Shown: piece after piece, positions 1 through 64,000 of the stretch
Layout: each line of letters starts with the position of its first letter
Position numbering within the stretch: the stretch's first letter is position 1
NCBI GenBank assembly: GCA_050633305.1
Contig: JBOEGF010000047.1
Location: 1-64,000 of the forward strand
Origin: Nannocystales bacterium
Lineage (GTDB): Bacteria > Myxococcota_A > Polyangia > Nannocystales > Nannocystaceae
DNA: 64,000 nucleotides
Reading direction: 5' to 3'
The notes under the pieces: generated by a model
The model's database searches: none
Told to the model about the DNA's origin: nothing
The model's input: only the letters and a program-made list of their open reading frames with translations
Position numbers and translations under genes: made by a program

Positions 1-23
1 TCCTCGACCTCGGCGACGAGAAT

Positions 24-59
24 TGACTTTCTCTCGACGTTACGGACTCAGGACACTAG
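24..59. mobile_element. Possible IS terminal sequence ending ...GGACTCAGGACACTAG
   Basis: GACACTAG end resembles termini of CTAG/TA-targeting IS elements; a minus-strand frame (ILKAQLDQLDTS) stops shortly after it; no transposase visible in the window. Confidence 0.25.
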
Positions 60-124
60 AGGTGTCGAGCTGGTCGAGCTGGGCCTTGAGGATGCGGCGA
101 ACTGATGTTCGGCCGATGCCGAGC

Positions 125-607
125 TCATTCTCCGCCTTCGCAGCGGTAGATGATGTCGTCGTAGATGATGTCGCAGGCCTCGATGGGCCTTCGTGGGTCT
201 CGGCCTTCGCGTCCACCGTCGACCCAGGCCTCCACGTCTTCCACGCTAGGACATGGTTCGTCCGCCGCGGCGGCGAGACAGTCGTTGACGAGCGCGATCT
301 CGTCGGAGGTGAGTTCCTCACACCCGAAGCCTCGGGCCAGATCGTTCTCGCTATCCTCCAGGCACGCCTCGACCGGATAGGGCTGAGCCTCGACGGTGCA
401 CTCGACTTGACAGTCGGACACCGCGACCGGACAGGGGGTGCACGATGCCGAGATCGTTCCACACGCTGCGGTCTTCTCGCATCCGACCTCGGCGACCGTG
501 CGCGCCGCCTCTTCGGGGGTCGCGCCGTCAATGGTGGCCGGGGCGGGTTCCCCTGTGCACCCCACCGCAAACAACAAGACAGCGCCAAGACAACGTAGGT
601 CCTTCAT
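125..607 (-). CDS. Cys-rich lipoprotein, hypothetical
   Basis: MKDLRCLGAVLLFAVGC lipobox-like signal followed by multiple Cys. Confidence 0.7.
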   Translation of the reverse strand: MKDLRCLGAVLLFAVGCTGEPAPATIDGATPEEAARTVAEVGCEKTAACGTISASCTPCPVAVSDCQVECTVEAQPYPVEACLEDSENDLARGFGCEELTSDEIALVNDCLAAAADEPCPSVEDVEAWVDGGREGRDPRRPIEACDIIYDDIIYRCEGGE

Positions 608-864
608 GAGCGTGGTCGTGCCACCCACGGGACAAACGATTAAGTCCCGTCCGTGAGCTGCGTCTCGCGGGTTGCGGGTTGCGGACGAGTGCCCGGGAGA
701 CCGCGTCAGGGTTGGGCACCGTGCAGCAGGAAGGGTGTCCGGGACCGCGTGGTCCTCGAATGGTTCGAGGTCGCAGTCTGTGTTTGTGCACCCGGAATAG
801 GCCCTCCGCGCAACCTCGTGCTCCGGTACACGAAATCGGCGCGGCGGTGGTTTGCAGGACGGAA

Positions 865-1000
865 CTGGCGCGAGACGCTGCGCGAGTGGATGGTCGAGGC
901 GGAGCTCTGGACGCCATGGAAGCAGCAACGTCGAGTGCAGCAGCCTCGGCGGCGACGTCCGTACCGTGGTGAACTCGTGCAGATCGACGGCTCAGAGCAC
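865..1000 (+). pseudogene. Transposase remnant (ISNCY/IS481-like integrase core)
   Basis: RETLREWMVEAELW...QPRRRRPYRGELVQIDGSEH matches the conserved GELVQIDGS.H segment; rest missing. Confidence 0.7.
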
Positions 1001-1950
1001 GGCGGCGTTGCGGTGGCTACGCGACGCGACCGGGAGCGGCTAGCCGAGCGAACCGCAAAACCGCCCGACGAGTGCCCTCAGCTTCGGAGAACCGACAGGG
1101 CGTCAATGAGGAGAAATTCCAGCGTGGTGTTCTCTCGCAGCAGCCCAGCAGAAACGGGGAATCCGGCCGGTAGCAGTCTGCTTCGAACTTGTTTGCAGAG
1201 ATGCCCAAGACCTGACGTTCTCGGCTGGTCGCACCCCGTTGCAGCGGGCACGGCGCCTCCTAGCGCCGGATTCCGCTCCGATGTTCCCCATGCCCGTCAG
1301 CGACGGGCGGCCAACTACGCGAGGTTCCTGCGTCACGCAGCCGGCCGCCCGAACCGGTGGACTGCGGAGCGTTCCGCGCGGTCGGTGGGGCTATTCGCGA
1401 TCGCTGCATCTTAGCGAAGAAACGCTGGCCTTCATTGTCCCAATAAACACTGAGCACATCGTGGATCTGTCGGTCGATGCGCGGCCGCGCGGAGGGGATA
1501 GCCGTTGAGCTTGAGGACAAGCTCGAACCGCCCAGGGTCGTTGACCAGGTCGAGTGATTCGAATTCGCCGAACACAAGACGCTGGAGCGATGCGCTTACC
1601 CCACTGCGCCCAGGGTTTGCGGGCGACTCCCGCGAGCGTGTCGGTCCAGAGGCAAAGGCACTCCCGAATCTCGCACCCCCCGTCGTGCAAGCTGTACGAG
1701 GTGTGTAGGTCACTGGGTCGACAGCAGCGCCCGCACCTCGGAGACGGTCGTCTGTTTCGGGTTCTGCGGATGCCGTTCGAGACGGCGGCATGACGGGTTC
1801 GCTCGGAGCCGTCGGAGTGGCTGGGCATGGCAAGCCGCTCCGACGAGGGGGACCAACAGGCGCCGTGCGGCCATCCTCCTCACCGTACACCGCGGACTCC
1901 GGGAGCCCCGCCGACGGCTCGAAGAGTCAAATTACGAGCCCAGATCGAAT

Positions 1951-1984
1951 TTGACAAGTTTTTCCGTTCGGAACATACCGGACA
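1951..1984 (+). promoter_or_regulatory. Probable -35 box plus imperfect operator palindrome upstream of GbsR-like gene
   Basis: TTGACA at 1951-1956 followed by TTCCG/CGGAA inverted elements. Confidence 0.4.
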
Positions 1985-1990
1985 TGCAGA

Positions 1991-2479
1991 ATGCTTGGTC
2001 GCGAACAACTGGAGCTTCAGGCCCGCGAGGGCATGACCGAAGTCTGTCGGCTCTACGGCATTCCGCCCAGCTTGGGCGCCGCATGGGGCGTGCTCTTTGC
2101 GAGTCCCCACCCGTTGAGCCTTGCCGAGATCGCGTCGTGTGTCGGCGTGGCCAAGAGCACAGCCAGCACCGCACTGCGTCGGCTCGAGCACCTCCGAATG
2201 GTGCGACGAGTTCGTCAGCCTGGCGATCGCAGTGATTCCTACGAGGCCCTCACCGACCCGCAGCAGATGTTGCGCGAGTGGCTGGAGCGCTTCATCAAGC
2301 CGGAGCTCGGCATGGCCGATGGCATGCACCACCGCATGCACGCCAGCCTGCAGCAAGCTTCGGAGGCCGGCGACCTCGATGAGGCCGAGACCGCAGTGCT
2401 GCAAGAGAGGCTCGCTCATCTCGAGTCCGCGACCACGCAGGCCCGCGCGTTGGTCGATGCATTCTTATCGCGCGCCTAA
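1991..2479 (+). CDS. GbsR/MarR-family transcriptional regulator
   Basis: YGIPPSLGAAWGVLFASPHPLSLAEIASCVGVAKSTASTALRRLE winged HTH; PGDRSDSY motif. Confidence 0.85.
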   Translation: MLGREQLELQAREGMTEVCRLYGIPPSLGAAWGVLFASPHPLSLAEIASCVGVAKSTASTALRRLEHLRMVRRVRQPGDRSDSYEALTDPQQMLREWLERFIKPELGMADGMHHRMHASLQQASEAGDLDEAETAVLQERLAHLESATTQARALVDAFLSRA

Positions 2480-2494
2480 CCACAAGAGGTCGGC

Positions 2495-2956
2495 ATGTTC
2501 GACTACCAACAAGCACGCAGCACGATGACCCTCGCCGAGGGTCTGCAGGAGTACTACGACGTTCACGACAACGTGACCCCACCGGAGGAACACCGCCCCG
2601 AAGCCGCGGCGCTGTTCCGCTACCACGACATGGGCCACGTCGTGTTCGGCACCACGACCAACCTGCTCGACGAGGCCCGAACCGACACATGGCTGTTGTT
2701 CGGCTGCGACGTCGGCTTCCGCGGCTACTCCGGCTACTTCAAGCTGCCCGAAGCCAAGGCAGCATTCAACTCCATCGGCTGGATGCCCCTGCTCCGCGAA
2801 GGGTGGCCGATCACCAAGGCCATGTGGAACGTTTGGCGTCGCACCAAAGCGATGCGCAAGCCCTGGCCTTGGAAGCCTGCAGACGCCGCCCTTTCCCGCC
2901 CCCTCGTGGATCTTCGCGAGGAGTGGGGTATCCACGTCGTGACCGGGCCGGCCTGA
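2495..2956 (+). CDS. Coq4-like HDxxH metal-binding protein
   Basis: FRYHDMGHVVFG...DE motif and C-terminal PLVDLREEWGI; directly downstream of regulator with RBS AAGAGG. Confidence 0.65.
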   Translation: MFDYQQARSTMTLAEGLQEYYDVHDNVTPPEEHRPEAAALFRYHDMGHVVFGTTTNLLDEARTDTWLLFGCDVGFRGYSGYFKLPEAKAAFNSIGWMPLLREGWPITKAMWNVWRRTKAMRKPWPWKPADAALSRPLVDLREEWGIHVVTGPA

Positions 2957-2965
2957 GGGGCGCCC

Positions 2966-3637
2966 CTAACGGGGGCCCACCCACCGTCCAAACTTCACGC
3001 CCAACACCCCAGAGAAACCGTCGTAGCTGCTACGCACTGTGGTGTCGAAACCGGTCACCCACGTGTAGTGCACGCCGACATAGGGGCGAACGTGTGGCGA
3101 CGCGCGGGGTGTCCACGACAAGCGAAGCCCCGTGTCGACGAACAAATTCGACGCGTCGGAGTCCCGGTCGCCAAGCAACTCGTTCTCCCACTCACTGACG
3201 CGGCGGTCGTCGGGCACCTTTCGGTCGTCCCCGTGCAGGTAGAACCCGAACCCGGCGAGGCCGACGAGCACCGGAACCTCGAGGCTCAGCGGGACGCGAC
3301 GGAAGTCGTAGTACGGCGCGACAAAGCCACCGATCACGCTCCCGTCGCTCCGCAGCTCGAGTGTCTCCTTGCCTCGATAGGTGCCCCCCTCGGGCACCGC
3401 AACCTTGAACGTCGCGGGGTTGATTGGACCGGGGCGCGCAAACCCGGCCAACCCGAACGAAAGGTGACGCCACAGCGACAAGCCGAGCTGCCAGCCCGGT
3501 CCGTGACTGAGGTGGCCCCCCAAGCCCATGACGCGCCAGTCCGCGCCGACAAACGCCCCGACCTTGGGCTCGTGCTTGGGTGAGGAGGGAGCATTCGACG
3601 CAGCCAACGTCATACAGATGATGAGTGATGCAAGCAT
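2966..3637 (-). CDS. Exported/outer-membrane beta-barrel-like protein
   Basis: Signal peptide, alternating beta strands, terminal GVLGVKFG; RBS GGAGGAG. Confidence 0.7.
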   Translation of the reverse strand: MLASLIICMTLAASNAPSSPKHEPKVGAFVGADWRVMGLGGHLSHGPGWQLGLSLWRHLSFGLAGFARPGPINPATFKVAVPEGGTYRGKETLELRSDGSVIGGFVAPYYDFRRVPLSLEVPVLVGLAGFGFYLHGDDRKVPDDRRVSEWENELLGDRDSDASNLFVDTGLRLSWTPRASPHVRPYVGVHYTWVTGFDTTVRSSYDGFSGVLGVKFGRWVGPR

Positions 3638-3655
3638 GAGTTCTCCTCCCGGCGA

Positions 3656-4372
3656 TCAGTACGCCGTCCAGTCCGCCGCGTTCATTCCCCAGTGAAGCCG
3701 AATCCCGGCGGTTCCTCGAATGAGGAACTTCCCCGCGTCACCGTCCGAGCCGAACAGCCCTCCGGCATCGACAGCGGCATACACGTTGAGCCGAGGCGTC
3801 ACCGTCACGACCGGCCCGGTCGTCAACAACGTCCCGATCTCACTGACATCGGTGATCGGGTCGACCTGAACCGCGAGCGGCGTGTCGACACCGAGCACCC
3901 AGGTCAAGCGGCGAGACACGTGCAAGTAGGCGAACACGCCAGTGTCCAACGTTGCGGCCACAGAGCGATCGGGACCGAAGCCCGGGTCCCCCGCGAGCCC
4001 AACCCGAACGCCGGGTGCAACGAGAACCGCCATCGTCAACGTCCCGGATCGAAGCACGGGGATGAAGACCGGAACGCGGGCGTTCACAAAGCCGTTGCGC
4101 TCCGTCGCATAGCCCCCGAGCACCGCCTCCGGGTCGTAGAGCCCCTCGACTTCGAGTCCGATGCCCACCCCTCGGCGGAGGCGCGCTCGGTAGCCGAACT
4201 TGGCTCCGAACCCAAGCGCGCTCGCCCGAGCCGAAACAGTCGCAGCGTGCGCAACTTCGTCCGGCAAACCGTCGTTAGACCGATGTTCTCGCTCCGCCGC
4301 CGCTGCAGTTCGCCCCCCCAGCAGGCCGAAGAGCACCACGCTGGCCCCCCAAAGCACCGTATTCGGTCTCAT
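3656..4372 (-). CDS. Exported/outer-membrane beta-barrel-like protein
   Basis: Signal peptide (AAAA), amphipathic strands, GTAGIRLHW end; divergent from LysR. Confidence 0.7.
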   Translation of the reverse strand: MRPNTVLWGASVVLFGLLGGRTAAAAEREHRSNDGLPDEVAHAATVSARASALGFGAKFGYRARLRRGVGIGLEVEGLYDPEAVLGGYATERNGFVNARVPVFIPVLRSGTLTMAVLVAPGVRVGLAGDPGFGPDRSVAATLDTGVFAYLHVSRRLTWVLGVDTPLAVQVDPITDVSEIGTLLTTGPVVTVTPRLNVYAAVDAGGLFGSDGDAGKFLIRGTAGIRLHWGMNAADWTAY

Positions 4373-4443
4373 GCCGTCAGCCTATACGCAGCGAAACATT
4401 CCACCAGTGCATGCTCCTCATACGATCCATAACCATTCATAAT

Positions 4444-5352
4444 ATGCGCGTGCCCACCCTTGCGGCCCTCGACCTGAACCTGCTCCACGCCTTTGCGGTC
4501 ATGATGGAGGAGCGCAGCGTGACCGCAGCCGCCAAACATCTCGGCGTCACTCAGCCCGCGATGTCCCACAAGCTGCGGCGCCTCCGAGACGCGCTGGGCG
4601 ACGAGCTGTTCGTGACCGCAGGCAAGCAGTGGGTCCCCACCGAACGTGCCGCCGCGATGGCCCAGCCGCTGCGTCAGGCGATGGCCGGCCTCGCGGACCT
4701 CATCGCGGACGAGGCCCCCTTCGACGCCGATGTTGCGGAACACGAATTCGTCATCGCGGCGGCGGACCTGTTCGAGTTCTCCGCACTACCGGGCGTCCTC
4801 GACTTCATCAGCAACGAGGCGCCGGGGATCCGGCTCGCCGTTGCCTCCGCCCGCCAGGACACCCTCGTCGGAATGCGCCAAGGAAAGATCCACTTCGCGT
4901 TCGGCCCAGGATTCGACGCGGCCCCCGGGCTTCGCCAGACAAAACTCGGCGAGGAACCGTTTGTCGTCATCGGGCGCAAGCGTCACCCTGCGTTTCGCGG
5001 CGGATTGACGCTGGAGCGCTACCTCGATGCGGAGCACATGCTCATTGCCCCCGAAGGACGGCCAGGAGGCGTCGTCGACAACCTCCTGGCCAAACGCGGC
5101 CTTGCCCGCAATGTCGTCTACCGAGGCGGCTACTTCGCCACGGCCCCATTCCTCGTAGCCAGGAGCGACATGTTGCTGACCGCCCCCAAGTCTCTGGCCA
5201 CCGCCGCTGCCGAATATCTCGAGATCTCGACGCGGCCCGTGCCGTTTCCGATCGGCATGACGTCCGCGGTGATGGCGTGGCACGAACGCTTCGATCGCGA
5301 ACCGGCACATCGATGGTTTCGCGAGACGGCCCGCCGCATCTTCCGCTTCTGA
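4444..5352 (+). CDS. LysR-family transcriptional regulator
   Basis: LDLNLLHAF...SVTAAAKHLGVTQPAMSHKLRRLR HTH; C-terminal WHERFDREPAHRWFRE. Confidence 0.95.
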   Translation: MRVPTLAALDLNLLHAFAVMMEERSVTAAAKHLGVTQPAMSHKLRRLRDALGDELFVTAGKQWVPTERAAAMAQPLRQAMAGLADLIADEAPFDADVAEHEFVIAAADLFEFSALPGVLDFISNEAPGIRLAVASARQDTLVGMRQGKIHFAFGPGFDAAPGLRQTKLGEEPFVVIGRKRHPAFRGGLTLERYLDAEHMLIAPEGRPGGVVDNLLAKRGLARNVVYRGGYFATAPFLVARSDMLLTAPKSLATAAAEYLEISTRPVPFPIGMTSAVMAWHERFDREPAHRWFRETARRIFRF

Positions 5353-5487
5353 CGACGCGGCCGGGCCCAAGGGCTCCGCTACAAGCTGCGAAGCTGGTCG
5401 ATCAGGGGCTGCGAGATGGAGAACTCGTACTCCTTCTTTCCCTTCTTGTTGATGCGGCCGGTCGAAATAGTTGTCGCTGATCACACA

Positions 5488-6375
5488 CTACAAGAACCTA
5501 CCCCGCGGCAAACGCCCAGGACTGGAGAGATCTTCGAGGAGATGGGGTGCGCGGACGCGGATGTCAAAGGAACTCCGCGTCCGAACGACTGTACGGGGTA
5601 GCTTGAGCTCCGACTTCAGGAGTTGTGCGAAGCATCGCGCAACCGACTCGCTAGCTGCCCTTTCCACCACCGTGGACACGAGTCCCTCCTGACCAGAGGG
5701 GTGGGTTACCCGCTCAATCGTCCCATCCTTGTTCATCTCAAGGTGGAGCACAGCCTCGACAACCTCGTTGGGGTTGTCGAGGCATTGGCTCGTTGTGAGC
5801 ATTGTCGACTCAAGTACTAGGAGGCCGCGCATCCCTTCGTGCTCTTCCATGTCTCCCGCAGGGGCGAGTCCGGCCACATAGAGTTGTTCTGAGAAGGCTG
5901 CGCCTCCAAGACCCTCGGCGTCGTGCTGCGACGGGAGTAGGGCGTCCTCGTAGTAGTCGAAGTGGGTCAGCTTGTCGAGGGCGCACAGTCCGACGGGTTG
6001 GTCGACGGCCTCCCGGCACAGGTCCCCGCATTCATGTGCAAATGCCTTGCTCGTGGCCGCTTGCTGCGTATTCCAGTCCGAGGAGGCTTCTCGCCCGACC
6101 TGGGAGGCCTTCCTGTCGCACGCCAGGAGAGGCTGTAGAGCCTCGACGCACGCTTCGCCGAGGCACCACCGCGAACAATCCACATCGTCGCAGGCGGCCA
6201 AACAGGCATCCGCTTCGTGCCCCACACACGGGGGCGGTGTTGTTCGCGCCGGGGCTACGGCAGCCGACCGGGGGAGGAGTCGTGCTTTTGGGCCTTCGCT
6301 GGGAGCTGCCGCCGCACAAGCTAGGCTAAACGTCGCTCCCGCAATGAAGTAGCGGAGAGACTCGGGTCCAGACAT
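5488..6375 (-). CDS. Hypothetical exported Cys-rich protein
   Basis: Signal-like N-terminus, Cys repeats, coding-like composition. Confidence 0.55.
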   Translation of the reverse strand: MSGPESLRYFIAGATFSLACAAAAPSEGPKARLLPRSAAVAPARTTPPPCVGHEADACLAACDDVDCSRWCLGEACVEALQPLLACDRKASQVGREASSDWNTQQAATSKAFAHECGDLCREAVDQPVGLCALDKLTHFDYYEDALLPSQHDAEGLGGAAFSEQLYVAGLAPAGDMEEHEGMRGLLVLESTMLTTSQCLDNPNEVVEAVLHLEMNKDGTIERVTHPSGQEGLVSTVVERAASESVARCFAQLLKSELKLPRTVVRTRSSFDIRVRAPHLLEDLSSPGRLPRGRFL

Positions 6376-6914
6376 ATGCCGAGAGTAGGCTTTTTCTTGG
6401 CGCCATGCCGCCGCACCGTGGTGCCCACCCTGTTGCTGCTAGTCGAGCTGTTCCGAGATGACCAAGGGCGATGGTTCCCGGTCACCTTCCGGCAAGACGG
6501 TGGGGTGCCGGTCTACACCGTGGCGCTTGAGGTGGACGCCGCCGGCATCGTCGGTGTTGTCGACGGCAGTACGCGAGTCAGAGGGACTTCATCGGCATCA
6601 GCTAGGTGTTGTTCTGAGATGGCGTGCTTTCAGGCTCAGTCGGCCGTGATCTGGTGGAGCCTAGCAGCCTGTGGTGAGCGGTCTTCGATGCTTCGTAGCC
6701 GAACTCCGGGGCCAAGCCAGCGGCGCCACGCCTCCTCCATGCCCGCTCCCCAAACCGCGTGCATCGTGGTCGGACAGCGCGGCCCCGGACAGGACCTTGC
6801 TGCCGCCATCGAAGCCCGGGAACGGCTTTGGTGTGGGACACTCGCTGGCCCTCCGCGATCCGGCCCGCAACGTCTCTGGGACCGGGTTCGAGGTGTGGGC
6901 GACCCCGGAACGGA

Positions 6915-7860
6915 TCACCTCGGAGCGCACAACTGACTGACCTCGCCCAGCCAGACTTCGCCGTGCAAGGTGAGCGTATCGGTGGCGAGCCGCGAACCAT
7001 CCCGTGACGGCTCGACGCCGAAAATCCAGCTGGATTCGTGCTGCCGCACGATTCGCGGCTCTTCGCCAGGTCGATAGTGCATGAGTTTGTACGGTGTCGA
7101 GTCCGCACCCTCGAGTGTCATGCCCGTGAGCCAGTATCCATCTTCTGCTTCGCGGACCGACTGAACGACGATTGGGCCATCAGATTCGAGATGAGTGCGC
7201 AGCAGTGCCCCGGTTCGGGCGTCGAACTCCCCAAGCCGGCGCTGCTGGGTATCGATCATGAGGAGACGAGAGCCGTCGCGGGAGTACGACCAACGACCTC
7301 GACTGACGTGCGCCCACGCCTTCGGGCACGGAAATCGCGGCCGAACGTCGCCCATCGTGAGATCCACTTCGAAGAACTCCTGGCCTTCGCCTGCGTCGTA
7401 CGTCATCAGATAGTCATCGGGACGAATGCAGTCCAAGGGGGAGCGCCAGGACCCACTGCGCTCGGCGACTGCAGGGAGTTCCCGCGCGGTGGTCTCGCCA
7501 TCGGGGAGCCAGTGGACGGTAACCGGCTCGGCCTTCGCTGCGTACACCAGGCCGCCGGCACCATCGTTCTTCGGCCCACGCGACGGCCTCCTCGACGATC
7601 AGGATCACCTCGCTCGCTCCATCCTCGAGACGAATGAGAGTCGGACGAAGGAACCGTTTCGTCACGACGGCCAAGCTCTGATCGGACAACCAGACCGGGT
7701 CCCGATCACCACCATCCCAGTCCGACGATACCGAACGCTCCACCCATTCGCCCCAATCCGCCGCATCACCAGTGTTCGTGTATCCGTGTATCTGTCACGG
7801 ACATCCAATACGAATACATCCTCGCCCGCGTTCGACGGAGACGACCTTGACATCCTGGCC
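6915..7860 (-). pseudogene. Frameshifted TolB/WD40-like beta-propeller gene
   Basis: Three consecutive frames (EDVFVLDVRD; GGDRDPVWLSD; VHWLPDG...SYSRDGSRL...PSRDGSRL) each carry propeller repeats. Confidence 0.5.
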
Positions 7861-7893
7861 TGGGCTCGAGCGTTGCGCAGCGGTGAGTGACCG

Positions 7894-9174
7894 CTACGGT
7901 TCGAGGGGCGAAAGCGCGACGTCGTCGGTGACGCGCTCGATCACTCCGTAGCCGGCCCAGAGTTCGGCGGGCCCCTCGATAATCTCGATGCCCGGCAAGC
8001 CCATCACCACCGTCTCGAGCGGAACGTCGGCGACCACGCTCATCCTCGCCCATTCGCCGTTGGCCTCCAGCATGAACGGTTCGGTCCGGTACGTGGTTGG
8101 GACATCGTCGACGAGCAACACGAGACTCAGCCGGGCTTGCACAGCGGTGTCGCCGGCTCGCAGCGGTACGGACCATCGCAGGCGATTGCCCGCTTGCTGG
8201 CCTCCCCACAAGAACGCCCCGCTAAACGTTGCCGACGTGGCCGTCTCGACATGGAGTGTCGGCGCGCCGTCGAACGTCATCTCTTCGTCGCGGCCGTAGG
8301 TGATCCCAGGGCCGGCGGCCGCCCAGGTATCAGGGCGATTGTAGTGGATGATCTCCTCGACGAACGCGTCGGTCGGCCCCCCACAGCTGGCGGCTTCCCG
8401 CGGAACACGGCGGTTCGGTGACGTGGTCGGGACATCTTCGCTGACGACTTCGAAGGTGGGATTGCTGACGACGATGGTTCCGGGACCCGTGAGAAGCGAG
8501 CCGAACACGATGGACGTGGCCTCCTCGGGGACGTCGACGACGATTTCGTACGTTTGCCAGTCGCGTGAAGTCCCGTACCGGGGACGCGCACTGCCGTTGT
8601 CCAGGTTGAACGACCCGCCAGGGCCATCAATGCGCAGCCACAGCCCGGCGTGATTCTCCACCTCCGAGAGCGCAACCTCAGAGCGAATACGGAGTCGCCT
8701 GCCCCGTGCCATCTCGGCTGAGAGCGTCTCGGTCGTGGCTCCGAATGCCCCCACGGCCACCTCGCCGACATCGGTCGTCAGTCCGAGTGCGGGTTGACCC
8801 GGCACCGGCGATTCATCGGTCGTGTATGAGTAGTACACGTCTGAGAATCCGGCCTCGGCCCAGTCGAGCACGTTCGACTCGGCCACGAACTCGAGGACCT
8901 CCGAACCGTCGTCGGGCCACTGCGCGCAAGGCGTGGGCTCCTCAGGAACATCGGGGGGGATGTCGGGCTCGTCCGTCGTCTCGCCCCCAGACGTATCTGG
9001 GTCGAAGCCGGAGGTGCCCGACGTCGATCCCGTGCTGAGCACAGGATCGTCACTACCGGAGCCCGTCGATGCTTCGGTTTGGCCCGCCGGGCCCCCCTCG
9101 AGCTCAACCGATGGCCCGCAGCCGAGCACGGCGATGCTGAGGAAGAATGCGACACGAAAGGCTGCGGTGGGCAC
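7894..9174 (-). CDS. Lipoprotein with two tandem beta-sandwich (carbohydrate-binding-like) domains
   Basis: Lipobox IAVLGC, S/T/G linker, RGRRLRIRSEV..AGLWLRIDG..DWQTYEIVVDVPEEATSIVFG and a second degenerate copy. Confidence 0.7.
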   Translation of the reverse strand: MPTAAFRVAFFLSIAVLGCGPSVELEGGPAGQTEASTGSGSDDPVLSTGSTSGTSGFDPDTSGGETTDEPDIPPDVPEEPTPCAQWPDDGSEVLEFVAESNVLDWAEAGFSDVYYSYTTDESPVPGQPALGLTTDVGEVAVGAFGATTETLSAEMARGRRLRIRSEVALSEVENHAGLWLRIDGPGGSFNLDNGSARPRYGTSRDWQTYEIVVDVPEEATSIVFGSLLTGPGTIVVSNPTFEVVSEDVPTTSPNRRVPREAASCGGPTDAFVEEIIHYNRPDTWAAAGPGITYGRDEEMTFDGAPTLHVETATSATFSGAFLWGGQQAGNRLRWSVPLRAGDTAVQARLSLVLLVDDVPTTYRTEPFMLEANGEWARMSVVADVPLETVVMGLPGIEIIEGPAELWAGYGVIERVTDDVALSPLEP

Positions 9175-9268
9175 GTGACCGGAGTACCGAGCGTCGGCCT
9201 TTTCGATTGCGCGGGCGGGACGCGTCCTTCGTGAGACAACGCATGCCGTCAACAAAGTCTCGACCTCA

Positions 9269-9895
9269 GGCCAAGACCCCGAATACCTGGACAAGGACTT
9301 CGGCGGCATCCTCATCGTCTGGGACCGCATGTTCGGCACATTCGCCGAGGAGCGTCGGCAACCCACCTACGGCACCGTCAAGGCGTCCCGTTGGGCAAAG
9401 GCCGTACCCCAACTCAGCCCCCACGCCCGCAAGACTCGCGCGATCCAAGGCCTCGTCCATACCCAAGACGCCACCTGGCTCACCACCGAAGACCGCGGCG
9501 TCGTAGGTGTCGCGAGCAACGGAGACACGACGCGCTTTGATCTGGCCGCCGGTCTGCCCGCGAGCTGGTTTCTCGCGCCCGCGGCGGATGAGCAAGGACG
9601 GATCTTCCCCGGGTCCCTCCGCAACGGAGTCACCACTCCCGAGCCCGACGGCAGCCATCGCCTGGTGGAAGGGCTCCCCATATGGCTGGATCTTCGACGT
9701 CAGCAGGGTCGGCGACACACCATATTCGTCGGCACCCACAACGGCGCCGCTGCCATCCAAGGCGGTCGAATCACAACCCTCCCCGACCTCCCCCACCCCA
9801 ACGTCTACGGCTTCGGCGAGCATCGGGGCCCGCTCTGGATCGCGACCGAAGGCGGCCTCGCGGTCTACGACAACGGCGTCCCCGCCTTTGAATGA
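9269..9895 (+). pseudogene. Chimeric remnant: sterol desaturase-family C-terminus fused to sensor beta-propeller fragment
   Basis: PEYLDKDFGGILIVWDRMFGTFAEE then GLPASW...GRI..., IFVGTHNG, LPHPNV...GPLWIATEGGLAVYD. Confidence 0.6.
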
Positions 9896-9922
9896 GAAGT
9901 GTTCGATTGCTACGTTCTTGAC

Positions 9923-10834
9923 ATGGCCGCGAACACTCATGCCGAACGCCTCGCGCTCGCGAGCGTAGCGCTTGAGGGACTGGCTGTTGGGGACGCCTTT
10001 GGCGAGCAGTTCTTCGTTTTTCCAGCCGAAGCCGTGCTCATCATCGAACAGCGGTCCTTTCCAAAGCCCCCGTGGCCGTGGACCGACGATACGGCGATGG
10101 CGCTTTCGGTGGTTGAGGTCCTGGCCGGGTGCCAGGGCATCGACTCGGACGCTCTTGCAACGGCGTTTGCGCGTCGCTACCAGGCAGAACCCGACCGCGG
10201 ATACGGACCCGGTGCGCACCGCATTCTGCAGTCGATCGCCGAAGGCGTCCCGTGGCAAGAGGCGGCTTCGAGCGCGTTTGGTGGCCAAGGTTCGTTCGGC
10301 AACGGCGCTGCGATGCGTGCAGCACCGATCGGTGCGTACTTCTGGGATGACGACCACGCTGTCGTGGAGAATGCCGGGCGGTCGGCCGCACCAACCCATG
10401 CCCACCCAGAGGGCCAAGCTGGAGCGATCGCGGTGGCCGTGGCAGCTGCGACCGCAGCTCGTATCGCTCGTGGTGAATGCGCGGACAACCGAGCGTTGCT
10501 CTTCGAACGAGTCGCCATGCTTTGCCCGCCAGGCGTGACACGGGACCGCATCATCGAGGCACAGACCATGGCGGATAGCGATGATGCCCACCGTGTTGCA
10601 GCGATGGTCGGCAACGGCGAGGGTGCTGCGGCTCAGGACACCGTGCCGTTCTCCATCTGGTGTGCCGCACGACGACTCGACAACTTCGAAGAAGCGATGT
10701 GGACGACGGTGTCCGCGCTCGGCGATCGAGATACGACCTGCGCCATCGTCGGCGGGATCGTGGCTGCGCGTGTAGGGCGAGAAGGTCTACCCGCGAGGTT
10801 CCTCAAAGCTCGTGAGAGGCTGCCGAGCTCGTAA
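9923..10834 (+). CDS. ADP-ribosylglycohydrolase (DraG/Tri1 family)
   Basis: GLAVGDAFG, WTDDTAMA, GSFGNGAAMR, THAHPE, GDRDTTCAIVG motifs all intact. Confidence 0.95.
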   Translation: MAANTHAERLALASVALEGLAVGDAFGEQFFVFPAEAVLIIEQRSFPKPPWPWTDDTAMALSVVEVLAGCQGIDSDALATAFARRYQAEPDRGYGPGAHRILQSIAEGVPWQEAASSAFGGQGSFGNGAAMRAAPIGAYFWDDDHAVVENAGRSAAPTHAHPEGQAGAIAVAVAAATAARIARGECADNRALLFERVAMLCPPGVTRDRIIEAQTMADSDDAHRVAAMVGNGEGAAAQDTVPFSIWCAARRLDNFEEAMWTTVSALGDRDTTCAIVGGIVAARVGREGLPARFLKARERLPSS

Positions 10835-11269
10835 CCATCGGCGGCTGATCGCCATCGAGAACGCCGTCGCGACAATCGAGAAAACGCCTGCACGCAGCCG
10901 GCTCCGGACACAGGGCCGCAGTTCGCCTGCAGGTCCGCGACGCTCGCCCCCACCCCAGCCACTTCGGGCCCGCCCTTGATGGCTCGGGAACGAAGAAGAT
11001 GTCTTCGATGCAGCTCTTCGAGTCCGGCCGGCATGCGGAACACAGGGCTTCGGCGAGCTGTGTCTGTGCAGCCGTCGGCATCATCGACGCGGTCGTCTGA
11101 TAGATGCACAGCCTCTGCTCAAAGCTGTCGGGCGAAGCGCAGCCGCTGAGGAGCCTGGGCCCGAGCCGAAGCCCAAGCATCTCGCGCGACATGCCCCTCA
11201 CGGACACATCGACATCTAGGGCACCACAACCTTGTTCAAGACTCAGCTGCGTGATATTGCTCCCTCACA

Positions 11270-11420
11270 GCGACTCTGGATGACGCTCCTGGCCCGGGTG
11301 TTTCGCATCGACATCTCCGTGTGCTCCCGCAGTCGCGGGCCGATGCGGGTAGTTCGAGCCGTCACCACGCCGCATGACATCGCCGCCGAGCGTCACGCTG
11401 CTCGGCCACCGCCCCGTGGG
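11270..11420 (+). pseudogene. IS91-family transposase C-terminal remnant
   Basis: WMTLLARVFRIDISVCSRSRGPMRVVRAVT...ARPPPRGP resembles the W..LL.RVF.ID...CP.CGG.MR tail. Confidence 0.6.
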
Positions 11421-11769
11421 CCCGTGTCCGCAAACTCCCGCTCTGCTCCGCTACGCCCTGAGTGTTCTGCGCTGCGCCTGTGGGTGGGCGCCGCTTCGTA
11501 CGGGGCTCGTCTCGGCGTGCCTTCCCTTTCCCTCGGGGCTCGGCGTTCGGCTCGGGCCCACGTTTCGCCACCGATGCCTTTGCTTTGCCCCTGTTCACAG
11601 CCGGCCGCTCAGTTCCTGCTCCATCACCGCCCTCGAGGGCGGGAAGCCGTACTCCTTCGTAGCGGCTTTTTCCCACTTCGTTTGGCTCAAACGCACGATT
11701 GAGCTGATCAGGCAGCGTGGAGCCGTGAGCCAGCTTCCGCACTCGAACGAACACACGTATCCTTGTGAC

Positions 11770-12843
11770 GTGCGCTGGTTGGCAGGGATTGCCGCCGTAT
11801 GGGTGAGTGGCTGTGGACCGGACTCCGACCCGGACGGCTTCTCACGTCTCGCGTTCCTCCGAGACGGCAACGTCCACCAGACCGGTGGCCATGCCGCGCC
11901 GGTCTCCGCGGTGTTGGACAACGGTAGCCCGTCCTCGATGCATCCGGTCGAGCTGGCGTGGATGCGAAACGGTGTCCTGCTCTCTCTGTACAGCGACATG
12001 TCCGTAGCACGGGTCGATGAGAGTCCACTGCAACGAATCGGCACTTTCGACTGCGATCTTCAAGTCTACGACAGCACGTTTCGGGCCGAGGGCGACCTGC
12101 TGATCACGGACGTTCGCGGGAGTGCACCCTTCGGAACGGGCGAGATCGGAACCTGCTCATCGGGCATCGAGCCCATGAACCCGGACGGGCGACGAACCTG
12201 GGAGTTGTTCGGCAGCACGGTGAGCACGAACGGCGAGAGTCTGGCCGTGTCCTGTCGTGGGCTGTTCGAGGGTCTACGTACCGTGGAGTTGGTCGACTTG
12301 GACACACAGAAGGTGCTGGCCCAGCACCAGCTGAGCCACTGCCCGATTCTGCAACCTGGTGGGGACATGATCGCCTTCCGCGACGCCGGCCGACTCATGC
12401 TCGGCCCCGCAGACGACGTCGAGGCGGCCACGTGGATCGTCACCGGGCACGGGTTCAGCGAAACCTGGTCTCCCGACGGGCGCAGCCTGCTCGTCGATCG
12501 TGAGGGCGACGACTGGGCTGTCATCGACGCGACCACCGGCAGGGCTGTCGGTGCTGTCGGCGGCGAACAGGCTCGCTGGGCCGAATCCTCGAATCACCTT
12601 CTGTTGACCGAGCGATGCGGTCCGGACGAAACCCGCCTCACCGTTCACGCCCACGAACAAGGCCTCCCCGAGCTTTGGAGCACCGCCTGCGGATCCCGGG
12701 GCCGCGGTTGGCTGTCACCCGACGGCGACTCGATCGCCGCGACCGATTGGGAGGACGCTCGACAAGAGGTCGTTGTGATGAACCAGGACGGCCGCGTCTG
12801 GTCCCTCGGCGAGGGCTCCAGTCCGACCTGGCGACCGGAGTGA
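11770..12843 (+). CDS. Lipoprotein with TolB-like beta-propeller
   Basis: Lipobox VWVSGC; WSPDGRSL, LSPDGDSI, SPTWRP repeats. Confidence 0.75.
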   Translation: MRWLAGIAAVWVSGCGPDSDPDGFSRLAFLRDGNVHQTGGHAAPVSAVLDNGSPSSMHPVELAWMRNGVLLSLYSDMSVARVDESPLQRIGTFDCDLQVYDSTFRAEGDLLITDVRGSAPFGTGEIGTCSSGIEPMNPDGRRTWELFGSTVSTNGESLAVSCRGLFEGLRTVELVDLDTQKVLAQHQLSHCPILQPGGDMIAFRDAGRLMLGPADDVEAATWIVTGHGFSETWSPDGRSLLVDREGDDWAVIDATTGRAVGAVGGEQARWAESSNHLLLTERCGPDETRLTVHAHEQGLPELWSTACGSRGRGWLSPDGDSIAATDWEDARQEVVVMNQDGRVWSLGEGSSPTWRPE

Positions 12844-13041
12844 CCGAGGCCGAGGTTTCCGCCGCCGCAAGGTCGCGGGGTACGTGAAGTCCGCTCGCGA
12901 GACGATTGAAGCGGCGGGAGAGCTGGGCGATGCCACGAAGACGAAGTCCGTGCGTTTTTACGAGCTGTGCCCAACGACGTAGCTGCGGAACCCCGTGTCC
13001 GCCTGTTCTGGGCACCGGGCGCCGCTGATAGCCTAGGGCCC

Positions 13042-13572
13042 ATGGACCCCGTCTGTGCCGAGCATCCGATCGCATCAAGCTATTGGGCAGAGCCGGGCAA
13101 ACTCCTGGCGGGCCCGCACCCAGGGGTTGGGGACCGGGCGACGCAGCGCGCGACCCTGCGGGCGTTGGCCGACGCTGGCATCCGCACGGTGATCGATCTG
13201 ACCACGCCGCGCGAGCTGCCCGGAGTCCGCGTCCTGTGGGAGAAGCTCGCTCCGAACGCAGAGGAGTGGGCGTGGGTCGGCAGCCCGGTCCTCGACGGCG
13301 GGATTCCCAGCCGGGCAGGAATGCAGTTGGTGCTGGACACCATCGATGCCAGCTGCGGCCGCGGACGGCCGGTCTACGTGCACTGCATGGGCGGCCTGGG
13401 ACGTGCGGGGACCGTGGTCGCCTGCTGGTGGATTCGCCACGGCTTGGTCGAAGGCGAAGCGGTCTTCGACGCGTTGACGCGGCGCCGGGTGGGTCAGCCG
13501 AACGCACATTCCATCTCGCCGGAGACGGGCCCGCAGTTTCGTTTCATCCGGGCGTGGGCGCCGGGGGATTGA
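13042..13572 (+). CDS. Dual-specificity/tyrosine protein phosphatase
   Basis: VYVHCMGGLGRAG (HCX5R) catalytic loop; SYW...LLAG.HP; SPET..Q. Confidence 0.9.
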   Translation: MDPVCAEHPIASSYWAEPGKLLAGPHPGVGDRATQRATLRALADAGIRTVIDLTTPRELPGVRVLWEKLAPNAEEWAWVGSPVLDGGIPSRAGMQLVLDTIDASCGRGRPVYVHCMGGLGRAGTVVACWWIRHGLVEGEAVFDALTRRRVGQPNAHSISPETGPQFRFIRAWAPGD

Positions 13573-13600
13573 GGCGCGGCGCGTCGATGCTACGGTCGAC

Positions 13601-15055
13601 ATGGACCCGCCCATGCTCGAGGACTACCTGCACCGCTTCAAGTTGCTCGTGGATACGCTCATGTCGCATCCGCAGATCCGCGTCACGCACGTGTGGATCG
13701 GGCCGCCGGCGGACGCGGAGGCGTTGGCCAAGCTCGGGCAGGCCTGGGGCCGAGTCCCCGAGGTCGTGGCCACGCTCTACCGCCAAGCCGACGGTATTCA
13801 GCTCCGCTGGGTCGACACCGCAAACTCCACGTACCACGCCGCACGTGACGACAAGACGCATTTTGAGGGGCCAGGTGACCGCATCTTCGAGGTGCCCGGT
13901 GAGGAGCTCGGGCTCCTCGACATCCCAACGATCGAGACCCTAATCCAGCGGGACATCGTGGGTGAGATGTTCGAGATGGGGGACGACCCATTGTGTGGCG
14001 CGGTGCAATTCGACAGTTTCGGGGAGTCCCAAGACGCGGTGCTCTACTTTGCCAACGCGCCGGATGACCCGTGGATTGGGGTGGCGGGCGACTATCTCGC
14101 CGACGTATCCCCGCCCGGAGAACAGACGCTCTCTCAGTATCTCGATGACGTCCTGTCCGTCTGGGCCTCGATTGATCGCCGCGGCAAGGAGGCTCCGAAG
14201 ACCGTCGATGGGCTCCTGCGTCAGCGCATCCCGTTAGACCCTACGCGACTCGTGGGTCAGCGGGTCATCTACCTCGACAACAGCCCGGGCTACACGTTGA
14301 TGCACGGTCGCGTCTCGTCGTTGGTCGACATCGCCGACCCGCCTGGGAGCTGGTGGTACGCGCCCACGGTCGCGGAGGTGGAGAGCGACCTCGGCGAGAC
14401 GGTCTATGTTCCGCTGCTCTCGCTCGACCCTCCAGACGACGCGGACGGGTATGAGCGACTCCACGCTGATCCCAACGCGCTGCGGCGCTGCCTCGAAGGC
14501 CCCGTGGATCCGATGTTTGAGGCACTCGCCCCGGTCTCGAAAATGCAACACTACCTGGGCACGAAGGACGGCCCGAGCATCGCAAGCCACGCCTGGTCCT
14601 ACGTGGCCCTCACGAGCGTGCTTGACCACCAAGAGGCTGCTCGCTTGCTCTTCCGCGCAGCGTACCGCCTGTACGAAGACCCCTCCAGACACGAAAAACG
14701 CGCGGTCGCTTGGCCGCTCACGCGCCCAGGCCGTCCCCACCGCTCGTCCGTGTTCTTGTCGACGCTCGCCGCCGGCCTGCTCGACGCTGCCACCATTCAC
14801 ACGAGCCGCGGCGCGCCACTCGATCTCGCCGCGTGGTTGGGACGCGAAACAACGAGCCCGTTGCGCAAGACGTTGGTGGGCATCCAAGCCCGAGACGGAC
14901 TGCGCGGCTACGATCCGCTGACCGATACCTCGAAAACGCCCGGGTTCCTGGCAAAGGCACTCGAAGGCGGCCCGACCACGTTCAACACAGCCGCGACCGG
15001 GCACTTCCGGGGCGGCAGGCTCGGCCTCGCCGACCTCCGCGTCGTGGAGCGCTAG
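13601..15055 (+). CDS. Protein with N-terminal SMI1/KNR4-like domain
   Basis: GPPADAEALAKLGQAWGRVPEVVATLYRQADGIQLRW pattern; long coding-like ORF. Confidence 0.6.
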   Translation: MDPPMLEDYLHRFKLLVDTLMSHPQIRVTHVWIGPPADAEALAKLGQAWGRVPEVVATLYRQADGIQLRWVDTANSTYHAARDDKTHFEGPGDRIFEVPGEELGLLDIPTIETLIQRDIVGEMFEMGDDPLCGAVQFDSFGESQDAVLYFANAPDDPWIGVAGDYLADVSPPGEQTLSQYLDDVLSVWASIDRRGKEAPKTVDGLLRQRIPLDPTRLVGQRVIYLDNSPGYTLMHGRVSSLVDIADPPGSWWYAPTVAEVESDLGETVYVPLLSLDPPDDADGYERLHADPNALRRCLEGPVDPMFEALAPVSKMQHYLGTKDGPSIASHAWSYVALTSVLDHQEAARLLFRAAYRLYEDPSRHEKRAVAWPLTRPGRPHRSSVFLSTLAAGLLDAATIHTSRGAPLDLAAWLGRETTSPLRKTLVGIQARDGLRGYDPLTDTSKTPGFLAKALEGGPTTFNTAATGHFRGGRLGLADLRVVER

Positions 15056-16188
15056 CAAGCGGTGCGTCTGCCTGGGATACTCGTTCCACGGCCCGCCACA
15101 GCCTCTCTTCGGTTTGGAGACGACATCACACGTGTGTGCGACGGTGACGTTCAGGCTAGGCGCGCTCGACATTGCCGCCTGGGTGACACGCGCCGTCCCG
15201 TTCGTCGATCTCGGCAGCTGGATCCAGTCGCTGGCCACGCTCTTGTCGGACCTGCGGGACCCCGCCGGGCGGCACGTCTTCTTCGAGGCGACACTGAAGC
15301 CCCGCTGGTGTTTCGCCGGAGCGCCACATCGGTTCGTGTCGAGTCCGCGGATGGGCAGGAACTCGCGCAGTGCAGCCACGCCAGATTACAGTCGGCGATC
15401 GAGTCCGGCCTTTCCATCATTCGGGCCGAGCTTGAGGCCCATGGCGAGCGCGGGGAGTTGTACTGGTCGGATGCGTTCGACGTCGTGGACCGCAGCTGGA
15501 AGACCGCCAGCTCGGCTCGAAAGCCCCGGCCCAGGGGCGCTTGAGCGAACGTTGGAGGAGCGAACCAGCTGCGAGCGCCGCTCGCCTCCGAAGACGCTCC
15601 GCCGACCCTGCTGGGTCGCACACGTCCCGGGCCTAGAACACAGCGTCGGGTTCGTCTTCGGTGGTTCGATGTCATGCTTCGGCTTTCCACCTCGCCAAAT
15701 CGTACGCGTCCGACGGTCCGTGTCCAACGCCACAAGCCCGGTCCTTCCTCCTGTGGCTCGTCAGGCTGCTTCAGAATCTCTCGGGCGTTGCGCCGGTGAC
15801 CTCCGCCGTCCTCCCCGAAGAGGGCCACGGCTCCCCGGCGTGTGGCGTCGAACCCGGTCTGCTCTACGTGTACAGCTGGGCGGGCATCGGCGAGCCCACG
15901 TCGGACGCCGGATACAACCGAGTACCACTCCACCGCGTTTGAGTCGCTACGTCGGGGCACGACTGGAGTGCTTCCAGCTCGCAGGAGCTCACGCTGCACG
16001 AGACCTGCGCGCCCGCCTCGACCAGGCCGTGCTCCGAACGGCCTCCGTGCTGCTACCCTCCGCGGATGCCACGCTCGGCGGTTCTGCGAGGAGCGCCGGT
16101 CCCGAAGTCCAGGGCCAAGCAACGCGGGCGGTCGGATGGCCACCCTCCCGCGAATACGGTGGTCGAGGACCGGTGGGAGCGAGAGAAG

Positions 16189-17092
16189 ATGTCTCAGTGG
16201 CTTTCCCGCTGGCTTCCATCGTCCGCGAGTGTCGAGCAGCTGGGCTCCCTCGATCTGCGCGCGGTTGTCCGAGAGTCCTCCACCATCCAACTCGATGCTG
16301 GCGAACGGCTTCGACTGGTCGCGGTCTACTTGGATGACAACGCGCTGGTGGCTGGAAGCACGAGTCTGGCGCAGTGGCAGGTGTTCTCCCGAATCTACGC
16401 AGAGGCGACGCGGCTGTGCCCCGAAGATCCATGGATCCCGAACTCCGTGGATCCCGAACTCCGTGGCAGTCACGTCGTTGAGCCTGTTCACCACGGCCGA
16501 GGACGACGAGCCGGGCAAAGATCGACTGTGGAGAATCGCCCTGGGGGCCGCCGAAACCGCGTGCGGAGTCGACGACGCGAACCCGGACCTTCGATACACG
16601 CTGGGGCACGTGCTGTATCACGTCCGCCCCAGTCGCACGACGGAGGCATTGGCTGCGTTCGAGCATGCAATCGCGCTCGACGACGGGCACGCGTGGGCCT
16701 CCCTGTACCGGGCCCACTGCCTCCACGATCTGGCTCGCTGGAACGATGCGGCACAGGCGTACGAGAGGGTCGACGCAGCCGCGTTCGCGGGACACGCTGC
16801 CTGGAGAATCGAGCTGCTGCGAGAGCAGCAGGCCTATTGCCTGCTCCGAGCCGGACATCGACAGGACGCGCTCAGGGTCTTCACCGCAGTCATCGAACGG
16901 TGCGAGGCAGCGATTTCCAGGGGCGAAGACTCGCTCAACTCCCCCGTGCTCGGTGAGCCGCCGCAGTTGCTGGTCGAGGCAGCAAAGGGAGAGCTACGGG
17001 CGGAGCTTCTCTCCCGCACCCGAGCGTTGCTCGAATCCTTCGACGAATGGCGCTCGTGGCTGAAGCTCGACGTCGACGTCGATGACGCCTGA
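16189..17092 (+). pseudogene. TPR protein split by a 16-bp tandem duplication
   Basis: N-part ends WIPNSV in one frame and resumes WIPNSVAV in the next; C-part has TPR helices (ALAAFEHAIALD, WNDAAQAYERV). Confidence 0.75.
16432..16463 (+). repeat. 16-bp tandem direct repeat (TGGATCCCGAACTCCG)x2
   Basis: Directly visible. Confidence 0.95.
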
Positions 17093-17197
17093 CCCGTCGT
17101 CGCAGCCTCCCGGCCCACGGCCGATGCCAGTGTACCTCATGGCCTCGCGGGCCTCCAGGTCGAGCACGCTGCGGGTCACCTGCGGTAGCCTCCGAGG

Positions 17198-17698
17198 GTG
17201 GGAGAGTTCGTCCTCGCGGCCGTAGAACTGGTTGAGCGCGGCGGAAAACCTGCGGCGCTCTTCGTGATGTTGCTCGGCCTCGCTCTGATCCCAACGGGAC
17301 TCTGGCTGACGTTCGTGATGCCCGGCGAGGCTCCTCTGGACGCGGCCCCGCTGGTGCACGCCGAGGAGGGCGACCGACTGTTCCTCCCCATCATGTTGGG
17401 CGTCAGCGTCGTCGGGCTGGCACTGTCGGGACTTGGAGCCGGGGCGCTGTTCGGGACGCAAGGTCGGATGCGTGGGCTCTTTCAGCGCTCGTCCTCGGTC
17501 GCGACGCAGACCGCAGAAGAGCAAGCGACTGTGTCCGCAGAGCTCCCGTTCTGGGTCTGCGGGGACTGTCGGGTTGTAGAGCCAGGCGCCTCCATCACGG
17601 CGCGTTGTACCCAGTGCGGATCGGTCTCCAGTTTCGTGCAGGTGGAGTCCGACGCGGACCGGCAGATGGCGCGGTCTGTCCTCGGGCACCTCGAATGA
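17198..17698 (+). CDS. Two-TM membrane protein with C-terminal zinc ribbon
   Basis: Two hydrophobic segments; WVCGDC...CTQCG. Confidence 0.7.
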   Translation: MGEFVLAAVELVERGGKPAALFVMLLGLALIPTGLWLTFVMPGEAPLDAAPLVHAEEGDRLFLPIMLGVSVVGLALSGLGAGALFGTQGRMRGLFQRSSSVATQTAEEQATVSAELPFWVCGDCRVVEPGASITARCTQCGSVSSFVQVESDADRQMARSVLGHLE

Positions 17699-17986
17699 CC
17701 TCACCAATGCTCGTGGCGCGTGCGCTCGTACCACGCTGCGAACAGACGCCGGAGCTCTCGGGCTGTTCAGATCTCGGCGGCCGTCTCATTGTGGAGAACT
17801 CGGCGCATTCGCCCTGGATGGTGAGTTCCTCGCCTACAACGGCGTACCGTTCGTCCTGCTTCACAACGGTCGCTTCACCTCGTCAGATCCGTTCTACCGA
17901 CTCGACCTGGCGTCCGATGGCACATGGGAACTCTCGACACCTCAATGCCGAGCGGTTTGGGCGGCCTCTCGGGACGGCGATGCTCG

Positions 17987-18454
17987 CTAGCCGGAGAGAA
18001 TCCGCTCCGCGTCCACCGCCCATTCCGGCGAACCGATGGTGAGGACGACTGCCGTCTTCGTCGTCACGGACAACGACGAATGTGGCAACGAAACGTTCTG
18101 GAACAACCACACCGTATCGACCAAAGACTCCGAATGATGGTCGGTCGTCATCACGGTCGCATCCTCGGACAGACCCAACTCGTCCCTCAACGCCACAATC
18201 ACCTCATCCGCAATGTCGTGCATGCGCGTGCACCCCGGGCCCCAAAACATCAGGTAGGACGCCCCCTGAAGCAGCAACGTGGTGAGCACGCGGTCGGCTT
18301 CTGCAACGTCCGTATCGCTGGAGTCCCACAAGACCAGGCATGCAAAGTGCTTCGAAACCGACAGCCCCTCACCGGGCACCTCCGCTGTGCACGAGACCGA
18401 CAGAGAATGCACCGCCCGGTCCAGCGAACCGCAGCCTAGGACCTTCATCGCCAT
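17987..18454 (-). CDS. Conserved hypothetical protein directly downstream of the tRNA modules
   Basis: LLLQGASYLMFWGPGCTRMHDIADE...VMTTDHHSESLVD, coding-like. Confidence 0.7.
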   Translation of the reverse strand: MAMKVLGCGSLDRAVHSLSVSCTAEVPGEGLSVSKHFACLVLWDSSDTDVAEADRVLTTLLLQGASYLMFWGPGCTRMHDIADEVIVALRDELGLSEDATVMTTDHHSESLVDTVWLFQNVSLPHSSLSVTTKTAVVLTIGSPEWAVDAERILSG

Positions 18455-18509
18455 CACAGAAGGGTACGCCGTTCCGCCAGGTTCCGAACACGCTTCTGCG
18501 CCCTGTCGA

Positions 18510-18585
18510 TGCGGGGAGCGGGGGTCGAACCCGCAAAATCTCCCGGCACTCAACCGGGCGGCTTTACCAACTTGCCCATCCCCGC
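18510..18585 (-). tRNA. Atypical tRNA-Leu(GAG), short variable arm, no CCA
   Basis: GCGGGGA/TCCCCGC acceptor + A73; D-arm GGC-AAGTTGGTAAA-GCC; AC stem CCCGG/CCGGG with loop TTGAGTG; 7-nt V region AGATTTT; T-arm GCGGG-TTCGACC-CCCGC. Confidence 0.85.
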
Positions 18586-18590
18586 GTGGA

Positions 18591-18666
18591 TGCGGAGAGC
18601 GGGGATCGAACCCGCAAAATCTCTCGGGTCTGAACCGAGCGGCTTTACCAACTTGCCCACCTCCGC
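18591..18666 (-). tRNA. Atypical tRNA-Leu(CAG), short variable arm, no CCA
   Basis: GCGGAGG/TCTCCGC + A73; same D-arm; AC stem CTCGG/CCGAG with loop TTCAGAC; T-arm GCGGG-TTCGATC-CCCGC. Confidence 0.85.
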
Positions 18667-18757
18667 GCGTGCGCGCGTGTTCGGACTCACCCCATTCGGC
18701 GATCTGGCCATGAGCGGCGAGTCCGTATTCAGTTGTTCGGAGTCCTGGCCGGGAGTC

Positions 18758-18853
18758 CTACGTAGGCGCAAGGCCCCGTCGTGCAACCAGCAGCGTCGCG
18801 CCCGGCAGGAGCCGAGTACGGAGCGGGCAGCAAACTGGGATTTGGGTCGCCAT
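18758..18853 (-). CDS. Putative leader peptide MATQIPVCCPLRTRLLPGATLLVARRGLAPT (31 aa) upstream of tRNA-Leu pair
   Basis: ATG 10 nt after -10 box; Leu codons CTC, CTC-CTG, CTG-CTG, CTT; stop lies inside a long hairpin. Confidence 0.5.
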   Translation of the reverse strand: MATQIPVCCPLRTRLLPGATLLVARRGLAPT

Positions 18854-18862
18854 TGTCCTCAC

Positions 18863-18891
18863 AACATGGTCGCGGCGCGGAAGTCTGTCAA
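18863..18891 (-). promoter_or_regulatory. Sigma70-type promoter of tRNA-Leu module
   Basis: TTGACA (18891-18886), 17-nt spacer, CATGTT (18868-18863). Confidence 0.6.
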
Positions 18892-18956
18892 ACCGAAATC
18901 AGACTCGCGAACTCGAAAGGGGTCCGTGGCCCTCAGGAAACACTGAGCAGAATCAA

Positions 18957-19029
18957 TACGGCGTCCAGGACTCGAACCTGGATCTTGGGTTTCGAACACC
19001 CGTGTCCTATCCGTTTGGACGAACGCCGC
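18957..19029 (-). tRNA. Atypical tRNA-Arg(UCG), no CCA
   Basis: GCGGCGT/ACGCCGT acceptor; D-arm GTCC-AAACGGATA-GGAC with A after GG (Arg identity A20); loop GTTCGAA; T-arm CCAGG-TTCGAGT-CCTGG; one C-A mismatch in AC stem. Confidence 0.8.
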
Positions 19030-19034
19030 AACGA

Positions 19035-19106
19035 TGCGACGTCCAGGATTCGAACCTGGATTTCGAGGTTCGCCCCCTCGTGTCCTGTCCGTTGGACGAA
19101 CGCCGC
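19035..19106 (-). tRNA. Atypical tRNA-Arg(GCG), G32/G33, no CCA
   Basis: GCGGCGT/ACGTCGC acceptor; GTCC/GGAC D-stem; AC stem CGAGG/CCTCG with loop GGGCGAA; T-arm CCAGG-TTCGAAT-CCTGG. Confidence 0.8.
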
Positions 19107-19145
19107 AATGGTTCGACGAGTTCGGTTGTGTCCCCACGTTCGTCG

Positions 19146-19292
19146 CTACGCCAGGTCGCCGTCGGGCCGGACGGACAGCGTGGGCGTTGGACGCAAGCCA
19201 CTGGCGACAGACGAACAACACATCCCCTCGAGCGCGTACCCCATGGAGGGCTCGCTGCTCGCCAAGGCGACGTCGTTGTTCGATGCGGTCAC
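19146..19292 (-). CDS. Putative leader ORF (48 aa) upstream of tRNA-Arg pair
   Basis: GTG 10 nt after -10 box (same spacing as Leu module); TAG inside 3' arm of hairpin; only two Arg codons. Confidence 0.3.
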   Translation of the reverse strand: MTASNNDVALASSEPSMGYALEGMCCSSVASGLRPTPTLSVRPDGDLA

Positions 19293-19301
19293 AGTACGAG
19301 G

Positions 19302-19330
19302 TGGCTAGCGCCGAGCTCGGGCGCTGTCAA
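19302..19330 (-). promoter_or_regulatory. Sigma70-type promoter of tRNA-Arg module
   Basis: TTGACA (19330-19325), 17-nt spacer containing palindrome CCGAGCTCGG, TAGCCA (19307-19302). Confidence 0.5.
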
Positions 19331-19416
19331 CGCGGATTCCCAACCGAGTTCAAACTGGAGAACAATTCGAACGGCTCTTCGTCGCACACACAACTGTGAC
19401 ACGCTACGCTCAGAGG

Positions 19417-20383
19417 GTGCGTACAGACGTGGACGCTGCCGTATGCCTGCGATGGCGCTTTGAGCAGCTCGCACACGCCACCTCTGACCTCGTGCGCGTG
19501 AGCCATCGGGACGATGTCACCCTCGCGCTCCTCGCCAACGCTGGCGAGTCGGGCTTCTCCACATGCTGGCCCAGGGGGTCACGCCTGCTTCTCGACGAGT
19601 TCGAGCGGGCATGGGACGCCGGCACAGGAGCGCCCGACATGCGGCTTGCCGACGCCTTCGCGGCCGCCAGCACCTCTTTCTGCGAGAACGCAGCAGCTCT
19701 GCACCCACCGGAACCCGACATCCCCGGCGGCCTCTCCTACGGAACGCTTCTGGCGGTCGCGGTCGCAGGCTCGAGGGTCGAGGGTCGAGGTTGCCTGGGT
19801 CGGTGGGGCCCGGGCGGTGCTCGTCCGCGGCCACACAGCCGAGGCGTTCACCCGTCCGCACCCCCTCCTCGAACAGGTTCTCGAGGTCGGCCTGGACCCA
19901 CGGTCGAACGCCTCATGGCCGATTGACATCCTGAGGCGCACCATCGGTCCGGGCGACACAAACGACGCCGGCCCGGACTACGCGCGCTTCGAGTTTCGCG
20001 CGGGCGATACGCTCGTCCTGCTCTCGAACTCGGGGATGCAAAAGCCACCAGTCAGCCTCAACACAATAGCGGACATGGTTGCACTCGAGCCGGACGTCGA
20101 CGCTGCAGCTTCGGCGGTGACGTCCGCCGAATACGCGAACAGCACCCCCTCGATCGCCGCCTCGCGGTACTACGCCCAAAAGGGTGATAGCGATGCACGG
20201 CGACGACATCGACGACGCGACCCCAACCGCCCTCCCGTAGACGAGCGGCTTGGAGTTCCAGCACCGCATCGCATCGCATCGCATCGCATCGCATCGCATC
20301 GCATCGACGATGCCCTCCCGGCTTCAAGTTCGCAGGTACGATCCAGGCCCTCCGCCGGGGACGGCGGTTCAAGGTGGAGGTAG
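19417..20383 (+). pseudogene. Degenerate PP2C-like phosphatase, frameshifted by 7-bp duplication
   Basis: GTLLAVAVAGSRVE|VAWVGGARAVLVRG...ILRRTIG...GDTLVLLSNSG; TCGAGGG duplicated at 19771-19790; 3' end uncertain. Confidence 0.6.
20266..20305 (+). repeat. Pentanucleotide microsatellite (GCATC)x8
   Basis: Directly visible. Confidence 0.95.
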
Positions 20384-20520
20384 AGCCGAACGCTCGAGGC
20401 CCTCCCCTGCCAAACCGCGACATGCTCAAACCGGTCCCTGGGAACGAGTTTCCTGCGCGTCTCTTGAGATAGACCTGAGATTGTTCACTGGACACATTCC
20501 GGTCACGGTGCAGGAGAGCT

Positions 20521-21075
20521 ATGCGTGTCGCCCCAATGCCAAGTATGCGGTGCCAGGTCGGAAAACCGGGCGTTCTCGGCGTCGTAGACCTTAACTGCGG
20601 CTGGTACAGCCTCCGTTCGGTCGTCGGCTACCACTTCCGGCGGATCACTGGCCAGGACATGAGACATAGCCACCTTCCAAAGCCGACACTTGCAGCATTC
20701 CACCCGCGCGCCGATCTACCAGCTGACCTTCAGCCGCGCGTCACCGTTGACGACAAGCCCCGCAACGTCGGCGACTGGATCACGCGACTTCAGACCAACG
20801 GGCCGATCGTCGTCTCGGGGAAACTCGGGGCCGCATCGTGGGGCCGAGTTCCGGGTCTTGGGACCAAGCTAGGCGTGGGGCACTTCATCCTCATCGTCGG
20901 AGCACACGCTGGGCCATGGGCAGGTGGGGGTCAACTCATCTACAAGGACCCCCTCCAGGGCGATCATATTCGCCATCACTCGTTCACCGAGATGGATAGT
21001 CGCATCGACAATGATGTGTACTACGTGACTCGTCAAAACGCGCCCGCCCTGCTCCACGCGCTCCAGGCAACCTAG
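20521..21075 (+). CDS. Papain-fold cysteine peptidase-like protein (C39/C70-like)
   Basis: Q...NCGWYS, GPIVV, GHFILIVG, IYKDP give a Cys-His-Asp pattern. Confidence 0.65.
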   Translation: MRVAPMPSMRCQVGKPGVLGVVDLNCGWYSLRSVVGYHFRRITGQDMRHSHLPKPTLAAFHPRADLPADLQPRVTVDDKPRNVGDWITRLQTNGPIVVSGKLGAASWGRVPGLGTKLGVGHFILIVGAHAGPWAGGGQLIYKDPLQGDHIRHHSFTEMDSRIDNDVYYVTRQNAPALLHALQAT

Positions 21076-21472
21076 CGAGGCCGGCGGCTCGGCCTGCTGT
21101 CGCGCATCCCCAGGCCCAACCCGGGCTTCCGTGGGCGTACCTCGCTCCTCATGCTGGGGTCGGTCGATGCTCGGATGGCTGGCGCTCGGACGGCCAACAC
21201 ACCGCTGCGAACAGCCGCCCCGGAGGTCGACGGAACGCAGTGCGAGAGTGTCAGAGACGCGGTCCGGTGTATCGAACACAGAAGTGGACTGGCCCTGTCG
21301 CTGCTCTTGAACCTGGCGTGCAGCTCACGCTCCCAGCGCGGGTGTCCGGTCCGCCGCGCTCTCCGACCGTGCTCGGAACGCCTCGCGCTTGGGTGCGTCG
21401 GTGGACCGCGCGAGACAAGGGCGACTGCGAACGGCAACGGTCGCTCGGTCCTGGGCGTCCTCACGGTCGTGA

Positions 21473-22117
21473 CTACAGCGGCACCAACTGTGCAGACGAA
21501 ACCGGTTCGTCATCCCCCAAGCAGCACCTCGGGCCTTCCGCGCACGAGAACTCCGTCATCGCGACGCTCCCGTGCTCGCCAACGTTTGGACCACCTGTGG
21601 TCACCCAGCAAGGCCCACGTGACAGGCCGTCCCACCGCTCGCTCGCCCCCCAACAACGGACTCCACCATCGGCCTGCAGCGCGCAGGTCTCTGTCTGGCT
21701 GACGGCAACGGCCTGCACCTCAGCCCCGACATCGACCGCCCCGCCCACGACCACTCGTCCGCGTTCATCGACGGCGACCGACGACGCGTGCTCCTCCCCG
21801 CCCTCGGGCCCAACCGCGGTCCAGAGCGTCTCGCCGTCCGCGGCGTACTTGCCGACCCATGCGACGGACGACCCGTCACCGGGGCCGACCGCGCCCGCAA
21901 CGACCACGGGCCCGCAGTGGTCGACTGCGAGCGCAAAGGGAGTTGCTGAAATGCCGCCTTGATACGAGCGCTCCCGCAGCAGTTCGCCCGGAGCGAGACA
22001 ACCACCTCGGCAGACCGGCGTGAGGTCTGGTTCCGGGCATCCGTCCTCCACCCCCCCGCAAGCGACGACGAGCCCGACGAGCCCGCTCATCATGCGGAGT
22101 GACAACACGACAGCCAC
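21473..22117 (-). pseudogene. Chimeric lipoprotein remnant (beta-propeller repeats plus RCC1-like fragment)
   Basis: LVVAC lipobox; AWVGKYAADGETLWT, ASSVAVDERGRVVVGG then TCALQADGGVRCWG. Confidence 0.45.
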
Positions 22118-22465
22118 AGCGGATCCTAATACATCGTGCCTTCACGGCCAGCGTGTTCGATGGTTGCGCCTTCCCCGTCGAGCCCGTCAGATGCAGCAGG
22201 AGAACGTGTCTGTCGATGACCTGCTCGAGTTCGCCCCGCGACGTGGGCCAGAGTTCACAAGCGTCCGTGGCGCCGTCCGTCGCGGGCGTGAGCAGCTCCT
22301 CGGAGACGCCGAGTCCTCGCTTCAGCGGCCGCTCCTCGCCGCCATGTTCCGTGCGCACGGGCGACTCGCATGTCCTTGCCGTGACACCGGTGTCGCGTGT
22401 GGCATGGCGCTCCGTGGTGGTTACGGCGGTCTTCGACTGGCACGCCGCGTGCACACCGCAGGCGT

Positions 22466-23386
22466 ATGGCTTGGCTTGATCGACGGTCCGCGGGGTTGCT
22501 CGTCTCCCTGGTGTTTCCTCTGTGCGCATGCGATCCAGCCGAGGACCCTGGCCCCGCCTCGGAGCAAGAGGATGAACAAATCTCGGAAGACGGGGATAAG
22601 GACATTGAAGAAGCCGGGTGCAGCGAACAAGGGGAGTCCCGCGCCTGCGAGTTCGAGGGCGAGGACGGCGTCCAGTACTGCGACACCATCGACGGTGCGC
22701 TGGCATGGGGAGAATGCGTCGGGCCCTTTGCATGCACTCCAGGCGAAGTGCAGGACTGCGGGCTCGGCGAAGAGTTCGGGGACGCCTCGGACCATTGCAG
22801 CCTCGAAAACGGAGTCCCCGCGTGGGGCTGCGACTCAGGCGACTTTGAGGGCTGCGCATGCAACACACCGCTCGTGCTCAAGTTCGACGCGGCACCTGTG
22901 CAGATGACGGCCTCCCCTGCCACAACGTTCGACATCGACGACCTTGGCGCATGCGTGACCACGGACTGGCCCACGACCGCGACACCGTGGTTGGCCCTCG
23001 ATATCGACAAGGACGGCACCATCGACTCGGGGCGAGAGCTGTTCGGCTCGGGGACTCGAATCGACGGCAGCCGTCGCGCCCGCAACGGCTTCATGGCCCT
23101 GTCTCCGCTCGACACCGACCACAACGGCCGGATCGATGCGCGCGACGAACGATTCAGCGAGCTCGTACTCTGGTCCGACGACGATGGCGACAAGCGGGGG
23201 ACCCTGGCCGAGATGGAACCGCTGTCGGTCCGCAGCGTGCTGTCGATCGAGCTGGACTACGCGGTCCGGCGATCCTGCGACGAGCGAGGCAACTGCGGGG
23301 TCGAGCGAAGCGCATTCACCTACGTGGATACGACCGGCAACATCGCCCAGGGCGAAGTGGTGGATGTGCACCTCGCTTGCCAGTAG
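22466..23386 (+). CDS. Lipoprotein with calcium-binding (DxDxDG) RTX-associated-type domain
   Basis: PLCAC lipobox; TPLVLKFD, LALDIDKDGTIDSGRELFG, NGFMALSPLDTDHNGRID. Confidence 0.8.
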   Translation: MAWLDRRSAGLLVSLVFPLCACDPAEDPGPASEQEDEQISEDGDKDIEEAGCSEQGESRACEFEGEDGVQYCDTIDGALAWGECVGPFACTPGEVQDCGLGEEFGDASDHCSLENGVPAWGCDSGDFEGCACNTPLVLKFDAAPVQMTASPATTFDIDDLGACVTTDWPTTATPWLALDIDKDGTIDSGRELFGSGTRIDGSRRARNGFMALSPLDTDHNGRIDARDERFSELVLWSDDDGDKRGTLAEMEPLSVRSVLSIELDYAVRRSCDERGNCGVERSAFTYVDTTGNIAQGEVVDVHLACQ

Positions 23387-23483
23387 GCACGTACGGGCCG
23401 CTCACGTGCCGCCGGACTGAGAGGAACAGCTCGGGGTTCGAGATACGACAGCACTGTCGTATCTGGCGCCCTCGCCGGGGCTG

Positions 23484-25208
23484 TCATTTGTTGTTGGGCA
23501 ACAGCGACCAGGGGTCGGCGGTACCGAACGCCGCCAACGACATCGCTTGGAGGTCGGGCCGGCTCAGAGAGGGATCCAATGCGGGCAGCTGCTCGAAGCA
23601 CTCCGCGGTGAAGTCGCTCGAGGGCGTGGTCGCGAAATCGACGATCGCTGTCGAAACGCAGGGCGCTCCATCCAAGAGCCGACCACCGACTCCGCTTCGA
23701 AGGCTGTGAGCCCCGTCCTCCACGATGGTCGGGACAACCCCGTACCGGGAGCCGAGCGACTCGGCCCAAAGCGGGGGCGTCTGAATGTCGAAGGAGCTAC
23801 TGAGGATCAGGACCGGAGTGGTCGGGACTTCAAGGGTCACCAAGTTATCCGGAAGGTCGTTCCAGACCTCAGCGTTTGCAACGAGATTGTCCCCAAAACC
23901 GATGCTTGCGGCGCCGCCCTCGACACTGGCAATGGGGACCGCCCCGTCTTCCATGACCGACGTGCCCAGCACGACCCCGAACACCTCCGCCGAAGAAAAC
24001 AAGCTGGGGTCGATCCCCCAGGAGGCCAGCGGAAGCGGGTCGGCAGACGATGCGATGCCGGCTCCCGAGAGGAGGCTGAAGTAGGCCGATTCGACGGCCT
24101 CTGTCAGCACGGGGTCGCACTCCGCCAACATCGCGAGGACTAGGGGCACATAGTTCCGTGCTCGCGCAGCGTTGGTTAGGACTCCCAGAAGGCCCTTGAA
24201 CTGCGCCTGCTCCCACCCACCGGGGTCGTTGCCGCAGTCCTGCAGGTTGAAGGCATCGACCGCCTGTTGGACGAGAGCGTCTGCGTCTTCAGCCTCCAGA
24301 TTCGACGCACATTCGGGGTCCGCGAAACACCGAGCCACGATCTCCCGAGCTCGCTCGTCAGCGTGGACTTCTTGCAGGGTCACATCCGCGTCGGCCGAAA
24401 GCACGCTGTCAAAGACGATGCCGTCCGCCTGGTCGGGGTAGAGTCCTGCATAGTGCTCGGCCCAGAAGGTCCCGTACGACACCCCATACACGACCACGTG
24501 TTCGTCGCCCTCGGCTTCAGAGCGGGCGATGGCATGGCCGAGGTCGCGGGCGGCTTGTTCGGTGTTGAAGTGGCGGAGGTCGGCTCCCCACACCCCCTCG
24601 AGCTCGTCCCGACATGATGGTGATTGGGCACCGAAGCCGCAGTCCAGCCGGGGGGAAATGGTCCCGCGGTGGGACATCACCACCACGTCGAACCCGCCCG
24701 CGAGGATCGTCTCCGAGCTGCCGGGGACGATGAAGCCAAGTCCCGAGCCGCCCGGACCACCATCGAGCATCCACACCTCGCCCTGGCGCGGCTCGGCGGT
24801 TCGCAGTCGGGAAAGGGCCACCACGATGGTCTCCGATTCGGGGTTGTTCCAGTCCAGAGGGACCTCGATCGCCGCGCACTCGAGATCGGGGTTGAGCGCG
24901 TGGAGATCGTTTGCGCCGACTTGGCACGCTCGGCTCCATGGGATCGGGTCGAGTTGCTCGGGTTCCCCCGTGCTGCTGCTGCTCTCGGCGAGGGTGTCGG
25001 ACCCGGTGGAGCTGGAACTGGAGCCGTCCTGTGAAGTCGTTGCAGGATCCTCGGTGGTGGAGGTGACCGGTGCTGTGCTCGTCCCGTCGGCTCCAGTCGT
25101 CGACCCCGTCCCCGCCTCGGAGTTCACCGCTCCATCGTCGCCGCAGCCCGCGAGTCCGCAGGCCAGCAGGGAGGAAAGGTATGCGATGCGGACCGCTGGG
25201 CGACTCAC
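23484..25208 (-). CDS. Alpha/beta hydrolase lipoprotein (tripeptidyl aminopeptidase-like)
   Basis: LAGC lipobox; ECAAIEVPLDW, GGPGGSG, YGVSYGT nucleophile, DIQTP, GAH. Confidence 0.9.
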   Translation of the reverse strand: MSRPAVRIAYLSSLLACGLAGCGDDGAVNSEAGTGSTTGADGTSTAPVTSTTEDPATTSQDGSSSSSTGSDTLAESSSSTGEPEQLDPIPWSRACQVGANDLHALNPDLECAAIEVPLDWNNPESETIVVALSRLRTAEPRQGEVWMLDGGPGGSGLGFIVPGSSETILAGGFDVVVMSHRGTISPRLDCGFGAQSPSCRDELEGVWGADLRHFNTEQAARDLGHAIARSEAEGDEHVVVYGVSYGTFWAEHYAGLYPDQADGIVFDSVLSADADVTLQEVHADERAREIVARCFADPECASNLEAEDADALVQQAVDAFNLQDCGNDPGGWEQAQFKGLLGVLTNAARARNYVPLVLAMLAECDPVLTEAVESAYFSLLSGAGIASSADPLPLASWGIDPSLFSSAEVFGVVLGTSVMEDGAVPIASVEGGAASIGFGDNLVANAEVWNDLPDNLVTLEVPTTPVLILSSSFDIQTPPLWAESLGSRYGVVPTIVEDGAHSLRSGVGGRLLDGAPCVSTAIVDFATTPSSDFTAECFEQLPALDPSLSRPDLQAMSLAAFGTADPWSLLPNNK

Positions 25209-25268
25209 TCCCGGGACCTTAGCGGGTCCCCAAGCCCTTTGCGCACGAAAGCGAACCGAACCAAACCG

Positions 25269-25700
25269 ATGGACTACCTCGTCATTGACCTTGAAGCGAC
25301 TGGCACGAGATGGAGATCATCGAGATCGGGGCGGTCGTGGTGGATGGGACGGATCTGCAGCCACGCTACGAGTTCCAGACATTCATCCGGCCGGTGCGCA
25401 ACCCGGTGCTCACCCCCTTCTGCGCGTCACTGACGTCGATCACCCAACCCATGCTCGAAGATGCACCCGGATTCGCGGCGGCGATGCTCGCCCTGACCGA
25501 TTTCATCAACGGGCGCGACCTGCTGTTCTGCTCCTGGGGCGCGTATGACAACAATCAGTTCTCGACGGGCGCGCGGTACCACGGCGTCGCCCTGCCCTTC
25601 GACGGCCGTCACCTCAACTTGAAAGCGGAGTTCTCCAGTCGGCGAAGCACCCGCAAGCGCTTCGGGATGGCGTCGGCACTCGAGCCCCCGTCAACGCTCC
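25269..25700 (+). pseudogene. DEDDh 3'-5' exonuclease (ERI-1/KapD-like), frameshifted and C-terminally truncated
   Basis: MDYLVIDLEAT and EIIEIGAV...LTPFCASLTSITQ...FCSWGAYD in different frames; final H/D motif absent. Confidence 0.75.
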
Positions 25701-25722
25701 TGGCCCGCGACGCCGGGGTTCA

Positions 25723-26370
25723 TCACTCTCCGGGCTGAGGCGCAGGGCCTGGAGGCGGGTCCTCCGGGACATCGGGCTCGTCGCAGAAGCAGACATCGTG
25801 CTCCTTCTCCTCGCTGTAGCCACACCCGACAGCGTCCAGCGGGTCGTCACCGGACGCGCAGACGTCCTCGCAGTCCGCTTCGATGACCTCGCCGTCGAGG
25901 CAGGCCACGATCCTCTCATCACCATCACACTCGAACCGGTCATCACCGCAACTCGCAGCCGGCGCGCCCGGTTCATCCGGACTGCCACCACCGCTGTCGT
26001 CGTCATCATCACCGGGCGTGGGCGACGGCCCCGGACTGTCCACCGAACCGTCGTCGTGAATCGTGCAGGCATTGACCTCCTGGTACTCGTCGAGGAAGTT
26101 GGTGCAGTTGTCGTTCTCGAGGGCGCGCTTCGTTTCGCGGGCCCAATCTCGCTGTGCGGAGGAGAGCAGTTCACCGGTGCAGCTGCTCACCACGTCCGTG
26201 CAGTCCTCAACCGACACACCGGCGGCAAAATAGTTGCAGGCATCGAAACGCTCACACAAGCGCTGCTCGACGGGCACCTCTTCGACGTCGCATCCGACGG
26301 TCGGACCAAAGAGCACACCTCCAACGACGACCGCAGGCACCAGCCCGACCAGACTCTTGGGGAACTTCAT
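25723..26370 (-). CDS. Cys-rich lipoprotein
   Basis: PTVGC lipobox, about 14 Cys, acidic. Confidence 0.75.
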   Translation of the reverse strand: MKFPKSLVGLVPAVVVGGVLFGPTVGCDVEEVPVEQRLCERFDACNYFAAGVSVEDCTDVVSSCTGELLSSAQRDWARETKRALENDNCTNFLDEYQEVNACTIHDDGSVDSPGPSPTPGDDDDDSGGGSPDEPGAPAASCGDDRFECDGDERIVACLDGEVIEADCEDVCASGDDPLDAVGCGYSEEKEHDVCFCDEPDVPEDPPPGPAPQPGE

Positions 26371-27031
26371 GCCCGCCTTCAAAGCAGATCCAATGCCGCG
26401 CCCCGCAGCGGGAGAACCCCAGAGATTTCAATGTCCGTTGCCGTGGGTCAACGGTGTCCCAGGCCGTGGGGTGAGACTGTCTCATGGGACAGTCTCACCC
26501 AGCCGAGCACCACCGGCACGCCTCAAGTCCCGCGGAACCGGGTCGGCATCCACGGGCCCAGCGCATCCATCCGTCCGGAGACGAACACCCGCTCGCGGCG
26601 CAAGCTCGTGCAGACGTCGTTGGTCGCCTCGTCGCCAACCTCGCCTTCGAACGTCTGACTTCAACACCGGAGGGCAGGCAGCCCCAGGTGCCGGGGACGG
26701 ACTCGGGGCAGTCGGGGGCGCTGGCGCTGTGGATGCCGTCGTCGCGGACATCACGAGGGCCGTCCCGTGTTGGGGTCGGGCATCGAACACGACCAGCGCC
26801 TAGCCCGGCTGGACTGGTCAGCCCATGCTCGTTGAGCAGGACCGGGTGACCGTTGGTGTCGTCGAAGATCGTGGACCAGCCGTGCCTACTGACAGGATGG
26901 GCCGCGCCTACGTTCTCTCTCCGGCCCCGCTGCGACCCGTGCCCCTCCAACGTTCGCGCGCCGATGCGGGCATTCACTGTTCGTTTCGGCATTGATCCCC
27001 GCGCCCGCTCCCAACCCGCATAGGCTTCGGC

Positions 27032-28378
27032 ATGTCCGCGACTCGCGACGTTCGGCTCGAGCCCCCCGGTCCCACTGGCACTCCGCTGCTGGGCTCCTTG
27101 TTGCCGTTCAAGCGCGATCTGCTGCCATTCTTGATGCGGACGTCGCGGCAGTACGGGGACGTGTGCCGCTTCAAGCTCGGCCCGAAGTCCATCTACTTCG
27201 TGAATCACCCGGACCACATCCGGCACATCCTGCTCGACAACTACCGCGGCTACCGGAAGTCCGAGGGCATCGGGCGGCTGCGCCCGCTCATCGGCGATGG
27301 CATCGTCGCGCTCGAGCTTCCAGAGTGGAAACGGTCGCGGAAGGTCCTGCAACCCGTCTTCCAACGAGCCCGTGTCCAAGCCTTTGCTCCGCTGTTCGCG
27401 GGTGCGACGGAACGGATGCTCGACCGGTGGGCCCAGGCCCCCGCGACGCCCTTCTCCTTGCGAGACGAGATGATGCGGCTAACGCTGTCGGTGGTGGGGC
27501 GCGCACTCTTTGACGCCGACCTCACGGGCAAGCTGGACGACGTGGGGCATGCGTTCACCGACGCCCTCGACCACGTGATGGCTCGGATTCAGGCGCCGGT
27601 CCTGGTGCCATTGTGGCTCCCCACGCCCGGCAATCGGCGGTTCGGACGGGCCCGATCGCTGGTCGACAAGACGGTGTACGGCATCATCGCCGACCGTCGC
27701 GGCCGCCTCGACACGGGCCCGAACGACCTGTTGGGGATGATGCTCGAACTTCGCGAAGACGGAAACCCCTTGAGTGACGAGCAACTCCGCGACGAGATCG
27801 CAACCCTGCTCCTGGCAGGCCACGACACGACGGCCTATGCCCTGACTTGGACTCTGTACCTTCTCGCCCGGAACCCCGAGACCCATCGGCGCGCGACCGA
27901 CGAGATTCACGCCGTGCTGGGCGACGAGCTCCCGACCGCGGAAGACGTGGACAACCTCCCCTTCCTCGGCCAAGTCGTGCATGAATCTCTGCGGCTGTAC
28001 CCGCCATCTTGGGGCTTGGCTCGTGTGCCGGTCCGCGACGACGAGGTTGGCGGACACAGCATTCCCGCCGGCGCCATGGTCCTCATGTCGCCGTACGTTC
28101 TGCACCGTCATCCGGACTACTGGGACGATCCAGATGCGTTCCGCCCCGAGCGGTTCGCCGACGATGCGGTCAACAGCCGCGCCTACCTTCCGTTCGGCGT
28201 CGGGCCGCGAACCTGCCTCGGCCAGCACTTTGCCACACTTGAGCTGCGTCTGGTGCTTGCCACGATCTTGCGCCGTGCGCAGGTCGAGCTCATCGACCAC
28301 GAGCCGGTGCCCGCGCGCGCCGGGATTACCCTGCAACCGGGGCGGCCAATGATGGCGCGCTTACGCCTGAGAGACTGA
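27032..28378 (+). CDS. Cytochrome P450
   Basis: AGHDTT, ESLR (ExxR), PERF, FGVGPRTCLG heme ligand. Confidence 0.97.
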   Translation: MSATRDVRLEPPGPTGTPLLGSLLPFKRDLLPFLMRTSRQYGDVCRFKLGPKSIYFVNHPDHIRHILLDNYRGYRKSEGIGRLRPLIGDGIVALELPEWKRSRKVLQPVFQRARVQAFAPLFAGATERMLDRWAQAPATPFSLRDEMMRLTLSVVGRALFDADLTGKLDDVGHAFTDALDHVMARIQAPVLVPLWLPTPGNRRFGRARSLVDKTVYGIIADRRGRLDTGPNDLLGMMLELREDGNPLSDEQLRDEIATLLLAGHDTTAYALTWTLYLLARNPETHRRATDEIHAVLGDELPTAEDVDNLPFLGQVVHESLRLYPPSWGLARVPVRDDEVGGHSIPAGAMVLMSPYVLHRHPDYWDDPDAFRPERFADDAVNSRAYLPFGVGPRTCLGQHFATLELRLVLATILRRAQVELIDHEPVPARAGITLQPGRPMMARLRLRD

Positions 28379-28444
28379 GCGAGGCCACAGCGCCCACGTT
28401 CGCTCCGCCCCTGGCGGATGCGCACCGTGTTCGCAAGAGCGCGG

Positions 28445-28511
28445 CTCTGCTGACATCGACTGTCAGCAGAGTCTCCGCTCCTGACATGGTCTGTCAGGAG
28501 GCCTGTGTCAG
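28445..28511. promoter_or_regulatory. Two palindromic operators CTGACA-N5-TGTCAG plus a half-site upstream of VOC gene
   Basis: CTCTGCTGACA-N5-TGTCAGCAGAG (28445-28471) and CTCCTGACA-N5-TGTCAGGAG (28478-28500). Confidence 0.75.
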
Positions 28512-28544
28512 CTTGGCGGCGTCCCTCGAGGACCGGAAAGACCG

Positions 28545-28937
28545 ATGAACTACACACCGCAACATTTCACTGTTTGGGCCGAGATCCCCGTGACCGACAT
28601 GGAGCGCGCGATCGCGTTCTACCGCGCAGCGACCGGCGCCGAGCTAAACCTCGACACCTCAGGCCCCAACCCCATCGCCATCTTCAAGCCCGAGAACCCC
28701 GAAACCGGCGTCGCTGGAAATCTCTACCCCGGAAAGCCGGCCGGGAACGGCCACGGCCCAACCGTGCACCTCGCAGCCGCAGGCTCGATCGAGGCCATCT
28801 CCAAGCGAGTCAAGGACGCGGGCGGTACCCACGTCTCCGACCCGATCACGATCCCTGCGGGCCGTTTTTTCTATGCCCAGGATCCCGATGGAAACTCCGT
28901 CGGCTTCTTCGAGGAACGGCTTCCAGGGTCCGCCTAG
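28545..28937 (+). CDS. VOC/glyoxalase-bleomycin resistance family protein
   Basis: WAEIPVTDMERAIAFY...GRFFYAQDPDGNSVGFFE. Confidence 0.92.
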   Translation: MNYTPQHFTVWAEIPVTDMERAIAFYRAATGAELNLDTSGPNPIAIFKPENPETGVAGNLYPGKPAGNGHGPTVHLAAAGSIEAISKRVKDAGGTHVSDPITIPAGRFFYAQDPDGNSVGFFEERLPGSA

Positions 28938-28963
28938 CGTCAGTTCCGCCCTCGGCCACCCGA

Positions 28964-29551
28964 CTACACCCCGTCCAGCGGGTTGTCGCCGTCGGCGATC
29001 GTGATCTTCTTCCGTTTCTTTTTGCGGTCGATGCGAACCTCGAGCGTTGCGCCATCGGCCGTCTCGAGAGAAGCCCACGACGCCACTTCGACCTCCGTTC
29101 GCACCTCGACGAGACTCGACTCGTCGAGTCGGTAGTCCACGTGCACACCAACTCTGTTCGAGGCGTCGACCACGTCGAGCTGAACCCGAAACTTGTGGCG
29201 CTTACCGTCGGTTTCGACATCCCACTCCAATGGCGTCCCCACCTGTGCCGAGCTCGGCGCGTCGATCGGGGCCTCCGCCCCGGGCAACTTGATCTGCACT
29301 TGGAACGAGCTCGCCTTCGCAGGCTCGGCCGCCTTTGGAGTGTCGACATCCTCGCTACGCTCGGCCGAGTTCGCCACGGCCGGCCTAGCCGCCAGAAGCA
29401 CCAGCACGGCCGCCGACGCGGCGCGGCGAGCCCAGCGGTTGAGGGCAAACGAAGGGGTTCGGTCCGAGACGGCGTCTCGATCGGGGTTCGGGTCTACGGT
29501 CCTCATCAATCGCTCCGCACCTGCATGTTCGAAGTCGCACCAGTCCTTCAC
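28964..29551 (-). CDS. Hypothetical exported protein
   Basis: Signal-like AAVLVLLAARPAVA, beta-rich body; start uncertain. Confidence 0.55.
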   Translation of the reverse strand: MKDWCDFEHAGAERLMRTVDPNPDRDAVSDRTPSFALNRWARRAASAAVLVLLAARPAVANSAERSEDVDTPKAAEPAKASSFQVQIKLPGAEAPIDAPSSAQVGTPLEWDVETDGKRHKFRVQLDVVDASNRVGVHVDYRLDESSLVEVRTEVEVASWASLETADGATLEVRIDRKKKRKKITIADGDNPLDGV

Positions 29552-29839
29552 CCCTGAATTCGGACTCCTACGTCACGAAAAACCGAAATGGGACAGAATC
29601 CCCGACAGAACGCCGTACATGCGCCATCCGACGGTGGTGTGGAGACAATCGAGAGCACTCTCACTTGCGAGTTGGCGACGTGATGAGGCGATGCGCTGGC
29701 TCACACGGACGGAGGGCCAAGGCCGAGTATGGATGGCGGGAGCACGTCCGCGGGGCGACCGAACCCCGTAGCGGCGAGGAGCCCCTGCACTGCCACAGCA
29801 CCACTGCGTGGCATCAACAGGGGCTCGCCCGCACTCCTG

Positions 29840-31654
29840 TCACTCCCCTGCGATCACAGGGAAGACGAGCTGCGACGGGTACGCGGGCCCCGTCAGGAGG
29901 TCGACAGCGCTCTGTGGAATCGACCCGAAGTGCAGTTGACCGCTGTGCGGTTGATCCGAGCCCCCGATGACCACGTCGAGGCGCTGCCCGGCTTCGAACA
30001 GGGTCGAGGAGGGCCAAAGCTCGATCTCCAGCTCGGCGGGTTCTCCGTCGGCAAGGGGAACACTCTCGTCGTGGGGGTGGAAGGGACGCGTCGCGGTGGA
30101 CTGCGAGGGGTCCAGAGCACGGTGAGAAGCGCGAAGCCAACCGTTGGCGACCTGCCCGTGTTCGACGTCTCCGGCGAGCATGGGGACTTCCTCTCCGCTG
30201 GCGTCGTACTTGCGAATGCCGACGAAGAGGTCCGTGTCGTCCGCACCTTCGACGGAGACCCACAAGCGCAGGTTCATGCTGCCTGTGATCTCGGTATCGT
30301 CGTCGAACGTGTAGCTGAAGTGGACGAATTCGCTGTCCCCGCCCGCGACGTCGTAGTGGGCCGCTCCCGGTGCCTCGGGGACCAGCTCGGTCAGAGTCAT
30401 GCTCGTGGCGTCGAGACTGAGCGTGGTGACCGTGGACACCAGCGGCCACTGCTCGCTGGTCCGCATGTCCCCTTCGTACTGCGCCCGGCGAACCTCGTAC
30501 AAGACCGTGGGCACGTCGTCCATGCCGTTGTCCTCGTCGAGCAGGAAGCGGTCGAAGAACTGAGCCTGCCGCTGCAGCGCTTGCTCCGAGTAGTACCACT
30601 CCCACTTCTTGCGTCCGTGGACCTCCAGCCACTTCTGCTCGGAGCCCAACTCTTCGAAGCCGCGGATCGTTCCGCGCGTGTGAAGGCCATGGTCTTGCCA
30701 GGTCGCGGCCACGTACGCCGGCACGTCGACCGTGTACAAGGCCGTAGGCATCAACGACTCGTAGAACGAGCCGAACAGTGGCGCCTCCTCGACCTCCGCA
30801 ATGAGCGGCTGCTCTGCTGAATCGGGGTTCTTTGCGGGAAGGATCCGCTGCTCCCACCAGCCTCCGAAGAACGCGGACCCGCCGATTCCACCGTGATACG
30901 CGAAGTCCCGGTACACGTCCGTGAACCCCTCGTATGGCATGATCGCGGCCAGGTGCGGAGGCTCGAGCTGCGCAACCTTCCACTGGTTGATGCCCATATA
31001 GGACACCCCGTTGAGACCGACCTTTCCGTTGCTCCACTCCCGCATCGCGAGCCATTCGATGGCGTCGTAGTAGTCCTCCGCCTCCTGGTCCGTCAGCAGT
31101 GACATGTCGCCCTCCGAGAGGCCTTGGCCCCGGGCATCGACGGCCACGACGACATACCCGCGGGGAACCCAAAATGCGGGGTCGGGCATCTCGAATCCCG
31201 CCCATTGCGACACCTCGATCTCGCCGTCTTCCTCCTCGTATTCCCAGGGGAGGACGTCCTTGCCATACGGGGTGATCGCCATCAGGATCGGGTACTGCCC
31301 CGGCTGCGCGGGACGAAAGATGTTGGCGGATAGCCTCGTACCGTCCCGCGTGGGGATCCACTCCCCACGGTCAAAGACCATTTCGGTTCCATCCGGGAGC
31401 TCGATCGGTTCCTCGCCGCCCGACCCAGAGCTCGATACGTCGCCCGTCGATTCAGCGGACGTGGTGGTGGACACTTCGCCGCTGCTCGGCTCGCCGTCGG
31501 AGCTTCCGCCCGTCGAGCCTTCAGCGGCGCCCGATGTTCCGTCTTGAGGCTCGCCCGTGTCGTCGCTGGGACAGGCCGTGAGCCCCATGCAGGCCGCGGC
31601 GAAGAGCAACGCGGGAGCGCGTCGGAAGAGACCATGTCGCGAGAACTTCAACAT
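29840..31654 (-). CDS. CocE/NonD-family hydrolase lipoprotein
   Basis: TRDGTRLSANIFRP, DARGQGLSEG, WSNGKVGLNGVSYMG, GWLRASHR. Confidence 0.93.
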   Translation of the reverse strand: MLKFSRHGLFRRAPALLFAAACMGLTACPSDDTGEPQDGTSGAAEGSTGGSSDGEPSSGEVSTTTSAESTGDVSSSGSGGEEPIELPDGTEMVFDRGEWIPTRDGTRLSANIFRPAQPGQYPILMAITPYGKDVLPWEYEEEDGEIEVSQWAGFEMPDPAFWVPRGYVVVAVDARGQGLSEGDMSLLTDQEAEDYYDAIEWLAMREWSNGKVGLNGVSYMGINQWKVAQLEPPHLAAIMPYEGFTDVYRDFAYHGGIGGSAFFGGWWEQRILPAKNPDSAEQPLIAEVEEAPLFGSFYESLMPTALYTVDVPAYVAATWQDHGLHTRGTIRGFEELGSEQKWLEVHGRKKWEWYYSEQALQRQAQFFDRFLLDEDNGMDDVPTVLYEVRRAQYEGDMRTSEQWPLVSTVTTLSLDATSMTLTELVPEAPGAAHYDVAGGDSEFVHFSYTFDDDTEITGSMNLRLWVSVEGADDTDLFVGIRKYDASGEEVPMLAGDVEHGQVANGWLRASHRALDPSQSTATRPFHPHDESVPLADGEPAELEIELWPSSTLFEAGQRLDVVIGGSDQPHSGQLHFGSIPQSAVDLLTGPAYPSQLVFPVIAGE

Positions 31655-31745
31655 CGAAACTCAGGCTAGTGAGCGCGACCGCGATGGGCTTGACCGGCTC
31701 GGCCGAAGTTCTTGACCGATCCGGCCAAACCGGACGGAGTGTGAT

Positions 31746-32756
31746 TCAGGCCCTGTCGTCGCGCTTTCGAAACGCGAGCGGACTGAGGCCGCTGTGCTTT
31801 CGAAAGAACCGACTGAACGCGCTCTGCTCGGAGAACCCAAGCAAGAACGAAATGTCCGAGAGCGTGCGTCGGGGGTCATCGAGCAGCGTGCGCGCGAGAC
31901 CGAGACGAACGTGTGCCACAAGGTCCTGGTAGCCGATGCCCTCCGAACTCAGATGACGCCGGAGGCCACGCTCACTCATGCCCAGTTCGGCCGCGACCGA
32001 CTCCATCGGTGGAAGCCCCGAAGACAGTCGGGCCGCGATCCTGCGCTCGAGGTTCGACCTGAGCTCGCCTTGTGGCGGAGAATGCTTGGCGAGCAGAGCC
32101 TGTGCATGCCGATCGAAGAACTCTCGCATCGCTGGGTTGCTCGACCCCGGGGACCGGTCGAGCACGCTCGCATCGAACTCGATGCTGTCCTCCGTACGCC
32201 CGAACCCCGGCTCCACGCCGAAGTACTCCGTGTGGGCGCTGACCTCCTTGGGGGCCGCGTGCTGAAATGCGACCCCGGCACATGTGAAGTCCGGGTCCAA
32301 CACCGCTCGCACCATCGCAACCCATCCTGCGAGCGCCCCCTCGTTGTCACACCGGTGACCGAGCGTTCGAGGTCCCGGGCGATGGAGCGAGAGGCGTGCC
32401 CGCCCCGGCGAAGGACGCGTAAGCTCGAAGCGGATCGTGTCCGACGTGAGGTGGGTGTATCGGATGCCTCGCTCGAACGCTTCCCATCCCGTCGCGCTCG
32501 TGACCGCTGCAAACCCTCGCACCTCGAGATCCGCGGCCGAGCGCATCCCACCCGCGAACACGGGGAACCCTGGATCGCGAAGCGTCCGCATGATCCGTTC
32601 CCACAGGTCGTAGTGCTGGGTGATCGGAAGTCGCTTGTCGCGAAGCGCTTCCGGTGTCGACACGCCGAAGATATCCAGCAGCGGGCCAGCTTCGAGCCCC
32701 CGTCGCCCCGCGGCTTCGACCACTCGCAGTGGAATCTGTGCGGTGATGCTCCCCAT
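31746..32756 (-). CDS. AraC-family transcriptional regulator
   Basis: VAAELGMSERGLRRHL...ISFLLGFSEQSAFSRFFRK. Confidence 0.95.
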   Translation of the reverse strand: MGSITAQIPLRVVEAAGRRGLEAGPLLDIFGVSTPEALRDKRLPITQHYDLWERIMRTLRDPGFPVFAGGMRSAADLEVRGFAAVTSATGWEAFERGIRYTHLTSDTIRFELTRPSPGRARLSLHRPGPRTLGHRCDNEGALAGWVAMVRAVLDPDFTCAGVAFQHAAPKEVSAHTEYFGVEPGFGRTEDSIEFDASVLDRSPGSSNPAMREFFDRHAQALLAKHSPPQGELRSNLERRIAARLSSGLPPMESVAAELGMSERGLRRHLSSEGIGYQDLVAHVRLGLARTLLDDPRRTLSDISFLLGFSEQSAFSRFFRKHSGLSPLAFRKRDDRA

Positions 32757-32928
32757 CCTGCGCTCCCGAGGTCACCTCGCGGCGCCCGACCATACCTCGA
32801 CCGTCGTCGCGGCCGGCCCCCGTCGCAACACTCATCGTTATGGCGCCCCACCCGCTTCCACCGCGCCGGCGCCTTCGGGTCGAACGCCCGCGTGTTCGAC
32901 CGATCGTGGAGCGTGTTAGCGTCGACGG

Positions 32929-33426
32929 ATGCAGCTGTCGAAGTGCAGTGGATGCGACCGGCTCATCGATACCCAAGCCTCGACGTGTGTGCATTGCCAG
33001 GTGCCTCAGCGGCGCGCCAGTTGGCGCGCAGCACACTCCGGATGGATCGCTCCCCTGACCATCGCCGGCCTCGCCCTGGGAACCTGCAGCGGCACCGCGC
33101 GTGCGAGCACCAGCACCGGAGCAGACATGCCAGGCTCGACCGGCGTCGCGAGCTCGACGGGGGCTGCCAGCTCGACCGGCAGCACGGGTTCGCCCCCCGC
33201 GGAGTCCACCACCGGCGACACGACGGGCGAGGAGCTGATGACAGGGTCCGGCACCGACACCGACGCCGCCACTGAACACGACACGGAGAGCTACCCGCCT
33301 GCCGAGCCCCACTACGGAACGTCCGCTTGGGGCTGCGACATCGGCGAGGAGGACACCCCTGCGGCGCCCGCCTCGATGCTCCTGCTGCTGCTCCTGGCCC
33401 AGCGTCGACGAAGCCGCGACGCCTGA
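32929..33426 (+). CDS. MYXO-CTERM-type surface protein with N-terminal CxxC zinc ribbon
   Basis: CSGC...CVHC N-terminus; C-terminal GC...LLLLLLAQRRR. Confidence 0.65.
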   Translation: MQLSKCSGCDRLIDTQASTCVHCQVPQRRASWRAAHSGWIAPLTIAGLALGTCSGTARASTSTGADMPGSTGVASSTGAASSTGSTGSPPAESTTGDTTGEELMTGSGTDTDAATEHDTESYPPAEPHYGTSAWGCDIGEEDTPAAPASMLLLLLLAQRRRSRDA

Positions 33427-33650
33427 GCGCGTTCGCTTCGCAGACGACTGCGTTTCACGCGGGTCGTGTCCTCGACTCATGCCCCGGCGCCCTCGCCCGC
33501 ACGGGGTCTCGATAGAGGCCGCCCTATCGCTCGAAGCAGGCCCAGGGCGGCGGAGACTCCTTCTTTCGCCTCCGCGGCGAAGAGCCCACCCCGACCTGAA
33601 AGAGCGGCCGCGCGGACGGCGGCTCGCTCTACGACACAGTCACGGACCTG

Positions 33651-33983
33651 GTGATCAACTCGGCGGGTGAGTTGGTGTTGAGCGGCACTTTCCTCTGGAA
33701 AGATCTCAACAACATCAGCCCCTACGCGGACCGGGACCTCTCGGCACTTAAGTTCGTGACGTTCGCCTTGGCGGGATATCGTACTGCCGATGGTATGGGG
33801 CTCTGGGCCGAGAGCTACGGCGGGGCCCATGGGGAGCTCAACAACGATCTCGTCGCGATGTCCGCGTCACCTGCAGGCAACGTGATCCTCGCCGGCTACT
33901 TCAAGGAGGCCGTTTCGATTCATGGATTGACCCTCCCTGCCACCACGACAGCCGACTTCTTTGTGCTGAGCACCGAGCCCTAG
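33651..33983 (+). pseudogene. Beta-propeller repeat protein fragment
   Basis: GLWAESYGG...AMSASPAGNVILAGYF...DFFVL; no proper 5' part. Confidence 0.5.
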
Positions 33984-34074
33984 CTTCGCAACGGTGCTCT
34001 CGTGCCGCTGGCCCTGCATCAGCTGGGCATGGAGCGGCCTCCCTTCGCCGCGCGCCGCACCGGGGTCAGGTCAT

Positions 34075-34102
34075 GCAAATGCGACAGCGCTGTCGCATTT
34101 GC
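34075..34102. repeat. Perfect 28-bp palindrome GCAAATGCGACAGCGCTGTCGCATTTGC
   Basis: 14+14 perfect inverted repeat without loop. Confidence 0.9.
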
Positions 34103-34244
34103 GCAGCCACACTCCCAGGCCAACCGGGGCCGCAGCCCAGCATCCCGGGTTCATCCGAGGACGTCGATGAACCGCGTGCTCTCGTCCACCGTCGGCTCCT
34201 GGCCTGGGGTTGTCCTCAACCGTGCCAGCGCCGCTTCGGTGGCC

Positions 34245-34420
34245 CCGACATTGGGATGCGACAGCTTGGTCAGCGCTTGGGCCTCCCGTACGCGCCGCTT
34301 CGCGGTCGGTATGGATCGTCGTGTCGGCTCCGGACTTCGGCCCGCGCAAAACCTTGAGGGCGACGCATCGATCCAGGTTGGGAGTCCGGCGGGTGAACGA
34401 CGTCAAGACGGAGCGGAGCT
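34245..34420 (-). pseudogene. Ser/Thr kinase N-lobe remnant
   Basis: PNLDRCVALKVLR and, in another frame, REAQALTKLSHPNV. Confidence 0.65.
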
Positions 34421-34674
34421 GCGAGGCGACTACAATGCAGTTCGGCGCTTCCACGGAGGCCCTCCTTCAAGGGATTCGCGGACGCTCTCTGGAGCCAGGA
34501 ACGAACCGAGACCGAGCCGGTCGACGCGGCAGTCCCCGATTTCGATCCCGTCGTTCGCCCGCGTTCCAAGGGCCGCCTGCCCTCGCGCTGGTCCCGGCGG
34601 GAGCCAGACGGACAAAAGCCCAGGCAGGATATCGGGAACGTTCGGCCGCCCGCGGCAACTGACCAGGAGCCTCT

Positions 34675-35347
34675 ATGCTGCTCCTGCCCCTCATGACGCT
34701 CACAGCTGCGACCGAAGCAGCCCTCGTGGCCTGGACCCCGACTCCGACCACGATCGTTCGCGCTTCCGAACCATCTGACCCCTCCGAACCGGCCGAACCA
34801 TCCGACCCCGGAAGCGATCCGTCGACACAGCCCACGACCGATGCTGCAGCCCCGATCACCGTTCAAAACGCAGGACGGCGTGAGCGTTGTGGACCTGGAG
34901 GACGAAGCATCGTGGGAAGGACTGTCCCCGGCGGCGAAGGACAGGCTCCGAGCGGAGCGCGCGAGACGGCAGGCCGAAGCCGTGGCGAGCCCGGAACCGG
35001 CGGACGAAGGCGCCCACGTGCCCGGCACCGACCTGGAGCGACCGCCGACCCGCTCCGCACCACGACCCCGGAATGCTCGTAAGCTGGAGACTTACTACAA
35101 GGACAAGGAGCGGCATCTCGTCATCGCGACCGCCGTGCTGGGAGGGGCTTGGGCGGTCCTGGTATCTACGAGCATCGGCCTTGCGTCCACGGGCAGCGGA
35201 ACGCCGGCGCTCTACGGCACGCTTGGGACGCTCACCTCCGCCGCGGGGCTGGGAACCATCGTCTCGGGCACACTCCTGGGGGCCCACCGGAACACGCGGC
35301 CGCTCTACTTCACCGCGGGGCGGGGTGGGATCGGCCTGCGGTTCTAG
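34675..35347 (+). pseudogene. Exported protein with a +1 frameshift in an AAAA run
   Basis: Removing one A at 34865-34868 joins ...APITVQ to TQDGVSVVD...; C-terminal GGIGLRF. Confidence 0.6.
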
Positions 35348-36045
35348 CGGCAGCCTCCGGCCCGTCGACGTCTACCCGTTCTCCCATGTACCTGGAGGAC
35401 ATCGCGAGGACTCGGTGTCTGACGAAGCGTTCTCCCCGGGGTCGGACAACCAACGATGACTGCTGTTCGTCCACGGATCGGTGATGCACAGCATTCTCCG
35501 GGGATCTGCTGGTCCGCATGCGACCTTGCCCAGGGTCCGTCCCTCTCGGCCAGGAAGCAGAGCTGTTTCAGAGGGCCCGGAGCGAGGCGACTCGGGCTGA
35601 TCCGAGAGCAACGTTGCGACGGCGCGATCCACATTCCGTGCAAGCTGCGCCCGCGGCATCTGCGCTGAAGTCCCCTGCCAGCTTCGAGACGAAGGGCACA
35701 CCAACCTCAACACGGATGTACACAACGAGGTGGAGGCCCCGTCGCCCTCGGAGACGAGCCAGGACTCGCAGTACCGCAAAGGCGACGCGCCGCTCGCAGG
35801 ACACCGAACGACGCAGCCCCTGTCCGCTCATCCCTCCTCATGGGCTGGGGTTGTGCGCGGCCGGGTCCCTCCGGTCCAAGACCTCCGCCGGAGTTCCCCG
35901 TCACTGCTGCGATCGAGCTCGCCGATGCCCGTCATGCCCGGGCCGCAGCCACCCACGCCAGTGCGTCGGCATGCCCGCCATGCCATCGTGAGCAACGACG
36001 GCGGTCCGAAGGAACGCCCTGTTTCGAGCCATTGACGACTGGCCT

Positions 36046-36717
36046 ATGCACAGACGAATTCAACTGACGACGACGATCGGGATCGGCCTGCTGGCAGGGT
36101 TGCTTTCTGCCTGCGGTGACGACGCTTCGGTCGGCACGGCCTCGGGCACCGGGACGGGCACCGAGGGAAGCGGTGCCGAGACGACCACCATGGTTCCATC
36201 CGACTCAAGCTCGAGTTCCTCGTCGAGCGGCACCACCCCAGACCCCACAGGTTCCGGAAGTTCCGGCGTGCCTGCATGCGAGCCCGACTTCACGCCCCTG
36301 CAGGCCGACGCCCTGCCCCGTTGCACGGACAGCACTCTGGAGTGTTGGCTGTCGTGCCCACTTCTCGACTCCCATGAATGCAGGTCGGCCTGCACCGCCG
36401 CCGACCCAACCCCGCCCCACGTTCTCGACGATGGCTCGACCGTCGACTGCGGCCGATGCATCAACCGAATGTTCGGCAGCTGTTGGGCGGATGCATGCCC
36501 CGAAGAAACCCTGGCCTCTCGCTGCTGCACTCAAGACTCGGGCTGCTCGGAGCAGTGCCTTGCGTTCGGGCCGTGCACCACCGAAGACCTCGAGTGCATC
36601 CGGACCGCGTGCGCCCCCGAGCTCAGCGCCCAGGCTGAATGCCTCGAGCAGACCGATGGGCTGGCCAGCTGCCGCGTCTCGAATGGCGGACTCGCCACGC
36701 AGTGCTTCGGCCCCTGA
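36046..36717 (+). CDS. Cys-rich lipoprotein
   Basis: LLSAC lipobox, S/T/G linker, many Cys. Confidence 0.8.
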   Translation: MHRRIQLTTTIGIGLLAGLLSACGDDASVGTASGTGTGTEGSGAETTTMVPSDSSSSSSSSGTTPDPTGSGSSGVPACEPDFTPLQADALPRCTDSTLECWLSCPLLDSHECRSACTAADPTPPHVLDDGSTVDCGRCINRMFGSCWADACPEETLASRCCTQDSGCSEQCLAFGPCTTEDLECIRTACAPELSAQAECLEQTDGLASCRVSNGGLATQCFGP

Positions 36718-37134
36718 CGCTCGACCGCGACGGAAGACGTGCGCAGTGCACCACCGAGACGCTGCGCTCTCGTCGGCTCCGGTCCGATGAGGTCGGGTCG
36801 ACTCGCCTGGTGTGTCGCAGATGTCGGAGGTTTCGCCACGCGAGCGCCCGGCCAGCAGTGGCCCGAAGTTCGATTCGCCGATGACCGGCCGGGGCTCGGC
36901 GGTCGCGTCTGCGGGGAGTACTCGCGCGGGGGTCATTCAGGCCGATCGAAGTCTCGGCCGCAAGCGTCGTTGTCGTTGCCACCTCCTGTCCCTCGGCTGC
37001 AGCGGCCGGTTTCTTGCTCGCGACCAGCGAGCGCAAGAGGTAGGCGCAGGGGACCGAATGTAGAGAGATGGAACACCGGACATTTTCCACGTAAGGCGGA
37101 TGACATCGGGGAACACCGGTCGTATAGTCCCCGA

Positions 37135-38073
37135 GTGCAAATCGCTCGGGCATTCTGTGCGGTCGCACTGGGGTTGACGGGCTGCCCCTCCTCCCAAGGG
37201 TTCGCCTGCGAGGACGACCACCAATGTGTCCAGAGCGGACAGGCTGGGGTCTGCCAGGCCAACGCGTTCTGCAGCTTCCCGGACGCCGATTGCCCCTCGG
37301 GGCATCGCTATAGCGAGCACTCATCGCATTTTTCGGGGCTTTGCGTCGGCGAGAACGAGAATCCCGGGGGCACGCAAGGGACCGACAACGGGGCCACGTC
37401 GTACACCCCCATCAACGAGCCCGAGACCGGTGGCGAGGAGACGTCCGGCGAGGGCACGACGACGACCGCCTCCGGCCCTTCACTCACCACGGGGAACGAG
37501 GACGCCGATTCCACCGAGTCATCGGGCACAGACGGGCCGCCAAACATGACGCTACGGAATCACAATGGTGAATGTGAAACCGGTAACGGAGTCGCATGTC
37601 TGTCCAGTGGTGACTATGTCGGGGACAATCACACGCAGGAGTGCTTCGAAAGCCCCTTGGAGCTTCCATTCTCGCTGCTCTCAGCCCGGTACTACGTCGG
37701 CAACGTCGACGAGGCACTCAGCGACTTTCGTCTCCAGGTACGCCCCGGATCCGAAGGAGCTCCCAGCGAACGACAGGTGCTCTTCGAGGTGCCTCTCGAG
37801 GCCGACGATGCGACACCTGGATGGCACACCTTCGTCCTATCACAGCCCCTGGAGATCACGGAGGCCGAGTTCTGCGTGGGGATTGCCGCTCCCGAAGACG
37901 GGCCCGGGGGCGGCGTGGGGATCGCCGCCGATTCGAATTCCTTACTGGTCTCCGGGCGCAGCTACTTTCGCTCCTCGCGCTGCGGGTTGGAAACGTTCGT
38001 CGACATCATGTCGCTCGACAACGTCTCCCCACAGCAGGGCAACTGGTGCATCGACGTCGAGGTCGGGAACTGA
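37135..38073 (+). CDS. Lipoprotein with Cys-rich N-domain and beta-sandwich C-domain
   Basis: LTGC lipobox; CEDDHQC...CSFPDADCPSGHRY. Confidence 0.75.
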   Translation: MQIARAFCAVALGLTGCPSSQGFACEDDHQCVQSGQAGVCQANAFCSFPDADCPSGHRYSEHSSHFSGLCVGENENPGGTQGTDNGATSYTPINEPETGGEETSGEGTTTTASGPSLTTGNEDADSTESSGTDGPPNMTLRNHNGECETGNGVACLSSGDYVGDNHTQECFESPLELPFSLLSARYYVGNVDEALSDFRLQVRPGSEGAPSERQVLFEVPLEADDATPGWHTFVLSQPLEITEAEFCVGIAAPEDGPGGGVGIAADSNSLLVSGRSYFRSSRCGLETFVDIMSLDNVSPQQGNWCIDVEVGN

Positions 38074-38134
38074 GCGCACCTGAACTCCGGCCTGCACTGA
38101 ACGGCTCGCGGGCGGAGGCGTCCCGTCGGACCCG

Positions 38135-38536
38135 CTACGGCAGAAGCCACAGCGACCGGCCGCTGTCCGCCCAGAGGCTGTTCCCACTCTTGAGAGCGTA
38201 GAAACCCATCACGCAACCTGACTCACGGGCGCACGAGATGATCGCCGGTGGCACGCTCGCCGCCATGCTCTTGCTGAAGTTGATCGCCGGGGGCTCGGAC
38301 GAATTCAGCCCCCGGTCACTCCAGGCACACTGACCGTTCTGAAGCGATGCGCCGTTGCTGCTTCCGCTCGGCGCCTTCGAGAACCGGATCACCATGTGGC
38401 TCTTGACCATCTCCACCTTGAACTTGCCCTTGCAGAGCATCTTGTAGGAGCGGGCCGCCGCGTCGGCGTTCTCGGGAGCCACGGTAACGGTCATGAGGCC
38501 AAGGCCGAGGAGCGCTGCGATTCTTGAATACTTCAT
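38135..38536 (-). CDS. Small secreted Cys-containing protein
   Basis: MKYSRIAALLGLGL...ADA signal peptide; GQCAWSDRG. Confidence 0.7.
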   Translation of the reverse strand: MKYSRIAALLGLGLMTVTVAPENADAAARSYKMLCKGKFKVEMVKSHMVIRFSKAPSGSSNGASLQNGQCAWSDRGLNSSEPPAINFSKSMAASVPPAIISCARESGCVMGFYALKSGNSLWADSGRSLWLLP

Positions 38537-38886
38537 TGTGGAGAGGCCTTCGGTTCTGTTGCGAGTCCGCCCACCCAATGCGCTTCCGCAGCTCCGTGGG
38601 GCTGGACGCACGGAGGCGCAAAGGTGCCGGGGGGTGGCCGAACGTCATCTTCGGGCCACAGACGTGCCCCGGGGACGAACTCCCTCACTTTTTCTTTGAC
38701 GTGGCTTCCGTACCCACCCGTGCTCATTTTCGCCCAGCGCGACGGGACGCCACCTCGAAGAGCCCTCGATGGCTCGACGTGCGGCAATTTCAGATTGCGG
38801 CGACGCAGATGGGTACGAGGGGCCAACGCACCCGGCAACGGAGGGCCCTCGCTCCCCGATGCGGTCACGCGACCCGGGACCGTCGG

Positions 38887-39423
38887 CTACCAGATCGTGA
38901 ACAGCGGATGCCAGGACACGGACAGCATCGCCCCGCTGCCCCACGCCTGGTCGTTCGAGAGCGGCTGGTACCAGTTGGCCTTCACCTCAAACGCGCCCGC
39001 GCGCTCGGTGTACACGCGCGCCGAGACGCCGGGTTCCGCCGCCGCAAGCAGCCCACTGCGCTCCGCGTGCACCTTCCCCCCGCCCGCGGTGATCGACAGG
39101 TCAGGACCCAACTCAAACCGGTCGTTTCCCAAGAGCGAGTAGTACCCCCGGGCTCCGCCCCAACCCAGCCGCGACTTGTTCGGGCCCATGCCCACCCGAG
39201 CGATCGCCATGAACCCAACCCGGTCCCACATGTATCCGAAACCGGTGCCCAGCGTCCCCAACTGTTGGTCGGACCGGCCGCGGTAGCTGCCGAAGTTGTG
39301 CATGTATCCGCCCTCCATCGGAACCAAAATGAGGTCCCGCTCTGGCGGAGCAGCGTTGGCGATGGGGACGCAGAGCAACGCGGTCAACCCGACCGCCGCA
39401 CCGATGATTTTGTTTCCAGACAT
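38887..39423 (-). CDS. Exported small beta-barrel-like protein
   Basis: Signal peptide ANA; alternating strands. Confidence 0.65.
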   Translation of the reverse strand: MSGNKIIGAAVGLTALLCVPIANAAPPERDLILVPMEGGYMHNFGSYRGRSDQQLGTLGTGFGYMWDRVGFMAIARVGMGPNKSRLGWGGARGYYSLLGNDRFELGPDLSITAGGGKVHAERSGLLAAAEPGVSARVYTERAGAFEVKANWYQPLSNDQAWGSGAMLSVSWHPLFTIW

Positions 39424-39618
39424 GCCCTGCCCAACCCCAGGCCGGCGTCGCTCTTACGCGGGCATGGGACCGCTCGGCGAAGCGACGGGTTGATCGACCC
39501 TGCTGAGCGATCGTGTGGGGCCTCCCCACGTCTCCGGCCCCGATTTCGCGCGTCGGACCGCAAGACGCACAGGCCCCGCCGCAGAGCGTCCTCCACGAAG
39601 ATGGACACCTGGAGGCGG

Positions 39619-41913
39619 TCAGTCGAACAACGAGACTTGCAGGCCGGCGACCGCGGCAAAGCTGGTGCCCAAGAACTGCAGCAACCCATCTGCAGCAGGC
39701 GCGAGCTGACGCGACAGGTAGTGCTCATGGTCGAGGCGCCCGTGGGGCAACTCGACGGGTTCAGCGCCGCGTGCCGTAATCACGTAGCGAATCTCTCGAA
39801 CTTGGCGTCCGAGTTTTCGCGCCGCCTGGATGTGTGGTGGCACGTTCCGCTCGTAGGCATCCAACCGACGGCGAATGCGCTTGCGATAGACCAACTCGTC
39901 GTCGAGTTCGCCTGCACGAACCGAGCGGGCCAAGGCCGCCATCCATTCACGCCACGGCCGCTCGGCGAACACGCGCGCCAACAGCTCGCGTTGAAATCGA
40001 CGCGCCAGCGGAGTCCAGTCGGTCCGCACAGCCTCGAGCCCCTTGATCACGAGCTGCGCATCGGGCCCGGCGCCCAGGGTCCCCGCGTACCGCTTCTTGC
40101 TGCCTTTGTCCGAACCCCGCATGGTCGGCATCAAGAAGCGACGATAGTGGGTCTCGAACTCGAGTTCGAGGTGACTCTCGATTCCATAGGTGGAGGCAAG
40201 GTGTTCCGTCCAATGCCGATTGAGCTCGGCCGCCAAGCCCTCACCGATCTCGGCGCACCGCTGTGGAGTACCCACCCCCACGTGCACAAACACCGAATCG
40301 GTATCTCCGTAGATGACCTGGAGCCCCTGCTCCTCGATCAACGCCCGACTCTCCTGAATGATCTCGTGCCCGCGCAAGGTGATCGAGCTGGCCAGCTGGG
40401 GGCTGAAGAATCGGCACCCTCCGCTGCCGAGCACCCCGTAAAACGAGTTCATGAGGATCTTGATGGCACGTGACCGCGCGGCATCCTTCCTCCGCTTCGC
40501 CTCTTCCCGCGCCGCCCACAGGCCCTCGATCAACGCGGGAAGAATGTGGCCGTCCCGGGCAAAACTGGCCCCCTCGAAGCCCGGAATCGGATCCTCGCCG
40601 GGCACCGCGAGCCCCAGCGGATCGATCGCGAAGGTGCGGATGATGCTGGGGTACAGACTCTTGAAGTCCAAGACGAGCACGTTGTCGTAGAGCCCGGGCA
40701 ACGAGTCCATCACCCAACCGCCAGGACTCCCAAACACCCCCTCTCCGTCGCCAACATCGGGCGCCACGTACCCGCGACGATGTAGGCGAGGCAAGTACAG
40801 GTTGTCGAAAGCTGCGACCGAGCCTCCCTGGCGGTCCATCGGCAGCCCAGTCAACGCCTGGCGCTCGGTCGCAAACCCGACCAGATCCGCTTTCGCGAAG
40901 ATATCCAGCACCAAACGAGCATCTTGCAAGTTGTACGCGGCGAGGGCGGGCTTGTCCTCGGTGTGCAAACGGTTGATCTCGGCGACCGGGTCGGTGCCGT
41001 GTTCGATCTTCTTGCCACGACCGAGCAGGGCTTGGGCCACGTCTTCGAGCCGGAAACTCTCGAACGAAAAGGTGGCCGCGCGCAGGGTTGCGATGCCGTC
41101 GAGCACCGCTCGCCCTGCCACTCGAGCGATATGGGGCTGGCCGTCGTTCCGCGGCACCAAGACGGTCGCCCGCTCTCCGCCGCGACCCAAGGTGAACGGA
41201 ATCTTCAGCGCCTTGGCCTTGTGTTCGAGGTAGGCCAGATCGAACTCGACCACGTTCCAGCCCGCCAGGATGTCTGGGTCTACGGTTGCAACGTGCTCCA
41301 AGAAGCAGCGCAGCAGGGTCGCCTCGTCCGGAACCGCACGGTACGTGCCGTCGGCAGCTTCGCTCGGCGCCGTGATCCAAACCCGGTCGCCACCGTGCCC
41401 TGCTGCGGCGATCGACAGCAACGGTCCATCGAACCCCGCGGTCTCGATGTCGAAGGAGAGCAACGAGGTCGCCGTCGTGAAGTCGGTCCTCTCGACCCGC
41501 GGGTTGGTCACCTCGCGAAACCCATCGCGCGAGCGAAAGACCCCATGAAGTGCGAAGGCTCCCGTCACAAACCGTTCCATCAAGAAGCGGTCGTGAGGCT
41601 TGATCGCGGCCTCGAACGTCAGACCGCCGGCAGACCGAATGCGGTGCCGTTCGGTGCTCAGCGCCCGCTGAGAGCTGAAGTAGGCCGCGTCGACGGGCGC
41701 ACCGCGCAACGTCGAAAGCTCGACAGAACGACGGCGCCCCTCTTGGGTGGGTGTCGCCCGCTCGACGAACATCACCGCATCTTGCCCGGTCAAGACCGCC
41801 TTGACCGGTCCCCGCGCGGACGCCCCCCAGAACGTGAGTTCCAGGCCGTCGCGGCGGTCGAACCATTGACGGGTCAGCAGGACCGCCGAGACCGTCTCGG
41901 TCGCGGACTTCAT
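39619..41913 (-). CDS. polB: DNA polymerase II (family B)
   Basis: LLTRQW, DRFLMERF, SFDIET, GWNVVEFD, LDFKSLYPSIIRTF, KILMNSFYG, YGDTDS, GSKKRYAG, GLEAVRTDWT. Confidence 0.97.
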   Translation of the reverse strand: MKSATETVSAVLLTRQWFDRRDGLELTFWGASARGPVKAVLTGQDAVMFVERATPTQEGRRRSVELSTLRGAPVDAAYFSSQRALSTERHRIRSAGGLTFEAAIKPHDRFLMERFVTGAFALHGVFRSRDGFREVTNPRVERTDFTTATSLLSFDIETAGFDGPLLSIAAAGHGGDRVWITAPSEAADGTYRAVPDEATLLRCFLEHVATVDPDILAGWNVVEFDLAYLEHKAKALKIPFTLGRGGERATVLVPRNDGQPHIARVAGRAVLDGIATLRAATFSFESFRLEDVAQALLGRGKKIEHGTDPVAEINRLHTEDKPALAAYNLQDARLVLDIFAKADLVGFATERQALTGLPMDRQGGSVAAFDNLYLPRLHRRGYVAPDVGDGEGVFGSPGGWVMDSLPGLYDNVLVLDFKSLYPSIIRTFAIDPLGLAVPGEDPIPGFEGASFARDGHILPALIEGLWAAREEAKRRKDAARSRAIKILMNSFYGVLGSGGCRFFSPQLASSITLRGHEIIQESRALIEEQGLQVIYGDTDSVFVHVGVGTPQRCAEIGEGLAAELNRHWTEHLASTYGIESHLELEFETHYRRFLMPTMRGSDKGSKKRYAGTLGAGPDAQLVIKGLEAVRTDWTPLARRFQRELLARVFAERPWREWMAALARSVRAGELDDELVYRKRIRRRLDAYERNVPPHIQAARKLGRQVREIRYVITARGAEPVELPHGRLDHEHYLSRQLAPAADGLLQFLGTSFAAVAGLQVSLFD

Positions 41914-42068
41914 CGCGGGACGCAGTCTACATGCGTGCCCTCCGGAGTCGACCCCACGCGACCCGTGAGACCGCGCTCTGCCGCAACGAACCCGTGACAT
42001 GTGCTGGACCTCGGGCGAGACGCGCGGACGCGCGACCAGGAGCCATACGCATCCGGTACAGTATCGGT

Positions 42069-43412
42069 ATGCGTTCCTTGGCTCTCATCGCATCACTTGG
42101 ACTCGTCGGCTGCTTCAACCCGGACGACACCAATGCGGAGACCGATTCCGGCACCTCATCGACGGGGACGACCAGCCCGGACACCCAGACCTCCGCCCCG
42201 TCGACGAGCGCGCCGTCCTCGACGGGACCCGGCTCGACGACGACCGCCACCGTTTCGGACACCAACTCGAGTAGCGAGACCACATCCGCCGACGCGTCGA
42301 CCACGGCGAGCACCGACCCCACGATGGGGACATCCGGCGATGCATCCAGCTCGACCACCGACTTCGTCCCCGGATGCGACAACGGCGTCGTTGAGGATGG
42401 CGAGCTCTGCTTCCTCGATCCGGTCGAGCTCGACACCCTCGTGAGTAGCCAAGGCGTCGCGATCGCGGACCTCGACGGCGATGACCACCTCGATGTCGTG
42501 GTCGGAGACTACGGAGATGGGGCCGTGGGAGGGTTGTACGTCTACCTCGGCAGCGGCGACGGGAACTTCTCGGACGCCATCGACTCCGGCGACGACACCC
42601 CACTCATCCGTGTGGCCGCCGCCGCCATCGCGGACGGCGTGGTCGATGTCATCGCGATGCGAGCGACCGCGACCTCGGCCATCATGCGATTCCGCGGCAA
42701 CGACGACGGCAGTTTTTCCAGCATCACCGCCTATGCCGGTGGCAGCAACTGGGATGTTGCGTTGGCCGACCTCAACGGAGACGACCGGTTGGACGCACTG
42801 GGAACCAACTCCGGCATCAACGTGCTGATCGCGACCGCCGCCGAGGGCTTCGGAGCCGCCGAAACCTTCGGCAGTCCCACGGCGTTCCAAAACGTCCATG
42901 CCGCCGACTTGAACGGCGACGGCGACCTCGACGTGGTGGCAGGGGTCGCCAGCGGCATCTACCCGTTCATCAACGATGGCGGCGGAACCCTTGCGATCGG
43001 CACAGCGTTTGGCACGGGCTCCAGCGATGTGATGGTCGGAGACTTCGATGGCGACGACAATCTCGACGTGGCCGGAACCGGGAACAGCATCGTGTCGGTG
43101 CACTTCGGAGGCGGGGACGGCTCGTTCTCCGCCGGGCTGGAGCTGACCGTGAACTCGTCTCCGATCGCGGGCAAGGCGTCGGACCTCGACAACGACGGCT
43201 TCGACGACATCATCGTGGTCAACACGAGCGGAACGACCAGCATCCTGATGAGCAATGGAGACGGCACGTTCGCCCCCCAGGAACTGTTCACGATGCTCGA
43301 TGGCTACCTGTACGACATGGACATGGGAGACTTGAACGAGGACGGGGTCGACGACGTCGTGGTGGTCTCGCCCAACGCCGGGCCGGTCCAGCTGCTGCTG
43401 TCGCACATCTGA
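42069..43412 (+). CDS. FG-GAP/VCBS repeat lipoprotein
   Basis: LVGC lipobox, T/S linker, repeated ADLDGD..LDVV. Confidence 0.92.
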   Translation: MRSLALIASLGLVGCFNPDDTNAETDSGTSSTGTTSPDTQTSAPSTSAPSSTGPGSTTTATVSDTNSSSETTSADASTTASTDPTMGTSGDASSSTTDFVPGCDNGVVEDGELCFLDPVELDTLVSSQGVAIADLDGDDHLDVVVGDYGDGAVGGLYVYLGSGDGNFSDAIDSGDDTPLIRVAAAAIADGVVDVIAMRATATSAIMRFRGNDDGSFSSITAYAGGSNWDVALADLNGDDRLDALGTNSGINVLIATAAEGFGAAETFGSPTAFQNVHAADLNGDGDLDVVAGVASGIYPFINDGGGTLAIGTAFGTGSSDVMVGDFDGDDNLDVAGTGNSIVSVHFGGGDGSFSAGLELTVNSSPIAGKASDLDNDGFDDIIVVNTSGTTSILMSNGDGTFAPQELFTMLDGYLYDMDMGDLNEDGVDDVVVVSPNAGPVQLLLSHI

Positions 43413-43441
43413 GTTCGGCCCGCACGATCGAGCGGCACCGC

Positions 43442-46400
43442 TCACCGCATCAGGGCCGTCAGTTCATCCAGGTCCAGCGCCCTTGCGGTGCTCATCCCGC
43501 CCAGCACATCCTGCGCGAGTTCGCGTTTTTCACCATGCAACGCAAGGATCTTCGGTTCGATGCTGCCTACGGTGCAGTAGCGATAGACCGTGACGGGTCG
43601 GGTCTGACCCATCCGGTGCGCCCGGCCGGTGGCTTGGTCCTCGACCGCGGGGTTCCACCACGGGTCCACATGAATCACGTAGTCCGCTGCGGTGAGGTTC
43701 ACACCCACCCCACCCGCCTTGAGACTCATGAGAAACACATCCGCGTCCCCGGCCTGGAAGGCATCAATGCGCCGGGCTCGCTCGGGACCGGGGGTTGAGC
43801 CCTGGAGTTCCAGGACACGGACACCCCGCTTGCGCAGCAGCTCGCCGAGGATCGCCAGCACGCCGAGGAACTGGGTGAACACCAACACCTGGTGCCCTGC
43901 CGCGACCAACTCGCGCGCTCGGTCGACGACAAGGTCGAGCTTGGCGCCTCGCGGTGCGGTCTCATCGACCAACCGAGGCTCGACGGCAGCGCGCCGTAGA
44001 CGGCTGATCTCGGCCAGGATCTTGATCCGCGAACGGCCCCGGACGTCCTTGGATGCGCCCAGGCGTTCTTGGGCGAGCTGACGCTGGGCTTCGTACCAGG
44101 CGCGCTCCCGAGTACTCGGCTCCACCATGACGAGGGTCTCCGAGCGCTCGGGTAGCTCGGTCAAGACCATGTCCTTCGTCCGCCGCAACAAGAACGGCCG
44201 TACCAGAGCCCGCAGACGTGAGGCTGCCGCCGCGTCCCCGGCCGCGACGGCACGAGCGGTCGTCCGACGAAAGACATCCTCGTCCCCCATCAAACCGGGC
44301 ACGCAGGAGTTGAAGACACTCCACAGCTCCCCGAGGTGGTTTTCGATCGGGGTCCCGGTGAGGCCGAATCGGACATCCGCCACAATCGACGCCGCGGCCT
44401 GGGTGCGTGCGCTCGATGCATTCTTGAGCGCGTGCGCCTCGTCAAAGACCAGTGTGGCGACCTCGAGGGGGTCGCCCTCGAAGCGGGAGAGCAGGCCATA
44501 GCTCAAGACCGCCAACGTGCCGGGGCCCAGACTCCGGAGCGTGGGCTCTCGCTGCGCACGGGGGATCGTGCCCACGTCGACGACCCGCATCGATGGAGCG
44601 AACCGAGTCGCTTCCGCACACCAGTTGGCGACGACCGAGGTGGGGCATACGACCAGGGCGGGGCCTTGTTTCTTGCGCTCCAGCAAGACGGCGAGGGTCT
44701 GCACGGTCTTGCCCAACCCCATGTCGTCGGCCAGGACGCCCCCCAAGCCGGCGCGTGCGAGACGGGACATCCACACGAAGCCTTCTCGCTGATACCCGCG
44801 CAGCGTGGCGCGAAGACCCCGCGGAGTCCGGGGTCGAGAGGACAGAGCGTCCTCGATGTCCGCGCGCCGCTGCCTCAACTCGCCGGCGAAACTCAGCCCG
44901 CCGTCCTCCCCCAGCAGACCCTCCAACGCGGGCAGTGCGACCTCGGGGAGCAAGACCCCCTCGGCCCCGTCCCGAGCCGCTCGGGCGTCGCGAAGGTGCC
45001 CAAGCGCGTCGAGTTTGCGGCGCAGGCTCTCGGAGAGGCGCAGCACCTGCCCATCCGCCAGGGGCACAAACCGACCGCTCCCTTCCCGCTCGGCCCCCAG
45101 CAGTCGCCACGTGCTGACCTCCCCCTCATCGACCTGTAGATCGGCTTCGATCCGCAACCAATGCCCCTTGTCCCGCCGGACCGAGATGTTGATATCGCGG
45201 ACATCGTACTCCCGAGACAAGCGCAACGGTTTGCCGCGCGGCCACGCCAACGTGACGGTTCCGGCCTTCGCTTCCAGGGTCAGCTCGCCCAGGGCCCGAC
45301 ACGCGGACTCCACTCCGTAGGCCAACAGCGCGCCATCGTCCGCGGTGTCCAAGGCCTGAAGGCGCGGACACGCCTCGAGCAACGCCTCCAGAGCCGCTCG
45401 CTCTCCCTCGAGATCCCGCGTGGTCGTCCGCAGGCTGCGATCCGCATGCGCGACGATCTCCGCGGGCCCCTCTGCAGGCGTGCAGCGCGGACCTCCGCGC
45501 CCCAGCGGCCAGCATTGGATGAGGAGGTGGAGCATGGGGCTGCGCCATTCCAAGTCGACCTCCAAGTCGGTCTTGGGATCCACGTGCTTGTCCTCGAGGT
45601 CGAAAGTGCCGCGTGCTTGCAACGAAACCTGGCCGGCCAATCGCGGCAAGACAGGCAACAGACGCTCGAGCGCGACCTGGGGAACACGGCCATCGGGCGT
45701 CCCACCGAGCGCCTCGAGGACCGCCTCCGTGGGTTCGTCGGTCGGGTAGACGACCAACCGGCTCGATGTCTCCCACTCGACCGCGACCGGCGAAGCCCGC
45801 AACGCTTCGGGCTCGACGAAGATCCGCGCGCCCCGAGGATCACCGTCGACGACGACCCTCGGCGTCCCCCGAACCACGACCAGCGCCCGTCCGTCTCCCC
45901 CACGAACCCTCGGGTGGCCGACCATCGCCAGCAGCGCGGCGGCGTCGGGACCGACGGCCCGGCCCGATGCCGCACCGACCCCACCGCTGAGTTCGCTGAG
46001 TTCGCGCGCGCGCAACCAGGCGTGGGCGATCGCGACGTCGTGCTCGTCGGCGAGACCGACGTGCTTGCCGACGAGTTCCGCGATGCTGATCGCTCGGCCT
46101 TGCACCGCCTGCGCAGAACGGACCAGACGCGGCGCCACCGTGGGCGCATCGGCTGCACCCAGAACGTCCCAGTGGATCGCGGGCCGCCCACCCGCCTGCG
46201 GCGCCAACCGTTCGGCGAGAGCCTCGAGTTGTTCGACCACGTGCTCCCACGCAGCCCGAGGCGCGTACGCCTGCAGCAAGCTCACCTGCGATGAGGATGA
46301 ACCGGAGCGACACGCCAACGCTGCGAACGTCTGCGGAATGAGCGTCGAGCGCAACGCCTCCGCACTCCGAGCATGCGCCGCGACGCAGACCTGGAGTTCC

Positions 46401-47551
46401 TCCGGCTCGTCTACGGGCATCCAACGGGTGAGCAGGCCTCCAACCAATCCGGTCGTCCACGGCAGGTGGGGACGCCCGCGAAACACCTCCCCGAGTTCGC
46501 CGGCCAGCGAAGCGACGGTCGACACGCCGGTCTCCACATCCCGGAACCCCCCGAGAAGCTCGAGGGCGTCCTCGTGCTGTGGCGACCGTCCGCGGGCTTG
46601 CCCCAACACATCGTCGAACCGCAGCCACGCCCCCTCCTGCCCGCATCGGGCTGCATCCACACACGCCAGCAGCATGCACAGCGCCACAAGCCCGCGTACC
46701 TGCGCCGGGTGCGACTCCAGCAGGGCGGCTCCGACCGAAAAGCAGCGACCCAGCTCGCCCTGCGCGAAGGCATGCAGCAGCGTCAGGCTCGCGCCGATCG
46801 CCTTGCCACGCACACGTGTCCAAGCCTCCGAACGCGCCGCGTCCTGCGAAAGCACGCCGCCTCGGAGCAGCTCGACCGGGAAGCGTTTGGTCGCGGTCAA
46901 CCGCCGCGGCGCAAGCACCTCGAGCACCGTTTCGACGAGCCCGGTTGGCAGCGCGCGGAGTTCATCGGTGCAGCGCAGTCCCACGCCCTTGGCGTACGAG
47001 ACCAGCACCTCATCCGGCGCGCTCTCCAACCACTCCCGTTCGGGGTTGAGGCCCAGCAGATCGACAGGCCACTGCTTGGATCCCCGAGCGACCGAGACGA
47101 ACTCGGGCATCGACACCGACGCCATCGCTTCCCCCACGCACCCCAGCGCTAGCTGCACTCGAGCCTGGCGTAGAAGGTCCCATCCGTAGACCGACACCCG
47201 GCGCGTCCCAAAGGCCCGCGCGGCGTCGGCCTCCAGCCGGCCCGCTCGGTGGGCTGCCCGCAGCACCAACCATGCGCGCTCGGGGTCCATGACGTACTGC
47301 AGCCGCCAGGTATCCATCTGCGATTGCACCCAGCCGCGCTCCACGAAGCCCCGCAGGCGTCGGTCGAGTTCCCGCCCTCGAAACTCGGGTGGCAGCGGGT
47401 CTTTGCTCTGTCCCCGGACGACCCGCGCCGCGACTTCGAGCCAGGCCGCCTTGCTCTGCAGCTCGGGCGCGATCGCCTTCGCGACAAGAAGCACCCCGTC
47501 GACCTCGTCGAGGCCGGCAAAGAACGCCTCGCCGTGGGCCTCGTCCACCAT
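43442..47551 (-). CDS. SNF2-family DEAD/DEAH helicase with long N-terminal region
   Basis: LRGYQREG, LADDMGLGKT, DEAH, LTGTPIEN, SLKAGGVGVNLT, QATGRAHRMGQ. Confidence 0.95.
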   Translation of the reverse strand: MVDEAHGEAFFAGLDEVDGVLLVAKAIAPELQSKAAWLEVAARVVRGQSKDPLPPEFRGRELDRRLRGFVERGWVQSQMDTWRLQYVMDPERAWLVLRAAHRAGRLEADAARAFGTRRVSVYGWDLLRQARVQLALGCVGEAMASVSMPEFVSVARGSKQWPVDLLGLNPEREWLESAPDEVLVSYAKGVGLRCTDELRALPTGLVETVLEVLAPRRLTATKRFPVELLRGGVLSQDAARSEAWTRVRGKAIGASLTLLHAFAQGELGRCFSVGAALLESHPAQVRGLVALCMLLACVDAARCGQEGAWLRFDDVLGQARGRSPQHEDALELLGGFRDVETGVSTVASLAGELGEVFRGRPHLPWTTGLVGGLLTRWMPVDEPEELQVCVAAHARSAEALRSTLIPQTFAALACRSGSSSSQVSLLQAYAPRAAWEHVVEQLEALAERLAPQAGGRPAIHWDVLGAADAPTVAPRLVRSAQAVQGRAISIAELVGKHVGLADEHDVAIAHAWLRARELSELSGGVGAASGRAVGPDAAALLAMVGHPRVRGGDGRALVVVRGTPRVVVDGDPRGARIFVEPEALRASPVAVEWETSSRLVVYPTDEPTEAVLEALGGTPDGRVPQVALERLLPVLPRLAGQVSLQARGTFDLEDKHVDPKTDLEVDLEWRSPMLHLLIQCWPLGRGGPRCTPAEGPAEIVAHADRSLRTTTRDLEGERAALEALLEACPRLQALDTADDGALLAYGVESACRALGELTLEAKAGTVTLAWPRGKPLRLSREYDVRDINISVRRDKGHWLRIEADLQVDEGEVSTWRLLGAEREGSGRFVPLADGQVLRLSESLRRKLDALGHLRDARAARDGAEGVLLPEVALPALEGLLGEDGGLSFAGELRQRRADIEDALSSRPRTPRGLRATLRGYQREGFVWMSRLARAGLGGVLADDMGLGKTVQTLAVLLERKKQGPALVVCPTSVVANWCAEATRFAPSMRVVDVGTIPRAQREPTLRSLGPGTLAVLSYGLLSRFEGDPLEVATLVFDEAHALKNASSARTQAAASIVADVRFGLTGTPIENHLGELWSVFNSCVPGLMGDEDVFRRTTARAVAAGDAAAASRLRALVRPFLLRRTKDMVLTELPERSETLVMVEPSTRERAWYEAQRQLAQERLGASKDVRGRSRIKILAEISRLRRAAVEPRLVDETAPRGAKLDLVVDRARELVAAGHQVLVFTQFLGVLAILGELLRKRGVRVLELQGSTPGPERARRIDAFQAGDADVFLMSLKAGGVGVNLTAADYVIHVDPWWNPAVEDQATGRAHRMGQTRPVTVYRYCTVGSIEPKILALHGEKRELAQDVLGGMSTARALDLDELTALMR

Positions 47552-47992
47552 GGGGCGCAATCATGGGGGCGCATGGCGGCCGGACTCAAGGCCGTGGAAC
47601 GCGACGGCTCAGATGCACCCCTGCCGTCCATCCACCGCGAACTGGTAGACCCCCAGCCCCGCTGGCGACGCGGTCGTGGCACGACGCACACAGAACCCAC
47701 GACCGTTGAACGGGACGGGTCTGCTCAACCGGGGACGAACGTCTGCACCGCGTGGTCACCACCCGGAGAACCGCATGCCGCACAGTCACGCGACCCCCCA
47801 CACCGCGGCAAGACCCGCGGGAACGGCAAGCCACCGCGGAGTCAGCGGCCGCCGCTTGTCTCCCCTGCGACGACGGGAGCCCGGAGCTGGTTGGCCTCGG
47901 GTAGCCTCCCGTGGGCACGCACCGCGCATCCGCGGCCACAGCAGCCTAGAAGGCGCGCTCTGAGAGGCCGGCTGGTACGGTTCGCGGCTCGC

Positions 47993-50626
47993 ATGGCGAC
48001 GTCGAAACCAGGGCTCGAAACCCAACTCCGAGACGCCCGGGCGGGCGAGCAAGGTCTGGAGAAGTCGATGGCGTTCTCTGCGGTCCGCAGGGCTCTGCTC
48101 GGAGCCAAATCCGGGACGGATCCAGCCGACGACACCTTCGGCAAGTACAGGATCCTCGAACGCCTCGGGGCAGGAGGCATGGGCGCTGTGTTCGCGGCCT
48201 GGGACCCTGAACTCGAGCGACGGGTCGCCCTCAAGGTCTTGACCGGCGGACGAGAAGCTCAGCAGGAGCGGCAGATGATCATGCGGGAGGCGAAGGCCGC
48301 GGCGCAGCTGTCCCATCCGAACGTCGTGACCGTGTTCGAGGTCGGCGTGACACAGGACCGCGTGTTCTTGGCGATGGAGTACATCGCTGGGAAAACGCTG
48401 CGCGCGTGGGCGAGCGAGGCGCCGTCGGCCACGGCACGCATCACGGTCCTGCTCCACGCCGGTCGAGGGCTGGCTGCGGCGCATGCCCAAGGACTCGTCC
48501 ATCGCGACTTCAAGCCGGACAACGTCCTGGTCGACGAACAGCAACAGGCCAAGGTCGTCGACTTTGGCCTCGCCCAGTCCAGCGATGATCCCGTCGGCGG
48601 CACCCTGGACGAACGAGAGACCGACAAAGGCCCAGTCTCGCCGATCACCCAAACCGGGCCACGCTCGGGGACGCCGGACTACATGGCCCCCGAGCAGCTC
48701 GGAGGCAGCCCCGCAAACGCCCGGACGGACCAGTTCGCGTTCGCGGTGACCGCATGGGAGTTGCTCTGTGGCGAGCGCCCGTTCCAACGGAATGAACACG
48801 CACGCGAACCCCGAGGACGGCCGCTCACCGGGGTGCCCAGGGGCGTCATGCAAGCCCTCACCCGTGCCCTCTCCGCCGCGCCGGAGGAGCGATTCGACTC
48901 GATGGACCTCCTGCTTGGAGAGCTCGACCCTGCGCCACGGGCAGCCCAAAGAAGCCGGGTGTTGCTCGGCGGCGCGAGTGTCCTGACGATCGGCGCCGTG
49001 GCGTGGGGCATGGCGGCCCGGACACCGCCCCCCACGGCCCAGTGCACGGGAGCGCTGGCGCGGCTCGAGGGGATCTGGGACGGCGAGCATCGCGACCGGT
49101 ACGCGAGCGCATTCTCGGCAGCTTCCCAGGACGGCGCGGAGCAGTGGAGCGCGGCCTCGGACACCCTCTCGCGCTACGCGGATGCGTGGGTCGAAGCGTC
49201 CACCGACGCGTGCGAAGCAACCCGGGTCCGCGGCGAGCAGAGCGACGAGATGTTCACACTGCGAACGCGGTGTCTTCACGGCCGCCTGCGGGCGTTTCGA
49301 GCCCTCACCGGCCGCTTCGAGGCCCTCGACGAGGCCAGTGTTCTCCGCGTCGCTGATGCGGCGCGTGACCTCCCGCCCATCGATGCGTGTGCGGATCCAG
49401 AGGTGCTCACGGCACTTGTCGACCCCCCGCCGACCCAACTCGACGCCGAAGTCGACGCGGTCCGAGACCGTCTGGCCTCGATCGCGGCGTCCGAAGCGCT
49501 GGGCCAGTACGAGCTCGTGGGCGAGGCCATCGTCTCCGTCGTGCGAGACGCCCTGGGCATCGAGTACCGAGCGCTTCACGCCGAAGCGAAGTACTGGGAG
49601 GGCCGCGTCCACCAACGTCGAATGAAACTCGACGAGGCTCGGCTTGCGCTCGAGCAAGCAGTCCTACACGCCACCGCGACTCGCCACGATCGTCTCCTGG
49701 CCGAGAGCCTGGGTTTGCTCGCTCGGGTCGTGGGAGCGCTACAGTCGAACAAGGTCGCCGGGCTGGCCATCGCGGACCAAGCCGAGGCCGCCATCGACCG
49801 ACTCGGCGGTGACCCAGCACTGACAGCCCAGCTCGCCTCGCGTCGCGGCGAGACCTACTACGCCGCCGGCGACTTCGAACCCGCCCGAGCACAGTTCGAG
49901 CTCGCGGTCGAAGGATTCACCGCACTCTCGCCCGAGGGGCCGCAGCTCGCGGACTCGCTCGCCAACCTCGCTGCTGCGACTCGCGGGCTTGGAGACTACG
50001 AGGCCGCCGCAACAATGACGGCGCGCGCGCTCGCACTTCTCGAGCGACGACTCGGACCCAACCATCCCTCCGTGGGCAAGACGCTCGTCAACCAGGCGTC
50101 CCTCCTCAACGCGCTCAACCGTAGCGACCAGGCACGCGCGAGCTACGAGCGCGCCCGCACGATCCTCGCGGCCACCTTCGGCGAGACCCACGTCAACATC
50201 GCGGCCATCGACATGAACCGCGGGAACCTCGAGCTCGACGACGAAAAGTTCGACGCCGCCCTCGATCTTCTTGAAAACGTCCCAACTCGCTTGCAAGCCG
50301 GGCTTCCTCCCGAGCACCCTTGGGTGGCCAAGTCTCTGACCTCACGCGGCCGAGTACGGGTCGAGACCGGACAGATCGCCGAAGGGCTGGCCGACCTCGA
50401 ACGAGCGGTCGCGCTCTACGAGAAGACCGCTCCAGAGTCGATCGACCTCGCGATCGCCCAGTGTCGTCACGCGTGGGCCCTCGGCAAGGGTGGCGATGAA
50501 CCAGGATCCCGGAAGGGGTTCGCGCAAGCCCTCTCGCTGTTCGAGCGAAGGCTCGAGCAAGCGGCGAGCGCTCATCCGGAAGTTCAAAACTGTCATTCCA
50601 TGCAAGAGGAGCTATCATCGCAATGA
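47993..50626 (+). CDS. Ser/Thr protein kinase with TM segment and TPR sensor domain
   Basis: LGAGGMG, VALK, HRDFKPDN, DFG, GTPDYMAPE; TPR repeats (LGPNHP). Confidence 0.95.
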   Translation: MATSKPGLETQLRDARAGEQGLEKSMAFSAVRRALLGAKSGTDPADDTFGKYRILERLGAGGMGAVFAAWDPELERRVALKVLTGGREAQQERQMIMREAKAAAQLSHPNVVTVFEVGVTQDRVFLAMEYIAGKTLRAWASEAPSATARITVLLHAGRGLAAAHAQGLVHRDFKPDNVLVDEQQQAKVVDFGLAQSSDDPVGGTLDERETDKGPVSPITQTGPRSGTPDYMAPEQLGGSPANARTDQFAFAVTAWELLCGERPFQRNEHAREPRGRPLTGVPRGVMQALTRALSAAPEERFDSMDLLLGELDPAPRAAQRSRVLLGGASVLTIGAVAWGMAARTPPPTAQCTGALARLEGIWDGEHRDRYASAFSAASQDGAEQWSAASDTLSRYADAWVEASTDACEATRVRGEQSDEMFTLRTRCLHGRLRAFRALTGRFEALDEASVLRVADAARDLPPIDACADPEVLTALVDPPPTQLDAEVDAVRDRLASIAASEALGQYELVGEAIVSVVRDALGIEYRALHAEAKYWEGRVHQRRMKLDEARLALEQAVLHATATRHDRLLAESLGLLARVVGALQSNKVAGLAIADQAEAAIDRLGGDPALTAQLASRRGETYYAAGDFEPARAQFELAVEGFTALSPEGPQLADSLANLAAATRGLGDYEAAATMTARALALLERRLGPNHPSVGKTLVNQASLLNALNRSDQARASYERARTILAATFGETHVNIAAIDMNRGNLELDDEKFDAALDLLENVPTRLQAGLPPEHPWVAKSLTSRGRVRVETGQIAEGLADLERAVALYEKTAPESIDLAIAQCRHAWALGKGGDEPGSRKGFAQALSLFERRLEQAASAHPEVQNCHSMQEELSSQ

Positions 50627-51252
50627 TGACATCCGACGACGCAGTGCTGATCCAGGCCTGGCGCGGAGGAGACATCCAGGCCGCCGATACCCTCCTGCGC
50701 CGCTATTTCGACGAGTTGTGGCGATTCTTCCGCAACAAGGTCGACGACGCGGCCGAAGAGATGATCCAGCGGACGATGACCGCGTTGCTCAAAACCCCGG
50801 AACAGTTCCGCGGTGACTCGAGCTTCCGCACCTACCTGTTTCGGATCGCCCGCTCCGAGCTGTTTCGATTCTACCGAGAGCGCCAACGAACCCACGATCG
50901 ACTCGATTTTGGTTCGGTCTCCGTCGCCGACATGGGCGCGTCCCCCAGCTCGGTCGCTGCCCAGCGCCAGAACGAACGCGCCCTTCTCATCGCGTTGCGC
51001 CGCATCCCGCTCGAGTTTCAGATTCTGCTGGAGTGGCACTACTGGGAAGACCTGAAGATGACCGAGATCGCGGCGGCGCTCGACATCCCCTTGGGCACCG
51101 CAAAAAGTCGACTGCGACGCGCCCGGGAGCGCCTCGAGACCGAGCTGCGGGAGACGATCGACTCGCGCGACCAACTCTCGTCCACGCTTCAGAATCTCGA
51201 CTGCTGGGCCCAACAGCTCCGCGAAGCGGTGGGCAAAGCCGACGCCGGCTGA
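50623..51252 (+). CDS. ECF sigma factor coupled to kinase
   Basis: SSFRTYLFRIAR; EIAAALDIPLGTAKSRLRRAR; ATGA overlap with kinase stop. Confidence 0.93.
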   Translation: MMTSDDAVLIQAWRGGDIQAADTLLRRYFDELWRFFRNKVDDAAEEMIQRTMTALLKTPEQFRGDSSFRTYLFRIARSELFRFYRERQRTHDRLDFGSVSVADMGASPSSVAAQRQNERALLIALRRIPLEFQILLEWHYWEDLKMTEIAAALDIPLGTAKSRLRRARERLETELRETIDSRDQLSSTLQNLDCWAQQLREAVGKADAG

Positions 51253-51293
51253 CCCCGCCTGCGAGAGCCTCGCACAGCCCAGCCCAAGTCGGG

Positions 51294-51701
51294 CTAGTTG
51301 AGGTCCCGATCGGCTCCCGGCACGCCGAAGATGAGCGCACCGCTGGAGTAGCTGGTCCCGAACGTGTCGACGAGGCCCGCGACCTGCTCCAGCGCCGAAC
51401 CGAACTGTTCCGCGGTCAACGGGGACAGCGGATGAATGAACGCCGAGTACAACACGCCGTCGCTCGTCCCATAGCGGGCATCGAGCGCGGTGTGAAAGTT
51501 CGCCTCCAAGACCGCCGTGCGCTGCTCCTGTGTCATGTCCTCAGCATCGAGGATCGGTGCGACCAACCGCATCCGGTCAAAGCGCGTGTCGGTGAAGCAG
51601 GCCATGTGAACGCCGCCGATCTCGAAGTCCCAGGCGCCATCCTCTCCGCGCACGTTCTGGGCCCGGCTGCGGAGTGCGGCTTCGAGCGCTTCGACATCCA
51701 T
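51294..51701 (-). CDS. YbjN/type III chaperone-like protein
   Basis: DRMRLVAPI...LEANFHTALDARY...LYSAFIHPL...FGTSYSSG. Confidence 0.7.
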   Translation of the reverse strand: MDVEALEAALRSRAQNVRGEDGAWDFEIGGVHMACFTDTRFDRMRLVAPILDAEDMTQEQRTAVLEANFHTALDARYGTSDGVLYSAFIHPLSPLTAEQFGSALEQVAGLVDTFGTSYSSGALIFGVPGADRDLN

Positions 51702-51796
51702 CGCCCCACGGTAGCAGCCCTCCCCGCCCGCGCAGCCCCGGCGACCTCACAACCAACCGGGTGCCGCCCCGGGATCCGTCGTACGCTCCGGCCCCA

Positions 51797-52021
51797 ATGA
51801 TCTACCCCCACAGCAACGAGACCCAGACCCAGTGGGACCGGGGTGAGCTGCACGTTCAGCTCGTCCAGCCAAACAACCCCCGCCCGGTGGGCTTCTGCGA
51901 CGGGACCCCAGCGGACCTCGCAGAGCTTCGCGAGCTCGCCGAGTCCGAGGGCGCCGACGACTTCAGCATCGATCGAAAGGTCCTCAAATCAGGCCGAGAG
52001 ATCTGGACCGTCTCCGGTTGA
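51797..52021 (+). CDS. Small conserved-looking hypothetical protein (74 aa)
   Basis: MIYPHSNETQTQWDRG...GFCDG...KSGREIWT, coding-like codon use. Confidence 0.65.
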   Translation: MIYPHSNETQTQWDRGELHVQLVQPNNPRPVGFCDGTPADLAELRELAESEGADDFSIDRKVLKSGREIWTVSG

Positions 52022-52180
52022 TCCACGCTCGACGTCTTGCACCATCACGCACCCGCGGCCGGGATCGATCTGTGACGCGGCCCGCGGGCCCTCGCCCCGA
52101 TCCGATACCTCCGCGGCACCCAGAGACCGCGAAACGGCGTCCGCCAAGAGTTGGCTCGCATCTTGATGGTGCGGCAAACC

Positions 52181-53644
52181 ATGTCCGCACGCGTTCTCCT
52201 CGTCCTCGGCCTCCTCAACGGATGCGCCGCAACCTCCGACAGCGACAGCTTCGGCGGCAACGATTTCGGGGAAGGCACCAGCGGCGGGCCGACCGGCGGC
52301 ATGGTGACCACCACCCCACCCGCCTCGGGCGAGGACTCCAGCGGCAGCCCGGGCACCAGCGACACCGATGGCACAGGGACCGGCGGCCTGGAGACCGGGT
52401 CGGGCAACGGCGAGTCCAGCGGCGAGGTGCCCGGCTTTGAAAAAGGGCCCGGCCTGTACGTCAACGCAACCGTGGGGGCGGACTCGAACGACGGGAGTCG
52501 CGAGGCACCCATGCGCTCGATTCAATGGGCACTTCAAGAAGCGCAAGCGCAGGGACTCCCCGCGGTCTACGTCTCCCAGGGGCTCTACACCGCCACCCAC
52601 GATGACCTGGCGTCCATCGAGCTTCGACCTGGAGTCTCGTTGTACGGCGGGTTCTCAGCGACGAGCTGGGACGACCGCGACCCCGCCTTGTACCCAACCG
52701 AGGTCATCGACGAGTCGGTCGCGACGACAGGCGTCAGCGACCTGCTTCCCCACCACGCTGTGCATGCGCCGGTCGGCGTGTTTGAGGATGTCGTGGTCGA
52801 TGGGTTCACGATCACCGCCGCCGAAGCGGGCTACGCCGCAGCGGTGTTCATCGAAGGCGGCTCTCCGACCCTGACGGGCAACACCATCCTGGGTCGCCCC
52901 GCGGCGAGCGTGACCACGGCAGTGCGCATCAACGGGGGACGGCCCGTCTTCACGGACAACATCATCGATCCGGTGGGCGCCGTCAGCTCGAGCACCGGAG
53001 TGCGTTGCGACATGGGCCAGCCCGAGTTCGTCCGCAACGACATCCACTCCGGGGACACGGGCACCACCCACGCCGTGCTCTACGAGGTGTGCGACGGAAG
53101 TCTGGCCAACAACGTCATCCGCTCCGAACGTTCCACTGCGGCCACCTCCTACGCGCTCCAGCTGCACGACAGCTCCCCAGACATCCTCTCCAACAGCGTC
53201 GCGACCGATCCCGAGAGTGGGTACAGCAGCTACCACGCGTACATCACGGGAACCTCGACCCCGAGGATCGACAACAACAACTTCGTCCAGGTCAGCGAGC
53301 TCGGAGCGGTCTACTGCGTCTATGCCAGCGCCGGCGCGCAGCCGTCCTCCATGCGCAACAACAACCTGGGCTGTAGCCAGATCTACTCCGGAACGCTTTC
53401 GGCGACGACGCTGCTCGAGCTGGAGATGAATCTGCCCACCGCCACGGACAACATCGTGGTCGAGACCGCAGTCATGGACGCCGTCTCGGGAGACCTCCGG
53501 CTGCGTGACGACGGCAGCGTCCCGTGCGCCCTCGCCCGGGGCGGCCTGGACCTGTCGCGCGTGCTCGACCAGGACCGTGCGGGATCGATGCGCAGCGTTC
53601 CGTGGAGCATCGGAGCGTACGAACTCGACAGCGACTGTGAGTGA
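52181..53644 (+). CDS. Lipoprotein with right-handed beta-helix (pectin-lyase-like) domain
   Basis: LNGC lipobox; LYVNATVGADSNDGSREAPMRSIQ, SLYGGF, repeated xNxI, WSIGAYE. Confidence 0.85.
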   Translation: MSARVLLVLGLLNGCAATSDSDSFGGNDFGEGTSGGPTGGMVTTTPPASGEDSSGSPGTSDTDGTGTGGLETGSGNGESSGEVPGFEKGPGLYVNATVGADSNDGSREAPMRSIQWALQEAQAQGLPAVYVSQGLYTATHDDLASIELRPGVSLYGGFSATSWDDRDPALYPTEVIDESVATTGVSDLLPHHAVHAPVGVFEDVVVDGFTITAAEAGYAAAVFIEGGSPTLTGNTILGRPAASVTTAVRINGGRPVFTDNIIDPVGAVSSSTGVRCDMGQPEFVRNDIHSGDTGTTHAVLYEVCDGSLANNVIRSERSTAATSYALQLHDSSPDILSNSVATDPESGYSSYHAYITGTSTPRIDNNNFVQVSELGAVYCVYASAGAQPSSMRNNNLGCSQIYSGTLSATTLLELEMNLPTATDNIVVETAVMDAVSGDLRLRDDGSVPCALARGGLDLSRVLDQDRAGSMRSVPWSIGAYELDSDCE

Positions 53645-53711
53645 CGCGCTCGCGGGGCTCAACGGTCGCGCGACGCCTGCGGACGGCGTGCACAACCGCC
53701 GGGCCGGAGGT

Positions 53712-54425
53712 ATGAACCCGACGATGGAGGGGTTCATCGCATTCGCCATCGGGTTCGGCCTCCTGCAAGCGGCAACCTACTTGTGGAACGAGCGCAGCCA
53801 TCGGCAGGCGTGGGTCCACGATGTGCCGTATGCCCGCTCCGAACCGGACCTGGAGAGCGGATTCCGCGGGGACGGGCGCGTGCAGGACCAAACCTATGTG
53901 GGCCCGTTGCAGCACCCCCGCGCGCCATGGGGTGTGCGCGCCACGGCGCTGTGGTCGATCGGGATGGGACAGATGTTGATTCCCGGCGGGGCGATGGCGC
54001 TCGTGGGCTGCATGTTCTACGGCGTCGGCCTGGTGGGAATTCCGGGCTGCATTCTGGCGGCCCGCATCTGGGCGGTCGGACCGGCGCTCTTGCGAGCAGA
54101 ACCCGGCTCGGTCCATCGCGCCCGCTCGGCCGCGAGGTTCGCAAGGGTGTTGAACACGATCATCCTCGTCGTGGTCGCGGCGGTCCTGACGGTCCCCGAG
54201 TTCATGATCCTCGCTCTGGGCACCGCCCTCTACGCGGGGATCTCGTTTGCGCACGCACGGGCCCTGGACCGCGCCGCTGACCGTGTAGAAGCGCTGTGGG
54301 TCAAGCGTGGGTACTCCCGCGACGAGCTGTCCTCCCTGACACCGCGGCCTCACGCGACAAGCCCCCGCCGTCGTTCACGGTCGGGGACGACCGCCGCCGC
54401 ACCTGCAGCTCCGCCCAACGTCTGA
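53712..54425 (+). CDS. Membrane protein
   Basis: Several hydrophobic segments; RBS GGAGG. Confidence 0.7.
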   Translation: MNPTMEGFIAFAIGFGLLQAATYLWNERSHRQAWVHDVPYARSEPDLESGFRGDGRVQDQTYVGPLQHPRAPWGVRATALWSIGMGQMLIPGGAMALVGCMFYGVGLVGIPGCILAARIWAVGPALLRAEPGSVHRARSAARFARVLNTIILVVVAAVLTVPEFMILALGTALYAGISFAHARALDRAADRVEALWVKRGYSRDELSSLTPRPHATSPRRRSRSGTTAAAPAAPPNV

Positions 54426-54680
54426 ACGGGTCCAGGCTCGCGACGACGCCCAAGGTCTGCGCCACCTGCGCCAACGGTCTGGGCTGCGGTCGGCTTCACC
54501 GAGACCACCCCAACCGCCCATCGCGACGACCTCCATCCTCGGCGGCCGTACGGCCCCGCGACCCGTCCGCAGGCGACCCACAACCTCACCCAGGCGTCGG
54601 CAGACCAAGCGTCCGGCCGTTGCACCCGCACCCCTCCCGCGCGATTTGACTTTCCCACGCACGCAAACAAGAGTCTCTTC

Positions 54681-55406
54681 GTGCGGTTTCCTCGCCTCGC
54701 CGCGGCAGTTCTCGGCCTCGGCTGCTTCGCGGCCCCTGTTGCCGCCCACGCTGCGGAAGAACCCGGCGAGCCCGAGGGCTTCGTCGATCCGCGCGCGCGA
54801 CCCTTGCCCCGCAAGCATCGGTTCCGGCTGGGTCTTCAGATGGACTACATGCGGCTGTCCGCTGCGATCGACGAGGACTCGGGCAAGGTCCAACGGTTCC
54901 AGTTCATCCCGTTGCAGCTCGACTTCGCCTACCAGGGCCGGATCGGCCGCTACGTCATGGTCCGGCCCAGTCTCGCCGTGGGCGCAAACCCGGCCAACAC
55001 CGTCGAGGCCATGCCGATGGTCATCCATCCGCAGCTGTTCACCGGCTTTCAGGGACGTCTGGTCGGCGTGGCGTTCGGCTACGGGTTCCTTGGCGCGCCC
55101 ATCCAAAACAAAGACGCCGTCTCCGACATCCGGGGCGGCTTGGGGCAGCCGATTCTCAGCAACGCGCACCACATTGGTGGCGAGCTCTCCTTCACCACGC
55201 GAGTGCACCGGCGCCGCGAGTCCGCCCCCGGCGCGGGCGAGCTGTCCATCATCTTGCGCGTCGCAGGGCTCAACGGCCGCACTCGACACTTCGAGATCGA
55301 CACCCGTCGGTGGCGAGCCATGTTCACGTTCGGCCTCGGCTGGTACTTTGGTGACGGTCGACGCGGCCAGGCCCGACGTGCGCAGCGGTCAGCCGACGGG
55401 TCTTAG
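54681..55406 (+). CDS. Exported outer-membrane beta-barrel-like protein
   Basis: Signal AHA; MFTFGLGWYF near C-terminus. Confidence 0.75.
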   Translation: MRFPRLAAAVLGLGCFAAPVAAHAAEEPGEPEGFVDPRARPLPRKHRFRLGLQMDYMRLSAAIDEDSGKVQRFQFIPLQLDFAYQGRIGRYVMVRPSLAVGANPANTVEAMPMVIHPQLFTGFQGRLVGVAFGYGFLGAPIQNKDAVSDIRGGLGQPILSNAHHIGGELSFTTRVHRRRESAPGAGELSIILRVAGLNGRTRHFEIDTRRWRAMFTFGLGWYFGDGRRGQARRAQRSADGS

Positions 55407-55936
55407 TGGACCACGACCGCAACAGCGAGGCGCAGGCCTGCCCACCACGATCGGCGACCGACGAAATGCATCGTCGGCTGGAGGCCGAGCTCGAAGCCAC
55501 CGACATCGAGGACGGCCCGACCATGGGTCGTGCGGCTGGCGGTGTGTTCACCATCGGCCACATCGCGCTCGCATCGGTCCTCGGAGGGGGCATCGGTGGG
55601 GTGATCCTGATGACCGTCAACGACCGCCGAATGGAGCACCGGGCCGTGTGGCGAAGCGCCGTCGCTTACGTCATGGCGACGATGGGTGGGGCGCTGTTGC
55701 TGGGACTCGCGCTGCCTCCGGGATTCACCGCCCGCCTCGCACCCGTCCTCGCGTTGTTGCTCACCGTGATCCCGCCAATCGCGCTCGCGATCGTCTTCCA
55801 GAGACGCATGATGGCCGGGCGACCGCAGGAAGCTGAGCCCGCCCGCTCCATCGCGTTTGCGATCGCCGCAGGCTGGCTGATCTCTGCTGCCGTTTTCGGG
55901 CTGCTTCGTTCCGTCCTCCCCACGCCTCCCGCGTGA
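55406..55936 (+). CDS. Membrane protein
   Basis: Four hydrophobic segments; overlaps upstream stop. Confidence 0.7.
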   Translation: MDHDRNSEAQACPPRSATDEMHRRLEAELEATDIEDGPTMGRAAGGVFTIGHIALASVLGGGIGGVILMTVNDRRMEHRAVWRSAVAYVMATMGGALLLGLALPPGFTARLAPVLALLLTVIPPIALAIVFQRRMMAGRPQEAEPARSIAFAIAAGWLISAAVFGLLRSVLPTPPA

Positions 55937-56018
55937 GGATTCCCGGCGCCCGGGCAGGTAGGCGTGGCTGCACGGGCGGTGCGGCCCTTGGTACTTCTGC
56001 GGCCGAGGACTGCACCGC

Positions 56019-57407
56019 ATGACCGAGAACTTGATGAAGGGCGCCGTCGCCGACATGACCCGTGCCATCGGAGGCACGCCAATCGTCCGCCTCAACCGCG
56101 TCGCCGAGGACATCTCCTCCGAGATCTACGCCAAGGTCGAGTACCTGAACCCGGCGGGTTCGATGAAGGACCGCGTGGGCATGAACCTGATCCGCGACGC
56201 CGAGGAGCGCGGCATGCTCGGACCCGGCGGCACGATCGTCGAGGCGACCTCGGGCAACACCGGCGCTGGCTTGGCCATGGTCGCGGCGATCAAGGGCTAC
56301 AAGTGCATCTTCGTCATGCCCGACAAGATGTCGTACGAGAAGGTCGATGCCCTTCGAGCCTACGGCGCCAAGGTCGTCATCTGCCCGACCGCCGTCGAGC
56401 CCAGCGACCCCCGCAGCTACTACTCCACCGCGCGTCGCATCGTGGAGGAGACCCCCGGGGCGTTCTACGCGAACCAGTATCACAACCCCGCCAACCCCGA
56501 GGCGCACTACCTGAGCACGGGACCGGAGATCTGGGAGCAGACCCAAGGCGACTTCGACGTGTTCGTGTCCGGCATGGGCACCGGCGGCACCCTCAGCGGC
56601 TGCGGCCGTTACTTCAAAGAGAAGAACCCCGACATTCAGCTCGTCGGCGTCGATCCCATTGGCTCGCTGTACTACGAGTACGTGAAGACCGGCCGCCTCA
56701 CGAAGGCCTTCTCCTACTACGTCGAGGGCATCGGCGAGGACTTCCTTCCCTCGACGATGAACCTGGATATCCTCGACGACGTCGTCCAAGTCGACGACAA
56801 GGAGTGCTTCTTGATGACGCGCGAGCTCGTGCGTCGTGAGGGAATCTTCTGCGGCGGCTCGTGTGGCGCGGCCGTCATGGGCGCCATCAAGTACGCCCGC
56901 ACGCTCAAGGAGCCCAAGAAGATCCTCGTGCTCCTGCCCGACAACGCGCAGAAGTACCTCAGCAAGGTCTTCAACGACGACTGGATGCGCTCCAACGGCT
57001 TCCTCGACGAAGACGACGTCGAAGGCACCGTCGCCCACCTCATCAAAGCACGGGGCGGCGACGTCATCACCGCGCAGGCGTCCTCCTCGGTACGCGACGC
57101 CATCGGCGTGATGAAGCGGCACGGCATCAGCCAGCTTCCGATCCTCGACGACAAGGGACGACACTGCGGCATGGTGGCCGAGCGAGACCTGCTGAACGTT
57201 TTGGTGGAGAACGAGGGCAGCCTCGACACCCCGCTGCGGGATCTGGCCGACGGCGACTACGCCACCGTCTCCCCGCACACGCGCATCGCGTTGCTCAAGA
57301 ACATCTTCAATGACGCCAAGGCCGTGCTCGTCACCGAGGGCGATCGACTCATGGGCGTGCTGACGAAGATCGACCTGATCGACTACCTCGCGAACCAGAA
57401 GGTCTGA
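56019..57407 (+). CDS. Cystathionine beta-synthase with C-terminal CBS domains
   Basis: NPAGSMKDR (PLP Lys), EATSGNTG, GMGTGGT, VEGIGED, YLSKVFNDDWM, CBS pair. Confidence 0.93.
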   Translation: MTENLMKGAVADMTRAIGGTPIVRLNRVAEDISSEIYAKVEYLNPAGSMKDRVGMNLIRDAEERGMLGPGGTIVEATSGNTGAGLAMVAAIKGYKCIFVMPDKMSYEKVDALRAYGAKVVICPTAVEPSDPRSYYSTARRIVEETPGAFYANQYHNPANPEAHYLSTGPEIWEQTQGDFDVFVSGMGTGGTLSGCGRYFKEKNPDIQLVGVDPIGSLYYEYVKTGRLTKAFSYYVEGIGEDFLPSTMNLDILDDVVQVDDKECFLMTRELVRREGIFCGGSCGAAVMGAIKYARTLKEPKKILVLLPDNAQKYLSKVFNDDWMRSNGFLDEDDVEGTVAHLIKARGGDVITAQASSSVRDAIGVMKRHGISQLPILDDKGRHCGMVAERDLLNVLVENEGSLDTPLRDLADGDYATVSPHTRIALLKNIFNDAKAVLVTEGDRLMGVLTKIDLIDYLANQKV

Positions 57408-57485
57408 CGGCAACGACCTCGCGCGTCGTGACGGGAGCAGCACTGCTCGAGCACGACCGCGGAGGCACTGGCCGAGATCTTCCCA

Positions 57486-57525
57486 AAGACGCCGCCCCTT
57501 CAACGAGGGCGGCGTCTTCGTTTCT
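57486..57525 (+). terminator. Probable intrinsic terminator
   Basis: AAGACGCCGCCC/GGGCGGCGTCTT stem followed by CGTTTCT. Confidence 0.7.
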
Positions 57526-57740
57526 GCGACATCCGTCGACACGCCCCGACGAGCCCGGTGACGTCCACCACGGGCGCGTATCGGCGCTCGGTGGCTCTCA
57601 GCCCTCGGTGGCCCGATGACACAGCGAAGGGGCGCACCCGTTGGCTCTGGAAACCTCGACGAAGATGCGCGCGAACGCTCAGCTCGGCACGCATCCAGGT
57701 TCTCTAACATCTACAGATGTAATCTGAGACACTCTCCAAC

Positions 57741-58841
57741 GTGCGCCCAATCGAAACCGGCCAACCGGTCGCTTTTCAACATCCACTCGCAGACGAGGAG
57801 GAACGGTTTGAGCACGGCCGTCGGTTGACCCTTCGCGGCCTGCTCGGCGGCCGTGATTCGGACCTTTGGCGGTGTCGGGCGGCCAACCGGATTCTCGGAA
57901 GCCTCGGGAATCCGGGCCTTGCAGCGGCGACCCACGTCGAACGTGACGCTGATCGCCGGCTCGTCCTCACCTACGAGACCGACGACCGCGAGCCCCTCTC
58001 CGCACGCCTGAGCGATGCCCCTGCCTTCGTCGAACACGTCCTCATCCAGCTGTGTGCCGCATTGGAGGCCGCCCACAGCCTTGGGATCGTCCACGGTGGG
58101 TTGACGCCTGGCGCGGTCCGCCTGGGACACGACCCTCACCGCCCCTCCGTGACCCTGGCAGACTTTGGCCTGGGGCATCTGTTCGGAGCCAAGTCAGCGC
58201 TCGAGGGCGGCCAGTCCTGGCAACCCCACAGCCCCGAGTAGGAGCAGGGACTCGAACCAACGCCCCGGGAGGACGTCTATCTGCTCGGCGCGCTCGGATA
58301 CACGATGCTCACCGGGCGACCCCTGTTCGACAGCACGTCGCGGCCACAGACACTGCAGAAGCACGCGACCGAGACCCGAAGCGGAGTCACCCCGGGCAGC
58401 CTCCCCTGCGCGCCCGCCCTCGCGGCGATCGTGCAACGCTGCCTGAGCAAGAACCCCAGCGAGCGATTCTCCGGTCCCGCCGAGGTCGCGCATGCGCTGC
58501 TCGCCCGCGCCCCAGAGGCCCAGCTGCCCCCCCGCCCGGGACAACGCCCGGCGGTCGTCGGCGATGTCCTGTCGGCCGTCGCTCCATTCCCGCTGCGACC
58601 CATCCCGCCCGGTGTACCCGGAGACTCCAAACGGCTGGCCGCCATGATCATCGCCTCGACACTCGTCGTCACGGGCGTCACGTGGGCGGCTGTGTCATCC
58701 CTGCCCACGGACCCGTCTCCGCGCTCGAACGCAGCCGGTGCGGCAGATGAGCCCACGCGCGCGTCGGCAGCTGCGCCCTCCACCATCACTGCGGCGACCG
58801 AAGCAGACCTCCGCCCAGCCGCTCTCCTGCGGGGACCATGA
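57741..58841 (+). pseudogene. Degenerate protein kinase with in-frame TAG at 58239-58241
   Basis: ALEAAHSLGIVHGGL, ADFG, SPE*..., DVYLLGALGYTMLTGRPLF, RCLSKNPSERF in one frame. Confidence 0.7.
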
Positions 58842-59046
58842 GGTCCGGCCGCAGCTCGAGTGTCGGCGGGCAGGTGCCAACCTCGAAGGAGCGCAGCCGG
58901 ACCGACGCCGGGAACTTCGCGGCACGCGGGGCGTGGGACCCCTCGTGCTCAACCCGTGCTACGCCTTCGGGCACGAAAAAACCCGGGAGCCCGACCACCA
59001 TTGCTGGTGGGCAGCGCCCGGGCCTTTCACAGTCCGAAGCAGGCGA

Positions 59047-59424
59047 TCAGCCGGCGGCGGGACCCGTGAACGTGTACGTGAACGTTGCCTGACCGTCGCG
59101 ACGGTCTTCCGGCGTGAGCGCCAGACCGTCAACGGCCGTGACGACGCAGGTCTGAAGCGACTCGGGGGCGGTGGAGCCCTCGGCAGCGGTCGCGTTCATG
59201 ATGGCGCCCGTCTTCTTCTCGACGGTGAAGTTCACAACAACGTCGCCCGAGAGGGCTGGGTTGTTCGCGAGCTCTTTGTCGTAGCAGCTGCGGACGTCCG
59301 CGTTGCGAGTCTCGAGAAGAGCGCGGGTGTCGGTGCGGTACTGGTCTTCGCCACGGGCGATGAACGAGCAGCCCATCGAAAGGGCGACCGACGCGAGGAT
59401 CATGGAAGAGATGGTTTTACGCAT
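59047..59424 (-). CDS. Lipoprotein with AgmX/PglI (TonB-C-like) domain
   Basis: SMGC lipobox; VRSCYDKELANNPALSGDVVVNFTV...CV. Confidence 0.8.
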   Translation of the reverse strand: MRKTISSMILASVALSMGCSFIARGEDQYRTDTRALLETRNADVRSCYDKELANNPALSGDVVVNFTVEKKTGAIMNATAAEGSTAPESLQTCVVTAVDGLALTPEDRRDGQATFTYTFTGPAAG

Positions 59425-59451
59425 GTCGATTTCTCCTGCGGTGCAGCTGAA

Positions 59452-60078
59452 TCAGCCGCTGACCTTTTTCTCTTCGAGGACTTTCTCTTTGCCGTCTTCG
59501 GACACTTCGACCTTGGTCTGCGTGACCTCTTGCTCGATGATCACGAACTCGACGCGACGGTTCTTCTCACGACCGTCTTCGGTGTCGTTGCTCGCGATGG
59601 GCTGGGTTTCCCCGTAGCCCTTGGCCGAGAGGTGGTCCTTGGTGACCCCACCCTTACCGGTGAGGAACTTGCGAACCGCCTTGGCGCGACGATCCGACAA
59701 CTTCATGTTGTGGTTGTCTCCGCCTTCGGCCGAAGCGTGCCCCTGGATCTCGATCTTCTTGATCTGGGGGTTTTCTTGAATGACCTTGGCGACCTCGTTC
59801 AACAAGTCGAACGAGACTTCTTGAATCTTGTCCGAGTTGACCGCGAACTGGATCTTCTCGTTGATGGCGATCTTGTTGTCGCGAACTTCGACCCGCTTTT
59901 GCGGCTCGGGTTCGGGGGCAGCAGCAACAGGCTCGGGCTCCGGCTCAGCAGAAGTTCCCACAATGGCGAGGGAAGCGTCGTCGCTGAACACGATCGGTCC
60001 GCAAGCGGCCGTCGTGAGGAGCATGAAGCCCGCAGCAAGCAGACCGATGGCCCGGCTGGGATTGCGTAGAGCGTGCAT
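59452..60078 (-). CDS. OmpA-family lipoprotein
   Basis: TAAC lipobox; IEIQGH, NMKLSDRRAKAV, GYGETQP, KNRRVEF. Confidence 0.92.
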   Translation of the reverse strand: MHALRNPSRAIGLLAAGFMLLTTAACGPIVFSDDASLAIVGTSAEPEPEPVAAAPEPEPQKRVEVRDNKIAINEKIQFAVNSDKIQEVSFDLLNEVAKVIQENPQIKKIEIQGHASAEGGDNHNMKLSDRRAKAVRKFLTGKGGVTKDHLSAKGYGETQPIASNDTEDGREKNRRVEFVIIEQEVTQTKVEVSEDGKEKVLEEKKVSG

Positions 60079-60280
60079 GATGATCTCCGTACAGTTGGAA
60101 AAAGAAGCGGACCGCGAACGACAACAGGCCGAGCGGCGGTGCGCGCGTGAACATAGAAAACGCTCAGGAATCGTCAACCCCGGGCCTAGAGGTAGCTTCA
60201 GTTCTTCTGTGTGCGCAGACCATCGGTCCAAGCACGAAGACCGCTCGCTCATCGAGGGAGTTGGCGCTAGCCTATGGAAG

Positions 60281-61357
60281 ATGACGATGGTGAACCGGCT
60301 TGCATTGAGGGCGCTCGTAGGCGCCGGGTTTGTCCTGTGCAGCACGGGTTCGGCAGCGGCCGCGCCGGCTGATCCCGCGCCGGAGATAGCCGCACCAACC
60401 GGCGGGGAAACACCGTCCACCCCGTCCCCTGAGCCATCAGCTCCCGCGGAGGGGCCCACAGCGGCACCCGTCGCGGACGCTGGCGCAGTGCCCGCATCGC
60501 CCCCGGCCGCAGGCGCACCCGAGAGTGCGACGGCGGTGCCCGAAGCGCCTCCCGCCGCGGAAGACGAGGGCGCGGTTTCGGCCGCAGAAGAAACCCCACG
60601 TGAGGCAACCGCTACTAGTGCGGAGATTGAGGCAGAACGCCCCACGACCGGCCAGGAGAAATCCGACGCGATCGACCCAGATCTCCTCTCCGGGGACACG
60701 GAAGAGCCCGCTCCGCCCCCCGCTCCGACCGCCCGGACGGTCGTGCACGACCCCGGTGCGTACGACGCCGCGCTCGCGAAAGCCTATGCGGACGAGTACC
60801 GGCCCGCCGACAACCCCGGACGCCTACATGTCGGAGCTCGGGCGCTCTTCGCCAACGCGGGCGGCGACAGCGAGATCGGCGGACGCATGGGCGGCATGCA
60901 GGTCGATGTGGGCCAAGCGTGGAACCACTTCGGCTACGCCGCGACCGCATCGGCCTGGGGAGGCCGCGTCCTGTTGGGCGATCGCGTCGCCGAGATGAAC
61001 GCCCTGTTCGGCATCGGGCCCACGATCACGTTGGGTCGCAGCGCGCTTCAGCAACGCGGCATGATCGACCTCCGGCTTGGCTACGACTTCATGTACGGCG
61101 TGGTCAACCAGCGCTCGCAGCAAGCGACCATCGTCGCTCCGCAGGACGACTCGGCCTTCGCGCTCGAGCAAACCGAAAACCTCCTGCCTCATGGCCCTCG
61201 CGCCATGCTGCAACTGGGCCTCCTCAGCCCCAAGCGCCGCAACTACCACCACGGTATGGGCATCGTGTTTGGCTACCAGGGGTTGGTGGGTAGCCTCCGT
61301 GGCGACCTCCCCTTCACCCACATGCTGGTGACCGGTTTGCAGTGGTGGATGGGCTGA
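60281..61357 (+). CDS. Exported protein with Pro/Ala linker and beta-barrel-like C-domain
   Basis: Signal peptide, low-complexity linker, LVTGLQWW end. Confidence 0.75.
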   Translation: MTMVNRLALRALVGAGFVLCSTGSAAAAPADPAPEIAAPTGGETPSTPSPEPSAPAEGPTAAPVADAGAVPASPPAAGAPESATAVPEAPPAAEDEGAVSAAEETPREATATSAEIEAERPTTGQEKSDAIDPDLLSGDTEEPAPPPAPTARTVVHDPGAYDAALAKAYADEYRPADNPGRLHVGARALFANAGGDSEIGGRMGGMQVDVGQAWNHFGYAATASAWGGRVLLGDRVAEMNALFGIGPTITLGRSALQQRGMIDLRLGYDFMYGVVNQRSQQATIVAPQDDSAFALEQTENLLPHGPRAMLQLGLLSPKRRNYHHGMGIVFGYQGLVGSLRGDLPFTHMLVTGLQWWMG

Positions 61358-61406
61358 GGCCGCATCCGATCCCGCAGCGGGCAACTCGCCCGGTACCATC
61401 GCGTGC

Positions 61407-62222
61407 GTGTCGTTCCTGAACATCACACGCGCCGGTCACGTTGCCCATGTCCTCTTGGACAACCCCAAGAAGCTCAACGCGATGGGGACGGAGTTTTGGA
61501 CCGAGACCGCCAAGACGCTGCACGCACTGGGCGAAGACCCCGAGGTCCGTGCGGTCGTGGTGCGGGGTGCAGGCCGGGCGTTCACATCCGGGCTCGACAT
61601 CCCGGACATCATGTCGAAGCTGCCGATCGACCCGACCGGAGGGCCACCGGATGGGAGCCGGCAAGCCGCACTCCACCGCTTGATCCGCGAAATGCAGGGC
61701 GCGGTCAGTGCGTTTGAACGACTGCCGGTCCCGGTTATCGCGGCCGTGCACGGGTACTGCCTGGGCGCCGGGGTGGACCTCATCACGGCTTGTGACATCC
61801 GCCTCGCCAGCGCCGATGCGGTGTTTGGCGTCCGAGAGACGAAGATTGCGATGGTCGCTGATGTTGGCACGCTGCAACGCCTCCCGCGAATCGTGGGCCC
61901 TGGGCACGCACGCGAACTGGCCTACACCGGGCGTGATTTCGATGCCGCCTACGCCGAGAAGATTGGGCTGGTCAACCGCGTCCTTCCCGACCCCGACGCG
62001 CTGTTTGCCGACGCCGATGCGCTGGCGCAAGAAATCGCGGCCAACCCTCCCCTCGCCGTCCGTGGAAGCAAACACGTGATGAACGAAGCCCAGCGGCACG
62101 ATATCGACCGTGAGCTCGAGTACGTCGCGACGTACAACGCAGCGCACCTGGTCACCCAGGATCTGGGTGTCGCCATCACCGCAGCGCTCACCAAGCAAAA
62201 ACCCGAGTTCAGCGGTCGCTGA
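61407..62222 (+). CDS. Enoyl-CoA hydratase/dienoyl-CoA isomerase (crotonase family)
   Basis: AFTSGLD, PVIAAVHGYCLGAGVDLITACDIR, ADVGTLQRLP. Confidence 0.95.
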   Translation: MSFLNITRAGHVAHVLLDNPKKLNAMGTEFWTETAKTLHALGEDPEVRAVVVRGAGRAFTSGLDIPDIMSKLPIDPTGGPPDGSRQAALHRLIREMQGAVSAFERLPVPVIAAVHGYCLGAGVDLITACDIRLASADAVFGVRETKIAMVADVGTLQRLPRIVGPGHARELAYTGRDFDAAYAEKIGLVNRVLPDPDALFADADALAQEIAANPPLAVRGSKHVMNEAQRHDIDRELEYVATYNAAHLVTQDLGVAITAALTKQKPEFSGR

Positions 62223-62260
62223 GTGGGAATACGGACCCCCGAGCCTCGGTTTGGGGCGCC

Positions 62261-62785
62261 ATGCCTCCCGCAAGACGGCTGCGCGCCAGTCTCCTCTTCT
62301 TGCTCGCCTCCACGCTCGGGACGGGCTGCGACCTCGGCACAAAACTCTGGGCAACCGAGGCCCTCGCCGGAGGTGCCCAGCCAGTCGCGGCACCGTGGGT
62401 CTCCCTGCAGCTCGCCTACAACCGCGGCACCGCGTTCAGCGTGTTCCCCAAGCTCGGGAACGCGCTGCCCATGATGGCCGTGCTTGCGCTGCTCATCTCG
62501 GTCGCCGTGGGGGTCTATGTATGGCGCAGCCGTCCCGATGGCATCACCACGTTCGCGCTGGGCAGTATCGTCGCTGGGGCGCTGGGCAATGGCTACGACC
62601 GCGCGTTTCGCAACGCGCCCGGTGGCGGGACCGGTGTGGTCGACTTTGTCTCGGTGCGACTGCCCGGGGGCTACGTCTGGCCGACGTTCAACGTCGCGGA
62701 CGTTCTGCTGGTCGTCGGCGTCGCAACACTCTTCGCGCTCAGCATCCGACGCCGTAGCGCTGCTCCCCAGGCGTCCACCGCCTGA
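62261..62785 (+). CDS. lspA: Lipoprotein signal peptidase II
   Basis: NRGTAFS, GALGNGYDR, VVDF, WPTFNVAD. Confidence 0.93.
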   Translation: MPPARRLRASLLFLLASTLGTGCDLGTKLWATEALAGGAQPVAAPWVSLQLAYNRGTAFSVFPKLGNALPMMAVLALLISVAVGVYVWRSRPDGITTFALGSIVAGALGNGYDRAFRNAPGGGTGVVDFVSVRLPGGYVWPTFNVADVLLVVGVATLFALSIRRRSAAPQASTA

Positions 62786-62788
62786 GGC

Positions 62789-63754
62789 TCAGTCGATCGA
62801 CTTCACGCGTCGGTGGAAGCGAGCCACGATGTTCGGGTCCGGCGTGAGCGTGATCTGGGCATTCTCTTTTCCCTTGTAGGGAAACAGGCTGAGGATGTGC
62901 CGAATCGCGGCGAGCCGAGCACGCTTCTTGGAGTTCGCCTTGACGATGACCCACGGGCTGAAGGACGTGTGCGTCCGCGCGAACATCTCCTCTTTGTAGC
63001 GGGTGTACGTATCCCACAGGTCCTGGGCGCGATCGTCGACAGGACTGAGCTTCCACTGTTTGAGGGGGTTCTTCCGTCGGGCCTCAAAACGAGATTTCTG
63101 CTCGTCCTTGGAGATCGAGAACCAGAACTTGACCAAGTTCAGACCATCCTCGTAGAGCATGTGCTCAAACTCGGGAACCTGCCGCACGAAGGTGTCGTAC
63201 TGCGCTTGTTTGCAGAACCCGTTCACGGGCTCGACCACCGCGCGGTTGTACCAACTGCGATCGAAGAACACGATCTCGCCGGGATTGGGAAGCTGCCGGG
63301 TGTAGCGCTGGAAGTACCATTGCCCCTGCTCTTCGTCGGTGGGCTTCGGCAACGCGACGACTCGCATGGAGCGAGGGTTGAGATGTTCGGTGAATCGCCG
63401 AATCGTGCCGCCCTTTCCGGCGGCGTCGCGCCCCTCGAACAAGATGGCGATGCGCAGACCCTTGTCTTGAACCCACCGCTGCAGCTTCACCAGCTCGACC
63501 TGAAGCTGGCTGAGTTCTTCCTCGTACTGAAGCACGGAGACCACCTTCTTGAGGTTGATGTCTCGATGCCGCAGCAGCGCGATCAGGCCATCCCGCGACG
63601 TGACGCGCGAGAGTTCATCGTGTGTCAGCGGTGCCTTCCGCTTCTTCTTGGACACGTCGAGGATCCCGTCCTCGTCTTCGCTGGCCACTATCGTGGCAAG
63701 GACCTCTTCGGGAGCCCCTGCCTGTCCTCGCTTGCTCGCCGTGCTCTTCCCCAT
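62789..63754 (-). CDS. ppk2: Polyphosphate kinase 2
   Basis: FEGRDAAGKGG, WYFQRY, FDRSWYNRA, KQWKLSP. Confidence 0.96.
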   Translation of the reverse strand: MGKSTASKRGQAGAPEEVLATIVASEDEDGILDVSKKKRKAPLTHDELSRVTSRDGLIALLRHRDINLKKVVSVLQYEEELSQLQVELVKLQRWVQDKGLRIAILFEGRDAAGKGGTIRRFTEHLNPRSMRVVALPKPTDEEQGQWYFQRYTRQLPNPGEIVFFDRSWYNRAVVEPVNGFCKQAQYDTFVRQVPEFEHMLYEDGLNLVKFWFSISKDEQKSRFEARRKNPLKQWKLSPVDDRAQDLWDTYTRYKEEMFARTHTSFSPWVIVKANSKKRARLAAIRHILSLFPYKGKENAQITLTPDPNIVARFHRRVKSID

Positions 63755-63847
63755 TGAGAAGATCAGTGTGACGCCACCGCCCGACTCTCGTTCCGCAAAT
63801 GCTGCGTCAGGCCCAACAAGGGACGCCCCAGTAGACCTGGGCCGCCC

Positions 63848-64000
63848 CTAACGCATACGTCGCTCGAGACGACGCGCGGTGTCTTCGAGGACCGCCCGGT
63901 ACGTTGGCGGAACCAACTCCACCTGGTGTCGCAGGTACGGCAGCAACTCGGAGTTCGTCAGCTCGCGGAGCGCGTGAAGGGCCAGTTCGGCGAACACCTT
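63848..64000 (-). CDS. C-terminal part of a hypothetical protein (truncated by window)
   Basis: Open frame KVFAELALHALRELTNSELLPYLR...RRMR* from window edge. Confidence 0.6.
   Translation of the reverse strand, partial: KVFAELALHALRELTNSELLPYLRHQVELVPPTYRAVLEDTARRLERRMR

Follow-up and report, generated by a model that had tools for sequence, protein, structure and literature searches.

Four accessory tRNA genes in two modules

We analysed a 64 kb stretch of DNA (the window) from a genome of the Nannocystaceae (Myxococcota). Four tRNA genes, all on the minus strand, span 600 bp of the window (Table 1). All four were called by both ARAGORN and Rfam family RF00005, with RF00005 scores of 49.5-56.4 bits against a gathering score of 29 (Infernal). 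The genes fall into two modules 439-440 bp apart (TTGACA to TTGACA offset 439), each comprising a predicted promoter, a leader with a short frame, and two tRNA genes for the same amino acid. This arrangement, proposed in a first-pass annotation made from the sequence alone, was borne out by the tRNA calls and the motif coordinates, with the start codon following the -10-like hexamer after a 9-nt gap in both modules. The genes of each pair lie 5 nt apart by the Infernal ends, as that annotation had stated; by the ARAGORN ends the spacing of the Arg pair is 2 nt instead. The distance from the start codon to the first tRNA is 186 nt in the Arg module and 187 nt in the Leu module.

Table 1. Coordinates of the tRNA genes, predicted promoter elements, leader features and downstream gene within the window.
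Feature	Position	Strand	Remarks
-35 hexamer TTGACA, Arg module	19325-19330	-
-10-like hexamer, Arg module	19302-19307	-	17-nt spacer; 2/6 matches to TATAAT
Leader frame, Arg module	19146-19292	-	GTG start (19292) 9 nt after -10; 48 codons; TAG stop
6-bp hairpin, Arg leader	19158-19175	-	6-base loop; inside short frame; from alignment and pair counts
Hairpin directly after TAG, Arg leader	19114-19145	-	same stem in L086
9-base A/C-rich motif, Arg leader	19121-19129	-	in loop of post-TAG hairpin; common to Leu leader
tRNA-Arg, anticodon GCG	19035-19106	-	ARAGORN and RF00005; G replaces U at position 33
tRNA-Arg, anticodon UCG	18957-19029	-	ARAGORN and RF00005
-35 hexamer TTGACA, Leu module	18886-18891	-	preceded by T-rich stretch
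-10-like hexamer, Leu module	18863-18868	-	17-nt spacer; 3/6 matches to TATAAT
Leader frame, Leu module	18758-18853	-	ATG start (18853) 9 nt after -10; 31 codons; TAG stop
6-bp hairpin, Leu leader	18740-18757	-	directly after stop codon
9-base A/C-rich motif, Leu leader	18728-18736	-	conserved; 3' of hairpin
Long hairpin, Leu leader	18682-18725	-	10-bp outer stem; 15 nt before tRNA; without U tract
tRNA-Leu, anticodon CAG	18591-18666	-	ARAGORN and RF00005; 76 nt; short variable loop; A37
tRNA-Leu, anticodon GAG	18510-18585	-	ARAGORN and RF00005; 76 nt; short variable loop; U37
DUF7684 gene	17987-18457	-	Pfam PF24733, E 8.6e-12; about 55 nt downstream of tRNAs

Both window Leu tRNAs have a variable loop of only 7-8 nt in place of a long arm and thus fall outside class II tRNA-Leu (long variable arm, total length about 82-87 nt). 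Their D-arm and A73 resemble those of tRNA-Leu, and intermediate variable-arm lengths are seen among related arrays. Elsewhere the genome encodes housekeeping Leu tRNAs with anticodons UAA, CAA, CAG, UAG and AAG (82-87 nt, with a long variable arm) and housekeeping Arg tRNAs with anticodons CCU, UCU, UCG, ACG and CCG. The tRNAs of the locus are supernumerary beside this complete Arg and Leu set, in agreement with their initial description as backup copies. The array has retained its anticodons, and these serve the most frequent Leu and Arg codons.

The G at position 33 may impair the Arg-GCG gene. Its homologue at the related locus L086 has U33 and differs from the window gene by compensatory changes in the T stem, which indicate that the array tRNAs are under selection. 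A role for the arrays as a source of G34 counterparts to the genome's two A34 housekeeping tRNAs (Leu-AAG, Arg-ACG) was considered and dropped, as related arrays carry AAG and ACG anticodons. An Rfam scan (E up to 1) of the 186-nt leaders found no degenerate tRNAs inside them.

Promoters and module geometry

A strict consensus promoter scan of positions 17000-21000 called 0 promoters, because the -10 hexamers match TATAAT at so few positions (Table 1). A hexamer near-identical to that of the Arg module occupies the same place in L086 and in another related locus, L074, and the Leu-module hexamer is kept in 5 of 5 Leu-type leaders. TTGACA occurs nine times in the window, both strands together. 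The full geometry of -35, -10 and start codon has 536 occurrences across the 22.0 million strand-bases of the genome (2.4e-5 per base); upstream of tRNA genes it is present at both window modules and at 0 of the other 64 tRNAs (68 tRNA genes in total). The geometry of the modules is not due to chance. The same -35 motif serves 15 housekeeping tRNA promoters of this genome, where TTGAC followed by A, T or G lies 39-70 nt upstream of the tRNA; at the window modules the distance is 224-225 nt. Each module probably has a genuine sigma-70-type promoter of its own, followed by an exceptional leader. Judged from the 9-nt gap after the -10 only, the start codon would lie near the predicted transcript start, making the message leaderless. 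None of 24 sequencing runs checked for positions 18300-19500 was an RNA run.

Short frames and hairpins in the leaders

The short frame in each leader is presumably translated. The Arg frame is open and collinear in L086, and a 48-codon open frame is not rare at 66% G+C. Among five Leu-type frames, 3 of 3 indels are multiples of three, and the 18 nt preceding the hairpin are invariant, synonymous sites included. The peptide itself is not conserved, because differences between the window and L086 frames are spread evenly over the codon positions (8/8/11 and 4/3/4). Conservation of the frame partly overlaps predicted helices. The Arg frame contains 2 Arg in 48 codons (P 0.89), which is no enrichment. 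In the Leu frame 6 of 31 residues are Leu, a mild enrichment (P 0.079 relative to real-protein composition and 0.004 relative to random frames), and all six Leu codons are readable by its two downstream tRNAs. The +2 frame of the Arg leader, which is 25% Arg and open in the window, was considered as a sensor and rejected; it is broken in L086 and meets no stop codon ahead of the tRNA.

The first-pass annotation described the two leaders as dissimilar, with architecture rather than sequence conserved, and in this it was mistaken. The window Arg and Leu leaders share a conserved core and a covarying 6-bp hairpin and are probably distant homologues. In the leader alignment, 91.7% of the cells of this hairpin are paired and 5 of its 6 pairs show compensatory change. 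Its covariation score of 0.786 was attained by none of 500 shuffles (0.287), and no slid control exceeded 47.9% pairing. The bases flanking and filling the hairpin loop are invariant across leader types. The leader architecture appears to reflect common descent of the leaders and not convergence.

In folds constrained by ribosome position, a ribosome at the stop codon would melt the 6-bp hairpin. These folds gave no clear antiterminator/terminator pair, and the tRNA-adjacent hairpin formed at every ribosome position. Other Leu-type leaders have a hairpin of different sequence at the place of the long Leu-leader hairpin, and 40-90 nt separate the hairpin/stop region from the tRNAs. A terminator scan of 17000-21000 found no U-tract terminator in either leader; its two terminator-like sites lie one on the other strand and one within the DUF7684 frame. 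The whole-leader folding energies are ordinary (z -0.60 and -1.34). The four tRNAs were the only credible matches in an Rfam scan of 17500-20500 at E up to 1, which found no T-box. A 25-nt leader motif (2 mismatches or fewer) matched only the window and one doubtful site in 72 family genomes, and the strong matches of a covariance model (R1) were its three training sites only, with four further marginal sites at E 0.004-0.009.

Related modules and leader codon content

For comparison we assembled 15 homologous modules from Nannocystaceae genomes and metagenomes. TTGAC lies upstream in 14 of the 15, and the promoter and start-codon spacing recurs in 11, with 9 nt between the -10 and the start codon in eight modules and 8 or 10 nt in three. 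At diverged loci the promoter, frame and hairpin are kept at a mean column identity of the leaders of ~71%. No such leader was found at four related arrays (L019, L020, L021 and L061). Homologous modules keep the promoter, leader and short frame, as the first-pass annotation required, and pairs lacking the leader were not met where upstream DNA was available.

The array was detected in none of 6 genomes of the same genus and in 5 of 72 genomes of the family; so patchy an occurrence suggests that it has been gained and lost. Flanking synteny is absent among the array loci, and a tblastx comparison among them for protein synteny returned compositional noise only. Array size is four genes here and 1-9 in relatives, and the locus lies below the strict definition of a tRNA array unit (at least 20 tRNA genes at a density of at least 2 per kb; PMC4758250). 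The Arg+Leu arrays with the clearest leaders occur in two cultured strains, Plesiocystis pacifica SIR-1 and Nannocystaceae bacterium ST9.

In relatives, the composition of the predicted leader frames tracks the tRNA content of the array. In leaders of Arg+Leu arrays, 16-21 of the 29-42 residues are Arg or Leu (P 1.4e-6 to 5.6e-5, binomial), and leaders of Arg/Pro/Leu/Gln(/Tyr) arrays contain 20-21 cognate residues in 37-41 (P 1e-4 to 2e-3, binomial). The enrichment is frame-specific in seven relatives' modules (P 1.4e-6 to 2e-3), the other two frames being unenriched, and these matches are not fully independent, as the leader families appear homologous. Nearly all leader cognate codons are readable by the leader's own array (18/19, 15/16, 20/21, 6/6, 4/4 and 7/8 for complete arrays). 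CGT accounts for 12 of 25 Arg codons in three Arg+Leu leaders versus 13% in long frames of the genome. The earlier view of the modules as amino-acid-specific cassettes fits the relatives, whose frames are rich in cognate residues; in the window the corresponding signal is missing for Arg (2 in 48) and weak for Leu (6 in 31, P 0.079).

Genomic neighbourhood

Pfam searches of 26 neighbouring frames identified ADP-ribosylglycohydrolase, DSP-type phosphatase, TPR, hydrolase, P450 and DUF7684 families, and no nuclease, toxin, integrase or transferase. PADLOC matched one of 19 neighbouring frames, a TAP-like hydrolase. Nothing at the locus in this defence scan points to the tRNase toxins, phage or starvation invoked in the first-pass annotation. 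There is likewise no phage or plasmid context, and 0 viral contigs match the Leu-tRNA pattern. The DUF7684 gene is possibly co-transcribed with the tRNAs. A gene 72.5% identical to it follows the Leu tRNA pair at a close relative, L083; across the array loci no other protein neighbour is conserved. An atlas lookup for DUF7684 function returned only DUF7684 clusters.

Proposed mechanism and alternatives

We read the locus as a small accessory tRNA array in a Nannocystaceae host, made up of an Arg-GCG plus Arg-UCG module and a Leu-CAG plus Leu-GAG module. The explanation we put forward, with confidence poised midway between acceptance and doubt, is that a ribosome-sensing leader of the leader-peptide attenuator type gates these accessory tRNAs. 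As a leaderless message, the transcript would have its 5' end practically at the start codon of the 48- or 31-codon frame, and the speed at which the ribosome reads this frame would decide whether the hairpins adjacent to the stop codon form. The state of the hairpins would in turn decide whether the transcript continues into, or is processed to, mature spare tRNAs, so that slow decoding would lead to their production. This direction of the switch is presumed, as is its action on termination, processing or stability.

A rather unlikely alternative is that these are constitutive accessory tRNA genes with real promoters, the long 5' leader being kept for precursor folding, for RNase P/RNase E processing or for stability, and the short frames being incidental in G+C-rich DNA. 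The leaders' lack of a terminator, the substitutions without codon-position bias, the commonness of open frames at 66% G+C, the unenriched Arg leader and the partial coincidence of frame conservation with predicted helices all favour this account. It sits poorly, however, with the constant spacing of 8-10 nt that 11 of 15 modules keep between the -10 and the start codon, with frame indels in multiples of three, and with the frame-specific cognate enrichment in seven relatives (P 1e-6 to 2e-3); moreover, the genome's own housekeeping tRNAs do without a leader of this kind. The invariant bases around and within the hairpin loop across leader types, and the 18 nt before the hairpin that are invariant in five Leu-type leaders even at synonymous sites, would also suit an RNA element whose reader is a trans-acting factor instead of the ribosome. 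On this account a protein, tRNA or small molecule that sets tRNA output would bind the hairpin, its invariant flank or a 10-bp palindrome spanning the stop codon. We consider this improbable: no Rfam family, T-box included, matched at E up to 1, the 72 family genomes show no further copy of the motif (one doubtful site) and hence no regulon, and the correspondence of leader composition to tRNA content in relatives would go unexplained.

We regard it as very unlikely that the locus is what is left of a tRNA array gained by horizontal transfer and now in decay, with hardly any function remaining or none. Its absence from all six same-genus genomes and presence in 5 of 72 family genomes, the lack of surrounding synteny, G33 in Arg-GCG, Leu-GAG's pyrimidine at position 37 and the loss of any Arg richness from the Arg leader argue for decay, but all four tRNAs score 49.5-56.4 bits, stem changes relative to L086 are compensatory, and promoter, frame and hairpin have been kept across diverged loci. 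Hardly credible, in our judgement, is a non-ribosomal role, in which the tRNAs would be reserved as donors to aminoacyl-tRNA-dependent transferases or to natural-product enzymes using Leu-tRNA or Arg-tRNA. Such a role would accord with tRNAs of non-canonical shape whose anticodon loops are unusual, with an array confined to Arg and Leu, and with the uncharacterised gene directly downstream; yet no transferase, cyclodipeptide synthase or similar family was found in the 26 neighbouring frames, only DUF7684 recurs as a neighbour (in one close relative), and the retained anticodons match the most frequent Leu and Arg codons.

The ribosome-sensing leader could belong to a self-correcting tRNA supply circuit in Nannocystaceae and related uncultured bacteria, a wider proposal that is possible but that we lean slightly against. 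In such a circuit, a leaderless test frame with codons matched to the downstream spare tRNAs would stall on slow decoding and let the spare tRNAs through, and the codons of the frame would co-evolve with array content (Leu only; Arg plus Leu; Arg/Pro/Tyr/Leu/Gln). The circuit would be of use against isoacceptor-specific loss, for example by anticodon nucleases, and would represent a high-G+C variant without the classical U-tract terminator. The logic of the trp operon would here be carried over to tRNA genes themselves.

Control of bacterial tRNA genes is commonly assumed to act at the promoter alone, through growth rate and the stringent response. If leader gating is correct, the translated leader would provide direct feedback from decoding speed to tRNA supply and a testable reason for the puzzling accessory tRNA arrays of many phyla and phages. 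A literature search found no publication on such leader gating of spare tRNAs. The Nannocystaceae examples would add a high-G+C, leaderless, terminator-less version of the design and arrays limited to Arg and Leu, and their series of Leu tRNAs without a long variable arm bears on substrate recognition by LeuRS. The two cultured carriers make experiments feasible.

Relation to known systems

The leaders of amino-acid operons controlled by attenuation (trp, his, leu, thr, ilv and phe) also have a short frame at the transcript 5' end, with hairpins that abut the stop codon, and they resemble the frames of the relatives in being rich in product-cognate codons and in over-using rare ones. The present leaders differ in that tRNAs, not biosynthetic enzymes, would be regulated, that no U-tract terminator or clear exclusive hairpin pair was found, that most members are predicted to be leaderless and to lack a Shine-Dalgarno site, and that the window Arg leader is without regulatory codons.

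In the trn operon of Anabaena sp. PCC 7120, 26 genes represent many isotypes. Direct repeats and the repressor TrcR control it at its promoter, keeping it off during normal growth, and impaired translation induces it (PMC8421152; PMC10272220). The operon likewise provides supernumerary tRNAs beside a housekeeping set, has spread horizontally, and has the same proposed spare-tRNA role. The arrays described here, in contrast, number 2-9 genes, are confined to Arg and Leu in the closest relatives, and have their candidate control in a translated leader; the word 'leader' is absent from the text on the Anabaena operon (PMC8421152).

In mycobacteria, polycysteine leaderless short ORFs are reported to act as attenuators (bioRxiv 10.1101/834739). 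As described there, these too are short frames with AUG or GUG at the 5' end of the message in a high-G+C bacterium, and their codon content senses the supply of one amino acid and controls downstream genes. They serve protein-coding operons, whereas here tRNAs would be controlled, and Leu and Arg sensed (plus Gln, Pro and Tyr in some relatives).

The tRNA array units of Mycobacterium, Acidithiobacillus and phages (PMC4758250, PMC5966550, PMC12803027) have at least 20 genes by definition, unlike the four genes here, which also lie outside any phage or plasmid context. They are similarly dense, same-strand clusters of extra tRNA genes with a patchy distribution, and short-armed Leu tRNAs also occur in such arrays.

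Supernumerary tRNAs in two minus-strand modules

The Arg and Leu modules of the window belong to a family of accessory tRNA modules that have a conserved promoter-proximal short reading frame and hairpin. ARAGORN and the Rfam tRNA model concur on four minus-strand tRNA genes (49.5–56.4 bits), recovering those read by eye in the first-pass annotation, with 5 nt between the members of each pair (Infernal ends). ARAGORN found 68 tRNAs in the whole host genome (11.0 Mb, 66% G+C). Those outside the window include Leu tRNAs with anticodons UAA, CAA, CAG, UAG and AAG, all 82–87 nt with a long variable arm, and Arg tRNAs with CCU, UCU, UCG, ACG and CCG. Because Leu and Arg sets are present elsewhere in the genome, the four window genes are supernumerary.

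The window tRNAs are also non-canonical. Both Leu tRNAs are 76 nt long with a variable loop of 7–8 nt. Their D-arm and A73 are still tRNA-Leu-like, and the window Arg tRNAs retain an A at the A20 position, features that we take to be identity elements of tRNA-Leu and tRNA-Arg. All four genes lack an encoded CCA. Leu-CAG carries A37 (G37 in the housekeeping copy), Leu-GAG carries U37 and Arg-GCG carries G33; among array copies, positions 32, 33, 37 and 38 vary and the anticodons are retained. The window tRNAs are under selection: the T-stem of Arg-GCG differs from that of the homologue L086 by two compensatory pairs. L086 has U at position 33, so the window Arg-GCG may be impaired through its G33.

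The housekeeping Leu set has anticodon AAG (G000 contig C76:3-87, locus L095) and no GAG. A tRNA 83–100% identical to L095 is found in 67 of 72 family genomes, with the anticodon confirmed for L095 itself. CTC, the commonest Leu codon (42.5%), would thus fall to the accessory GAG tRNA or be read via A34 or I34. 'Leu' tRNAs of only 74–79 nt also occur in large tRNA arrays of cyanobacteria, Gimesia, a Mycobacteriales MAG and Clostridium (L030–L072, e.g. L056, L034, L043 and L047), and variable arms of intermediate length occur in relatives G033 and G024; array-borne Leu tRNAs in general may have lost the long variable arm. In the close relative L083 (1127–1202), a point change has given the leading tRNA of the Leu pair CAA in place of CAG, the gene being otherwise near-identical; this is anticodon switching within the array.

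Features of the two modules and their neighborhood (window coordinates)
Feature	Position	Strand	Basis or remark
TTGACA, Arg module	19325–19330	minus	sequence
Start codon GTG, Arg module	19292	minus	186 nt to first tRNA
6-bp hairpin, Arg type	19158–19175	minus	inside short frame
Second hairpin, Arg type	19114–19145	minus	right after short-frame stop
tRNA Arg-GCG	19035–19106	minus	ARAGORN, Rfam tRNA model
tRNA Arg-UCG	18957–19029	minus	ARAGORN, Rfam tRNA model
TTGACA, Leu module	18886–18891	minus	sequence
Start codon ATG, Leu module	18853	minus	187 nt to first tRNA
Palindrome, Leu leader	18756–18765		perfect, 10 bp
6-bp hairpin, Leu type	18740–18757	minus	begins right after TAG stop
tRNA Leu-CAG	18591–18666	minus	ARAGORN, Rfam tRNA model
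tRNA Leu-GAG	18510–18585	minus	ARAGORN, Rfam tRNA model
ADP-ribosylglycohydrolase and DSP-type phosphatase genes	9899–13572		2 kb apart
Repeated segment	11144–11697		70–89% identical copies
489-aa frame	11374–12843		no Pfam match
142-aa RNase T frame	25310–25738		profile positions 17–86 of 164

Promoter geometry and its recurrence in relatives

The two-module layout noticed at the outset (TTGACA, 17 nt, a -10-like hexamer, a start codon and a tRNA pair) was confirmed, with the start codon 9 nt past the hexamer. The hexamers are weak (2/6 consensus matches in the Arg module, 3/6 in the Leu module), and a strict consensus promoter scan returned 0 promoters at either module. In the same genome, 15 housekeeping tRNA genes have TTGAC[ATG] 39–70 nt upstream, which makes it the organism's own -35 element for tRNA promoters; at the window tRNAs it stands at -224 and -225. 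The complete geometry has a genome-wide frequency of 2.4e-5 per base and, among the 68 tRNAs, occurs only at the two window modules. From the housekeeping -35 use, this rarity and the recurrence in homologues, we conclude that the geometry is real.

Homologues of the short Leu tRNAs were present in 5/72 family genomes and 0/6 same-genus genomes; the Nannocystaceae relatives are Plesiocystis pacifica SIR-1, Nannocystaceae bacterium ST9 and isolate NORP301. Scans of species-representative genomes and of metagenome contigs gave 43 loci (5 of them Myxococcota) and 20 loci, respectively. ARAGORN found small arrays at homologous loci: Leu-CAG plus Leu-GAG pairs (L076, L087), an Arg pair plus Leu-CAG in a window-like layout (L086), lone Leu-CAG (L090, G014), Arg-GCG plus Leu-CAG (G018), and Arg and Leu tRNAs only (six in P. 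pacifica, eight in ST9; L073, L089). Arrays of lower G+C content hold tRNAs for Arg, Pro, Tyr, Leu and Gln (L074, identical to L085; L075; L084).

We compared the 15 modules with upstream DNA and a short frame, leaving out L078, L079, L083, L088 and L089, whose upstream DNA was cut off. TTGAC is upstream in 14/15, P. pacifica being the exception. The spacing between the -10 and the start codon recurs: eight modules have 9 nt and three more have 8 or 10 nt (8–10 nt in 11/15), and three others have 18–33 nt and a Shine-Dalgarno-like GGAG. The start codon lies 171–213 nt from the tRNA across homologous modules, so the near-equal leader lengths of the window, correct as measured, are partly coincidence inside a conserved range. 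A leader of this kind was not found at four other arrays (L019, L020, L021, L061).

Upstream of the Tyr/Pro/Leu array L019, about 100–250 nt before the Tyr tRNA and beside an N stretch, are about eight 12-nt tandem repeats, one frame of which encodes Leu and Tyr codons. Small protein frames lie between tRNA groups in lower-G+C arrays (L088, ~640–1200; L079, L075, L084); one has an HNH-like Cys/His motif, another is a conserved Tyr-rich 26-aa frame, and they recall the HNH genes of long tRNA arrays.

The leaders share a covarying hairpin

The two leaders, at first taken to be dissimilar, have two elements in common: an invariant stretch and, after it, a 6-bp hairpin whose loop has 6 bases. In alignment A3 (window leaders with homologous leaders), both elements are common to Leu-type, Arg-type and hybrid (G014) leaders. 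The hairpin is paired in 91.7% of cells (≤47.9% in slid controls) and has both-sided changes at 5/6 pairs; its covariation score is 0.786 vs 0.287 in shuffles, with 0/500 shuffles as high. An A/C-rich 9-base motif follows in both types. Arg-type leaders have a sense codon at the position equivalent to the Leu-type stop, and the short frame therefore continues through the hairpin and stops 12 nt past it. At its N-terminal codons the Arg-type frame is similar to the frames of Arg/Pro/Leu/Gln arrays. Together with the shared stretch and hairpin, this indicates that the architecture is inherited rather than convergent.

The Leu leader stop codon is also the center of a perfect DNA palindrome, 9–10 of whose 10 bases are kept in six Leu-type and hybrid leaders; it could be a protein-binding site.

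Possible reading of the short frame and its codon content

Translation of the short frame is supported by the constant distance from the -10 to the start codon and by indel lengths of 3, 3 and 12 nt among five Leu-type frames. Differences between the window and L086 frames are spread evenly over codon positions (8/8/11 and 4/3/4), which argues against a peptide function; such a pattern is compatible with a frame whose role is to be read, or with non-coding DNA.

Codon content was compared with the amino-acid composition of long frames of the host genome (binomial P). Leaders of Arg+Leu arrays contain 17/37, 19/41, 21/42 and 16/29 Arg+Leu residues (P 5.6e-5 to 1.4e-6), and mixed-array leaders 21/41, 21/37 and 20/37 cognate residues (P 1.8e-3 to 9.7e-5). 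In Leu-type leaders, 4–8 of 31–36 residues are Leu (P 0.011 to 0.37; window, 6/31, P 0.079), and the two leaders of Arg type contain 2 and 3 Arg per 48 residues (P 0.89, 0.71). Against 11,779 random frames of 25–60 codons from 3 Mb of host genome, 13/15 modules were enriched, the exceptions being the two Arg-type leaders. Neither of the two remaining frames of this leader DNA was enriched. These matches are not independent trials, since the leader families share ancestry and certain loci are closely related. In complete arrays, the anticodons of the array itself can read 18/19, 15/16, 20/21, 6/6, 4/4 and 7/8 cognate codons, a share that is lower at cut loci or partial arrays. CGT makes up 12/25 Arg codons in the G018, ST9 and P. 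pacifica leaders vs 13% in long frames. The match is clearest in P. pacifica SIR-1, strain ST9 and the mixed metagenomic arrays, and weakest in the window's own leaders.

A possible ribosome-sensing gate

Leader-peptide attenuators are known for protein-coding operons. A comparable, ribosome-sensing gate is the likeliest role of the locus, a reading we hold with about even confidence. The proposal of a regulated backup-tRNA system gains from the supernumerary tRNAs and the conserved frame and hairpin, and loses from the scarcity of Arg codons in the window Arg leader (2/48) and from a terminator scan that found no terminator-like sites in either leader. When folding was constrained by a ribosome at the stop or farther upstream, the post-stop hairpin behaved as expected, melting or forming; the tRNA-adjacent hairpin forms at every ribosome position and is followed by no U tract. 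Whole-leader folding energy is ordinary (z -0.60 and -1.34). On these results, the gate might act at termination, Rho, processing or stability. The direction of leader control would be assigned by analogy.

Accessory tRNA arrays have been described (PMC4758250, PMC5966550, PMC12803027, PMC8421152), and that of Anabaena is induced by translational stress via promoter repeats and a repressor (PMC8421152, PMC10272220); the word 'leader' has 0 occurrences in PMC8421152. Mycobacterial leaderless polycysteine frames are known from protein-coding operons (bioRxiv 10.1101/834739). A full-text literature search of journals outside subscription, judged by titles and abstract openings, turned up nothing on the control of tRNA genes by a leader frame, and no paper combining 'tRNA arrays' with 'Myxococc'.

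Genomic context

The surrounding 15–22 kb is unmatched in six same-genus genomes, and the other array loci share no neighbor genes. The toxin, phage or starvation trigger suggested earlier found no link at the locus: PADLOC on the neighboring frames gave nothing relevant, no viral contigs carried the tRNA, and Pfam on 26 neighboring frames gave ADP-ribosylglycohydrolase, DSP-type phosphatase, TPR, hydrolase, RNase T fragment, P450 and DUF7684. The DUF7684 gene starts ~55 nt past Leu-GAG on the same strand, and L083 has a 72.5% identical DUF7684 gene behind its Leu pair.

The DSP-type phosphatase, whose gene lies near that of the ADP-ribosylglycohydrolase (E 9e-59), best matches 'Swiss Army Knife' and polymorphic-toxin-system phosphatase families. 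The 489-aa frame belongs to a large paralogous family; its start and upstream part form a segment with dozens of copies in host and same-genus genomes. The 142-aa frame covers only part of the RNase T exonuclease profile and is possibly a truncated gene.

Follow-up and report, generated by a model that had tools for sequence, protein, structure and literature searches.

Accessory short-armed leucine tRNA genes in an Arg-Arg-Leu-Leu cassette of a Nannocystales bacterium

Leucine tRNAs are described as long-armed everywhere except in animal mitochondria in the review by Giege and Eriani, which lists A73, A15-U48, G18G19, and A20a as the leucine identity elements of Escherichia coli and states that the variable arm is not needed (Giege and Eriani, 2023; PMC9976931). 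A short-armed (type I) tRNA-Leu(CAA) is nevertheless found beside four type II tRNA-Leu in Streptomyces coelicolor, where a single LeuRS charges both types (Fan et al., 2019; PMC6614811). According to the same report, the type I molecule is a working and apparently essential tRNA, its charging needs the leucine-specific domain of the enzyme together with two residues at the C-terminal end of that domain, the 5-nt length of its variable loop matters, and E. coli LeuRS does not charge it; almost all bacterial tRNA-Leu were considered type II and the short form rare (PMC6614811). Further, a tRNA-Leu(TAG) whose variable loop is short was reported from tRNA gene clusters of the Mycobacterium mucogenicum clade (Behra et al., 2019; PMC6582537), and long tRNA arrays were described as horizontally spread, with the Anabaena array being induced by translational stress and aiding survival (Santamaria-Gomez et al., 2021; PMC8421152). 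A preliminary description of the locus studied here had taken a long arm as the background for bacterial tRNA-Leu, a statement that has to make room for these documented short-armed forms (PMC6614811; PMC6582537). A literature search, with supplements that may hold tRNA tables outside its scope, did not find short-armed tRNA-Leu or tRNA arrays in myxobacteria.

The window analyzed here is a stretch of 64,000 nucleotides from a Nannocystales bacterium (GCA_050633305.1 JBOEGF010000047.1:1-64000), in which ARAGORN identified four tRNA genes, all on the minus strand and within about 600 bp. The features of the locus are as follows.

18509..19295, minus strand: whole cassette in the order leader, Arg, Arg, leader, Leu, Leu (from contig comparison).
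19146..19244, minus strand: ORF of 32 amino acids upstream of the Arg pair, overlapping a block conserved with the leader of genome G014.
19033..19107, minus strand: tRNA-Arg(GCG), G34 isoacceptor, with G33 in this copy (ARAGORN; Rfam 49.5 bits).
18956..19030, minus strand: tRNA-Arg(UCG), accessory copy with an atypical body (ARAGORN; Rfam 53.5 bits).
18758..18853, minus strand: ORF of 31 amino acids, candidate leader between the Arg and Leu pairs.
18591..18666, minus strand: tRNA-Leu(CAG), type I, 76 nt (ARAGORN; Rfam RF00005, 56.4 bits).
18510..18585, minus strand: tRNA-Leu(GAG), type I, 76 nt (ARAGORN; Rfam RF00005, 51.5 bits).
17987-18450, minus strand: DUF7684 protein gene directly downstream, about 60 nt from Leu(GAG) and on the same strand.

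The Leu pair consists of genuine tRNA genes. Both scored above the 29-bit gathering score of RF00005, with E-values of 2.4e-9 for Leu(GAG) and 1.1e-10 for Leu(CAG), and the sequence parse gave each a 7-bp acceptor stem followed by A73, U8, a 3-bp D stem (G10-C25, G11-C24, and C12-G23) with an A13.A22 mismatch, the D loop AGUUGGUAA containing A14, G18G19, and one additional A following position 20, and an anticodon stem and T arm of 5 bp each, with all 20 stem pairs intact. The variable region of both was AGAUUUU, 7 nt without a stem, and neither gene encoded CCA. The anticodon loop of Leu(CAG) was regular (UUCAGAC, with U33 and A37) and that of Leu(GAG) carried an unusual U37 (UUGAGUG). Both genes are thus type I tRNA-Leu, having a Leu anticodon and a variable loop of fewer than 10 nt with no stem, and lack the stem-loop of at least 10 nt that marks the canonical class II form. 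The remaining class II Leu determinants (A73, A14, G18G19, and A20a) were all present and position 15-48 was G15.U48, as against the A15-U48 of the E. coli list. The Leu anticodons, A73, Leu-like D arm, and 7-nt variable region reported in the preliminary description were therefore recovered by ARAGORN, Rfam, and the parse; so were its compensatory stem differences between the two copies, at 28:42 (C-G in one gene and U-A in the other) and 5:68 (G-C versus A-U), while the change at 7:66 was one-sided (A-U versus G.U).

The pair is probably a functional set of accessory type I tRNA-Leu, predicted to be leucine-charged by the single LeuRS of the cell and to serve as spare decoders. The genes would be transcribed, trimmed by RNase P and 3' processing, and completed by CCA addition; recognition by LeuRS would then depend on A73 and the D/T elbow and make no use of the arm, and on the ribosome the CAG tRNA would read CUG and the GAG tRNA CUC/CUU. 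By analogy with the Anabaena tRNA array, this spare supply may be expressed mainly under translation stress. The retention of A73 and a Leu-type D arm in both bodies makes this the better supported interpretation of their likely identity.

The closest comparison inside the genome is with its own class II tRNA-Leu. The assembly (11.0 Mb in 90 contigs, 92% complete) gave 68 ARAGORN calls, from which several of 94-97 nt in repetitive or coding-like sequence and an 80-nt "Asn-AUU" call were set aside as not being regular tRNAs. Five long-armed Leu genes of 82-87 nt (UAA, CAA, CAG, UAG, and AAG) were found in the whole assembly by ARAGORN and no second GAG gene was present in it outside the cassette. 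The window pair resembled these genes in A73, U8-A14, G18G19, the extra base after position 20, the Leu anticodons, and the 3-bp D stem with its 13.22 mismatch, and differed in that 7 unpaired nt replaced a variable stem-loop of 13-16 nt. Position 37 also differed, being A or U in the pair versus G37 in the long-armed Leu(CAG) and Leu(AAG).

A class I body might also be charged by a synthetase other than LeuRS and so place a different amino acid at CUN codons. Bacteria do have natural mistranslating tRNAs, and beyond the class I shape of the pair this idea can draw on a plain alignment to the genome's own tRNAs, in which Leu and Asp were both top-ranked. Non-cognate identity elements were however not found in the two genes: the discriminator is A73, whereas Asp has G73, the D arm is of the Leu type, 3:70 is G-C and not the G3:U70 of Ala, and charging by SerRS is unlikely because the long arm is missing. 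Synthetases except LeuRS, SerRS, and AlaRS read the anticodon (PMC11028032), which is here that of Leu, and no synthetase gene, hence no extra one, occurred among the 46 ORFs scanned around the cassette. Mistranslation by the pair is accordingly regarded as extremely unlikely.

The minimum-energy fold of each Leu tRNA was a rod and not a cloverleaf (z of -2.4 and -2.2), with the AUUUU of the variable region pairing with UAAAG on the 3' side of the D arm in both genes. This rod was not adopted as an alternative structure because other sub-lineages carry different variable regions.

One LeuRS above the NCBIfam cut-off was identified in the 92% complete assembly, such that type I tRNA-Leu coexists with the type II form and a single LeuRS as in S. 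coelicolor. The other matches to the LeuRS model were weak, lay in open frames of 892, 1132, and 695 amino acids, and were assumed to be other class I synthetases. The LeuRS has 899 amino acids and its closest solved relatives are those of Thermus thermophilus (686 bits) and E. coli (644 bits). With the LeuRS of the actinomycete Dactylosporangium roseum, which carries a short Leu(CAA), it had 50% identity, and the two enzymes had in common an insertion of about 45 amino acids and the loss of the ZN1 cysteines. Among four aligned enzymes, the leucine-specific domain was longest in the LeuRS of the window genome, which has WD just before KMSKS versus YG in the actinomycete proxy and hence is without the glycine that precedes KMSKS there. 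As a pointer to the charging of short tRNAs, this comparison of protein sequences is suggestive only.

Leucylation of both types by the one enzyme is predicted from the S. coelicolor precedent, which shares with the present genome the Leu anticodon, the short variable loop, and the long-armed tRNA-Leu and single LeuRS alongside. Actinomycete short Leu genes recovered in the pattern scan described below also had the 3-bp D stem and 13.22 mismatch of the window pair. In S. coelicolor the short tRNA is a housekeeping CAA isoacceptor with a 5-nt loop; the isoacceptors of the window, CAG and GAG, are accessory, have a 7-nt loop, and lie on a transferable cassette in the Myxococcota. Charging has been demonstrated for the Streptomyces molecule and is predicted for the window pair.

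In a separate observation from the Myxococcota, Pyxidicoccus fallax (G089; loci L279 and L281) had two full-length LeuRS genes, one of 839 amino acids with the leucine-specific domain and one of 833 amino acids almost without it. This organism also has a short-armed Leu(CAG) (L078).

The limits of the cassette were set by comparison with public contigs (four runs, of DNA or of unknown kind) over 18300-19300. No RNA run was listed as containing this stretch. Contigs from three other organisms (X2, X3, and X5) fit the window at 90-95% likeness, starting at 18508-18509 at the 3' end of Leu(GAG) and stopping at 19292-19295, with flanks unlike those of the window; the sharp ends of this likeness therefore identify the cassette as a unit of about 785 bp. 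Within the Leu pair, the three organisms differed from the window in three places, namely the spacer, position 38, and position 66. The window has G at position 38 of Leu(GAG) where the contigs of the other organisms have A, and U at position 66 of Leu(CAG) where the related contigs have C, by which G7.U66 becomes G-C, so that the differences between organisms keep the structure. No difference was listed for U37 of Leu(GAG) in X2, X3, or X5, and it is therefore not a lesion private to the window genome.

The adjacent Arg(GCG) gene presented a different case. Position 33 of tRNAs is almost always U, and the tRNA residue encoded at 19074 is G in the window and U in contigs X2 and X3; the Rfam alignment of this gene had low posterior probability in the loop. 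G33 is possibly a lesion private to the window genome, and as such may point to a relaxation of selection on the cassette copy carried here. A regular Arg(UCG) exists elsewhere in the genome (contig C16).

Carried further, these observations would make the cassette a decaying relic that was acquired horizontally and is losing function, with some or all of its four tRNAs unused. Besides the G33 of Arg(GCG), the U37 of Leu(GAG) and its G38 where relatives have A would fit such decay, as would the failure to find the pair in six genomes of the same genus and the lack of a sigma-70-type match in a promoter scan (both given below). It is at odds with the 20 intact stem pairs of both Leu genes, with the changes between organisms that keep or improve pairing, with a U37 that is unchanged in three other organisms and so not private, and with the fully regular anticodon loop of Leu(CAG). 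Decay of the cassette is thus considered unlikely, and functional spare leucine tRNAs remain the preferred interpretation.

The leader regions of the two tRNA pairs were compared with the copy in genome G014, which belongs to another genus. A block is conserved between the Arg leader of the window and the Leu leader of G014 (window 18667-18955 and 19108-19300, minus strand; L002 1380-1500), including a 5-6-bp hairpin of the GCCGUC...GACGGC type followed by UGGCGUAG, and the ORFs of 31-32 amino acids end in or near it. An ORF similar to these, with the conserved end CCUACGUAG, precedes the G014 copy. In the 31-amino-acid ORF, CUN or CGN accounted for 10 of 30 codons, a richness equaled by 4.7% of 107 control ORFs from the window, and Arg or Leu codons were not enriched in the 32-amino-acid ORF (5 of 31). 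A codon-matched leader role for the former before the Leu pair is weakly suggested by this composition. The promoter scan returned no promoter-like site and no sigma-70-type match, and two terminator-like sites were found versus 1.5 expected. TTGACA hexamers also occur upstream of both tRNA pairs and were not counted as evidence.

The neighborhood bears on the second half of the preliminary description, which had offered a tRNA mimic or decoy as the alternative to a functional minimal tRNA-Leu. Such RNAs would take no part in decoding and would instead sequester or draw away a toxin, nuclease, or modification enzyme that acts on tRNA, and the 46 ORFs within about 10 kb on each side include an ADP-ribosylglycohydrolase and a DSP phosphatase domain of the polymorphic-toxin type. 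Anchoring of a toxin on the long variable loop is also known, for MenT3 (PMC11541572). A search of 26 neighboring ORFs with PHROGs and PADLOC, however, gave no phage structural, integrase, or defense-system match, and no protein partner travels with the cassette since the flanks differ between organisms; for the same reason the downstream DUF7684 gene lies outside the conserved unit. The tRNA bodies themselves speak against a decoy, as conservation of the acceptor stem, A73, T loop, and elbow bases follows that of charged tRNAs, 83 of 319 short Leu genes among the matches listed in the wider scan encode CCA, and the Streptomyces member is a working and apparently essential tRNA (PMC6614811). 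A decoy role is consequently judged very unlikely. Of the two options in the preliminary description, the functional tRNA-Leu is the better supported by A73, the D arm, kinship to long-armed Leu genes, the Streptomyces precedent, and the long arms kept by neighboring Ser and Tyr tRNAs in loci with short Leu genes (counts below), and the mimic or decoy gained no positive support.

The distribution of the pair was patchy. With the 166-nt Leu pair as query, BLAST against 40 genomes including the window's own matched tRNA genes in two of the 39 others, both of other genera (G014 with 93% identity and G018 with 82%), and in G018 an Arg(GCG) gene precedes the matched Leu gene. A further genome (G029) gave a partial match of 35 nt without a tRNA, and the 166-nt query matched none of six genomes of the same genus (72-94% complete). 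A covariance model built from four copies and run over 72 family genomes, with ARAGORN applied to 30 loci, recovered short tRNA-Leu genes (74-77 nt) from no fewer than 14 of these genomes, representing seven genus codes. These genes nearly always adjoin Arg tRNAs, with 29 short Leu, 26 Arg, and 2 Pro genes in 14 loci. Arg(GCG) is frequent in the accessory arrays of the family and absent from the housekeeping set of the window genome, and the housekeeping Leu(CAG) of the family is a separate, long-armed gene. The patchy distribution, the sharp ends of the cassette, and the full long-armed Leu set elsewhere in the genome establish the accessory status of the pair, and the cassette has the supernumerary genes and patchy, horizontally spread distribution of an accessory tRNA array.

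In these characters the cassette resembles the array of Anabaena PCC 7120 as described (PMC8421152), which likewise adds supernumerary tRNA genes with atypical bodies to a housekeeping set and has spread horizontally. It differs from the long arrays of that report, which reach 43 genes, in having four genes, two Arg and two Leu, and is thus not a long array. Stress induction was demonstrated for the Anabaena array and is proposed for the cassette by analogy. A short Leu gene in an accessory or phage tRNA cluster next to a long-armed core set is also the situation of the M. mucogenicum-clade clusters, as far as reported (PMC6582537), and of phage arrays; for instance, Cellulophaga phage phi17:2 (NC_021798.1) has an annotated 75-nt tRNA-Leu within a tRNA array that is 78% identical to the window genes. 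The mycobacterial and phage cases differ from the window in hosts and sequence sub-lineages, and the cassette is not flanked by phage or plasmid genes; a plasmid match for the cassette region was not found.

Selection on structure, proposed in the preliminary description from two copies, was upheld by the 29 short copies of the family, which covary far beyond chance. The alignment was fitted to the model, which favors structure somewhat, and an independent parse gave the same figures: 98.9% of cells paired against 73.3% for shuffles, two-sided changes occurred in 17 of 20 pairs, and the covariation score was 0.681 versus 0.199 in shuffles, with none of 500 shuffles as high. Slid controls gave 38-53% pairing.

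Arrays of the sister genus g4 contained accessory Leu tRNAs with the acceptor and D arm of the window type but with a long arm (83-88 nt). An unrooted tree was built from 67 structural columns of 118 tRNAs, comprising 28 short family copies, 21 long accessory genes of g4, 9 housekeeping genes, and 60 drawn at random from 291 other short genes. The window pair grouped with G014 and G018 (support 93-94, from 67 columns and below the starred level), and this group was nested in a set (support 89, also unstarred) whose basal members were the long-armed accessory genes of g4. One short gene of g4 paired with a long gene of the same genus (support 88, unstarred), and the housekeeping CAG and UAG genes stood apart (support 99). 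The mixed placement of long and short genes suggested that the two forms interconvert within one accessory lineage, as read from few columns and an unrooted tree. The closeness of the pair to the long-armed accessory Leu genes of g4 points to descent from tRNA-Leu.

The wider occurrence of short Leu tRNAs was surveyed with a degenerate pattern combining class-I spacing, the T arm, an NAR anticodon, and the 3' half of a Leu-type D arm. It matched at least 120 loci in a bacterial genome collection and at least 120 in viral contigs, and among the matches listed 236 of 242 tRNAs called by ARAGORN were tRNA-Leu of 73-80 nt. Carriers among the matches listed included many Actinomycetota (single genes and arrays), arrays of Planctomycetota and of Nostoc, Verrucomicrobia, and, within the Myxococcota, Pyxidicoccus fallax, Myxococcus sp., Archangium, Vitiosangium, Labilithrix, and one Myxococcaceae genome. 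All loci listed together held 381 Leu genes of at most 81 nt, of which 319 were unique and parsed, 21 were unparsed, and the rest were duplicates. The D-arm part, T arm, and two anticodon bases of these genes are not independent observations because the pattern fixes them, and the discriminator, stems, and variable length are independent of it. Among the 319 genes listed, A73 occurred in 315 and U8 in 318, and the variable region had 5 nt in 259, 6 in 33, 7 in 24, and 4 in 3. Position 37 was A in 239 and G in 77 of the same listed genes, and their anticodons were only CAA, UAA, CAG, GAG, UAG, and AAG, which follows partly from the design of the scan and ARAGORN filter.

SerRS and TyrRS use the variable arm of their tRNAs. 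Among the matches listed, the bystander genes in loci with short Leu genes were long (at least 82 nt) in 33 of 34 cases for Ser and 17 of 20 for Tyr, and in these loci arm loss is confined to Leu. From the same listed matches, the short arm looks like the usual form of tRNA-Leu in phage and accessory tRNA sets. The window pair is therewith an ordinary member of a known, little-discussed family and belongs to an already described kind, not a new kind of molecule, so the novelty implied by the preliminary description falls away in favor of a type I tRNA-Leu that is known and widespread. Annotation and textbook statements are also affected, as the short form was called rare by Fan et al. (2019; PMC6614811), yet it occupies at least 120 loci in each collection.

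Among the short Leu genes listed, U33 was absent in 19 of 319, most of which were GAG isoacceptors. C33 was found in many short Leu(GAG) (loop UCGAGAG), in Myxococcota and Planctomycetota alike, including loci L017, L018, L019, L027 (family f1), L042, L076, L088, and L116 among others.

Several features weigh against the interpretation of the pair as functional, leucine-accepting spare tRNAs. The 7-nt loop is shared with only 24 of the 319 short Leu genes listed, as against the 5-nt length that matters in Streptomyces (PMC6614811), and the enzyme of E. coli fails on the Streptomyces type I tRNA (PMC6614811). The two residues critical in Streptomyces are located immediately before KMSKS, where by proxy an actinomycete LeuRS has YG and the enzyme of the window genome WD. 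In addition, Leu(GAG) carries U37 at a position nearly always occupied by a purine in tRNAs, the adjacent Arg(GCG) carries G33, the minimum-energy folds are rod-like, and plain similarity ties Leu with Asp.

The anticodons of the cassette also differ from those of the housekeeping decoders at position 34. The housekeeping CUN decoder of the family is, unusually, a long-armed Leu(AAG) with A34, located at C76:3-87 in the window genome, and ARAGORN called the AAG anticodon in 11 of 11 loci of relatives from eight genus codes (L283-L294). Bacterial tRNA-Leu(AAG) has been reported for only a few groups, namely Lactobacillales, Mycoplasma, and Prochlorococcus, with no mention of Myxococcota in that source (PMC13249217). 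The regular A34 tRNAs of the window genome are two, Arg-ACG and Leu-AAG, and their exact G34 counterparts, Arg-GCG and Leu-GAG, are found in the cassette and at no other place in the assembly. A34 tRNAs need deamination to inosine. The presence of both counterparts suggests that the cassette might serve the CGN and CUN boxes as a bypass that needs no modification, with the abundant CGN and CUN codons staying readable after a toxin, phage, or stress has put the edited or arm-bearing housekeeping tRNAs out of action. The cassette Leu tRNAs, being without G37 and without the long arm, would suit such a role; arrays of other family genera, however, also carry Arg-ACG, and foreign origin alone may explain G34. 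An inosine-independent bypass is hence quite unlikely. The cassette and the family-wide Leu(AAG) nevertheless offer a testable handle on spare tRNAs versus inosine-dependent decoding in myxobacteria.

Small clusters of atypical tRNAs were identified on other contigs of the genome, namely His-Gln-Pro, Tyr-Ser-Ser-Ser, and Lys-Asn. The 80-nt call set aside above, "tRNA-Asn(AUU)" at C32:152651-152730, has an over-long anticodon loop and an encoded CCA and lies beside regular Glu and Lys tRNAs.

Follow-up and report, generated by a model that had tools for sequence, protein, structure and literature searches.

The DNA analysed here (the window) is a stretch of 64,000 nucleotides, positions 1 to 64,000 of the forward strand of contig JBOEGF010000047.1 (assembly GCA_050633305.1), from a Nannocystales bacterium with an 11 Mb genome of 66% G+C. 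A pair of accessory tRNA-Leu genes is found on the reverse strand, preceded by a promoter and by a small open reading frame (ORF):

18886..18891, reverse strand: -35 hexamer of the Leu unit, TTGACA, identical in four homologues
18863..18868, reverse strand: -10 hexamer of the Leu unit, CATGTT, 17 nt past the -35 hexamer and 9 nt ahead of the ATG
18758..18853, reverse strand: Leu leader ORF, 31 codons with 6 Leu; ATG at 18853, TAG at 18760-18758
18591..18666, reverse strand: accessory tRNA-Leu(CAG), 76 nt, short variable arm, A37 (G37 in the housekeeping copy)
18510..18585, reverse strand: accessory tRNA-Leu(GAG), 76 nt, short variable arm, U37; the sole Leu(GAG) gene of the assembly

The TTGACA-17-CATGTT promoter lies 196 nt upstream of the Leu tRNAs. 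The ORF is the first thing transcribed from it, and is separated from tRNA-Leu(CAG) by 91 nt. Where an ordinary tRNA gene has a recognisable promoter, the distance between the two is in most cases 10-40 nt. A strict sigma70 consensus scan, which no promoter passed, did not list the Leu-unit promoter; a strict terminator scan found no terminator within the leader. Since the -10 hexamer is only 9 nt ahead of the ATG, the leader is probably translated from leaderless or near-leaderless RNA. In an Rfam scan of positions 17000-21000, tRNAs alone passed the gathering scores; there was no T-box and no leader family. The leader region folds slightly better than shuffled sequences (z = -1.56).

The Leu codons of the leader are CTC at codon 11, CTC-CTG at 15-16, CTG-CTG at 21-22 and CTT at 28. 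A preliminary description of this DNA had reported the 31-codon ORF with six Leu codons upstream of the tRNA-Leu pair, and it is present as claimed. Its caution that the enrichment is modest was well placed: six Leu in 30 residues has P=0.012 against random-frame composition and P of about 0.06 (by hand) against a coding Leu share of 9.5%, which for a single locus is barely above chance. It had also pointed out that every Leu codon can be read by the GAG and CAG tRNAs and that UUR and CUA codons are missing. This is true, but uninformative as evidence; six codons drawn only from CTC, CTG and CTT have a probability of 0.37 under the codon usage of the genome.

Both window Leu tRNAs are full cloverleaves (51-56 bits). 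The genome keeps separate long-arm tRNA-Leu genes with anticodons TAA, CAA, CAG, TAG and AAG. CUY codons are served by a housekeeping Leu(AAG) tRNA (G000:C76:3-87), which would need inosine at position 34. Directly behind the Leu tRNA pair, in the same orientation, begins an ORF with a DUF7684 domain (17987-18457, reverse strand), which may share its transcript. Pfam matches were found for four of 12 neighbouring ORFs; none is tied to RNA repair or translation except a DEDD-type exonuclease 6 kb off. About nine copies of a 5-nt unit, ATCGC, occupy the intergenic region after the upstream ORF (20258-20306).

A second unit, with two atypical tRNA-Arg genes and the same geometry, sits just upstream of the Leu unit; its frame is conserved in one homologous record, L078:

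19325..19330, reverse strand: -35 hexamer of the Arg unit; its -10 hexamer lies 9 nt ahead of the GTG
19146..19292, reverse strand: Arg-unit leader ORF, 48 codons with 2-3 Arg, frame conserved in L078
19033..19107, reverse strand: accessory tRNA-Arg(GCG), G33 here, U33 in L078
18956..19030, reverse strand: accessory tRNA-Arg(TCG)

The Arg leader is not Arg-rich (z of -1.2 in the window unit and -1.4 in its L078 homologue), and the Arg unit is an exception to the codon-matching rule set out below. An Arg-rich alternative frame before the Arg pair was rejected, having no start codon at the promoter-proximal place. The accessory tRNA-Arg(GCG), with G33 in place of the U33 seen in L078, is possibly damaged.

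The Leu leader has three homologues (in L078, L080 and L085). They retain the promoter, the 9-nt offset and the reading frame, with indels of 3 and 12 nt, and carry 6, 8 and 8 Leu codons. All six Leu codons of the window leader are intact and agree with L078; over the stop and the five sense codons before it, the window leader and the three homologues are nucleotide-identical. A search of a phage collection gave no match to the leader, only short tRNA-body matches in 8 records. Downstream of the Leu codons, four RNA elements can be drawn:

18801..18815, reverse strand: 5' arm of a long hairpin, codons 13-18; pairs with 18737-18753 if no ribosome covers the arm
18739..18758, reverse strand: H2, a hairpin of 7 bp that begins at the stop codon; its CGGCC loop is invariant, and the window copy has two mismatched pairs
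18726..18737, reverse strand: single-stranded A/C-rich motif with the core AACTGAA, a core found in 7 of 38 leader tails
18682..18725, reverse strand: H3, the final hairpin, -25.9 kcal/mol, no U-tract, unswitched by ribosome position

The homologue comparison proposed in the preliminary description thus turned out in favour of the leader: frame and Leu codons are kept, and the stop-codon hairpin covaries. In H2, 26 of 28 cells are paired and five of the seven pairs have changed on both sides, a result reached in 0/500 shuffles, with four sequences only. This hairpin had been overlooked, as had the promoter, the short variable arms and the matching leaders at other tRNA clusters. Across units, the median energy of a hairpin at the stop codon is -9.3 kcal/mol, against -7.5 for shuffles and -7.7 for 80 ordinary gene stops (p=0.01), and 16 of 40 units reach -10 or lower compared with 25 of the 80 ordinary stops. 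On these figures, a stop-codon hairpin as a feature of all units is weakly supported.

AACTGAA is the most enriched 7-mer of the leader tails (0.1 occurrences expected) and is also present in non-homologous Pro, Ser and Arg/Pro/His units. In a comparison of rRNA spacers it resembles the 3' half of an element that follows the rRNA-operon tRNA-Ala in relatives; we take that element to be boxA-like. The long hairpin between ORF and tail, which had been described before, has all 14 mapped pairs in the window, but its conservation is partial (14, 11, 11 and 9 of 14 pairs in the four homologues). In the folding model it pairs at 0.7 without a ribosome in both the window and L078, and it may be the no-ribosome alternative to H2. 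A hairpin of variable sequence occupies the place of H3 in all four homologues. That H3 lacks a U-tract was seen correctly (0 U in the following 8 nt); an intrinsic terminator with a U-tract is absent at the window locus and its three homologues.

Codon matching was scored across genomes by a blind rule, which takes the best promoter-like site at least 90 nt before the first tRNA and then the first start codon. Clusters were gathered by tRNA similarity and by listing the tRNAs of 13 genomes; 80 regions were fetched by tRNA positions and scores, not by upstream sequence. There were 165 de-duplicated clusters. A distant promoter (at least 90 nt) was found in 57, a promoter less than 90 nt away, leaving no room for a leader, in 49 clusters of mostly ordinary tRNAs, and 59 were unscored for want of a clear promoter or of enough upstream DNA. 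De-duplication by shared tRNA sequence dropped some units, for example the Leu unit of L078 and L036. An ORF followed in 53 of the 57 distant-promoter clusters, giving 53 units from 10 genomes and 10 metagenome contigs. The number of tRNA genes per unit ranges from 1 to 16 in relatives; the window Leu unit has two, for one amino acid.

Leaders match their arrays. Over all 53 units, in which related genomes are not independent samples, mean cognate enrichment is z 2.77 against 0.01±0.20 for permuted pairings (0/20,000 permutations); with one unit per amino-acid set (29 units) it is 2.59 (0/20,000). The two other frames of the same leader DNA, again for all 53 units, give z of 0.04 and 0.02. Each of the 20 amino acids is commoner in the leader when its tRNA is in the array: the residue share with and without the cognate tRNA is 0.19 and 0.05 for Leu, 0.31 and 0.02 for Gln, and 0.038 and 0.005 for Trp. 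Single-amino-acid enrichment is not significant for Phe, Val and His. Units without Leu tRNAs score no lower than units with them (z 2.97 vs 2.40). Eleven of the 53 units have z below 1.64, and five lie at or below 0, including the Arg units of the window and L078.

From start to end of the leader, the cognate share by fifths is 0.11, 0.26, 0.43, 0.46 and 0.42. The match extends weakly to isoacceptors, with 482 of 570 codons matched against 461±7 expected (13/5,000). Six units with an evidently wrong ORF or an ordinary gene were left out of the isoacceptor, leader-fifths and anticodon-loop tests; seven were left out of the leader-tRNA duplex, AACTGAA and stop-hairpin tests for the same reason. 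Individual cases are plain to see. In L127, 31 of 44 leader residues are Ala, Cys, Ser or Trp, ahead of an Ala-Cys-Ser-Trp array; L038, L101 and L129 have 4 Gln in 10 residues ahead of Gln pairs. Some unscored clusters (L017, L020, L026, L027 and C13) have matching leaders by eye.

The genome that supplied the window contains further atypical clusters, Pro-Gln-His (C13), Ser-Ser-Ser-Tyr (C27) and Lys-Asn (C10), each with a leader for its own amino acids. When its 50 tRNA clusters are ranked by whichever upstream ATG frame has the highest cognate enrichment, four accessory units on four contigs come first: Pro-Gln-His, Lys-Asn, Leu-Leu and Ser-Ser-Ser-Tyr (P of 3.5e-5, 0.011, 0.012 and 0.034). 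The fifth is the housekeeping Leu(AAG) (0.038). The earlier suggestion that a cognate-codon leader governs tRNA genes, not enzymes, draws strong support from this comparison, and the arrangement is far more general than had been claimed. Sequence comparison identifies the window leader as a selected, codon-matched reading frame.

The tRNAs of the arrays are unusual. By their sequences, those of the window and of the arrays are supernumerary and atypical, with short-arm Leu tRNAs and altered anticodon loops. Short arms are found in 30 of 41 array tRNA-Leu genes and in one of six ordinary ones. Loop positions 32, 37 and 38 distinguish array tRNAs from the housekeeping isoacceptors. Among tRNAs with G36, A37 is found in 52 of 96 from arrays and two of 19 with short promoters; among those with U36, A37-A38 is kept in 14 of 36 and 20 of 23, respectively. 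G37 is the substrate of TrmD and U36-A37-A38 is the t6A site. Arg(GCG) and Leu(GAG) read codons which are otherwise served by the inosine-dependent ACG and AAG tRNAs. Rare A34 anticodons also occur in accessory arrays: Thr AGT (L097, L110), Ser AGA (L021) and Leu AAG (L066, L067, L073, L086). The calls in L100 are limited to Arg, Ser, Gly, Ala, Trp and Cys. A Glu-Lys pair is preceded by a tRNA-like gene of 80 nt whose anticodon loop is enlarged (G000:C32:152651-152730); ARAGORN calls this gene Asn(ATT), its body looks Glu-like, and a similar call is present in the same-genus L142.

The short-arm tRNA-Leu type is narrowly distributed. Its pattern was found in 9 of 400 genomes of the class, all from the same family, and within the family in 8 of 70 genomes besides the source genome. 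The same kind of tRNA-Leu is present in a Nannocystaceae assembly and in the cultured species Plesiocystis pacifica (L017), which carries a Leu/Arg unit. Matched leaders were also found in G401, L020 and contigs of 44-58% G+C of unknown origin. The long arrays of two Micromonospora genomes (L016:1-270 and L022) have first a 43-codon ORF containing 19 of the 20 amino acids and then a U-tract terminator; 1/586 and 3/795 control windows reach 19 of 20. This ORF is a candidate all-codon attenuator for L-arrays, applying the same logic to a near-complete array. ORFs of HNH type lie inside Micromonospora arrays, and the array of Micromonospora lupini holds a stretch (L023, ~2905-3090) that resembles a shortened RNase P RNA.

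The explanation which best accounts for these data, and which we hold with good confidence, is a leader-based feedback, specific to particular codons, by which slow decoding turns on back-up tRNAs. A sigma70-type promoter would start an RNA opening with a short ORF rich in the codons of the downstream tRNAs. While charged, functional tRNA-Leu is plentiful, the ribosome would run on to the stop and expression of the spare tRNAs would remain low. Slow reading of Leu codons would make the ribosome wait in the ORF, the RNA behind it would refold, and the spare tRNA-Leu genes would be transcribed or matured. The new tRNA-Leu would relieve the stall, which would make the loop one of negative feedback. 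We infer the translation of the window leader, the direction of control and the trigger. As trigger, a loss of working tRNA through anticodon nucleases or failed modification would be likelier than amino-acid starvation, since extra tRNA can replace cut or unmodified tRNA but cannot cure a lack of amino acid. The window locus would then be one module of a general promoter-leader-tRNA design that amounts to a second, conditional tRNA set.

Some relatives of the window unit fold in the classical manner. By rule, a U-tract terminator is present in 8 of 53 units, two of them weak. The ribosome was modelled as an unpaired footprint ending 10 nt beyond the A-site codon. In five of seven U-tract relatives, a ribosome held 16 codons before the stop on the unit's own ORF disrupts the terminator; formation falls to 0.00, 0.04, 0.05, 0.38 and 0.61, compared with 0.63-0.92 for swapped ORFs. 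Two of these five are from the same genome and share a terminator. With the ribosome at the stop the terminator re-forms in all five (0.7-1.0). The other two, L005 and L086, have no antiterminator and are unswitched. The folding models thus support the five as classical attenuators, with terminator/antiterminator logic. In L079, L098, L097, L122, L123 and L128 the gap from stop to tRNA is just 6-29 nt; this leaves no room for a terminator, and in the shortest cases a terminating ribosome would touch the 5' end of the tRNA.

The window locus has an ORF between promoter and tRNA genes and conserved cognate codons (modest there). It is not filed as a classical attenuator, because the terminator and antiterminator tests fail there. 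What changes with ribosome position in the folding model is H2, which makes H2 together with the AACTGAA motif the best candidate for an 'on' signal. Without a ribosome H2 forms at 0.0, 0.0, 0.5 and 1.0 in the four homologues; with a ribosome in the last third of the ORF it forms at 0.8-1.0. It is melted by a ribosome at the stop, by construction of the model, and in the window it loses out to other pairings for ribosome positions at codons 9-21. The signal would be intact only while the ribosome sits in the later Leu codons. Action of H2 and AACTGAA on elongating RNA polymerase is our preferred candidate for the window effector, at roughly even chances on the folding model. A step in precursor processing or stability comes next, and is appreciably less probable.

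The alternative that survives best, though we think it improbable, is that the system is real in the lineage and the window copy is a decaying cassette, acquired horizontally from a phage or mobile element, whose switch is dead. Its spread is patchy: none of six same-genus genomes matches the locus, and two same-genus genomes have only 44 tRNA matches each. It is flanked by unrelated hypothetical genes, Arg(GCG) has G33 where L078 has U33, H2 carries two mismatches and the Arg leader shows no Arg enrichment. However, the window copy still has its promoter, spacing and frame and all six Leu codons intact, in agreement with L078; both Leu tRNAs score as full cloverleaves at 51-56 bits, and four matched units persist in the genome, on four contigs.

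The preliminary description had proposed another switch, in which three GGACTC copies compete for one complement and a TCCGTA/TACGGA pairing excludes the final hairpin, so that these pairings decide H3 and H3 acts as a terminator or processing gate. We regard this as very improbable. The window sequence allows the pairings, and all four homologues have a hairpin at the place of H3. However, GGACTC occurs 3, 1, 0 and 0 times in the four, and the TCCGTA/TACGGA pair is found in the window alone. H3 also does not behave as a switched element: it forms at 0.98-1.0 whatever the ribosome position (0.94-0.98 for the window and its homologues under a stalled ribosome), not below swapped- or shuffled-ORF controls, and the window model contains no antiterminator that would exclude it on stalling. 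H3 has no U-tract, although in this genome the ends of ordinary tRNA genes are hairpins followed by U-tracts.

Slighter still is the case for control at the level of tRNA folding, with the leader sequestering the 5' acceptor strand of the tRNA and a stalled ribosome freeing it. In ribosome-free window RNA the acceptor strand does pair with the leader (0.8), and a ribosome covering codon 6 or beyond releases it; the leader-tRNA duplex score is -17.2. The pairing is absent from L080 and L085 in the folding model, and as a general mechanism it was rejected: over 46 units, pairing with the unit's own tRNAs is no stronger than in permuted combinations (p=0.71).

Rho-dependent attenuation of the mgtL/tnaC type, where ribosome position hides or exposes a Rho loading site, had been suggested for want of a U-tract. 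The boxA-like motif and the presence of nusB in the window genome would fit it. It is largely refuted, and we give it hardly any weight: the RNA-binding domain of Rho turned up in 0 of 71 genomes of the family, 42 being at least 90% complete, in a search whose controls were positive in 9 of 14. The full-length rho model gives a weak 68-bit match in the window genome and a true match in G401. Such a negative result is unusual for Gram-negative bacteria of such genome size. An RNase J-like gene is present in the window genome, below the curated cut-off. Finally, mere chance, a GC-rich spacer holding a short ORF with a few Leu codons, is refuted by the conserved frame and Leu codons of the homologues and by the permutation and frame controls over 53 units, even with a single-locus P of just 0.01-0.06.

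Codon-specific feedback on back-up tRNAs may be part of something larger. In a fuller version, which we put forward tentatively and at somewhat less than even chances, there is a complete second tRNA set, divided into amino-acid modules which each test their own codons on a leader and come on only while these are slowly decoded. The loops of these tRNAs would avoid anticodon nucleases or missing modifications, and the whole would constitute a codon-resolved self-repair of the tRNA pool; at the window an undescribed effector (H2 and AACTGAA) would act without Rho and without a U-tract terminator.

Leader-peptide attenuators are also known from leu, thr, ilv and pheM-pheST, and the thr and ilv leaders match their pathways. 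The trp and his operons have ribosome-mediated leader-peptide transcription attenuators (PMC1183508). Like these amino-acid-operon systems, the units described here have a promoter, a short ORF with cognate codons and alternative RNA folds; the U-tract relatives have the same polarity in folding models, and the multivalent leaders match multi-amino-acid arrays as the thr and ilv leaders match their pathways. They differ in that the output is not an enzyme but the tRNA reading the sensing codons, so that the loop closes on decoding capacity. They also differ in that the modules span all 20 amino acids, and in that most units have no U-tract terminator, with Rho not found in the family.

The mycobacterial 'Cys ribulon' is described as a set of polycysteine, leaderless short-ORF attenuators (10.1101/834739). 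As there, the sensing ORFs here are near-leaderless, occur at several independent loci and would act by ribosome pausing. In the mycobacterial account a stalled ribosome frees the ribosome binding site of a protein gene (10.1101/834739), whereas tRNA genes have none; and those leaders serve one amino acid, the present ones all 20. The trn operon of Anabaena and other L-arrays are reported as alternative tRNA sets (PMC8421152); the one in Anabaena is silent until translation is impaired (PMC8421152), under control of promoter direct repeats (PMC8421152) and the TrcR repressor (PMC10272220). Like L-arrays, the tRNA genes here are supernumerary and patchily distributed; unlike them, the arrays are short and split by amino acid, each with its own codon-matched leader. 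The terms 'leader', 'attenuat' and 'uORF' are absent from the main text of PMC8421152 and of a tRNA-array paper (PMC12803027). For phage tRNAs, changes in the anticodon loop are proposed to be an escape from host anticodon nucleases (PMC10264068). Array tRNAs likewise have altered loop positions, and any nuclease resistance is putative; unlike the phage tRNAs of PMC10264068, they are encoded by chromosomal bacterial genes. The phage account concerns the tRNA sequences, and no leader control was seen in it.

A full-text literature search, of main texts with few subscription papers among them, turned up no account of leader ORFs that match the tRNA genes behind them; the array datasets of PMC8421152 could list some of the arrays. 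The design is apparently undescribed: a known sensor wired to a new output. What is new here is the bacterial chromosomal form, partitioned by amino acid, the blind statistical test, and the variant free of both Rho and terminator. The lack of Rho matches and of U-tract terminators implies an attenuation or RNA-maturation step which has not been described. Control of bacterial tRNA genes is generally placed at the promoter, through growth rate, stringent control or a repressor. A repressor-controlled tRNA array is documented in PMC8421152. A tRNA gene metered by the decoding speed of its own codons would, if the model is true, be a direct, codon-specific homeostasis of the tRNA pool. Supernumerary tRNA arrays, whose role has been in question for a long time, would gain a function open to testing, and there would be natural codon-specific sensors for all 20 amino acids. 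The model predicts which stress induces each array, and the Leu/Arg unit carried by the cultured Plesiocystis pacifica makes a test practical.

What the first reader, a model, noticed from the sequence alone, without database searches (positions are those of the whole stretch)
19107..19292. Arg-module leader shows 1:2 / 2:3 / 3:4 alternative pairing
Seen (minus strand): segment 1 CGAACAAC (19282-19275) pairs with segment 2 GTTGTTCGTC (19219-19210). Segment 2 can instead pair with segment 3 CGACGAAC (19145-19138), supported by inner CGCCAG/CTGGCG. Segment 3 can pair with segment 4 TCGTCG (19119-19114). The 48-codon ORF from 19292 stops at segment 3 and shares a Cys-Cys pair with the Leu leader peptide but has only two Arg codons. 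An overlapping frame starting GTG/TTG at ~19221 after GAGGGG reads CGT CCG GCC CGA CGG CGA just before segment 3. Inference: attenuator-like switch; the sensing frame is unresolved.
Basis: partly seen in the sequence, partly recalled or inferred. Interest (0 to 1): 0.72.

Follow-up and report, generated by a model that had tools for sequence, protein, structure and literature searches.

The report
Translated leader of spare tRNA-Arg cassette
The flagged stretch is the small translated leader in front of two spare arginine tRNA genes, one of a family of myxobacterial cassettes whose leader mini-genes are usually written in the codons that the following tRNAs read, which suggests that these bacteria switch spare tRNAs on when decoding slows.

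Summary
The stretch lies between a sigma-70-like promoter and two non-housekeeping tRNA-Arg genes (GCG, UCG). A second promoter, leader and two short-armed tRNA-Leu genes follow.

The predicted fold is no more stable than shuffles (z -1.19). A chain of three mutually exclusive perfect helices is rare, though: 21 of 1000 shuffles have any, 3 of 1000 one as long.

In five homologous copies helix 1:2 erodes. The 2:3 core and hairpin 3:4 persist, with one compensatory change. No U-tract follows 3:4.

The larger result came from outside the coordinates. Of 126 tRNA clusters surveyed in eight genomes and two metagenome contigs, 19 have a promoter-anchored, nearly leaderless ORF ahead of the tRNAs. 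The last 20 codons of these ORFs match the downstream tRNA identities (0 of 100000 label permutations reach the observed match). Three cassettes of one genome also carry clear U-tract terminators.

The Arg-only cassette is the weakest member. It has 2 Arg codons, no more than non-Arg cassettes.

Verdict: attenuator-like reading partly supported, sensing codons and switch unresolved. Earlier notes of this scan reported similar tRNA-gene attenuators in phage and Patescibacteria DNA. My six paper searches found no published case.

The parts
19325..19330 (-). -35 hexamer of the Arg cassette promoter (6 of 6 to the sigma-70 consensus)
   Evidence: Read. Kept in L080 and L081. Homology of the X2 and X4 contigs begins exactly here (tables 7 and 8).
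19302..19307 (-). -10 hexamer, 17-nt spacer
   Evidence: promoter pattern. It is a weak match to the consensus; the strict scan did not list it.
19146..19292 (-). Leader ORF, 48 codons plus TAG, starting 9 nt after the -10 hexamer (near-leaderless)
   Evidence: Same length and stop in L080, L081 and X3. The stop is changed to a Trp codon in X2 and X4. Start is GTG/ATG/GTG.
19267..19281 (-). Most conserved block of the 5' leader (15 of 15 columns invariant); overlaps segment 1 and codons 4-9
   Evidence: No variant is listed here for X2-X4.
19275..19282 (-).
19210..19219 (-). Its 3' seven bases repeat the 5' strand of both tRNA-Arg genes.
   Evidence: Four of 10 columns vary among homologs.
19146..19187 (-). 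Conserved 3' leader motif, including a 5-bp hairpin and the stop codon. It is shared with the tRNA-Leu cassette of another genus (L002); parts recur in L007 and L057.
19138..19145 (-). It pairs with segment 2 or segment 4, and also complements 8 nt of the 5' strand of each tRNA-Arg.
19114..19119 (-). Hairpin 3:4 ends 6 nt before the tRNA.
   Evidence: One compensatory change (19140/19119, A-U to U-A) in L080 and one break in L081.
19033..19107 (-). tRNA-Arg(GCG), 49.5 bits; G instead of U at position 33 in this genome only
   Evidence: L080, L081 and X2-X4 have U33.
18956..19030 (-). tRNA-Arg(UCG), 53.5 bits
18758..18892 (-). Second cassette: -35 hexamer at 18892-18887 and a 31-codon leader ORF at 18853-18758
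18510..18666 (-). tRNA-Leu(CAG) and tRNA-Leu(GAG), 76 nt each, with a short variable arm

Best explanation
The 185 bases are the translated 5' leader of a self-contained accessory tRNA cassette. The cassette consists of a promoter, a nearly leaderless 48-codon ORF, a conserved 3' leader block ending in hairpin 3:4, and then tRNA-Arg(GCG) and tRNA-Arg(UCG).

It is one member of a cassette family in Nannocystaceae and related Myxococcota. In this family the distal codons of the leader ORF are those read by the tRNAs encoded downstream.

Most likely mechanism: the family works as a ribosome-mediated attenuator of tRNA genes. A ribosome that decodes the leader slowly, because the cognate charged tRNA is scarce, changes which leader helices form. 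More transcript then reaches, or matures into, the downstream tRNAs, which gives feedback on tRNA supply.

Shown: the anatomy, the homology of the leaders, the codon-to-tRNA match across the family, and terminator/antiterminator pairs in one genome.

Inferred: that the ORFs are translated, that stalling raises tRNA output, and that hairpin 3:4 is the decision point here. In this Arg-only cassette the sensing codons (at most CGT-34 and CGG-42) and the switch geometry are not resolved, so the copy may be a weak or degenerate sensor.
For: Anatomy.
- Promoter, ORF, hairpin and two tRNAs are read.
- Homology of other copies starts at the -35 hexamer and ends about 10 nt after the second tRNA, so this is a discrete cassette.
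- No flanking gene is shared with other cassettes.
- The genome has a separate housekeeping tRNA set.
- Housekeeping tRNA operons of relatives have promoters within roughly 10-70 nt of the first tRNA and no leader ORF.

Family.
- A rule blind to amino-acid content was applied to 126 tRNA clusters. It takes the first ATG or GTG 3-45 nt after a promoter match and requires an ORF of at least 15 codons ending before the tRNA. It picks 19 ORFs, and 0 of 100000 label permutations reach the observed cognate content of their last 20 codons.
- After collapsing homologs to 12 cassettes, p = 5e-6. Counting only amino acids with AT-rich codons, p = 5e-6.
- Tyr occurs 1, 3, 2 and 2 times in the 4 cassettes with tRNA-Tyr and 0 times in the 15 without.
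- A cruder blind rule over 83 of 105 clusters, housekeeping ones included, still gives p = 0.013.
- In 14 of 19 cassettes the start codon lies 6-12 nt after the -10 hexamer.
- U-tract terminators follow the ORF in 3 cassettes of G088. In one of them the terminator forms only when a ribosome is masked at the stop codon.

This copy.
- The leader shares a conserved 3' motif with a tRNA-Leu cassette of another genus.
- Start codon, ORF length and stop are kept in L080 and L081.
- The three-helix chain is rare in shuffles.
- Hairpin 3:4 has one compensatory change.
Against: - This cassette has 2 Arg codons in 48, and L080 and L081 have 2 and 3. That is no more than non-Arg cassettes, so the family's defining match is not seen here.
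- The stop codon is lost in 2 of 5 homologous copies.
- pN/pS of the ORF frame (1.17, 0.54, 0.66) does not differ from the other two frames. Open frames of this length are common at 66% G+C.
- Of 62 pairs in the minimum-free-energy fold, 15 and 19 are broken in L080 and L081, with 2 and 0 compensatory changes. 12, 5 and 12 are broken in X2, X3 and X4, with none compensatory (6-8 differences per contig were not shown by the tool).
- There is no U-tract after 3:4.
- There are no expression data.
- The cassettes were collected from only 8 genomes and 2 metagenome contigs, and some are homologs of each other.
Confidence: 0.5

Rival explanations
1. Passive or decayed leader. The stretch is only the 5' precursor part of a mobile tRNA cassette, removed by RNase P. 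Its ORF and helices are by-products of 66% G+C and of short repeats shared with the tRNA body. This Arg-only copy descends from a sensing Arg/Leu cassette but no longer senses.
For: - Fold z is -1.19.
- There is no Arg enrichment.
- The stop is lost in X2 and X4.
- There is no protein-level constraint.
- Most minimum-free-energy pairs that changed are broken.
- tRNA-Arg(GCG) carries G33 in this genome only.
- Combined Arg+Leu cassettes with Arg/Leu-rich ORFs exist in G018, G082 and G088.
Against: - Start codon, ORF length and a 15 of 15 invariant block are kept at about 74% column identity.
- The 3' leader block is conserved across genera and tRNA identities.
- The three-helix chain occurs in 0.3-2% of shuffles.
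- Housekeeping tRNA operons manage without such leaders.
Confidence: 0.28
2. RNA-only control of tRNA folding or processing. Leader segments that complement the tRNA body hold the precursor in a non-cloverleaf fold, or guide a nuclease, independently of codon content. One example is segment 3 against the 5' strand of both tRNAs. Another is 19275-19269 against the 3' acceptor strand of the first tRNA.
For: - There are eleven complementary 7-mers between leader and tRNAs against 3.7 in shuffles, p = 0.03.
- Segment 2 copies the tRNA 5' strand.
- Hairpin 3:4 abuts the tRNA.
Against: - For 8-mers p = 0.14, and the two tRNAs share sequence, so matches are counted twice.
- The conserved leader motif is shared with cassettes that carry unrelated tRNAs.
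- This reading does not explain the codon match of the family.
Confidence: 0.1
3. A small protein gene. The 48-residue product, with conserved ends, has a function of its own and is merely co-transcribed with the tRNAs.
For: N-terminal codons 4-9 and the last 8 codons are conserved. Two of the changes in the last 8 codons of L081 are synonymous.
Against: - pN/pS is about 1 and no different from the other frames.
- The middle third is free to vary.
- The stop is lost in X2 and X4.
- In L007 the same nucleotide motif is read in another frame, so conservation is at the nucleotide level.
Confidence: 0.05
4. Textbook trp-type attenuator. An Arg-rich sensing frame from 19221 and a 3:4 intrinsic terminator would work against a 2:3 antiterminator.
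For: - The helices exist.
- The frame holds four Arg codons in six just before segment 3.
- Canonical U-tract terminators are not enriched in this genome anyway: 11 found against 9.4 +/- 3.6 in shuffles of 20 kb.
Against: - That frame runs 120 codons through both tRNAs.
- Its GTG is lost in X2-X4.
- It has a stop inside the Arg run in L081.
- The purine-rich stretch touches the start codon with 0-2 nt spacing.
- Arg-rich off-frames are the rule at this G+C content: 6 of 10 gives p = 0.85.
- There is no U-run after 3:4.
Confidence: 0.05

Closest known systems
Leader-peptide transcription attenuators of amino-acid operons (trpL, hisL, leuL, pheL, thrL, ilvL). General principle from PMC1183508 (search listing and abstract seen) and PMC3082878 (abstract and one passage seen).
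   Same: A short ORF at the 5' end of the transcript. Regulatory codons are cognate to what the operon supplies (family level). There are mutually exclusive helices, and in G088 a G+C-rich hairpin plus U-run.
   Different: The regulated genes are tRNA genes, not biosynthetic enzymes. The ORFs are 26-48 codons and nearly leaderless. Many sense two or three amino acids that mirror a multi-tRNA operon. The Nannocystaceae copies, this one included, lack a U-tract. This copy lacks a cognate codon run.
pheM-pheST attenuator of gamma-proteobacteria (recalled from my own knowledge; no paper read here)
   Same: A gene of the translation apparatus is controlled by a leader rich in codons for its own amino acid.
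   Different: It controls a synthetase, so it senses charging. Here the product is the tRNA itself.
Polycysteine leaderless short ORFs acting as cysteine-responsive attenuators in mycobacteria (bioRxiv 10.1101/834739; title and start of abstract seen)
   Same: A high-G+C organism. A leaderless short ORF is the first cistron. The cognate codons serve as the sensor, and no classical terminator is required.
   Different: The downstream genes there are protein-coding cysteine-metabolism operons. Here they are tRNAs, and many amino acids are involved.
Phage tRNA sets that replace host tRNAs attacked by anticodon nucleases (PMC10264068; title and start of abstract seen)
   Same: Extra tRNAs with unusual anticodon loops or arms. 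The short-armed tRNA-Leu(CAG) type of this window also occurs in a 360-kb viral contig.
   Different: These cassettes are chromosomal, with no phage genes nearby, and they carry their own sensor-like leader. A link to toxins is only my conjecture.

Membership tests
Leader-peptide (ribosome-mediated) transcription attenuator | Short ORF at the start of the leader with its own start signal | tested here: met
   The 48-codon ORF starts 9 nt after the -10 hexamer. The start is kept in 3 of 3 aligned copies. Translation itself is not testable here.
Leader-peptide (ribosome-mediated) transcription attenuator | Run or excess of codons cognate to the regulated product | tested here: not met
   This copy has 2 Arg codons of 48, and 2 in the last 20, against a mean of 3.15 in non-Arg cassettes. 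The feature is met for the cassette family as a whole.
Leader-peptide (ribosome-mediated) transcription attenuator | Mutually exclusive helices 1:2, 2:3 and 3:4, kept in relatives | tested here: inconclusive
   The helices are present and rare in shuffles. Helix 1:2 loses 1-2 pairs in all 5 homologs. The 2:3 core and 3:4 are kept, with 1 compensatory change and 1-2 breaks.
Leader-peptide (ribosome-mediated) transcription attenuator | Intrinsic terminator: hairpin followed by a U-run, before the regulated genes | tested here: not met
   There is no U-run after 19114 and the scan found none in the leader. The feature is met in three G088 cassettes.
Leader-peptide (ribosome-mediated) transcription attenuator | Response of read-through to supply of the cognate charged tRNA | not testable with these tools
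   No RNA run holds the locus.
T-box or other described cis-regulatory RNA (Rfam 15) | Match to a curated covariance model | tested here: not met
   In 18300-19500 at E up to 10, every match lies on the four tRNA genes and none in the leader. The four real tRNA matches are the only ones above gathering score; the other four hits are weak and sub-threshold.
tRNA (RF00005), for the downstream genes | Score above the gathering threshold and a cloverleaf kept by compensatory change | tested here: met
   Scores are 49.5-56.4 bits against a gathering threshold of 29. The T-stem of tRNA-Arg(GCG) shows three double changes that keep pairing in L080 and L081 (read from the alignment).
tRNA array unit (at least 20 tRNA genes at 2 or more per kb; definition in the abstract of PMC4758250, seen) | At least 20 tRNA genes | tested here: not met
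   There are four tRNA genes here. G055 has runs of 18 and 13.

The most novel reading that the evidence does not exclude
Myxobacteria of the Nannocystaceae and relatives carry portable cassettes in which spare, often atypical tRNA genes sit behind a nearly leaderless mini-gene written in the very codons those tRNAs read. The ribosome's own decoding speed would then switch on replacement tRNAs, for example after starvation or after attack by tRNA-cutting toxins. That would be direct feedback control of tRNA genes by attenuation. I found no paper describing this. The Arg cassette of this window would be a member with a reduced or differently placed sensor.
Probability: 0.45. Interest if true: 0.85.

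Novelty: new variant of a known kind. Interest (0 to 1): 0.7.

Why it matters
Attenuation by leader peptides is textbook control for amino-acid synthesis and a few synthetase genes. Bacterial tRNA genes are thought to be set mainly by growth-rate control of their promoters.

A codon-matched leader in front of tRNA genes would close the loop directly: slow decoding of a codon would call up the tRNA that reads it.

The family found here is compact (about 200-350 bases plus tRNAs) and varied in amino-acid identity. It occurs in a complete, 13-Mb single-contig genome (G055), and controls come built in: cassettes that differ in one tRNA also differ in the matching codons. The idea is therefore directly testable.

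It also gives a rule for annotating small ORFs and accessory tRNAs in high-G+C genomes. It raises the question whether such spare tRNAs serve as backups against tRNA-targeting toxins.

Tried and rejected
- Expression: no RNA holder was listed for the locus, so nothing can be said about it.
- Known RNA families: none in the leader.
- Thermodynamic stability as evidence: z is -1.19 for the Arg leader and +0.17 for the Leu leader.
- Sliding-window test of cognate codons in all three frames within G000 alone: only the Pro/Gln/His cassette stood out (9 of 10, p = 0.002). Arg/Leu windows are common by chance (p = 0.85).
- Whole-cassette DNA search in 40 relatives and in the 72 genomes of the order: no homolog of the Arg cassette, only weak motif hits.
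- Viral scan with the tRNA-Arg pattern: nothing.
- PHROGs, NCBIfam and Pfam on neighbouring ORFs: no phage or defence context. Only a DSP-type phosphatase, a TPR protein, DUF7684, a hydrolase and a P450.
- Shared flanking genes between cassettes: none.
- Protein-level selection on the ORF: none detectable.
- Ribosome-masked folds: 2:3 never forms in this copy, and only one of three G088 cassettes shows a clean predicted switch.
- tRNA pair counts taken from minimum-free-energy folds of the tRNAs were useless, because no cloverleaf was predicted. One row with mis-set hairpin coordinates is ignored.
- A recollection that the E. coli tRNA-Phe gene pheV has a Phe-rich attenuator-like leader was checked. 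The K-12 record shows a promoter about 10 nt upstream and no such ORF, and a paper search gave nothing.
- Paper searches for attenuation or leader ORFs of tRNA genes found no such report.
- A permutation script with peptides typed in was not run. The test was done on peptides read from stored loci instead.

Full report
**What is at the coordinates**

On the minus strand, the window reads in this order:
- a -35 hexamer identical to the sigma-70 consensus (19330-19325), a 17-nt spacer and a weak -10 hexamer (19307-19302);
- nine bases later, a GTG (19292) that opens a 48-codon frame ending in TAG at 19148-19146;
- six bases later, tRNA-Arg(GCG) at 19107-19033 and tRNA-Arg(UCG) at 19030-18956.

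A second unit follows. It has its own consensus -35 hexamer (18892-18887) and a 31-codon ORF (18853-18758). It ends in two 76-nt tRNA-Leu genes (CAG, GAG) whose variable arm is short.

The genome is 11.0 Mb in 90 contigs, and the window is 66% G+C. It has its ordinary tRNA set elsewhere, with tRNA-Leu of 82-87 nt and tRNA-Arg ACG, CCG, CCU, UCU and UCG. The four genes here are therefore extra.

Record titles of matching loci name Nannocystaceae and 'Deltaproteobacteria ... MYXO'. I take the family to be Nannocystaceae from that.

**Check of the observation**

The predicted fold is not unusually stable: -79.0 kcal/mol, z -1.19, and 20 of 200 shuffles fold as well. Such a chain occurs in 21 of 1000 dinucleotide shuffles. 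One as long as the observed 8+7+6 bp occurs in 3 of 1000. The test was designed after seeing the finding.

No Rfam family matches the leader.

**Homologs of this leader**

Neither the 40 nearest genomes nor the 72 genomes of the order hold the Arg cassette. Five other sources do:
- three coded public runs hold contigs covering 18945-19330 at about 90% identity (X2, X3, X4);
- two metagenome contigs hold it at about 74% column identity in the leader (L080, L081).

Homology starts at the -35 hexamer and stops about 10 nt after the second tRNA, so the unit is a discrete cassette. In organism A (X2) the Arg and Leu units lie on different contigs. In X3 a contig joins the Arg tRNAs to the 3' part of the Leu leader, skipping the second promoter and ORF (tables 5 and 8).

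The tRNAs are better conserved than the leader. Variable columns number 8 of 72 and 3 of 73 in the tRNAs against 49 of 185 in the leader. The T-stem of the first tRNA changes by three double substitutions that keep pairing (alignment). The tRNAs are thus under structural selection.

Within the leader, 19281-19267 is invariant (15 of 15 columns). The 3' part, 19191-19108, has 71 of 85 invariant columns. The stretch 19266-19192 has 43 of 75.

**Do the helices survive?**

| Helix | What the homologs show |
|---|---|
| 1:2 | Loses 2 of 8 pairs in L080, L081, X2 and X4 and 1 of 8 in X3; never compensated |
| 2:3 core (7 bp) | Keeps 7, 7, 7, 7 and 6 pairs in X2, X3, X4, L081 and L080, counting G-U |
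| 2:3 inner | Loses one pair in four of the five copies; in X3 that pair becomes a G-U wobble |
| 3:4 | Unchanged in X2-X4; one A-U to U-A compensatory change in L080; one break in L081 |

The long 5' hairpin of the minimum-free-energy fold is not conserved. Of its 62 pairs, 15 and 19 are broken in L080 and L081, and 12, 5 and 12 in X2, X3 and X4. There are 2 compensatory changes in all.

One caveat: the read-laying tool withheld 20 difference rows, which is 6-8 per contig. No U-run follows 3:4. However, U-tract terminators are not enriched in 20 kb of this genome either, with 11 found against 9.4 +/- 3.6 in shuffles.

**The ORF**

- Start codon (GTG/ATG/GTG), length and stop are the same in G000, L080 and L081, and X3 keeps the stop.
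- X2 and X4 have a Trp codon instead of the stop.
- pN/pS (1.17, 0.54, 0.66) does not differ from the other two frames. The Cys-Cys pair is not kept.

One oddity remains unexplained. In the ORF's own frame, segments 3 and 4 each spell two Arg codons just beyond the stop. The only variable base of segment 3 (19140: A, T or G) is the third base of one of them. In X2 and X4, where the stop is gone, six of the next eleven codons are Arg.

**The surroundings changed the picture**

Other extra tRNA clusters of this genome and of relatives are built the same way, and their leader ORFs are rich in the amino acids of the tRNAs that follow.

| Cassette | Downstream tRNAs | Leader ORF content |
|---|---|---|
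| C13:26362-26583 | Pro, Gln, His | 14 of the last 20 codons are Pro/Gln/His |
| Homolog of the above in G001 (no tRNA-His) | Pro, Gln | Has lost 2 of 3 His codons |
| G000 C10 | Lys, Asn | Homologous to the next row; Lys codons present |
| G082 | Met, Asn | Homologous to the row above; no Lys codons |
| G055 array of 13 tRNAs | Pro, Leu, Tyr | 16 of the last 20 codons are Pro/Leu/Tyr |
| G088 | Ser, Ser, Ala, Leu, Leu | A run of seven Ser codons, then Ala and Leu codons |

Housekeeping tRNA operons in the same genomes have their promoter within roughly 10-70 nt of the first tRNA and no such ORF.

**Statistics with rules blind to amino-acid content**

- Over 126 tRNA clusters (the whole G000 genome plus loci fetched from G001, G014, G015, G018, G055, G082, G088 and two metagenome contigs), 62 have a promoter match within 420 nt.
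- Of these, 19 have an ORF of at least 15 codons that starts at the first ATG or GTG 3-45 nt after the -10 hexamer and ends before the tRNA.
- Shuffling the tRNA labels among these 19 never reached the observed cognate content of the last 12, 15, 20 or 25 codons in 100000 trials.
- With homologs collapsed to 12 cassettes, p = 5e-6. Counting only amino acids with AT-rich codons, p = 5e-6.
- Tyr, Lys, Glu and Asn codons are essentially confined to cassettes with the matching tRNA.
- A cruder rule applied to 83 of 105 clusters, housekeeping ones included, gave p = 0.013.
- Rows left out: two clear cassettes without a matching -35 hexamer (C13 and its G001 homolog) and one with a variant hexamer (L057) are not among the 19. 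They were included only in the 15-cassette test (p = 4e-5), whose members I had picked by eye.
- Arg is the exception. Cassettes with tRNA-Arg have 2, 6, 7, 4, 2 and 3 Arg codons in the last 20, against a mean of 3.15 without, because Arg codons are frequent in every frame at this G+C content.

**Mechanism**

In G088 three cassettes have a G+C-rich hairpin with a U-run after the ORF. An upstream segment near the ORF end can pair with the hairpin's 5' arm. For the Ser/Ala/Leu cassette the leader folds well (z -3.12). The terminator forms only when a ribosome is masked at the stop codon, and the competing helix forms when the ribosome is masked on the Ser run. That is classical attenuation logic. 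The other two G088 cassettes show the terminator in all three states of this simple model.

In the Nannocystaceae cassettes, this one included, the last hairpin has no U-run. Termination without a U-tract, Rho, or control of processing all remain open.

For this copy I infer the following. A ribosome reaching the stop covers segment 3 and opens 3:4, whereas one held at codon 34 or 42 leaves 3:4 intact. I cannot say which state favours tRNA output. Segment 3 also complements the 5' strand of both tRNAs, but leader-to-tRNA complementarity is only marginally above chance (p = 0.03 for 7-mers, 0.14 for 8-mers).

**Comparison with what is known**

The family works like leader-peptide attenuators, and the membership table lists which defining features are met. 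It differs in its target (tRNA genes), in the nearly leaderless and often multi-amino-acid ORFs, and in the missing U-tract in most copies.

Six paper searches found no report of attenuation or leader ORFs controlling tRNA genes. A remembered E. coli precedent did not hold up.

Earlier notes of this scan describe similar codon-matched leaders before phage tRNA genes and before tRNA-Asn of Patescibacteria. I saw them after forming my reading and did not test them.

**Verdict**

The attenuator-like interpretation is partly supported: strongly for the family, weakly for this Arg-only copy. This copy lacks the cognate codon excess and a recognisable terminator, and it shows only thin covariation.

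Noticed in passing
window 19074 (minus strand, tRNA-Arg GCG position 33): This genome has G at the nearly universal U33. L080, L081 and the X2-X4 contigs have U there, so this copy may be impaired or the base may be an assembly error.
   Followed up: partly
window 18510-18666; L030 2969-3047: The 76-nt tRNA-Leu with a tRNA-Leu-type D-arm but a short variable arm occurs in three genome records of 185,579 species searched. It also occurs in a 360-kb low-G+C viral contig that carries a tRNA array.
   Followed up: partly
window 18547-18553 (tRNA-Leu GAG anticodon loop): Position 37 is a pyrimidine, which is unusual for a tRNA.
   Followed up: no
G000 contig C13:26362-26900 (locus L024): The clearest cassette of this genome. 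tRNA-Pro, tRNA-Gln and tRNA-His sit behind an ORF whose last 20 codons include 14 for Pro, Gln or His. The same-genus homolog without tRNA-His has lost two of three His codons.
   Followed up: yes
window 19113-19145: In the leader ORF's frame but beyond its stop, segments 3 and 4 each consist of two Arg codons. Two of five homologs lack the stop. No explanation so far.
   Followed up: partly
window 18758-18770; L002 about 1440-1452: The stop codon of the tRNA-Leu leaders lies inside a perfect 10-12-bp palindrome. This could be a protein-binding site rather than RNA structure.
   Followed up: no
window 19396-20383 (+): The G+C frame plot switches frame near 19720 between two overlapping ORFs. 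This suggests one divergently transcribed gene with a frameshift, or a sequencing error. No family match.
   Followed up: no
window 12967-13572 (+), 15842-17092 (+), 17987-18450 (-): The neighbours are a DSP-type phosphatase of the kind found in polymorphic toxin systems, a TPR protein, and a DUF7684 protein directly downstream of the tRNA-Leu genes. Most other ORFs from 13 to 23 kb have no family.
   Followed up: partly
L082 (G055:C1:11830000-11834300) and L083 (G055:C1:11593600-11596000): A complete 13-Mb relative has runs of 18 and 13 low-scoring tRNA genes. The second run alternates Leu and Tyr and has a Pro/Leu/Tyr-rich leader ORF.
   Followed up: partly
L084 (G055:C1:10926400-10927300): Three tandem 71-nt tRNA-Cys genes are preceded by what looks like a decayed fourth copy.
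   Followed up: no
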